Source of the DNA: Planctomycetota bacterium | GTDB taxonomy: Bacteria > Planctomycetota > UBA1135 | NCBI GenBank assembly: GCA_045047305.1 | Contig: JASFYO010000049.1 | Location: forward strand, 1-30,765 | DNA: 30,765 nucleotides | Direction: 5' to 3' | Shown: piece by piece, positions 1 to 30,765 of the stretch | Numbering within the stretch: the first letter of the stretch is position 1 | Layout of the letters: every line of letters begins with the position of its first letter | Program-made: the position numbers and the translations under genes | The notes under the pieces: generated by a model | What the model was told of the DNA's origin: nothing | Database searches by the model: none | The model's input: the letters and a program-made list of their open reading frames with translations, nothing else

Positions 1-615
1 GACCGCCCCTTGGTGGTTGCCGATATGCCTTTTGGCACTTACCACGTATCGGTCGAAGAGACCATCGTGAATGCCTTACGCCTGGTGCGTGAAGGCGGTG
101 CACAAGCAGTCAAGCTCGAAGGCGGTGTTGCACGTGCGCATTTAGTGCAGGCTTTGGTCGAAGCCGATATCCCAGTCATGGGACATGTGGGTTTACTCCC
201 CCAAGCTGTGAATGTGCGCGGTGGATTTCGCGTGCAAGGAAAGACTGCGGATAGTGCGCGTAGGCTTTTGGAAGATGCGCTTGCCCTGCAAGACGCCGGT
301 GCTTTTGCGGTGGTACTAGAAGGCGTGCCGAGTGCAGTAGCGGCTCGGATTACCGAAAGGTTGACGATCCCCACCATCGGCATTGGCGCAGGCGGCGGAT
401 GCGATGGCCAGATTTTGGTCTTCCACGATGTGGTGGGACTCTCGATGGGACCGGCACCCAAATTCGTGAAGCGCTACGCCAATGTTGCAGAAGTCATGCG
501 TCAGGCACTGAAAGGCCTAATCTCGGACATTCGCGACGGCAGTTTCCCCACCGAGGAGCACTCTTACGAAGCGACGTCGGAGTTGCCCGAGGACTGGGAT
601 TCTGAGGTGGAATAG
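1..615 (+). CDS. panB: 3-methyl-2-oxobutanoate hydroxymethyltransferase (5' end outside window)
   Basis: PanB motifs VVADMPFGTY, AVKLEGG, IPVMGHVGLLPQ, GGFRVQGK, IPTIGIGAG, DGQILVFHD, PKFVKRY; frame open from base 1. Confidence 0.97.
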   Translation, partial: DRPLVVADMPFGTYHVSVEETIVNALRLVREGGAQAVKLEGGVARAHLVQALVEADIPVMGHVGLLPQAVNVRGGFRVQGKTADSARRLLEDALALQDAGAFAVVLEGVPSAVAARITERLTIPTIGIGAGGGCDGQILVFHDVVGLSMGPAPKFVKRYANVAEVMRQALKGLISDIRDGSFPTEEHSYEATSELPEDWDSEVE

Positions 616-640
616 CGCTGGCGAAGACGAGTATTCTCGC

Positions 641-2578
641 CTAAAACTCTTTCTCGATGGTCACCAGCTTTCCGTCTAGGAAGTGGGCCGCTAGGAGAAT
701 GTCTGGAGCAATGCGCACCGTTTCGCCAAGGCCATGGAGGCCTTTGAGTTTGGCGTGAGTGCTGCGCAGTCCTCCGAGCCACCAACGCTTATCGCAGACG
801 TAAACCAAATCGCCTTCATCGGCGGCCAAATGGTGCATGCCTTCTTGATCGACCTGCACGGTTCCAGGCGCCAGGGAGTCATCGACCTCCCAGGTCATCG
901 GCAATTTGAAACCCTTCCTATCGTTGGGCTCCCCGCCTTTAAAGTAACGGCGTGCATCCTTGATGGTCCAAATGGTGAGGCCCTCAAGCCCCTCGCGTTT
1001 GGGCTGCGTAAACAGGCTTACCAAGATGCCTACGCCGAAACAGACAATCAAGTTGTACAGCGCACCGATATAAAGGAATGGGCGCGAACCATCCTCCGGC
1101 AGCGGGATGCCCTGAGCCAACGGGCCGATCAATTGCACCGGATAGATGTTACCAAGCACGATGAGTCCAACCCCTGCCACGAAAATGGAAATGGCACCGG
1201 CGGAAGTGAAACGTCGCCAGAAGATGCCGAGGAATATGCAGGCCACCAAAGGCGGTGAAATCGTACTTTGGAACGCCGCGTGTGCGGTGTAGAGGTCGTC
1301 GAAGCGAGAGAATCCCCATGCTGCGCTCACACCAAGCACCGTACCCAAAGCGGATACGAACATAGCCACGCGCAGGTAGTGCTTATCGTCTTTTTCGATT
1401 TTGAGCAGATTTAGAATCGGGCGGTAGACATCGTTAATGGCAATCGCCGCCGAAGCGTTGATATAGGTGTCTACCGAGCTCATCAGTGCAGCGGTGACTG
1501 CAGCAATGAAGAAACCAAAGCCTGCGGTGGAGTTCAGGACCTCTACAACCAACACAAACACGTTGTCGGGCGCGACATCCGAAGGCAGCACGCCGGGGTC
1601 GGTGAGGATCATGCCTTTGCCAATCCAGCCAGCGCAACAAACCGCAATCGCGGAAATCGGAAGTGCAAAAAGCACATTGAAGGTGGCGGCTTTACGTCCG
1701 TGGTCGACCGAGCGACATGCCATGAAGCGCATGATCAGCGCTTGGCTCATGAACAAGAAGGCGATGGAACCGGCAATCGCATCTTGCCAGAACACGCCGA
1801 TAAAGTTGAAACTTGGGTCGTCGTTGAAGTTGGCTAAGGGTAGCTTGAACTCCGCTGGGAGAATGCTCCAGAAGGCGTCGAAACCGCCAAACCACTGCAA
1901 TCCGAGCATGAACAGAATCACTCCAGCCAAGAGCAAAATGAAACCTTGCAACAAGTCAGTGAAAATCACCGCGGTTTGTCCGCCAAAGGTGATGTAGATG
2001 CCTGCAACGACTGCAACCACCCAAATGATTTCCATGAGTGACCACCCCAATGCCCCACCAACAATCGGTTCTAAGGTACGTGCCATGGTTAAAAAACCGA
2101 TGCCCACATAACCGATCATATAAACCAACTGCACAATGGTGGCAAGCACGCGTACGGTTGGATTGAAGCGACGCTCGAAATACTCCGGGATCGACTTCAC
2201 CTTCATGTAATACACGATGGGTAACCACCCAAAAATGAAGAGTGGCATGAAAAACCAATCGTTCATGTAAGCCATCGAGCCGGAAAATCCATGCTCGAAG
2301 CTCTTGCCGCTGTACTTAATGAAACTGTGGCTGCCTACTCCCGTGGCCACGATCGACATGGTGATAAGCCACCAGGAGAATCGTCGGCCGCCGAAGAAGA
2401 AATCGCTGGTGCTGCGATTGAAACGTGCAAAGTAGGAGCCGAAGCCCAACACGATGACGAAGTAACCAATCAGAATGCCCCAGAAAACAGGCGAAGAGGC
2501 GGCGGCGGCGGCGGCTTCGGCAGCCATCGCCGTAGAGTCACCGGTCACATGCTGTTGCAGCAAAGAAAGCAGGAACAT
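641..2578 (-). CDS. sodium:solute symporter (SSS) family transporter with C-terminal soluble beta-barrel-like extension
   Basis: Many hydrophobic segments; SSS signatures DFFFGGRRFSWW, SIPEYFERRF, YITFGGQTAVIFTDLLQ, AALMSSVDTYIN, LGIFWRR; hydrophilic C-terminal tail of ~100 aa. Confidence 0.93.
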   Translation of the reverse strand: MFLLSLLQQHVTGDSTAMAAEAAAAAASSPVFWGILIGYFVIVLGFGSYFARFNRSTSDFFFGGRRFSWWLITMSIVATGVGSHSFIKYSGKSFEHGFSGSMAYMNDWFFMPLFIFGWLPIVYYMKVKSIPEYFERRFNPTVRVLATIVQLVYMIGYVGIGFLTMARTLEPIVGGALGWSLMEIIWVVAVVAGIYITFGGQTAVIFTDLLQGFILLLAGVILFMLGLQWFGGFDAFWSILPAEFKLPLANFNDDPSFNFIGVFWQDAIAGSIAFLFMSQALIMRFMACRSVDHGRKAATFNVLFALPISAIAVCCAGWIGKGMILTDPGVLPSDVAPDNVFVLVVEVLNSTAGFGFFIAAVTAALMSSVDTYINASAAIAINDVYRPILNLLKIEKDDKHYLRVAMFVSALGTVLGVSAAWGFSRFDDLYTAHAAFQSTISPPLVACIFLGIFWRRFTSAGAISIFVAGVGLIVLGNIYPVQLIGPLAQGIPLPEDGSRPFLYIGALYNLIVCFGVGILVSLFTQPKREGLEGLTIWTIKDARRYFKGGEPNDRKGFKLPMTWEVDDSLAPGTVQVDQEGMHHLAADEGDLVYVCDKRWWLGGLRSTHAKLKGLHGLGETVRIAPDILLAAHFLDGKLVTIEKEF

Positions 2579-2584
2579 GATGGC

Positions 2585-2806
2585 TTAGAGATGGGTCGCA
2601 GCGAGAATTCCGGCGGCGTGTAAGCCTGCGTACCAGAAGTATCCAAAAAGAAGCACACCAAGCCAGCGGCGGTGCTCAGCGCGCTTGGGGTTGAAGGCGC
2701 CACTTTTATAGGCAAGGAACAATCCACTGAAAAAACACAGGCCACCTACCCCGTATAGGTAGATGTACGGCATCCAAACACGTTCGAAGGTCAGGGGGTC
2801 CGCCAT
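2585..2806 (-). CDS. small two-TM membrane protein, probable SSS partner
   Basis: 73 aa, two hydrophobic stretches separated by a basic loop (KRAEHRR); ends 6 nt upstream of the SSS start on the same strand. Confidence 0.8.
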   Translation of the reverse strand: MADPLTFERVWMPYIYLYGVGGLCFFSGLFLAYKSGAFNPKRAEHRRWLGVLLFGYFWYAGLHAAGILAATHL

Positions 2807-2898
2807 GGAGCGCTCATGATATCGGTTCCCCCTGCCGTGTGTCCTTGTTCCAAAGCATGGCTCGGCCTAGTATTAAAAGTGGTCGCTTGCGCAATCAC

Positions 2899-4779
2899 AT
2901 GAATACTACGCCTAAAACACGCATTCCCCTCCGCCAAGCTCTCGGGCAAGAAGTTCTGCTTCTCGACGGCGCCATGGGGACGGAATTGCACCAACGCGGG
3001 CTGCCCTTTCATGGCAACTTTGAAACCGCCAACCTCGAACACCCACAATGGGTACAGGAAATCCACCAGTCCTTCTTGGATGCGGGCTCGGATGCCATCC
3101 TGACCAATACCTTTGGTGCCAACCGCTATCGCTTGGCCAAGCATCAGCTGGAAAACAAGCTGCAGGAATTGCTCGAAGCCGGCGGACGATTAGCACGCGA
3201 AACCGCTGGTGAACATGCTTATGTGATTGGATCACTGGGCCCACTTGGTGTGGAGCTGGAACCGCTCGGCCGGCTTTCACGGGAAGAGGCACAAGCCGCC
3301 TTTGCCGAATCTGCCAAATATTTGCTCCCCTTTGTCGACGGCTTCTCCTTAGAGACCTTCGACAATGTTGCGGAGCTGGAATGCGCAATTCAAGGGCTCA
3401 AGCAAGTCACCGACCTTCCCATCTTTGCCTTTCTAACCGTAGGTGACAACGGGCGCACCTTCCACGGCACCACCGCTTTGGAGTGCGCCAAACGCGCCGA
3501 ATCTGCAGGCGCCGACCTAGTGGGCTTCAACTGCAGCAGCGGACCGCGCGTGGTTCTGGATGCGGTGCTAGAAGCTTCCCAAGGCGAAATTCAAATTCCA
3601 TTCGCCGCCAAACCTAACGCCGGTATGCCGCGCGAGGTCGACGGCAGGGTTTTCTACGAAAACGATCCAGACTACTTCGCACGTTTTGCGCGGCGCTTCC
3701 TGCAGGCCGGTGGCATGGTACTCGGCGGATGCTGCGGAACCACCCCTGACCACATTCGTGCACTTGCGCGTGCTGCACGTGCGGGATCCGCTCAATTGCG
3801 TCGCGCAACCAAGCAACCGAGTGTGCGCGAAGGCGCAGAAGTGCAAGCGCCAGATCCGGGCATGGAATTAGTGCCGTTAGCCGAGCGTTCCCGCTTCGCC
3901 GCCGGCCTCGCGCGTGGACGTACGGTGGTTTCGGTGGAACTCGTGCCGCCTCGTACCCCCGATATGAGCCAATTGCTCCAAGCCGCGCGCACTTTAGACC
4001 GCCACGGTGTCGATGCCGTGAACTTGCCCGATGGACCACGGGCGTCCGCGCGTTTGTCCAACATCGCATGTGCTGCCATCTTGTCGCGTGAAACCAATAT
4101 TGAGCCACTGCTGCACTTTTGCTGCCGCGACCGCAACCTGCTAGGCATGCAATCCGATTTACTCGGTGCTGCAGCACTTGGCCTGCACAACATTTTGGCC
4201 ATCACAGGAGACCCACCCTATCAGGGGGATTATCCAGATTTGACGGCGGTGTTCGATGTCGACTCGATTGGCCTCACCAACATGATCAGCATGCTCAATC
4301 GCGGCCTCGATTTAGGCGGTAACGCGTTGAACCAACAAACTACTTTCTGTTGTGGCGGAGCACTCAACCATACCGCATTGGATTTGGATCGAGAACTGGA
4401 ACGCCTGTTGTGGAAGATCGATGCCGGCGCCGATTACTTTATCACCCAGCCGGTGTTCGATGCCGACACGCTGCTTGCACTCATCGAGCGCTTGCCCGCT
4501 CACACTCCGCCCATCCTTGCCGGAATCTGGCCGTTGCGCAGTCGTCGCAATGCCGAGTTTTTGCACTCGGAAGTGCCAGGCGTTCATTTGCCGGAGAAGG
4601 TTTTGCAACGCATGGCCGCGGCGGAAGACCGCGAGCAAAGCGCAGAAGTGGGCATTGAAATCGCACAAGAAATCGTTGCGGCTTTGCATGGCAAAGTGGC
4701 TGGATTCCAGGTTGCGGCCCCGTTTAACCGTATTGAGCCCGCCTTGCAGGTAGTCGCATCTATCCGCGAAGGTGGTTAA
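2899..4779 (+). CDS. yitJ: bifunctional homocysteine S-methyltransferase / 5,10-methylenetetrahydrofolate reductase (YitJ-type)
   Basis: N-domain LLDGAMGTEL, TNTFGAN, Zn ligands GFNC and GGCCG; C-domain VSVELVPP, LHFCCRDRN, LAITGDPP, GADYFITQPVFD. ATG 2899 preferred over GTG 2839. Confidence 0.92.
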   Translation: MNTTPKTRIPLRQALGQEVLLLDGAMGTELHQRGLPFHGNFETANLEHPQWVQEIHQSFLDAGSDAILTNTFGANRYRLAKHQLENKLQELLEAGGRLARETAGEHAYVIGSLGPLGVELEPLGRLSREEAQAAFAESAKYLLPFVDGFSLETFDNVAELECAIQGLKQVTDLPIFAFLTVGDNGRTFHGTTALECAKRAESAGADLVGFNCSSGPRVVLDAVLEASQGEIQIPFAAKPNAGMPREVDGRVFYENDPDYFARFARRFLQAGGMVLGGCCGTTPDHIRALARAARAGSAQLRRATKQPSVREGAEVQAPDPGMELVPLAERSRFAAGLARGRTVVSVELVPPRTPDMSQLLQAARTLDRHGVDAVNLPDGPRASARLSNIACAAILSRETNIEPLLHFCCRDRNLLGMQSDLLGAAALGLHNILAITGDPPYQGDYPDLTAVFDVDSIGLTNMISMLNRGLDLGGNALNQQTTFCCGGALNHTALDLDRELERLLWKIDAGADYFITQPVFDADTLLALIERLPAHTPPILAGIWPLRSRRNAEFLHSEVPGVHLPEKVLQRMAAAEDREQSAEVGIEIAQEIVAALHGKVAGFQVAAPFNRIEPALQVVASIREGG

Positions 4780-5662
4780 CGATGCGTGGCAGTGCGGTCA
4801 CGTGCGGCACTAAGTAATCGACATGACCCGGGGCGGAGGAAACCGAATCCTTCACCCATTGCGGGGTGTGCGCCAAGTCCATAATCCCCACCCCTTGCGG
4901 TGCTGCTGGGTTGCCGTCGACACGCATGGCTAAAGGCTCAGACAAATCTAGAGATAGGACATCGCCGACCACCAGATTGGGTGATTCGCGTTCTAGGATC
5001 GCACGGTACTGCGGGCGGTTGACATGCACCTTGCGTCCGCTGAAATCCATGCTGCGATGCTCCTTACCGAGGAACTGCTTGCCGCAACGTCCATAGACTC
5101 GCAAGGGTGAAGAACCGGGTTCGGTTTCGCGGCCGTCATCGACTCCAAAACCATGATGCGAAAACCAATCGACGACTTTGCCGCTGGGCGCATTGGTAGC
5201 GAAGACCACGTTGACATCGTTCTCTAACAGCCAATGCAAAACGCGTTCGGCGCCTTCGGTTAAATCGTGGTCAACCTCCACGCGGAAGCGGTCGCAGGTG
5301 CTGTGATAGCAATGGTCTAAAAACTCCAGCACCGTGCCGTATTCTTGCAGCACTAAGGCGCGAAATGCAGAAGAAGAATCGCACGCAGCCTGATCGATGT
5401 ACTGCCCGATCGCGGTCGGCACGGCAAAGTAATCCTCATCTACATAAGAGCTAAAACGCTCATCCAACTGCCAGCCATGGTGTTCTGGATTCGCTAGCAC
5501 CGCGCTGCGAAAATGCTGGTAGGCGGGCTCCATTTCTTCCATGCTGTGCCCCACCATGCGTGCAAGTTCACCGCGCACCGTCTTGTGTACCGCCTGGAGT
5601 TCACGCCACGGGTTGGTCCACACGCCATCGAAGTCGGTTAAAAAAGTAAAGGGGCTCGCCAT
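4760..5662 (-). CDS. HAD-superfamily hydrolase (phosphatase-like), substrate unknown
   Basis: Motif I TDFDGVW, motif II FATN, Lys in GKQF, motif IV VVGDVLSLD; overlaps the convergent yitJ 3' end by 20 nt. Confidence 0.8.
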   Translation of the reverse strand: MASPFTFLTDFDGVWTNPWRELQAVHKTVRGELARMVGHSMEEMEPAYQHFRSAVLANPEHHGWQLDERFSSYVDEDYFAVPTAIGQYIDQAACDSSSAFRALVLQEYGTVLEFLDHCYHSTCDRFRVEVDHDLTEGAERVLHWLLENDVNVVFATNAPSGKVVDWFSHHGFGVDDGRETEPGSSPLRVYGRCGKQFLGKEHRSMDFSGRKVHVNRPQYRAILERESPNLVVGDVLSLDLSEPLAMRVDGNPAAPQGVGIMDLAHTPQWVKDSVSSAPGHVDYLVPHVTALPRIVNHLRG

Positions 5663-5671
5663 GAGCCCCTT
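5640..5671 (-). terminator. intrinsic-terminator-like hairpin downstream of the FG-GAP gene, overlapping the HAD start codon
   Basis: Minus strand AAGGGGCTC-ATGGC-GAGCCCCTT (perfect 9-bp stem) followed by TACTTTTTT; begins ~26 nt after the FG-GAP stop. Confidence 0.65.
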
Positions 5672-5680
5672 AGTTTAGCA
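5672..5680 (-). promoter_or_regulatory. putative extended -10 element for the HAD gene
   Basis: Minus strand TGcTAAACT, 9 nt upstream of ATG 5662. Confidence 0.45.
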
Positions 5681-5697
5681 GCGGAGGCGGCGTTGAC

Positions 5698-7380
5698 TTA
5701 AGGCACCACCACAATGGGCACAGCTACAGAGCTCAGGCTTGCTTGGGTGCCGGAGTAGCTTATGGCTGCAAAGTAGAGCGTAGTGCCGATTAAGTTGGTG
5801 AGTTGGCCAGCTGGTACACGGACGCGGACTTGATGATCGCCTTCGGAGTTCAAACTGCCGCGGAAGTTTGGCGGCGGGCTTTGCAGAGATCTTTGAAAGA
5901 AAGGATCGAAGGTCAGAGGCACATCGATGCCGCCAAGCGGAGTGGAAGAATTGCCGGTGGACGATGCGAGAATGCCGAAGGATTTTCCAGCTTCACTAAC
6001 GGGGAAATCCACTTGGAAGCGCAACTCACTTGGCGCCGAAGCGGAGAGACTTAGGCTGCCTCGGTTACGGAGGAAGGGGTCGAGAGTCAGGGCGACGACG
6101 CGGCCTGGGAAGCTGAAGCCGTACAGAGGTTCCCCAATCAGCAACTCCGGTATGCCATCGCCAGTGCGGTCGAAAGCCCCCATGCTGATTCCGAAGCCTG
6201 TGTATTGGCTCTCCCCCTTAAACTCCCAGAGAATGGAGCCATCACGGCCATTGAGCACGAGGACGCGGGGCTCATCGAGTTGCGCGAGGGTGGGTTGGTA
6301 AACCAGGAGATCTTTATATCCGTCTTGGTTTAGGTCATCCACCGCCATGACATCTTCGCCAAAAGAGCCATGCCCCACGGTGCCGTCGGTCCTCCACAGA
6401 GGCAGTCCTGTGGCGCTAGAAAGCATAGTTACATAACCGGCCCCTTGCTTGTTTGGAGTGTCGAAATAGCGTGCCCCCACAATAATCTCATCAATGGAAT
6501 CTCCATCCAAATCTGGGAGGGTGGTAAGTGCATCACCATAGCCTTGGAGGGGCTCCATGGTGGCTGGAGGGTAGCTGCGAAGGATCACTCCACTCGGTTG
6601 GCTAAGCGTATACACCATGCCTGCATCGAGAACACCATTCACATTTTCCCGAGTGGAGGTAAGAATATCGCGCTGACCGATACCACTCGTATCAGGGCCA
6701 AATGTAAGTGTTCGGCCAAAAAAATCAGACTCATTTCGTCCGTAACTCTGCCAAAGGAGGAAACCCGTGGCGCCTGACCAACAGTCAATTCGTCCGACAG
6801 ATCGATCTCCCGCTGGGTTTTCACTCTTGTGAGAGGAGATAAGATAATCCCCAAATCCGTCTCCATCCAAATCTTGAAGCCCAAGCAGGGCGGCCCCCAA
6901 GCCCTCACCAGCGCCTTGGACAGTCCCGACCACCCCAAAGTGCTCCCGGATCAAAGAACCGTCCAGCCCACTAAGGACTACCACTTTTCCTTTAACGCCA
7001 TCAAAGCCCAAGTTGCCAGCCAACAAGTCGGCGACTCCATCACCGTTTAGATCAGAAACGAAAGAGAGGGAACCGCTGGTCACTGGGTAAGAATCTGGTA
7101 TTAGCGGTTCGTATTCCCAAAGGATGGTGCCCGTTTTCCCAGAGTAAAGTTGCAACAAGCCTACCTGTTGGCCAAAAGCATTAAGATGTCCGTGACTGCC
7201 TACTGCAAACTCTGGAATACCGTCCCCATCAAGATCCGGGCCGACTTCGAGAGTGCCACCAATGGCATCGGTAGCCATAAGGGCCCCTTCCACTTGTCCA
7301 AGGGAATCCCAGTCTCCCCCCACGGTTTGCAAAGCCGCAGGGGAAGCAAGAACTAGACTGGCTAATATGGTGATTATCAT
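5698..7380 (-). CDS. secreted FG-GAP / integrin-alpha-like seven-bladed beta-propeller protein with C-terminal beta domain
   Basis: Signal peptide MIITILASLVLASPAA; seven DxD/NxDG-like repeats (DLDGDGIPE, DLNGDGVAD, DLDGDGFGD, DTSGIGQRD, DLDGDSIDE, DLNQDGYKD, DRTGDGIPE); AGGAG SD at 7388-7392. Confidence 0.9.
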   Translation of the reverse strand: MIITILASLVLASPAALQTVGGDWDSLGQVEGALMATDAIGGTLEVGPDLDGDGIPEFAVGSHGHLNAFGQQVGLLQLYSGKTGTILWEYEPLIPDSYPVTSGSLSFVSDLNGDGVADLLAGNLGFDGVKGKVVVLSGLDGSLIREHFGVVGTVQGAGEGLGAALLGLQDLDGDGFGDYLISSHKSENPAGDRSVGRIDCWSGATGFLLWQSYGRNESDFFGRTLTFGPDTSGIGQRDILTSTRENVNGVLDAGMVYTLSQPSGVILRSYPPATMEPLQGYGDALTTLPDLDGDSIDEIIVGARYFDTPNKQGAGYVTMLSSATGLPLWRTDGTVGHGSFGEDVMAVDDLNQDGYKDLLVYQPTLAQLDEPRVLVLNGRDGSILWEFKGESQYTGFGISMGAFDRTGDGIPELLIGEPLYGFSFPGRVVALTLDPFLRNRGSLSLSASAPSELRFQVDFPVSEAGKSFGILASSTGNSSTPLGGIDVPLTFDPFFQRSLQSPPPNFRGSLNSEGDHQVRVRVPAGQLTNLIGTTLYFAAISYSGTQASLSSVAVPIVVVP

Positions 7381-7387
7381 GATTTAT

Positions 7388-7407
7388 CTCCTGTTTGAAC
7401 TTTATCA
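7388..7407 (-). promoter_or_regulatory. putative extended -10 (TGaTAAAGT) and Shine-Dalgarno (AGGAG) of the FG-GAP gene
   Basis: Minus strand TGATAAAGTTCAAACAGGAGATAAATC-ATG. Confidence 0.45.
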
Positions 7408-7438
7408 CAAGGCTTGATTTGGCTACTTAGAAACATGG

Positions 7439-9550
7439 TTACTGTACCTCAAAAGCACCTGTATCCCGTCCTGGAGCAACCGTCCTAAGGAAACCAGGAC
7501 CACGATTGTCGGTAATTTCAGTGGCAAATGGCACATTCAATCCCTTTCCAATTACCGGACTAGAAGTGGTTGGAAAGACATCTCCAAGGAGGTTCCCCAT
7601 AAAGGTGAAGGATCCAAGCAGTGGAGGATCATAATAATTGAACTGGGCAGTGGTGTATTGGGGGAGAATACTCCCACTCTGAAGTCGACCAAGATTGGAG
7701 TAATCGGTTCCCGCAAAAATGTCGTTCCATTGCCCCATAGAACCGATTGGGGGCGGTTCTGGGTAATAGGCCAGATCAGAAACACTGCCACCAGAAGAGC
7801 TAAACCCGTTCTCATTCAAGACACTATTGTCAATGCGGGAGCCAGACATGGCTGGCCACAGGGAAGTTTGGGCTAGAGAAGTACTCCCATACAAAGACAA
7901 TGCATAAGGCGTAGGGTTATCCGAAACCGTAACGTGGGACAAGTTCATGAGCAAGACATTGGACTCGTCCGTGGAGATGACAGTAATCGGGTTGGTCTCT
8001 TTGGCTAATGCTCCCGTCGACATGTACATAGGAGGTCCGATTCCTAGATTCTGTGAAACCGTAGAATTGGTCACGATAAGCCGTTGTTGGCGAGACGGCC
8101 CGGATGTAGAAAACACCATGTTAATTCCACTAGTGTGGTTGGCAGAAGCTGCGGAACGGTGCACGTGAAGTTCAATATTTGATTCCAGCATGTGGGTATA
8201 AATCCCGTGCCCTCTCACCGAATTGTCGAGATCGAGACCGTTGCGCAAGAAGGTACATAAGTCAAACTCGGCAAGCGGGAAGCCATCGGCTTCATCGTCA
8301 AAGGAGCCAGAATCCAACCAAACTCCGTGCCGGTAATTGTCATCAAAATGGCTCTCCCTCCCTTCATCGACCGTCCATGCACCTTCCTCTAAGACTTGCA
8401 AGTGAAGCCCTGATTGCCCCAATTGGCTCACAGGCAGGTAACTATTGCCGCCTGCCGCGCTTCCATTAAAGCGAAATGAAGAATTAGTGCAATCGAGAAA
8501 ACCGGCGGAGTCATTCTGCATCACCACGCCATAAAATCCTTCGCCTAAGGCATCGCGAACCGAAACACCTTCCAGATTGAAGCGGCCCTGCACACCCTGC
8601 CTAATACTGACCTCGATTCCGGCGCCTCCAATGGCTTGTTGGGTAAAGGGCGGAATGATAGGGATCGTGGAGCTGCGGCCTGAAATCTCAATATTGCGCA
8701 GGTTCACTATGAGGGTATCGTCTGCCTGTGCATCGTAGCCCTGAAACGCCATCATAGAAGTAATGGTGTCGGAGTCGGAAGGGCGCAAATCTGAGGATTC
8801 CACAGAGAATCGATAGGTATGCGCACCAGAGCCTGCCGCATCCGTAAACTCAAGGTCAATCTGAGGACGATCCGAAGGAAACGAAACTGAGGGAGAGCGC
8901 ATAAGACACCTACGCAATAGAGCTCTCGACCCTATCGACTCTGACACACGAACGCGGACAGCCTGCCTGCACTCATAAAAGGCAACTCCATCAACCAAGA
9001 AATCGGTCGTGCCTGGCTGTAATGGAACGTTGTCCTCAATTTGAATCCCAACTTCAAAGTCCCGAAGCTCAAAACCCTGGTTAGTGTCTGGAAGGGTCAA
9101 TGGAACCACCGGTAAATAGCCGGTAATCCCAGTCATATTCGAGCCTGTATTCACTTCAAGCATCTCGAAGCAGGTTCCCCCCGGAACGGGGCCGGCAGTA
9201 AATACAGCCGAAGGAGGCCTTACGGGTAAGGTGCCATTGACATCCCAATAGCGAACTCGGGTACCGTCTGGAAGTTCCATGGGGAAGGTCTCGGTCTGAT
9301 CGACAGGGAGCAGAGAATTAAAGGTGTAGGGATTAGCAGCCCCTCTACCAGCAACCCAAAAGACTAGAGGTGCGCCAGAGCCAGCGAGGCCGCTTTCCGT
9401 GGTTATGGCATAAGATAGAGACATATATGGGGTGGTGATGGAACCATCGCCACCCGGTGCTGCTGTGGAATCTACATAAAAAGTTTGCGAGGAAAGGTGA
9501 TTGCTAAGCGAAAAAATCGCTAAGAAGGAAAGTAGGAAAGTTTTACACAT
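7439..9550 (-). CDS. secreted right-handed beta-helix (pectin-lyase-like fold) protein, DUF1565-like N-terminus, choice-of-anchor-Q-like C-terminus
   Basis: Signal peptide; FYVDSTAAPGGDGSITTPY and ETFP; parallel beta-helix-type repeats (NSSFRFNG, CTFLRNG, NSTVSQN, HVTVSDN); ends SSPVIGKG..TDNRG...DTGAFEVQ. Confidence 0.8.
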   Translation of the reverse strand: MCKTFLLSFLAIFSLSNHLSSQTFYVDSTAAPGGDGSITTPYMSLSYAITTESGLAGSGAPLVFWVAGRGAANPYTFNSLLPVDQTETFPMELPDGTRVRYWDVNGTLPVRPPSAVFTAGPVPGGTCFEMLEVNTGSNMTGITGYLPVVPLTLPDTNQGFELRDFEVGIQIEDNVPLQPGTTDFLVDGVAFYECRQAVRVRVSESIGSRALLRRCLMRSPSVSFPSDRPQIDLEFTDAAGSGAHTYRFSVESSDLRPSDSDTITSMMAFQGYDAQADDTLIVNLRNIEISGRSSTIPIIPPFTQQAIGGAGIEVSIRQGVQGRFNLEGVSVRDALGEGFYGVVMQNDSAGFLDCTNSSFRFNGSAAGGNSYLPVSQLGQSGLHLQVLEEGAWTVDEGRESHFDDNYRHGVWLDSGSFDDEADGFPLAEFDLCTFLRNGLDLDNSVRGHGIYTHMLESNIELHVHRSAASANHTSGINMVFSTSGPSRQQRLIVTNSTVSQNLGIGPPMYMSTGALAKETNPITVISTDESNVLLMNLSHVTVSDNPTPYALSLYGSTSLAQTSLWPAMSGSRIDNSVLNENGFSSSGGSVSDLAYYPEPPPIGSMGQWNDIFAGTDYSNLGRLQSGSILPQYTTAQFNYYDPPLLGSFTFMGNLLGDVFPTTSSPVIGKGLNVPFATEITDNRGPGFLRTVAPGRDTGAFEVQ

Positions 9551-9598
9551 TGTGGGAGTGTGGTTTCAAAGAAAAGAATGAGGGATAGGAGCTACCCG

Positions 9599-9628
9599 AC
9601 TCTAGCACCATCCAGAGATTGGTTTCAA
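9599..9628 (-). promoter_or_regulatory. putative sigma70-type promoter for the beta-helix gene
   Basis: Minus strand TTGAAA-18 nt-TAGAGT with TGn before the -10 and an AT-rich tract upstream of the -35. Confidence 0.5.
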
Positions 9629-9653
9629 AAAAAATATGTCCGAATGTGGAAAC

Positions 9654-10517
9654 CTACTTCGGAGCCACCGCAAGGCGGTTTAACTCCACCACCCCAGTGC
9701 CTAACTGAGAATCAAAGCCAGGGCCGCCCATGAGGGAGCCTTCTTCATCGATGAGTAAATAGACGAAGGTGAGCACGGAGCCGTCGTCGGCGAGGACCAC
9801 GACATCGTCGATGCGGCCGATAGCGCTATCCGAGTAACTGAATGTTCCAGAACCAGAAGAATAGGCGTGGATTAATTCATCATTATCCGGGCGACGAATC
9901 TCGCCGCTCAAGACCATGCCGGCAGCATCTAAGTTAGCAGTAAAGCTCCTGCGCTTGGCCATCTCATTGGCACCGAATCCATCCCAAAGTCCTTCCAACA
10001 GGGTAGCTGGAAAGTGGCCGTCGCCGATGCTATGCACCAAAGTAAAACTGCCTTCAATCAAAGCACCATCAATCGCGAGGTGGCTGAAGGTGCCGGTAAG
10101 GGTCGCCATGGCATCGTCCATTTGCGCATCTAAAACCAAGTTGTTGGTGAAGATGTTCGACTCCATGATGGTCTGCATAACACCGGTCTCAGAGAAATCG
10201 AGACTACGCACCGAATCCGCCCCCTTCCACTCGTTGCCCAAACTGTCCGCTGCTTCGTCTACGGCACCAGCGGCAATCCGAAGGTAGAAGTTACGTTCTG
10301 GACGTGCCAGGTTGTCTGGGATCAACTGCCCCACCCAGTCTCCATCCAAGTTGGAAAGATCGAATGTGATGGTCGTGCCACCACCGGTTCCGCCTGTACC
10401 AGGGCCGGCTGTAGCGGAAAGGAGGTCTGGCCCTGGGTGGGCACAGGCCGCTAAAGAGAACATAGACAGCAGGAAAAGACTGCGTCCGATGGTGGGGATT
10501 CGTGAAGAAAGGTACAT
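9654..10517 (-). CDS. lipoprotein of unknown function with two tandem beta-rich repeats
   Basis: Start reassigned to ATG 10517; hydrophobic stretch then lipobox LAAC; Gly/Thr linker; repeats begin LDGDWVG and LEGLWDG. Confidence 0.8.
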   Translation of the reverse strand: MYLSSRIPTIGRSLFLLSMFSLAACAHPGPDLLSATAGPGTGGTGGGTTITFDLSNLDGDWVGQLIPDNLARPERNFYLRIAAGAVDEAADSLGNEWKGADSVRSLDFSETGVMQTIMESNIFTNNLVLDAQMDDAMATLTGTFSHLAIDGALIEGSFTLVHSIGDGHFPATLLEGLWDGFGANEMAKRRSFTANLDAAGMVLSGEIRRPDNDELIHAYSSGSGTFSYSDSAIGRIDDVVVLADDGSVLTFVYLLIDEEGSLMGGPGFDSQLGTGVVELNRLAVAPK

Positions 10518-10815
10518 GGTTCGGGACGAGAGGGTCCGAATTTGCGTGAAAGGCGGTGAAATCGCTCTCCCGAATAAGGGGGAGGCTAGATTCGACTTCA
10601 GTGGAATCTTATTGCCTAAGTCCCTCACTAACCGAGATTTCCTGGGAAAGCCCAAATTTCCTCCATAGGAGTATGCATTTTCCCACTTTCGCCTGCCTTC
10701 AGAGGATATCCTAATAAATCTGGTTAACCAAGTTTCTGGAACCCACTAGCTGTATCTCCGTCCCATTCCTACCGGTGCTCCCCTTGCGCCTGGGACTTCC
10801 CTACTCCTCCTACCC

Positions 10816-13728
10816 ATGAAAACAAGGACCCTAATTTCTTTCGCGGTTGCTGCATGCCTTGGCCTGTCCGCCACGGCCTCCTCTCAAAACGAACAACCGA
10901 TTCAGGATCCCGTCGGCACGGCGCTTGATTCCTGGCAGATGGATCACGGCGCCAATTGGCGCTTACGACTCCACGATGACCTCACCACAGGTCGCCACTT
11001 GTGGGGCTACCACACAGAAGCTCGCTTCACTCCATCGCTCGACTCTGATTATGAGGAGCTTGCGCGCATGGCTTACGATGAGGCCTATGGCATGTTCGCG
11101 GTTGCCGATGGCACCCTAACTCTGGAGCAGGTCAAGCATTTGGCTTTGCAGCAGATTGGCACCACCGACAAGGTTGCCGTGGAGTTTCGCCAGTACGTGA
11201 AAGGCATTGAAGTACTCGAGGCATCGGCCCACGCCATCTTCGATACCAAAGGTTCCTTGCTCTCCTTAGACAGCCGCGCCATCCCTGGTGTGGAATCGAT
11301 TTCCGTGCGCCCTGTCGCCGACCGTTTCGCCGCAGTCAGCGCTGCCATCGCCTACTACGCGGAGCTTGAAGGTGGCCGTGAAGCCAGCTTCGTTGGCATT
11401 CCAGAGTTGGTGATTATCAAAAGTCACCCAGGAAAATTTATGGAGCCGCGCCTTGCTTGGTCGATTGAGTTACGCAACCAAGAGACTCCTGAAAACCCTG
11501 CAGGTCGAACCATTTTCATTGCTGCAGACAATGCTTCCATGGAAATGCTCGAGGAGCGCAATCTGATCCACAACCAACAAGCCACTGGAACCGTAAACAG
11601 TTACGCCACTCCAGGCACTGCAGCTCACAGTGGATCCAACCCTCCGACTTTGCAGACCATGCCGTTCATGACCTTGACCAGCCCGGTGGGCAACACGCAA
11701 ACCGATGGGAACGGCAATTTTGTCCTGAATACGCCAAACAACAACCCGGTCAACATCACTGCGACCTACAACGGCCCATTCTGTCGTGTGTTCAACCAAG
11801 CTGGTGGCGACCACAGTACCACGGCTAGCTTTACTCCAGGCATCGCAGGTAGCATGGACATGAACACTGCGCAAACGGAGTTCATCACTTCGGAAGCCAG
11901 CTGTTACGACTCGGTTATGGACCTTCGTGCTTGGCTCAAAAACATCGATCCAAGCGACAACACTGCTGACTTCCAGGTGCGCACCAACGCAAACTTGAAT
12001 TCGACTTGCAATGCCTACTTTGATGGTTTCTCCATCAACATGTTCCGCGCAGGCAGCGGCTGCAACAATACTGGCTTCAGCACTGTGGTTACCCACGAAG
12101 AAGGCCACTGGCTTAATTCCCTTTACGGCAGCGGCAACGGTGCCGATGGTTTCGGTGAAGGAAATTCCGATGTCTTTGCCATGTACATTTACGACACTCC
12201 AGTGGTCGGTCAAGACTTCTTCACCAATGGCGGCGTCATTCGTCGCGGCACCAACAACCGCCAATTCTGCGGTGATACCAATGGAGGCTGTTACGGCGAA
12301 GTCCACGCAGACGGAGAAGTACTCATGGGTGCCTTGTGGAAGGTTCGCGCGAACCTCAACAACACACTAGGCAACGCTTCCGGTGACCTCACCGCCGACA
12401 CGCTTTTCGTGGCATGGATGAACGCCTACAACGATGGCCAGATTCGCACCTTCATTGAAGAACACTGGTTGGTTCTAGACGATAACGATGGCAACATTTT
12501 TAACGGCACCCCGAACTTCGCAGACATTGATGGTGGTTTCCGCCAGCAAGGCTTTGATGGTGTCGATCTTCAGTTCATTCAAATCACTCACGCCCCACTC
12601 GGCAACAGCCTCTCCGAAGCTGGCCCATACGTAGTGGATGCAGACATCACCAGCTTGATTGGAAACATCATCACTTCTGCAGATGTGGTTTACTCCGTCG
12701 ACGGTGGCCCAAGCATTACCCTTGCGATGACCAACAGCGGCAGCTCCTACAGTGCCGGCATTCCTGGACAGGTTTCTCCTGCTCGCGTGAGCTACCACAT
12801 TGAAACCGGTGACAGCGGCGGCAACACGGAGAACTTCCCACGCAACGGCAGCGAACTCATGTTCGTAGTTGGTGTTGAAAACCAGATTTACTTCAACGAC
12901 TTCGAAGGTGCTACCGACGAAGGCTGGACCCATGCTCAAATCGCAACTCAGGATGACTGGATGCGTGGCATTCCTGCAGGCAAAGTAGATGATCCGAGTT
13001 CTGCCTACGCTGGCAACAACTGTTGGGGCAACGACCTTGGCCCAAGTGGCTTCAATGGCTCCTATGCTGCCAACGTCAACAACTACCTAGAGTCTCCGGC
13101 AATCGACTGTAGTGGAGAAACTGGCGTCACTCTGCGTTTTGCTCGCTGGCTCAATGTTGAGGAAAGTCGCTATGACTTTGCTCGGATTACTGTGAACGGA
13201 GTTCAGGTTTACGTAAACCCATTCGCTGGACATGCACTGGAAAGTTCTTGGAGCATTCAGGAGATTGATATTTCCGCGATTGCCGACAACAACCCTTCGG
13301 TGAAAGTTCGATTCTCCATGCAATCCGATGCAGGATTAGAGTTTGGCGGTTGGAACATCGATAACTTTGAACTCATGACGCTGGAACCTGTTCCCGGTGG
13401 CAGCAATACCATTAACCTCAGTGGCGACACCACGGCCCTTCCTGGCGCCACGGTGAATTACACCATGAGTGGCATGCAAGCTGGAGCAACCTGGGCCTTC
13501 TTGGCCAGTGGTTCGAATGCTGGCACGGTCATCTTGGGTCACACCTTTGAGGTCGGTCCAGGCTACAACATCATGGACACCGGAGTCGCTGATGGCTCGG
13601 GTAACGCATCCACTAGCTTCACCATTCCATCGAACTTGCCAGCTGGTGCTGTTGGTTACATGGAAGTTGGTTCGCAAAGTGGACTTGGAGTGGAAGACTC
13701 CAACTTGCTGACCTTTACCGTTCAGTAA
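10816..13728 (+). CDS. secreted gluzincin metallopeptidase (M36 fungalysin / M4-like) with propeptide, accessory beta domains and conserved C-terminal domain
   Basis: Signal peptide; FTP/PepSY-like pro-region (FRQYVKGIEV, PRLAWSIE); CNAYFDG; zinc motif HEEGH; third ligand in GEGNSD; EVHADGE..GALW. Confidence 0.88.
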   Translation: MKTRTLISFAVAACLGLSATASSQNEQPIQDPVGTALDSWQMDHGANWRLRLHDDLTTGRHLWGYHTEARFTPSLDSDYEELARMAYDEAYGMFAVADGTLTLEQVKHLALQQIGTTDKVAVEFRQYVKGIEVLEASAHAIFDTKGSLLSLDSRAIPGVESISVRPVADRFAAVSAAIAYYAELEGGREASFVGIPELVIIKSHPGKFMEPRLAWSIELRNQETPENPAGRTIFIAADNASMEMLEERNLIHNQQATGTVNSYATPGTAAHSGSNPPTLQTMPFMTLTSPVGNTQTDGNGNFVLNTPNNNPVNITATYNGPFCRVFNQAGGDHSTTASFTPGIAGSMDMNTAQTEFITSEASCYDSVMDLRAWLKNIDPSDNTADFQVRTNANLNSTCNAYFDGFSINMFRAGSGCNNTGFSTVVTHEEGHWLNSLYGSGNGADGFGEGNSDVFAMYIYDTPVVGQDFFTNGGVIRRGTNNRQFCGDTNGGCYGEVHADGEVLMGALWKVRANLNNTLGNASGDLTADTLFVAWMNAYNDGQIRTFIEEHWLVLDDNDGNIFNGTPNFADIDGGFRQQGFDGVDLQFIQITHAPLGNSLSEAGPYVVDADITSLIGNIITSADVVYSVDGGPSITLAMTNSGSSYSAGIPGQVSPARVSYHIETGDSGGNTENFPRNGSELMFVVGVENQIYFNDFEGATDEGWTHAQIATQDDWMRGIPAGKVDDPSSAYAGNNCWGNDLGPSGFNGSYAANVNNYLESPAIDCSGETGVTLRFARWLNVEESRYDFARITVNGVQVYVNPFAGHALESSWSIQEIDISAIADNNPSVKVRFSMQSDAGLEFGGWNIDNFELMTLEPVPGGSNTINLSGDTTALPGATVNYTMSGMQAGATWAFLASGSNAGTVILGHTFEVGPGYNIMDTGVADGSGNASTSFTIPSNLPAGAVGYMEVGSQSGLGVEDSNLLTFTVQ
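12862..13389 (+). repeat. copy 1 of a 528-nt (176 aa) module shared by the two peptidases
   Basis: Gap-free alignment to 15473-16000, FVVGV.N.IYFNDFEG ... SDAGLEFGGWN.D.FEL.TLEP; about 131/176 residues identical by hand count. Confidence 0.95.
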
Positions 13729-13739
13729 ACGCAAACTGC

Positions 13740-13774
13740 AAGGGAACGGCCTGATTGGGCCGTTCCCTTTCCTT
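13740..13774 (+). terminator. hairpin (terminator or mRNA stabiliser) between the M36-like and M28 genes
   Basis: AAGGGAACGGCC-TGATTG-GGCCGTTCCCTT, perfect 12-bp stem 11 nt after the stop, followed by TCCTT. Confidence 0.75.
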
Positions 13775-13822
13775 GCCCCCACAGATCTTTAGCCACCAGG
13801 CACCTTTCCTTACTGACCTCCC

Positions 13823-16327
13823 ATGCTCCTTAGCCTGCTTCTAGCAACCCAACTGCAGCAACCCTTGCCGCCCGAAGCGCCAGCTGTGATCGCCCCTTCG
13901 GTGGCACCTGGAATGATGGCCTCGGAACCGCGCTATGCGGTTTATGCATTTGGCAAGGATCTGGATTTACGCGATGCCTTAATTCGCCACGGCATGATGT
14001 TCGATGACCTCGGAGGCTACATCCTAGGCACCAAAGATGCTGCACTCGCGGCACGCTTGGATGTCGACATGATTGGCTTGCCGGCACTTGCCGATGGCGA
14101 ATCCGTGTTCACCATCATCGAGCATCATGGGGAAGATGCGCACGGCGTCGGCGAATCCGGACGCCTATTGTGGACCTCGGCGGATCAGCGCATCATGCTG
14201 CGCGCCTTGAATAAATCGCAAGCTGCTGCTGCGGCAAATAGCAACTTTCGCTGTCACGGCGCAGTACGCAAGATGAGTTTGCAGGGCATACAACCAACAT
14301 CTTTGCAGAGAGGACGCTTGGGTGCCATCACTCCAAACCCACAGATTGCTGGATGGGTTGCGCAGGTTTCACAAAGCAATTTGCACAACGATGTCGCGAC
14401 CATGGAAGCATTTGGTACGCGTCGTCACTTTGAAAACGGAGAAGTGAACGCGGAAAACTGGTTGGTTGCCCAATTCCAAGGCATAGGCCTTAGCACCACG
14501 ACCTTCGACTATGACTCTGGCGCCGACGTTGTGATTGCGGAACTGCCTGGGCAAACCGATCCCAGCAAAATCGTTGTCATTGGTGCGCACTACGATTCGG
14601 TGAACTGGCAAGGCAGTGCCAGCTCGCCTGCTCCAGGCGCGGACGATGATGCCTCTGGAACCGCGGGCATTTTAGAAATCGCTCGGGTGCTGGCTGGGCA
14701 ATCTTTCGATTACACCATTCGCTTTTGCGCCTTCTCCGGTGAAGAGTTTGGCTTACTTGGCTCCGAAGCTTATGCCGCATCGCTCGACGCCGCCGGCGCC
14801 AATGTCATTGGCATGGTGCAGCTAGATATGACTGCCTACCGCGCACCAGGCGATAGCTTGAGCGTGGATTTTGTCACCAACGACACCGACACCGGGCTGA
14901 ACAATTTTGCGATGGACGTTTACACCGCCTACGTTCCTGGATTGGCCGTCAACATTGCCTTCTTGTCGGGCGGTACCAGCGATCACAAATCGTTTTTCAA
15001 CCACGGATTCCCCGCGACCTTCCCGTTTGAGGATTTAGGCGCCTACAGCCCCTTCATTCACACTCCGAACGACACCAGCGGAACCTCGGCCAATGATTTC
15101 AACTTAGCGCGCATGATCACAGAAGGTGCGCTTGCGACGGTTGCAGAACTGGCACGTCCGCTGGCGATGACCATGAATCATGTTGCGTTAGGTGATACAC
15201 AAAATGAAGCCGGCCCTTACACCGCGGTGGTCGACGTTGTTTCGCAAACGGCCGCCACCATCAGTGGAGTGGACTTGTTCTGGCGCGCTGAAGGTGCAGC
15301 CAACTTCACCACCGTAGCGATGACTCCAAGCGGCACTACCAACCAGTGGTCCGGCGACATTCCAGGCCAGCAGAGTCCAATCCGATTGGAGTACTACATG
15401 GTGGCATTCGATTCCAACGCAGGCACGCGCTTCCTTCCCGATGGTTTACAGGCTGGCGAAAATCTTTACCGCTTCGTAGTTGGTGTTTACAACCGAATTT
15501 ACTTCAACGATTTTGAGGGCACCACCGACGCGGGATGGTTTCACCAACAAATTGCAACGCAAGACGATTGGCAGCGCGGCATGCCAGCCGGCAAGGTGGA
15601 AGATCCAGGCAGTGCATTCTCCGGCAATCAATGCTGGGGCAATGACCTCGGCCCAAGTGGCTTCAATGGCTCTTATGCCAGCAATGTGGACAACTACCTG
15701 GAGTCCCCAAGTATCGATTGCAGCGGTCAAACCGGAGTCAAACTGCGCTTTGCACGCTGGCTCACGGTGGAAGAAGGCCAGTATGACCAGGCGAAGATCC
15801 GGGTCAATGGGCAGGTGGTGTGGGAAAACCCATCTAGCGGGAACATCATCGACAACACTTGGAGCATCCAAGATATCGATATTTCCGCTATCGCAGACAA
15901 CAACGCAGCGGTCAACGTCCGCTTCAGTCTCGAATCCGATGCAGGACTTGAGTTTGGTGGATGGAACCTCGACGACTTCGAGCTCTACACTTTGGAGCCC
16001 GCAGGCGGAGGCCATATGACTTTATCCGGCACCACCATGGTGAATGCAGGCGGTTCTGCGACATTCGATCTAGATGACGCAGCGCCAAGCCAAACTTGGT
16101 ACCTGATTTACAGCTTCTCCAACGCAGGCAGCACCATCTTTGGCACTCCGTTTGAAGTTGGCCTTCCTTGGGCGTTGCTCTACACCGGCACCACCGATAC
16201 CCAGGGCGAGGCATCCTATTCCTTGAGTGTCCCTGCAAACGGCAGCGGCCTCACGGTTTACTTTGAAGCCGCAACCAATGCGGGTTCGATTGAAAACTCC
16301 AATTTGCACACCCTGGTCGTCAACTAA
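13823..16327 (+). CDS. secreted M28-family aminopeptidase with accessory beta domains and conserved C-terminal domain
   Basis: M28 motifs VIGAHYDS, PGADDDASG, FSGEEFGLLGS, QLDM, SDH, IHTPND; C-terminal half homologous to the upstream peptidase. Confidence 0.92.
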   Translation: MLLSLLLATQLQQPLPPEAPAVIAPSVAPGMMASEPRYAVYAFGKDLDLRDALIRHGMMFDDLGGYILGTKDAALAARLDVDMIGLPALADGESVFTIIEHHGEDAHGVGESGRLLWTSADQRIMLRALNKSQAAAAANSNFRCHGAVRKMSLQGIQPTSLQRGRLGAITPNPQIAGWVAQVSQSNLHNDVATMEAFGTRRHFENGEVNAENWLVAQFQGIGLSTTTFDYDSGADVVIAELPGQTDPSKIVVIGAHYDSVNWQGSASSPAPGADDDASGTAGILEIARVLAGQSFDYTIRFCAFSGEEFGLLGSEAYAASLDAAGANVIGMVQLDMTAYRAPGDSLSVDFVTNDTDTGLNNFAMDVYTAYVPGLAVNIAFLSGGTSDHKSFFNHGFPATFPFEDLGAYSPFIHTPNDTSGTSANDFNLARMITEGALATVAELARPLAMTMNHVALGDTQNEAGPYTAVVDVVSQTAATISGVDLFWRAEGAANFTTVAMTPSGTTNQWSGDIPGQQSPIRLEYYMVAFDSNAGTRFLPDGLQAGENLYRFVVGVYNRIYFNDFEGTTDAGWFHQQIATQDDWQRGMPAGKVEDPGSAFSGNQCWGNDLGPSGFNGSYASNVDNYLESPSIDCSGQTGVKLRFARWLTVEEGQYDQAKIRVNGQVVWENPSSGNIIDNTWSIQDIDISAIADNNAAVNVRFSLESDAGLEFGGWNLDDFELYTLEPAGGGHMTLSGTTMVNAGGSATFDLDDAAPSQTWYLIYSFSNAGSTIFGTPFEVGLPWALLYTGTTDTQGEASYSLSVPANGSGLTVYFEAATNAGSIENSNLHTLVVN
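15473..16000 (+). repeat. copy 2 of the 528-nt shared module
   Basis: Aligns to 12862-13389; includes the identical DNA run GGCCCAAGTGGCTTCAATGGCTC. Confidence 0.95.
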
Positions 16328-16334
16328 TCTCAGC

Positions 16335-17675
16335 ATGAAGCCACACTACATCACTTTGTCCGCCATCCTCCTTGGGCTGTGCACCTCCCCGGCTGCAGCG
16401 CAAAACGGCACCACCGAACTCTCCCGCACCGACCAATACGGTTATTACAACGAGGTCTGGGGCTACACCGCTGCGAATGGAGATGAATACGCCATCATCG
16501 GCACCGATACCGGCACAGCTTTTTACGATGTCAGCACCCCGACCGCTCCGATCTTAGTCAAATTCATCAACGGCCCATTCTCGATTTGGCGCGACATGGC
16601 GACTTATGGAGACTACTGCTACGTTGTCACTGAAGGCGGGTCCGGCATGCAGATCATTGATCTCAGCACACCAAGCAATCCCACTCTGCTTTCCACTTTC
16701 GGAACTAGTCTGTGGAATGATGCGCACAACATCTCCATTGATGAAGGCGCCGGGATGGCCTACATCATTGGCACCAATGTAGGCATGCCTGTCTTAGACC
16801 TAAGCAACCCAACGGCCCCGGTGCAAGTTGCGAACTACGGCGCACACTATGTTCATGATGCCTCCGTGCAAAATGGATATGCCCACTTTGCGGAAATCTA
16901 CGGGGGGCAGTACCGCATAGTTTCCGTGTCTAACTTGCCTTCTTTCCCGTCTTTGGATGCCGTCACCACGCCTGGCAACTTCACCCACAACGTAGGCGTG
17001 AATGCTACCGACACCTTGGCAGTGACCAGCGATGAAAGCCCAGGCGGCGGCCTAGCGATTTACGATATCAGCAATAAAAGCAACATCCAGTTGCTCTCGA
17101 CTTGGAACAACAGCAATGCCACGGTGCATAATGCTTTCATCAAAGGCAACCGGGTTTACGCTTCTTGGTATAGCTTCGGCTTTGCTTGCATCGATATCAG
17201 CGACCCAAGCTTTCCACAACAGGTTGCGACTTTCGATTCCAGCAATCACTCCGGCATTGGCTATGAAGGTACTTGGGGAGTTTATCCCTTTGCGCAATCA
17301 GGCTTGGTATACCTTTCCGACCAAGACAATGGTTTGTACGTCATTCAAATCAATGATGCCGACATCAACCTGGCTGGCACCGCATCGGTCCCTGCCGGTA
17401 GCAGCACCAACTTAAACCTTAGTGGTGCAGCAGCGAATTCCACCTGGTACTTGCTCTTCAGCTTTTCCAATGCAGGCATGGCTCAGTACGGCACCACCTT
17501 TGAAGTCGGCCCTGGCTGGTCTCTACTTGGGAGCGGCACCACCGACGCCCTCGGCAATGCGAGCTACACCCTGAATGTGCCCGCCGGCGTTAGTGGCAGC
17601 ACCGCCTACTTCGAAGCAGCGACCGCAAACGGCCCGGTTCTGACTTCGAATTTGTTCCGCCTGCAGGTGCAGTAG
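16335..17675 (+). CDS. secreted LVIVD-repeat (choice-of-anchor-B-like) beta-propeller protein with conserved C-terminal domain
   Basis: Start reassigned to ATG 16335; signal peptide ending AAA-Q; NEVWGY, EYAIIG, SIWRD, GMQIIDLS, AHNI, YVHD, THN, VHN, GTWGVYP. Confidence 0.88.
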   Translation: MKPHYITLSAILLGLCTSPAAAQNGTTELSRTDQYGYYNEVWGYTAANGDEYAIIGTDTGTAFYDVSTPTAPILVKFINGPFSIWRDMATYGDYCYVVTEGGSGMQIIDLSTPSNPTLLSTFGTSLWNDAHNISIDEGAGMAYIIGTNVGMPVLDLSNPTAPVQVANYGAHYVHDASVQNGYAHFAEIYGGQYRIVSVSNLPSFPSLDAVTTPGNFTHNVGVNATDTLAVTSDESPGGGLAIYDISNKSNIQLLSTWNNSNATVHNAFIKGNRVYASWYSFGFACIDISDPSFPQQVATFDSSNHSGIGYEGTWGVYPFAQSGLVYLSDQDNGLYVIQINDADINLAGTASVPAGSSTNLNLSGAAANSTWYLLFSFSNAGMAQYGTTFEVGPGWSLLGSGTTDALGNASYTLNVPAGVSGSTAYFEAATANGPVLTSNLFRLQVQ

Positions 17676-17682
17676 GAAGCGT

Positions 17683-18900
17683 CTACTTCGCCGAAGCTGC
17701 GAGCTCCTCAAACAGGCGCTCGTAAGCTTTGGCGGCCGCGTCCCAGGAGTGCAGACGCCCCATGACCTCGCGCCCATGGCTGCCCAGCTGCTGCCGACGC
17801 TCTGGGTCATCGAGTAAGTCGGAAACGGCATCGGCGAAGGCCTGGTCCTCATCGGCGATAACCAGAAGATCACGCACCTCCTGATGCATGGCCTCGACCC
17901 CAGTGCTGTTGGTCACCACCGGCTTTTCCACCGCCATCGATTCCAGCACCTTATTCTTAATGCCAGCTCCAAAACGCATCGGAGCGACCAGCATGGCAGC
18001 ACGTTGGATCCAGGGCTTTAAGTCTTCCACACGCCCGGTTACTTCCACGCCCGGCAATCCCGCCAAGGTGAGCACTTCTGGAACCGGATTGGTGCCAACA
18101 ATGGTAAAATTGGCTTTAGGATGACGCGCCCGCACCAAAGGTAGGATGTCGCGCGCAAAGTGAATCGCGGCATCGACGTTAGGTAGGAAATCCATATTGC
18201 CAAAGAGGATGAGGTTGCCCTCCTTTTCCTCTATACCTTCCACCGGTTGGAACATATCTAAATCCACACCGTTTGGAATGAGCTCAACGCGCCCTTGCGG
18301 ATGCATGCGTTGCAGACGTTCCTGATCCAGTGGCGACACTGCCGTGGCCACGGGGTAGAGCTTCATCGCGAAAGTCTCGAAGGCCAAAAAGCGGTGGCGC
18401 AATTGGCGTGTGCGCAATCCTTCAGCCAGGCTTAGGCCACCACGATCCAGATGGCGGTCATAGAACAAGGTACGGCAATCGCAAACATCTAATAGAGTTG
18501 GAATGACTTGCGCACCACTGCGGAACCATAAATCGGCCCATGGATCAAACACATAGGCGGCATCGATCTTGTGCTGCGAAACCAACTTTTCAGTTTCTGC
18601 AGCAACCTGCTTATCAAAGCCGGGGTACTCAGAACGGAAAGCGGAGACCGGAGTGAGCCCGATGTTGGTCATCAGGCGCCCAATCGCACTACGCTCCGGC
18701 ACATCCAGCAACGTAATCGAGGAGAAGATGCCTTGCTCCTCCAGCGGCTTTAACTTTGCGCGTTGTTCCTCATCCTGGATGAGCGCAAGTAAATGCACAT
18801 CATGGCGCTTCGCCAACCGACTAAACAGGTGGAGAATGCGTAGATGGTATCCCTCGGAGTAGGGCCAAGGGAGACCGCGGTAGACCACGAGTAGCCGCAT
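17683..18900 (-). CDS. GT4-family glycosyltransferase
   Basis: IPNGVD, FGNMDFLPNVDA, VAPMRFGAGIKNKVLESMA..KPVV, HSWD. Confidence 0.92.
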   Translation of the reverse strand: MRLLVVYRGLPWPYSEGYHLRILHLFSRLAKRHDVHLLALIQDEEQRAKLKPLEEQGIFSSITLLDVPERSAIGRLMTNIGLTPVSAFRSEYPGFDKQVAAETEKLVSQHKIDAAYVFDPWADLWFRSGAQVIPTLLDVCDCRTLFYDRHLDRGGLSLAEGLRTRQLRHRFLAFETFAMKLYPVATAVSPLDQERLQRMHPQGRVELIPNGVDLDMFQPVEGIEEKEGNLILFGNMDFLPNVDAAIHFARDILPLVRARHPKANFTIVGTNPVPEVLTLAGLPGVEVTGRVEDLKPWIQRAAMLVAPMRFGAGIKNKVLESMAVEKPVVTNSTGVEAMHQEVRDLLVIADEDQAFADAVSDLLDDPERRQQLGSHGREVMGRLHSWDAAAKAYERLFEELAASAK

Positions 18901-18912
18901 GCCTACTAATGT

Positions 18913-18946
18913 AACGAGCCCGGCGAAGGATTTCGCCGGGCTCGTT
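18913..18946. terminator. 15-bp perfect inverted repeat between grxD and the glycosyltransferase
   Basis: AACGAGCCCGGCGAA-GGAT-TTCGCCGGGCTCGTT, 17 nt after the grxD stop; no long U-tract. Confidence 0.7.
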
Positions 18947-18963
18947 GGTAGAACAGGGATTTT

Positions 18964-19290
18964 CTAGTTGGTGGTGTCGGCCAGAACCTTATCCACCATC
19001 GCCTTCAACTCGCCTTGAGCATGCAGTTGACGCACAATGTCGCCCCCCCCAATAAACTCTCCGCCGAGGAAGATCTGCGGCGTGGTCGGCCAATCTGTGA
19101 TCTCAACCAAGGCAGGCTTAATCCCTGGGTCTTCGAAAATGTCGACGGCTTCAAACGGGACGTCAAGCTCCTTAAACACTTCGACCACGGCATGCGAAAA
19201 ACCACAGCGCGGAAACATTTTATTGCCCTTGAGGAACAACAGAACAGGCTGTTGCTTGATGATCTCTTCTAACTTTTCTTTGATTTCCAT
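18964..19290 (-). CDS. grxD: monothiol (CGFS) glutaredoxin
   Basis: LFLKG..FPRCGFS, WPTTPQIF, GEFIGGGDI. Confidence 0.95.
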   Translation of the reverse strand: MEIKEKLEEIIKQQPVLLFLKGNKMFPRCGFSHAVVEVFKELDVPFEAVDIFEDPGIKPALVEITDWPTTPQIFLGGEFIGGGDIVRQLHAQGELKAMVDKVLADTTN

Positions 19291-19293
19291 GAT

Positions 19294-19524
19294 TCAACAA
19301 ACGGTACTGATTTGAACGGCGTGAATGGAGTTATCCCCTTCCGACATGTATGGGCGCATGCACTCAAGCACTTGCTTGTGTTGCTGCATCAGGGTCAGTC
19401 CCTCAAAGCCAGGCCAGTTCACTTCCAAACCCCAGTGATCTAGGGTTCCAGTGAGGTCGGTTACTTTACAGGTTGCGCCTTCCAGCTTACTGGTGACGAT
19501 TTCTTCTACGGTTTTTGCGTCCAT
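19294..19524 (-). CDS. BolA/IbaG family protein
   Basis: 76 aa; DH, FEGLTLMQQHKQV, IHAVQI; 3 nt upstream of grxD, the usual BolA-Grx4 pairing. Confidence 0.9.
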   Translation of the reverse strand: MDAKTVEEIVTSKLEGATCKVTDLTGTLDHWGLEVNWPGFEGLTLMQQHKQVLECMRPYMSEGDNSIHAVQISTVC

Positions 19525-19614
19525 CTTGATGAGTGAAATGGAATGGCCCGAGGAACTATTTCCTAGGACAGGACTCGCATGTCACAATGGGCATTGTCCC
19601 ACGAATACACCAAC

Positions 19615-19872
19615 ATGGCAAAGATCGAAATCTACACACGCACCACCTGCCCCTACTGCACCATGGCTAAGCGCCTGCTGGAGAATAAGGGTCAAAAGTG
19701 GGAGGAAATCAACCTGGATACCAACCCGGAGCGCACCGACGAAATGCTAGAGCGAACTGGCGGCAAACGCACCGTCCCCGAGATTTTCATCAACGACACC
19801 ATGGTTGGTGGCTTTGACGACCTTGCCGCCCTGGAAAAGGAAGGCAAGCTCGACCCGCTGCTGGCCAATTAG
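19615..19872 (+). CDS. grxC: dithiol glutaredoxin 3
   Basis: IEIYT..TCPYC, RTVPEIFI, VGGFDDL; start reassigned to ATG 19615. Confidence 0.95.
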   Translation: MAKIEIYTRTTCPYCTMAKRLLENKGQKWEEINLDTNPERTDEMLERTGGKRTVPEIFINDTMVGGFDDLAALEKEGKLDPLLAN

Positions 19873-19887
19873 GCCGAGTGCAGAAGG

Positions 19888-21783
19888 TTAAGGCGTCCGA
19901 TTTACGGGTGGAGTTTCTCCCGCAGCGATGTAGTAAATCGGATTCGAAAACAGGATTGGGGTTTCGCTGGAGTCACGGACTTCCAGCCGAACCCAATCGC
20001 CGACCTCGGGAGTGACTAGGCCAGAAACCTGAAGACTACGGCCTTCAAAGTTCCAGCGCGTTTCCTCCACGCCGTTGCGCAGGAGCACCAGGACATCGCC
20101 GCTCTTCGCACCATCAATCTCGATGTTGAGCTGTTGCGCTCCCTCTGGCAGAGGTACGACATCGCCCATGGTGTAGGCGCCAGCTTGCTCTTCGAAGGTC
20201 AGGGTGCCGTTGGTATCGAAGACATACGGGTCGCCGAAGAAAGCGTGGCCTTGCTTAATCGCAGCACATAGTTTCGACGCTGAATTATCGGTAGCAAGAA
20301 TCCACGTAGCCATGTGGTTGACGCGCTGACTCCAATCCTCAAGGTTGTGATTGTCCGAAGAACCAACTCCCGTGAGGTAGATTTGCTCCAACGCGAGGTC
20401 ATCCCACAGCGCCACAAAATCTGCCATCGGACGCCCACGTTCGACATATCCGACCTCCAAACCGTCGGCGCCAAAACCACGTTCCGTCTTCAGACGCTGA
20501 ACCAACTGCTTGACTGCGGAATCGGGAGTCACACCATCGTGCGAAGCGCCAAAAACGTGCGCGAGAATAGCCGCTCCATTGCGCTGGTGCGTCCACTCCA
20601 CACCACTGCGCGGATATTCCCGCGCGTTCACGCTCCCTTCAGGGAATTCCATGATCTGCCCGAGATTTTCAGGCAACAAGGTGATGAGGTGATCGCGCGT
20701 GCTGATGGAAGTAATGGCCTGCTCGTAAGGGCCACCCATCTCTGCACCTACGTGGTGGAAGATGTTGTCGGAGTAATTACGCTCCAGGGTTTGTTGCTGC
20801 AGGCGGAAGAGATCGGCGCCAGTTAAGCCATTGAGATCGATACGAAAGGTGTCAATCGAGAAGGAAAGATGACCGCCTGAGCGAGTGGCGAGGAGTAACT
20901 CCACTTTCTTTAACGACATGTCGTCGACGATGGGCCAAAAGCGCGCCGCTTCACCGCGGACATCGCAATCAAAATGGACCCAAGTGCCAAGCGCGGTTGC
21001 AGGCAAAGTGACTGATTGCACATCCTGATTTGGCGGCACATGAAAGCCAGCGGGAACAAACTGCAACACTCGTGGAGCGCCCTCTTTTAGGCCATTGGAG
21101 TAAACCGAGGAAAGGGTCACGCGCACCGCAAGCCCTACGTCGCCAGAAAATTCGTCCATGCGAAAATCAAAGCCGACTCGCGGATCCGCCGCCAAAGAAA
21201 TGCTCTCGGCCTTGTTCGCAGTTTTATAGGTCAAGGCACCGATTTGCCAATCCTGAAATCCGTTGGAGGCAAAGTTGATGTGAAAGGACTGGCTCCCTTT
21301 GGTGGCATGTTGGGTGTCAAAATAGGAATTGTAAGTTGCGAACTCACTTGATTTCTCACTCATCCAACGCCGGCTGGTGACATTTCCAAATCGAATGGAA
21401 CCATCGAGGTTGCCCTCAAAATCAATCGCGTGCTGGTGGGCTTCCAGCGTTTGCCGCCCCATGTGGTCGGTCCACCACAATCCATCGAAGCCAGCTGCTT
21501 CGGCTTGTGCAGTATGGCTCTGCATGGTGCCGAAACCTTCACTCATGGAACCGTGGAGGTGCAGGTCCATCAGAAAGCTCTGCAACTCCGCGCTGCCGCC
21601 GCCATCGCCCGTTCCCCCTCCGCTGCCACCAGTCCCGCCACCAGAACCCATGCCACCGTCGGTCCCAGCACCCCCTGTTCCGCCGCCACCAATCACATCG
21701 CCGATGGTTTTACCGGCGCCACAAGCGCCAGCGAGGAATGCTGCGGACAGGGTGAGGAATAGAGTGGTCCGGGAAAAGGCCAT
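19888..21783 (-). CDS. lipoprotein with PHP-fold metallohydrolase (CehA/McbA-like), inserted beta domain and C-terminal Ig-like domain
   Basis: Lipobox-like LAGAC; Gly-rich linker; PHP motifs DLHLHGSMSEG, WTDH, GAE, LAH, GLEV, GSSDNH; ends WVRLEV...FSNPIY. Confidence 0.82.
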   Translation of the reverse strand: MAFSRTTLFLTLSAAFLAGACGAGKTIGDVIGGGGTGGAGTDGGMGSGGGTGGSGGGTGDGGGSAELQSFLMDLHLHGSMSEGFGTMQSHTAQAEAAGFDGLWWTDHMGRQTLEAHQHAIDFEGNLDGSIRFGNVTSRRWMSEKSSEFATYNSYFDTQHATKGSQSFHINFASNGFQDWQIGALTYKTANKAESISLAADPRVGFDFRMDEFSGDVGLAVRVTLSSVYSNGLKEGAPRVLQFVPAGFHVPPNQDVQSVTLPATALGTWVHFDCDVRGEAARFWPIVDDMSLKKVELLLATRSGGHLSFSIDTFRIDLNGLTGADLFRLQQQTLERNYSDNIFHHVGAEMGGPYEQAITSISTRDHLITLLPENLGQIMEFPEGSVNAREYPRSGVEWTHQRNGAAILAHVFGASHDGVTPDSAVKQLVQRLKTERGFGADGLEVGYVERGRPMADFVALWDDLALEQIYLTGVGSSDNHNLEDWSQRVNHMATWILATDNSASKLCAAIKQGHAFFGDPYVFDTNGTLTFEEQAGAYTMGDVVPLPEGAQQLNIEIDGAKSGDVLVLLRNGVEETRWNFEGRSLQVSGLVTPEVGDWVRLEVRDSSETPILFSNPIYYIAAGETPPVNRTP

Positions 21784-21858
21784 GGCCTAGATATAGATCC
21801 CGGAGATGTGTCGGTTATGCGTCTTCTGCAAAAAATATGCCAGAACGCCGTTCTGGGA

Positions 21859-22950
21859 CTATTTCCCGATAAGGAAATGCACGATGTCCCCATCCTGCAT
21901 CGGATAATCCCGGCCCTCAGTCCGCAACCGCCCGGCAGCACGGATTGCCGCTTCAGAATGGTGTTCATCGAGGTCATCGACCGAGTAGACCTCGGCGCGA
22001 ATGAATGCCTTCTCGAAGTCAGTATGAATCACACCGGCAGCAACCGGAGCAGTATCCCCCGCATGGATGGTCCACGCGCGCACTTCTTTTTCACCGGCGG
22101 TGAAGTAAGTCTGTAGACCGAGAAGCTTGTATATGGTTTGAATCAAACGTCCCAAACCTAGCTCCTTCACTCCAAGATCCTCCATAAACATGGCGCGATC
22201 CTCTTCATCCATCGAGCGCAACTCCAACTCAAGATCGCCGCAAATCGGCAACCATTGCGAGCCATGATCGGCAGCATACTTTGCCACTTTTTGACACCAC
22301 TCGCTTTCGCCATCGAGATCTTCATCTGAGACATTCGCGACGTAGAGCACTGGCTTCATACTCATTAAGAACAGCGGCTTTAATAACTTGCGTTGACGAT
22401 CATTCCAATCATGAGTGCGCAATGGTTTGCCGCTATCGAGAATCTCAAGCGCTAAATCGTAAACCTCTTTCTCTAACTGCGAATCCTTATGACCTGCGCG
22501 TGCCTTCTTCGACACACGGTCGGAGTTACGACGCAAAGTCTCCAAGTCTGCAAGGCCAAGTTCGAGTTCGATGACCTCGATGTCATCAATCGGATCGACT
22601 GGGGTGTCGCGGAGGATTTTATCACCACCAAAGCAACGCACCACTTGCATGATGGCATCGCACTCTTTGATGTTACCCAGGAACTTATTGCCCATGCCTT
22701 CCCCCTCCGAAGCGCCGGCAACCAAGCCTGCAATATCCACAACCTTGACCACCGCAGGTAAAACCCGTTGTGTTTCCACATAGCCGTGAATCAGCTCAAG
22801 GCGGGAATCAGGCACCTCCACCACCGCCACGTTGGGTTCAATGGTGCAAAAGGGAAAATTACCCACCTCTGCCTTGGCAGAGGAAAGGGCGCTAAAAATG
22901 GTGGACTTGCCGACGTTCGGAAGCCCCACAATGCCGCAGGAGACGCTCAT
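21859..22950 (-). CDS. ychF: redox-regulated ribosome-binding ATPase YchF
   Basis: [56 protein letters not shown]; an alternative ATG lies at 22962. Confidence 0.98.
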
Positions 22951-23009
22951 GAGACCGCGCATTGTATCCTCTCGGCCTCATTATTTTGCCTTTGCTGGCA
23001 AATGAGAAA

Positions 23010-24896
23010 TCAGCTTCTACGCCGAGTAAGCCGCAGTAGAAAACCGAGTAGGAGCACGCCAAAGGCGAAGCGTTGTCCTGGGTTCCATTGGGTGATGCCA
23101 TCGGCGACCACCACTGGAAGTACCAATGCAGCCCGCGCACCTTTACGAGCCCATTCATGCTGCAAAAGGAATGCTGCACCTTTAGGACCGTTTTCATAAT
23201 ACCAATCCACGCACTGCTTGCCCGCGGGAGTCGCCTTCAGGTATTGATCGCGGAAGCGACGCAGTGCAAAAACCTCGTGGGATTCATAATTGCCGAGAGC
23301 GGCCGTCGCAACGAAACAGTCATTATTGGGCAGAGGGACATCGAGCCCTGATGCGCGGACGGTCAAGTTGAAGGAGCCTGTCTGACCGCCGGGGTTGGTC
23401 ACGATGAAAGATTTAATACCAGCTGTGAGTGCCGGCAGCTGCAGAACCACGCTGCCGCCCAAGGAGGTGACACCGATTTCCGTTTGCAAAATAGTGGTTC
23501 CATCCAGAGTGACACTAAGTTGCCCGGTAGCGCCTCCACCATCGTAATCCACAAAGGCGCTACCCGCCGCTGCGGTAAGAGTGACTTCGCCGGCCGTACC
23601 CGACGCAAAGCTCACACCAAAGCTGCCTTCAAGAGTCTCGTTGAGGATCCCGTTGGCATCGGCGTTACCTCCGAATTGGCTCACCGCTCCATCGGGGAAA
23701 AAGTTGTTGCGCGCCGAAATAGAATTGACCACCGCAGCACCAAATCGGAAATCACTACCGTTACCGGAGAAAGTATTTAAGCATGCTGCAAATCCAAAAT
23801 GTCCTGGGCCAAAGTTTGGATCATTGTTTTCACCACCGGCAGTCGGCACCGTCGAGGTCAACTCCACGCCTGCACGCACTGCGTTTTCGATGCGGTTGCC
23901 GTAAAAGTCGGCGAGGATGTCGGCCTGATCACCACCACCGTTGATGGTTTCACACAGGATATTGATATGGTTCCCAGTGACGTTAGAAAAACAAATATAC
24001 GGCGCCACCATCGCACCTCCACTATTCAACCCATGTTCCGCGCGCAGATGCATACCAATTTCCGCGACACCAGGGCCAGTTAGGAAGTTCCCATTAGCCG
24101 CGCAAAGAATCGAGGAAACCGAGCCAAGTCCAATGCCTGAGCCAAAGGCGTGCATCAAGATCCCGGCCTCCAAATATCCTGCAAAGATATTTTCGTGCAC
24201 TCCAAAGTTTTGCTCCACCACCGCACCACTCGCAGCCAGTATGGAGACCGCGCGATCAACGCCACCAGAGCTTGTGTTTCCAGTAATCCCGCCTAAACTC
24301 AAAATGGTGGCATTGGATACCTGAATAGCAATCGCATCGCGTGCGCCGTTGCCGGCAAAGGTGCATTGCTCAATCAACAGCTGCTCAGCGAGGCCGCCTG
24401 TATCGAGCACGGCAAGGACGCCGTAGCCATCATTCGCGCCAACACTGGAGTCCGAAAAGTTGCTGAAGTTACATTGCTGAATGGTGAGTCCATTCACGCT
24501 ACGGCCACTAGGGATTTCTACGCCCACGGTGCAACCGGTCAGAGTCACTCCACCAAAGACAGTGCCTGCCAAAATATCTTCTCCTACTTGGAAGAGTGTG
24601 CCTGCGCCTCCAGCATCGAAAATCGGGTCTTCGCCAACGAAGGCTTCAATATGGACACGATTAGCCAACAAGATTGGAAAGGTTTCCGTTGCCGCGGCAT
24701 AGGTTCCACTGCGCAAGGAAATCGCATCGCCGACTGTGGTTTGGGTCAGCGCGAAAGTCAGACTCACAAAGGGTGTGCCTTGGGAGCCGTCGGCGCCATC
24801 GTTGCCCGTGTTCGGGTCCACAAAGTATGTGGTCTGCGCGGATAAAGACGATGAAGTGAAAAGAGCGAACAGTAGCCAGAGTGAGCGCAAGTTCAT
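23010..24896 (-). CDS. exported DUF1565-like beta-helix protein with CFI-box-CTERM-type C-terminus
   Basis: Start reassigned to ATG 24896; signal peptide; YFVDPNTGND..GS..PF, ETFPI; C-terminal CFVATA..LRRFRDQYL...G...VDWYY..GP, then a hydrophobic segment and RRRS. Confidence 0.85.
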   Translation of the reverse strand: MNLRSLWLLFALFTSSSLSAQTTYFVDPNTGNDGADGSQGTPFVSLTFALTQTTVGDAISLRSGTYAAATETFPILLANRVHIEAFVGEDPIFDAGGAGTLFQVGEDILAGTVFGGVTLTGCTVGVEIPSGRSVNGLTIQQCNFSNFSDSSVGANDGYGVLAVLDTGGLAEQLLIEQCTFAGNGARDAIAIQVSNATILSLGGITGNTSSGGVDRAVSILAASGAVVEQNFGVHENIFAGYLEAGILMHAFGSGIGLGSVSSILCAANGNFLTGPGVAEIGMHLRAEHGLNSGGAMVAPYICFSNVTGNHINILCETINGGGDQADILADFYGNRIENAVRAGVELTSTVPTAGGENNDPNFGPGHFGFAACLNTFSGNGSDFRFGAAVVNSISARNNFFPDGAVSQFGGNADANGILNETLEGSFGVSFASGTAGEVTLTAAAGSAFVDYDGGGATGQLSVTLDGTTILQTEIGVTSLGGSVVLQLPALTAGIKSFIVTNPGGQTGSFNLTVRASGLDVPLPNNDCFVATAALGNYESHEVFALRRFRDQYLKATPAGKQCVDWYYENGPKGAAFLLQHEWARKGARAALVLPVVVADGITQWNPGQRFAFGVLLLGFLLRLTRRRS

Positions 24897-24900
24897 GAGA

Positions 24901-26439
24901 CTATGAAACGAGGAGAGTGTGACCATCCATGACCTCGGGTTGTGCGATCTCCATAGCCTGCATGAGAGTTGGGGCGACGTCGGCAAGAACACCCATTGCG
25001 CGCAGCTTGGCACCACGAAACTCCTCTCCAATGAGAAGGAAAGGAACCGGGTTGACGGTGTGCGCGGTATGCACATCTCCAGTCACCGGATCGATCATCT
25101 GTTCTGCATTTCCATGGTCCGCAGTAATCGCAACAATCCCACCAACTGCGAGTGCAGCATCCACGATTTGTTTCAAGCAACCATCCACTGCGCGGACCGC
25201 GGCTTCTGCTGCGCTCACGATGCCGGTGTGACCGACCATATCGGAGTTGGCAAAGTTAATCACGTACAAATCGTTTTCGCCCTGCTCGAGTCGGTTGAGC
25301 ACAGCAGCTGTGATCTCAAAGGCAGACATTTCTGGCTTCAAATCGTAGGTGGCCACCTTAGGCGATGCCACAAGGTGACGTTCCTCTCCCTTATAGACCG
25401 CTTCGCGCCCACCATTAAAGAAAAATGTGACATGCGCATATTTTTCGGTCTCGGCGCAGCGGAATTGACGCATGCCAGCCTCGGCCACCAACTCCCCAAA
25501 CATCGAGGCCAGCTCCAATGGCGGGTAGGCGACAGCACAAGAAAACTCCTTTGAGTATTGGGTCATGCTGGTGTAGTGCACCTTTGGAACACTGCCCCGC
25601 TCCAAGTCACGGAAATGCTCATCGCCGAGGAAGGCCGCAGTGATCTGACGCACCCGGTCAGCACGAAAGTTCAAGCTCAACACCGAGTCACCGTCTTCCA
25701 TCTTGGCCGCAGCACCAAGTGCAATGGGCTTAACAAACTCATCGGTTTCGCCTCGCGCATAGGCCTCCTCCACCGCAGTGGTGGCACTGGAAGCGTGGAA
25801 GTCAGCTTTGCCATGCACCATCAAATCCCACAACAACTGCGTGCGCTCCCAGTTGTTGTCACGGTCCATGCCCGAGTAGCGTCCGCACAAGGTGGCAAAG
25901 CGTGCCCCTGTTTTGTGCAAAAGAGGCTCTAATCGCCTAACGTAATTGAGTGCGGAGGATGGCGATGTGTCGCGGCCATCCAGTAAGCCGTGGAGCAAAA
26001 TCCGTTCTCCAGGAAAATCCATGGACGCGGCCAACGCCAACACCGCTTCAAGATGCTCATCGGAAGCATGCACGCCACCATTGCCGATTAAACCGAAAAG
26101 GTGCAACCGCCCACCGCTTTCGCGCGCAGCTTCTACCGCCCCACGCAAAGCCCCAATGCGTTGAAATTCTCCATTGCGGATACTTTCGTCAATGCGAGAA
26201 ATCGTCTGATAAACCCTTCGTCCAGCACCAATATTGGTGTGTCCGACTTCCGAATTCCCCATCAATCCTGGGGGTAAACCGACCTCCTTCCCTGACGCCG
26301 AGAGCAGCGCATGGGGCCATTGTTCCCACCAGGAGAGGAAATTTTCCGCTGGAGCGTGGGTAATAGCGTTGTTCTCGTCAGGAGGGGCATATCCCCAACC
26401 ATCGAGCACGATGAGAAGTTTTGGGCGCTTCGAAGTCAT
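24901..26439 (-). CDS. gpmI: 2,3-bisphosphoglycerate-independent phosphoglycerate mutase
   Basis: LIVLDGWG, MGNSEVGH, GGVH, DGRDT, NFRADR, AETEKYAHVTFFFNGG, NFANSDMVGHTG, TADHGNAE. Confidence 0.98.
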   Translation of the reverse strand: MTSKRPKLLIVLDGWGYAPPDENNAITHAPAENFLSWWEQWPHALLSASGKEVGLPPGLMGNSEVGHTNIGAGRRVYQTISRIDESIRNGEFQRIGALRGAVEAARESGGRLHLFGLIGNGGVHASDEHLEAVLALAASMDFPGERILLHGLLDGRDTSPSSALNYVRRLEPLLHKTGARFATLCGRYSGMDRDNNWERTQLLWDLMVHGKADFHASSATTAVEEAYARGETDEFVKPIALGAAAKMEDGDSVLSLNFRADRVRQITAAFLGDEHFRDLERGSVPKVHYTSMTQYSKEFSCAVAYPPLELASMFGELVAEAGMRQFRCAETEKYAHVTFFFNGGREAVYKGEERHLVASPKVATYDLKPEMSAFEITAAVLNRLEQGENDLYVINFANSDMVGHTGIVSAAEAAVRAVDGCLKQIVDAALAVGGIVAITADHGNAEQMIDPVTGDVHTAHTVNPVPFLLIGEEFRGAKLRAMGVLADVAPTLMQAMEIAQPEVMDGHTLLVS

Positions 26440-26483
26440 GGGAGGGTGCCATTGGCACGGTTTGGTACTACGATAGAGACATC

Positions 26484-27278
26484 ATGCGCGTTTTTCTCCC
26501 TTCTCTTTTGCTTGCGGTCCTCGCAGCCGCTTGTTCTTCGGTCCCCGGAACCGGCCGTTCTCAACTGAACTTCATGTCTGCCGGTCAAGAAATGAAAATG
26601 GGAGCGCAGGCTTACACCGAGATGCTTGCCGAGGAACGCGTCATCACCTCCGGGCCCGATGCTGAGATGGTACGGCGCATTGGAGAAAACATTGCGCGCT
26701 CCGCCACCGAGCTGCTGCCGGAATCCGATGCCAAGCGTTTCCGCTGGGAATTCAAACTGATTGACTCCCCCGAAACCGTGAATGCATGGGCGCTACCTGG
26801 AGGCAAGACTGCGGTCTACACTGGGCTGCTTGCGGTTACTCAGGATGAAGACAGTCTTGCCGCCGTGATGGGACACGAAATCGCGCATGCCACTTCGCAC
26901 CACGGAGCCGAGCGTGTCAGCCACAACATGCTGCTTCAGTTAGGCATGCTTGGCGCTTCCTTCAGCATGAAGGATATGGATCCGGCTGAGCGAAATGGAT
27001 ACATGATGGCTTTAGGCGTGGGTACCAACGTTGGCGTCATGCTCCCCTTCTCGCGCAGCCATGAATCCGAGGCCGATGAAATCGGTTTGATGCTTGCCGC
27101 AAACGCTGGCTATAACCCAGAAGCTGCAATCGGTTTATGGGAACGCATGGGTGCTGCTTCTTCGGGGGCACCACCGGAGTTTCTATCCACGCACCCAAGC
27201 CCCGGCACCCGCATTGAACGTCTGCGCGCCTTGATGCCAGAAGCCAATAAGCTTTACCAAGCTGCGTTGAAGCGTTGA
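26484..27278 (+). CDS. M48-family metalloprotease lipoprotein
   Basis: Start reassigned to ATG 26484; lipobox LAAAC; NAWALPGG, GHEIAH, FSRSHESEAD, EFLSTHP. Confidence 0.93.
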   Translation: MRVFLPSLLLAVLAAACSSVPGTGRSQLNFMSAGQEMKMGAQAYTEMLAEERVITSGPDAEMVRRIGENIARSATELLPESDAKRFRWEFKLIDSPETVNAWALPGGKTAVYTGLLAVTQDEDSLAAVMGHEIAHATSHHGAERVSHNMLLQLGMLGASFSMKDMDPAERNGYMMALGVGTNVGVMLPFSRSHESEADEIGLMLAANAGYNPEAAIGLWERMGAASSGAPPEFLSTHPSPGTRIERLRALMPEANKLYQAALKR

Positions 27279-28963
27279 GTTTGCTACTGCCGCTACTGCT
27301 TGCGGCACTGCTCCCCCAACAGGTCGAAGTCGGTCCGCTGTCAACCCAGCGTTTGGCCGCGGATTTGGAGTTCCTAGCAGACGATGCCTTTGAGGGGCGT
27401 GATTCCGCTGAGTTTGGCGGCCATGCTGCAGCACGATTCCTCGCCACTCGGTTCGCGCAGACTGGGCTGCAAAAAGTGGGCGATGACTGGCTGCATGCGT
27501 TTAGCGTGAAGCCCTTGATGCTGGATCGCAGTGCAACCTTTCTGCAACTGGAAGAGCATCGCTTTCAGCTCGGCGATGCCTTCTTCCCGCACCCAGCAGC
27601 CCCCGAGGGCCATGTTGCCGGACGATTAGTTTTTGCCGGCTATGGCATACAGCGAGACGCCGATCACTACGATGACTTAACAGGCCTAGACCTACGCGGC
27701 GCAGTGGTATTAGTTTTACGCTTTGAGCCGCGTGTCATGGATACCCAGGGCGGATTCCTGGGGCAAGAGCTCACTCCAGAAGCCCGTCTCCAAGAAAAAC
27801 TGAAGCTCCTCGCCTCGCGTGGCGCCGCAGCCGTGTTGTTGGCTGATGCACCCACTGCCTTTAGCCAGGTGCACGATTCCTTGGCTGTGGGCACGAACTA
27901 CTGGCCGACTTTTTCTCCCCTCTATCGCCTACTAAACCCGCTTCTTGGATCCGCCGAAGTACGGAGGGAATTCCATGCGATGAATTTCCAAACGGTGGAC
28001 GCCAAGGACCAAGTGGTTAGTCGGATGCAGCATCAAGTAGCGCTTGCGTCCCCCATTCCAGTTGCTTACGTTTCACGTAGTGTTGCCCAGCAAATGTTGC
28101 ATGGAAGCGGCATCACGTTGCGCGCTTGGGCCGAGCAAACCGATGCGCAACCGCAGCAAGCCCGTGGGTTCGATTGTAAAAAGAAGATCACTCTTGCGAT
28201 CCACCATCCATGGCAAGAACAAAGCCTGGCCTTCAATGTGGTTGGCATGATTCCAGGGAAGAATCCGCGCTTGGCGCAGGAATATGTGGTGATTGGCGCG
28301 CACTATGATCATCTGGGAATGCATCCAGATGGAAGGATTTGGAACGGGGCCGATGACAATGCCTCTGGAGTTGCCGGCCTGCTTGGGTTAGCTGCGCACT
28401 TTATGCAGCCTGAATTTCGGCCGCGCCGAAGCTTGGTGTTTGTCGGATTTAGCGGAGAAGAGCGCGGATTGCTCGGCTCTTTCGCATTCCTTGATCAACG
28501 CATCATTCCAGCTGAAAAAATCGCCCTGATGCTGAACTTAGAAATGATTGGGCGTACAAAAGAACAGTCCTTTACCTTGATTGGCGGACGTAGTGCAGAA
28601 GGCTTAGAGGGTTTAGTGCAAGCTGTCGCTATGCCAAAGGGCTGGACCTTGAAAGAAAACCACCAGCTTCTATTCGACCAAAGCGACCAGCTTGGCTTTC
28701 ATCGTATGGGCATCCCAACGCTGCTTTACACCACCGGCGCGCATGAGGACTACCACCGCCCTAGCGACCTCCATGAGCGGATTCAGCTGCACGGAATGGA
28801 GCTTATTTGCCGCCACGCGGCCTCGGTCCTACATCAAATCGACTCCCGCCTGGACCGACTCAAAGCAGTGGACTACCTTTCCCTGAACCACGTATTTTTC
28901 AACCAGAAGGCCAAATCCGACGGCCCCATGGCAGTACCCTTCCGTCAGCGTTTGGATTACTAA
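27275..28963 (+). CDS. M28-family peptidase with PA domain
   Basis: TTG start overlapping the upstream TGA; LADDAFEGR, LVFAGYGI, VVIGAHYDHLG, NGADDNASG, FSGEERGLLGS, YHRPSD. Confidence 0.9.
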   Translation: MSLLLPLLLAALLPQQVEVGPLSTQRLAADLEFLADDAFEGRDSAEFGGHAAARFLATRFAQTGLQKVGDDWLHAFSVKPLMLDRSATFLQLEEHRFQLGDAFFPHPAAPEGHVAGRLVFAGYGIQRDADHYDDLTGLDLRGAVVLVLRFEPRVMDTQGGFLGQELTPEARLQEKLKLLASRGAAAVLLADAPTAFSQVHDSLAVGTNYWPTFSPLYRLLNPLLGSAEVRREFHAMNFQTVDAKDQVVSRMQHQVALASPIPVAYVSRSVAQQMLHGSGITLRAWAEQTDAQPQQARGFDCKKKITLAIHHPWQEQSLAFNVVGMIPGKNPRLAQEYVVIGAHYDHLGMHPDGRIWNGADDNASGVAGLLGLAAHFMQPEFRPRRSLVFVGFSGEERGLLGSFAFLDQRIIPAEKIALMLNLEMIGRTKEQSFTLIGGRSAEGLEGLVQAVAMPKGWTLKENHQLLFDQSDQLGFHRMGIPTLLYTTGAHEDYHRPSDLHERIQLHGMELICRHAASVLHQIDSRLDRLKAVDYLSLNHVFFNQKAKSDGPMAVPFRQRLDY

Positions 28964-29856
28964 TGACCCCTTCCACCACCACTCGTATCGGCATTGACCT
29001 CGGCGGCACCAACATTAAGTTGGGGCGGGTGGAAAATGGTCAAGTCGTCCAGCGTTTCGAAATCCCTACCGCGCATGAGGCCGACGCTTGCCTCAGCTCC
29101 TTAGTCGAGCATGTGGCCTTGCTCTCTCCCCATGGCCCCCCTGCCCAAATTGGCATTGGGCTGCCTGGAGTGATTGAACATGGGCGCAGCCGCGTGGTCG
29201 ATGCCCCAAATCTATCCTTCTTGGTCGACCTCCCACTCGCAGACCGTTTAAGTGCAGCGTGCGATTGCCCCGTCATGCTTGAAAACGACGCCAATGTTGC
29301 TGCACTTGGAGAAGCACGATGTGGAGCTGGACAAAATCACCCCAACTTTCTTTTCATCACCCTAGGCACCGGGGTTGGGGGTGGTTTGATTTTCGACGGC
29401 CACCTGTTCCATGGCCCAGGCGGCATGGCGGGTGAATTTGGTCACCTTACGGTCGGCCATGATCGCCAATGCGGTTGTGGCGCTCTAGGCTGCCTGGAAG
29501 CGATTGCCTCGGCCCGTGCTATGGAAACCCTTGCCGCCCAAAACTTAGGCAAGTCGCTTCCGCTGAAAGAGCTGGCCGATGCAGCACGCCTCGGCGACCG
29601 CGACGCCTTAGCGGTTTTTCACACCGCTGGCGCCTGCCTCGGAGAGGCCTTGGCGCAAGTGACTTTGCTCCTAGATTTGCGCGTCTTTCTATTCGGCGGT
29701 GGTGGTGGCCCAGTTCTGGATTTACTCCAAAAACCAGCACGAGCGGTTCTCAAACAGCGCTGTTTCGGGCGCACCGGCGATGACTTCCAATTGCTTGCCG
29801 CAGACCTTGGCAACGACGCAGGATTGATTGGTGCCGCCTATCTTGATCAAGCATGA
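28963..29856 (+). CDS. ROK-family sugar kinase (glucokinase-like)
   Basis: Start reassigned to ATG 28963 (TAATG overlap); IGIDLGGTNIK, ENDANVAALGE, TLGTGVGGG, GEFGH, CGCGALGCLE. Confidence 0.93.
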   Translation: MTPSTTTRIGIDLGGTNIKLGRVENGQVVQRFEIPTAHEADACLSSLVEHVALLSPHGPPAQIGIGLPGVIEHGRSRVVDAPNLSFLVDLPLADRLSAACDCPVMLENDANVAALGEARCGAGQNHPNFLFITLGTGVGGGLIFDGHLFHGPGGMAGEFGHLTVGHDRQCGCGALGCLEAIASARAMETLAAQNLGKSLPLKELADAARLGDRDALAVFHTAGACLGEALAQVTLLLDLRVFLFGGGGGPVLDLLQKPARAVLKQRCFGRTGDDFQLLAADLGNDAGLIGAAYLDQA

Positions 29857-30017
29857 GTGGTGCCACTAGCGAGGAAAAGCGTCGCTTGGTGCGTTTTGCA
29901 ATTCTGATTGGTATTTTGCTGCTTGCCATCTATGCGCTGTTTGATTTGGCCGATCGTTTGGAAATCGCCAAAGAGCACGATCAGGCGACTAAGGCCGCGG
30001 CGGAAACAGACGGTTAG
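29853..30017 (+). CDS. 54-aa single-TM small protein (absent from ORF track)
   Basis: ATGA overlap with the ROK stop; MSGATSEEKRRLVRFAILIGILLLAIYALFDLADRLEIAKEHDQATKAAAETDG; basic residues precede the hydrophobic core. Confidence 0.65.
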   Translation: MSGATSEEKRRLVRFAILIGILLLAIYALFDLADRLEIAKEHDQATKAAAETDG

Positions 30018-30765
30018 GGTTTTCCACTAAAACTTTGTGCTTCAGGATATCGCTGAACTCTTTCAGGGCACAGAAAGTATCAAGGTTCGTGCGCATCTGA
30101 CGCACCCCCGGACTGGGCCAATCCGTCCCCCACAAGACTTTGTCAGCAATCACATCTAGGCGCGGGAGTTGCTGCGGAAGCTGCTGCGGTGGAATCCCGC
30201 TCAGCTCTAACCACACATGCAAATGGCGTCGTGCGACGAAAAAGGCTTCGTCGTACCAAAGCGGACGTCCGGCGTGCGCCAGCAAGATACGTAGGTTGGG
30301 GAAATCGATGGCGACATCGTCGATGTCCATTGGGTTGCCATAGGAAGCGCGGGCACCGGGAAAGACCGAGGTTCCAGTGTGAATCATCACCGGCACGCCG
30401 CGATCTTCGCAGGCGGCATAAACCTCGGCGAGGCCAGGCATTTGATTCTGGCAATAGGCATTGGCGCGAAACTCTTGGTGTGGCGGGTGGATCTTGATGC
30501 CATCGACTTTTAACTCATCCAAAATGCGCTCCATTTCGGCGGGGACATCATCACAGAAATCAGGGTGCACACCACCCCAGGCAATGAACATGGATGGATC
30601 AAAATCGCGGTATTTCGCAATCCAATCATTGCAGCTCGCATCAAAGCCCATCAGCTTGGGCGAGACATAATTAATCAAACCAACGCGAGCGATTCCCTGC
30701 TCCCGTAAATGCTCGCGAAAGGCGGAGGGGTCGGATTGGTAGAGCAGGATGTCATCGACATCATT
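29989..30765 (-). CDS. amidohydrolase_2-family metal-dependent hydrolase (5' end outside window)
   Basis: GIKIHPPHQ, PVMIHTG, ILLAHAGRP, KVLWGTDWP; frame stays open from 30678 to the window edge (NDVDDILLYQSDPSAFREHLREQGIARVGL). Confidence 0.92.
   Translation of the reverse strand, partial: NDVDDILLYQSDPSAFREHLREQGIARVGLINYVSPKLMGFDASCNDWIAKYRDFDPSMFIAWGGVHPDFCDDVPAEMERILDELKVDGIKIHPPHQEFRANAYCQNQMPGLAEVYAACEDRGVPVMIHTGTSVFPGARASYGNPMDIDDVAIDFPNLRILLAHAGRPLWYDEAFFVARRHLHVWLELSGIPPQQLPQQLPRLDVIADKVLWGTDWPSPGVRQMRTNLDTFCALKEFSDILKHKVLVENPNRLFPPRP

Follow-up and report, generated by a model that had tools for sequence, protein, structure and literature searches.

Genes of the window and their terminal domains

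The window (the whole stretch of 30,765 nucleotides analysed here) encodes four proteins that end in copies of one domain. The first of the three on the forward strand (10816..13728, +, 970 aa) has a signal-peptide-like start, a gluzincin-type metallopeptidase region, an Ig-like plus MAM-like module and the terminal domain (copy 1, 13411..13728, +, stop included; alignment and profile match). It had been called M36-like; the HEEGH...EGNSD motif behind that name is present, with HEEGH at residues 427-431, but Pfam, NCBIfam and PDB sequence searches gave no confirmation, leaving an M36/M4-like assignment made by motif alone. Next comes an M28 peptidase gene (13823..16327, +, 834 aa; PF04389, E 8e-35), with the same cassette and, by alignment, copy 2 (16010..16327, +), whose sequence was used for structure prediction. 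The third gene, starting with ATG at 16335 (16335..17675, +, 446 aa), encodes an LVIVD propeller of the choice-of-anchor B family (TIGR04312, 171 bits against a cut-off of 100) that ends in copy 3 (17358..17675, +; alignment and profile match).

An earlier, sequence-only reading had proposed a common C-terminal domain on these three ORFs, and alignable segments of 103-105 aa do end all three, its coordinates included. It had also put the M28 and LVIVD tails at about half identity without gaps, and they are identical at 56/106 positions (53%, gapless); the figures are 42/106 for M36-like and LVIVD and 37/106 for M36-like and M28. The carriers, however, had been described as unrelated; the M36-like and M28 proteins are not, since their last 389 aa are common to both at 53% identity and only the catalytic parts differ. 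This block takes in the tail and the Ig-like plus MAM-like cassette (12577..13395, + strand, in the M36-like gene), for which Pfam gives weak hints of CBM_56 and InhA-like_MAM, both below cut-off. The three copies counted earlier stand, but a fourth had been missed, on an FG-GAP propeller gene with a signal-peptide-like start (5698..7380, - strand, 560 aa); its terminal domain (5698..6066, -; iE 9e-16) is a longer, divergent form. Likewise, the motif first quoted is present in the three tails, but its TW, SNAG, FEVG and Y.E elements are traits of a local subfamily rather than of the family. The M36-like, M28 and LVIVD copies make up that subfamily, which has spread together with a larger cassette. 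A CFI-box-CTERM protein (NF041770) is also encoded in the window; promoter and terminator scans gave signals at or below chance level.

A widespread terminal domain on varied cargo

The genome of this uncultured planctomycete has 74 matches to the domain, of which 64 are full-length and C-terminal, two are N-terminal, and eight are partial or at contig ends. (Extending the flanks during profile iteration pulled in FG-GAP repeats, and these counts come from a flank-free iteration.) The profile search gave 68 matches at iE<1e-3, the best reversed-ORF decoy reaching only iE 0.037, and 64 of the 65 full-length copies in closed ORFs of more than 200 aa end within 12 aa of the stop, compared with 2.2 expected by random placement; the matches are therefore not due to chance. 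The carriers are about 70 different proteins, some 3% of those of the genome, and nearly all are predicted to be exported, with signal peptides called by a crude rule on N-terminal starts. Their bodies sort into 36 groups and include peptidases of families S8, M10, M14 and M28, FG-GAP and PD40 propellers, PQQ dehydrogenases, di-haem peroxidases, cupredoxins and choice-of-anchor B, J and Q proteins. The expectation of tens of matches in the genome, almost all of them at the C-terminus of proteins whose starts look like signal peptides, was thus borne out, and a local duplication confined to three genes does not hold. No 16S gene was found in the assembly; the genome may belong to the UBA1135/'Saltatorellus' clade.

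Lineage-wide occurrence, also anticipated, holds: of the order's 91 genomes, 90 have the domain and one, designated G021, does not. Across Planctomycetota 63 of 301 genomes carry the domain, and the family spans 9,280 database clusters. A query for cultured strains by name gave none among the carriers. By its name, at least one protein with the domain, there a tandem pair, comes from Thermodesulfobacteriota; in 40 named genomes from Bacteroidota, Pseudomonadota and Cyanobacteria the profile gave no match, in a search run without a positive control. Among 120 choice-of-anchor B homologues (392-770 aa), all 99 domain matches are terminal. The domain had been said to be always C-terminal, which is mostly so; the exceptions are the two N-terminal copies among the 74 and, in the best 150 of the 9,280 clusters, five with an N-terminal domain only. 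A further 15 of those 150 have two or three copies.

The family is divergent, with a median pairwise identity of 21%. Positions conserved in at least half of 59 sequences are G14, S35, G38, G40, G45, L50, P53, D63, G66, A68, P75, G80, Q86-A87 and S97-N98, and a single column of the 105 reaches 90% conservation; the column profile features G80-x-T-x-Y-x-Q-A and S97-N98, and lysine makes up 0.9% of residues. As had been claimed, there is neither a transmembrane helix nor a basic tail: the maximum 19-residue hydropathy over the last 70 aa is at most 1.63 in 74/74 carriers, and their last 10 residues hold no more than two K/R. The AlphaFold2 (AF2) model of copy 2 is an all-beta Ig-like beta-sandwich (pLDDT 95). 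Fold searches returned generic Ig matches only, the best Z of about 10 being common to antibodies and alpha-2-macroglobulin domains, and no T9SS CTD chain stands among the matches listed. A homodimer prediction scored 0.01, which bears neither way on binding.

The domain falls, as first supposed, outside the named families: no Pfam or NCBIfam model matches it in the window tails or in 60 further carriers, and the fold, though Ig-like, matches no characterised Ig family. In the Atlas its nearest clusters are unnamed (0.94-0.95) and the best named cluster is at 0.79-0.80; a literature search, with subscription journals and supplements outside its coverage, found no description of it. Neocarzinostatin-type apoproteins and macroglobulin-type Ig domains have a similar beta-sandwich (Z 9-10), the former with a weak sequence match (E 1e-3), but the scores are no higher than for generic Ig folds and do not support membership or shared function. 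The commonness of the fold and this weak likeness fit a generic Ig-like module (stalk, adhesion or glycan/lipid-binding), spread by shuffling and needing no dedicated partner, as do the tandem pair in Thermodesulfobacteriota, the cassette-borne subfamily of the window, and the IPT/TIG domain at the end of two choice-of-anchor B proteins from carrier genomes. Of so passive a module one would expect neither the last place in 64 of 65 cases nor the exclusion of dockerin genome by genome described below, and we consider this reading improbable.

Comparison with known sorting signals

The nearest analogue in form is the T9SS CTD (TIGR04183/PF18962), together with FlgD_ig (PF13860): each is a C-terminal Ig-like beta-sandwich on signal-peptide proteins. 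The T9SS CTD, however, is about 72 aa long against 105 aa here, and the present domain has tandem and N-terminal copies. TIGR04183 and PF18962 match neither the three window tails nor 60 further carriers, and when 59 domains were aligned with 25 T9SS CTDs by hhalign the probability was 0.1%. The PxGxYVV and KxxxK motifs described for the 22 final residues of the type A CTD (PMC5445135) are absent from the column profile. In carrier genomes (those scanned for T9SS parts are 84-96% complete), SprA was found in 0 of 5, with a positive Tenacibaculum control; PorV was over cut-off in 0 of 31, with seven weak partial matches; and TIGR04183 tails were over cut-off in 0 of 31, the control giving 81 matches. 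Membership in the T9SS system, which the sequence-only reading had already doubted, is rejected on the missing profile match, motifs, SprA and PorV. LPXTG, PEP-CTERM, MYXO-CTERM and CFI-box-CTERM (NF041770) are also C-terminal tags on varied cargo, but consist of a motif, a TM helix and a basic tail, the latter two of which are lacking here; the CFI-box tail has two copies in this genome compared with about 70 of the domain.

The domain might nevertheless be an export signal, on the model of CTD recognition in Bacteroidota, with folded periplasmic cargo recognised through it by a translocon of the outer membrane that has no relation to T9SS, such as a secretin/T2SS variant or another channel. 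The cargo list of the domain resembles that of T9SS. Its near-strict terminal position, with extra modules inserted upstream of it, would fit such a role, as would the FlgD_ig/T9SS-type tails that replace it in two choice-of-anchor B homologues (P0133 being over the TIGR04183 cut-off). The T9SS signal is itself described as sitting on an Ig-like fold (PMC5445135), and this genome encodes six secretins. Tandem and N-terminal copies speak against an export signal, as does the lack of a conserved terminal motif (one column in 105 at 90%). Secretins fail as a discriminating partner, occurring in 5/5 genomes, the domain-negative G021 and G031 included, and no co-occurring translocon appeared among about 30 envelope candidates scanned. 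An export signal is possible, but we think it unlikely.

Exchange with dockerin and a possible docking role

The domain and dockerin replace each other at the level of passenger, order and phylum. For 16 genomes that lack the domain, choice-of-anchor B proteins have a dockerin match at their end in 14 (NF041540 or PF00404; 9 over cut-off) and the domain in none; for 14 domain-positive genomes these proteins match the domain in 8, and of the 12 scanned none has a dockerin. Within the order, the domain-less G021, the single genome behind this contrast, has 39 dockerin matches (44 at a looser threshold), and the other 90 genomes have two or fewer each. One FG-GAP protein of G021 (L199) resembles a carrier of this genome (35% identity across 392 aa) and is dockerin-terminated, although for just 4 of the 21 dockerin-motif proteins in G021 does BLAST find a relative here, the best match being a carrier in two. 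In the phylum, 33 of 301 genomes have at least five dockerin matches, none of them carriers, and the 63 carriers have at most three, an exclusion that amounts to few independent events because the carrier genomes are probably related. In this genome (G000) there are no dockerins, nor any dockerin match on a carrier. Cohesin PF00963 has no matches in G000, G022 or the dockerin-rich G021 and weak ones in G051 and G082, though divergent cohesins may escape the search; the tails of G021 may therefore not be simple docking modules either.

Like the domain, dockerin (type I, PF00404; GC-type, NF041540) is a small folded module that terminates many unrelated exported proteins, peptidases included; it takes the corresponding place on one shared passenger family and is used genome-wide in other Planctomycetota, for freshwater members of which a 'planctosome' has been proposed (PMC6461901). 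It differs in being a Ca2+-binding EF-hand pair, whereas the domain is all-beta and Ig-like with no sequence match to it, and the two are rarely numerous in one genome.

Because relatives without the domain put dockerin on the same kinds of protein, the domain may well be a shared tag that is retained and docks non-covalently on the envelope, a reading to which we give about an even chance. The clusters with several copies or an N-terminal copy only behave as binding modules would, and the absence from carriers of T9SS parts, of a universal C25 protease and of a TM helix in the last 70 residues was also counted for it; the strictly terminal position (64/65; 99/99) counts against it, fitting an export signal equally well. 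In this non-covalent docking, the domain would stay attached and hold predicted Sec-exported enzymes and adhesins on one common cell-envelope target, probably filling the role of dockerin tails in other Planctomycetota. The outer membrane would be crossed by some general pathway, with one of the six secretin systems a possibility. A conserved beta-hairpin insert (S35-G45, L50, P53) with Q86 and S97-N98 is a candidate binding face, and at 21% median identity the common target must tolerate much variation. The spread of the domain, its terminal position, its varied cargo and its exclusion with dockerin are observed; the fold and signal peptides are predictions, and we infer Sec export, binding, retention after export and a place on the outer surface rather than in the periplasm. 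Of the suggested 'sorting/anchoring system', then, the genome-wide shared tail stands, but a system is conjectural, since the searches turned up no receptor, translocon or processing enzyme and the domain extends to at least one Thermodesulfobacteriota protein; among export, surface attachment and scaffold docking, all previously proposed, the dockerin swap and the tandem and N-terminal copies lean towards non-covalent docking or attachment.

Two further partners were considered. A C25/PorU-like protease was rejected as a universal partner: of the order's 91 genomes just 44 have it, and so does the domain-negative G031. Large Big_5-type lipoproteins (C5:52832-62744 in G000) occur in 18/18 genomes of the order in the phylum sample, in 20/45 carriers of other classes and in 0/35 non-carriers, but are retained in the domain-less G021 and are a lead only, not an accepted scaffold.

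The family, with over 9,000 sequence clusters and on about 3% of the genes of this genome, has no name. In several Planctomycetota classes that have been little studied it labels what is probably the surface or secreted proteome, and genomes of these classes are described as rich in unassigned signal-peptide proteins (PMC11495043). The swap inside one order sets G021 directly against its 90 relatives, a contrast through which a receptor or translocon could be sought, and is also relevant to the role of non-cellulosomal dockerins. A bolder and rather doubtful proposal, to which we give slightly less credence than to the export signal, is that proteins of Planctomycetota are addressed to the envelope by a pathway not yet described, each lineage placing one interchangeable folded tail on dozens to hundreds of exported proteins, the Ig-like domain in some classes and cohesin-independent 'dockerins' in others, both being read by a non-T9SS receptor or translocon. 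If that were true, many planctomycete dockerins would be sorting signals, not cellulosome-type parts.

Copies of the tail domain in the window and its genome

The common tail described from the sequence is present at the end of all three window genes: the M36-like gene (10816-13728, + strand), the M28 gene (13823-16327, +) and the LVIVD gene (16335-17675, +), the last most likely starting at the ATG at 16335, a few bases past the M28 stop. Over the last 106-108 residues, the M28 and LVIVD proteins are 53% identical (56/106) and the other two pairs 40% (42/106) and 35% (37/106). The carriers had been called unrelated, which does not hold for the M36-like and M28 proteins, whose last 389 residues are common at 53% identity; the three copies thus form a local subfamily, mutually closer than the 21% median identity among copies genome-wide. 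The LVIVD protein belongs to the choice-of-anchor B family (TIGR04312, 171 bits). The HEEGH...EGNSD motif, sole basis of the M36-like label, is present, and searches of Pfam, NCBIfam and PDB gave no confirmation of that identity. A genome profile search placed a fourth window copy at the end of an FG-GAP gene (5698-7380). Adjoining it, a 703-aa protein (7439-9550, -) has a signal-peptide-like start and lacks the tail domain; its end matches choice-of-anchor Q weakly, short of the cut-off. The tail of a DUF1565 protein (23010-24926, -) is of the CFI-box-CTERM type (NF041770, 68.7 bits against a cut-off of 40), with one further copy in the genome at C4:74735-76636; this is a second, rare anchoring route alongside the common tail domain.

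An HMM seeded with the three window copies and iterated over the 21,537 six-frame ORFs of the genome, with no positional rule, gave 68 matches at iE < 1e-3 and 74 at iE < 0.02; the top reversed-decoy score was 0.037. Sixty-four of the 74 are full-length and lie at most 12 aa from the stop; the others comprise four partial copies, four cut short by a contig end and two at an N-terminus. When only full-length copies on closed ORFs longer than 200 aa are counted, 64 of 65 are terminal, compared with 2.2 expected under random placement, so that the "always C-terminal" of the sequence-only reading becomes "nearly always", the two N-terminal copies standing against it. Signal peptides are predicted for 67 of the 74 and for 645 of 1,425 other long ORFs, by a crude rule (not SignalP) that fails on the M28 protein itself. 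The tens of terminal copies on proteins with signal-peptide-like starts that had been anticipated are therefore there. By a crude gene call, 73 of the genome's 2,384 genes are carriers; with the domain masked, their bodies fall into 36 groups, the biggest being 20 FG-GAP proteins. A Pfam and NCBIfam scan of 60 of the carriers outside the window identified, among the cargo, S8, M10 and M14 peptidases, PQQ sugar dehydrogenases, di-haem peroxidases, cupredoxins, lectin, LamG and propeller proteins, and no model over the tail domain itself.

In 56 of 65 carriers, compared with 162 of 485 other candidates, a loose pattern places Gln directly after the probable signal-peptide cleavage site, which is reminiscent of the Bacteroidota Q-rule. 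At C77:12883-14628 (-), a PD40-like paralogue with a tail of the window's subfamily is frameshifted mid-domain; it and three other partial copies, on contigs C29, C32 and C68, are pseudogenes or assembly errors. The genome also encodes a family of 46 large proteins (800-1,200 aa; e.g. C50:4113-7712) that have a membrane anchor at the N-terminus, no member of which has the tail domain; the similar C54:4773-7847 has carboxypeptidase-regulatory-like repeats.

Predicted fold and distribution

Structure prediction had been proposed as a check; from a 59-sequence alignment, AlphaFold2 gave an all-beta domain (pLDDT 95). Foldseek and VIA-align gave generic Ig-like matches, the best with Z 10.3, rmsd 2.3 and 89 aligned residues, and none stands out among 158 chains at Z >= 8. 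The best PDB sequence match is the C-1027 apoprotein (E 1e-3). A conserved hairpin insert between the third and fourth main strands (S35, G38, G40, G45, L50, P53) and the likewise conserved Q86-A87 and S97-N98 may together form a binding face.

The domain was found in 30 of 31 relatives (12-149 matches each, with at most 150 scored), in 90 of the order's 91 genomes and in 63 of 301 of the phylum, where it reaches past this class; in the 30 families itemised, its presence is all-or-none. A profile search did not find it in 40 named genomes of other phyla, and homologue names and Atlas taxa are those of Planctomycetota, apart from one tandem-pair protein named from Thermodesulfobacteriota. The profile's database matches amount to 9,280 clusters at 50% identity; among the best 150, 130 have a single C-terminal copy, 15 have 2-3 copies and 5 an N-terminal copy only. 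Several N-terminal-copy proteins give the impression of being lipoproteins of another phylum. No description of the domain was found in the literature searched, and "C-terminal", "secretion" and "signal peptide" do not occur in the available part of 10.1101/817700.

Dockerins and other tails in its place

Of 120 homologues of the LVIVD body (392-770 aa), 99 have the tail domain, in every case no more than 20 residues from the end; among the other 21 are fragments, proteins with a visibly divergent version and two with FlgD_ig/T9SS-type tails. In the phylum sample, where 55 of 301 genomes had a match, choice-of-anchor B proteins were compared at the 30 best loci. Fourteen of the 16 domain-negative genomes have a dockerin match as the tail, one has an EF-hand-like repeat and one has no tail; in 14 domain-positive genomes it is the tail domain in 8, IPT/TIG in 2, past the locus end in 2 and, judged by eye, a similar two-cysteine tail in 2. 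Thirty-three genomes in this sample have at least five dockerin matches, and none of them is among the 63 carriers, 19 of which have 1-3; the Fisher p of 4e-4 for this exclusion overstates the case because the genomes are kin. Cohesin/dockerin peptidase complexes of freshwater Planctomycetes are proposed as a "planctosome" in the accessible part of PMC6461901.

The only genome of the order without the tail domain, G021, which is 91% complete and gave no match (best E 0.49), is also its only one rich in dockerins (39, against at most 2 in the others), and it retains the marker lipoproteins of the order. A carrier from the genome of the window matches the FG-GAP protein L199 of G021 at 35% identity over 392 aa; only 4 of 21 dockerin-motif proteins of G021 have any BLAST relative in the genome of the window. 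G021 has 39-44 dockerin-tailed proteins (e.g. L199, L204, L221-L240), the higher figure coming from a looser threshold, many with a common uncharacterised beta-rich domain directly before the dockerin; no cohesin match was detected in this genome.

Copies in tandem or at the N-terminus, together with the exchange for a known binding module, point to docking; that the domain works like a dockerin-type docking tag is the likeliest reading, with about an even chance. An export signal, against which the tandem and N-terminal copies speak, is rather unlikely; in its favour are the strictly terminal placement, the exchange for T9SS-type tails and the lack of a cohesin match in G021. That the domain is simply a generic module seems improbable to us.

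Candidate machinery and partners

T9SS (type IX secretion) CTDs, whose features are given in the available part of PMC5445135, do not include the tail domain, as the sequence had suggested. Profile comparison with 25 such CTDs gave a probability of 0.1%; SprA was not found in five carrier genomes (the positive control was detected), and PorV and TIGR04183 remained below cut-off in 31, where the control gave 81 matches to TIGR04183. By membership, the domain also lies outside dockerins and TM-anchored tags.

Fewer than half of the order's genomes (44 of 91) encode C25 proteases. Secretins are abundant, with six genes in the 2.8 Mb genome of the window (C2, C5 twice, C21, C35, C90), yet they are also present in non-carriers; four other Planctomycetota tested have 5-10. 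Large Big_5-type lipoproteins, possibly an envelope scaffold, track the carrier clade, being present in all 18 order genomes of the phylum sample, in 20 of 45 carriers belonging to other classes and in 0 of 35 non-carriers, but G021 has kept them too. In the genome of the window, L142 and L143 (C5:52832-62744, C46:5482-9051) encode tandem lipoprotein-like proteins of 1,050-1,200 aa with weak Big_5 matches, with genes for a prepilin peptidase and an OmpA-family protein nearby. No partner was found among SprA, PorV, C25 proteases, secretins and these lipoproteins. The tail domain itself is a real, large, unnamed terminal family, whose carriers would be exported via Sec, may retain it after export and would be held by its non-covalent binding to one envelope target.
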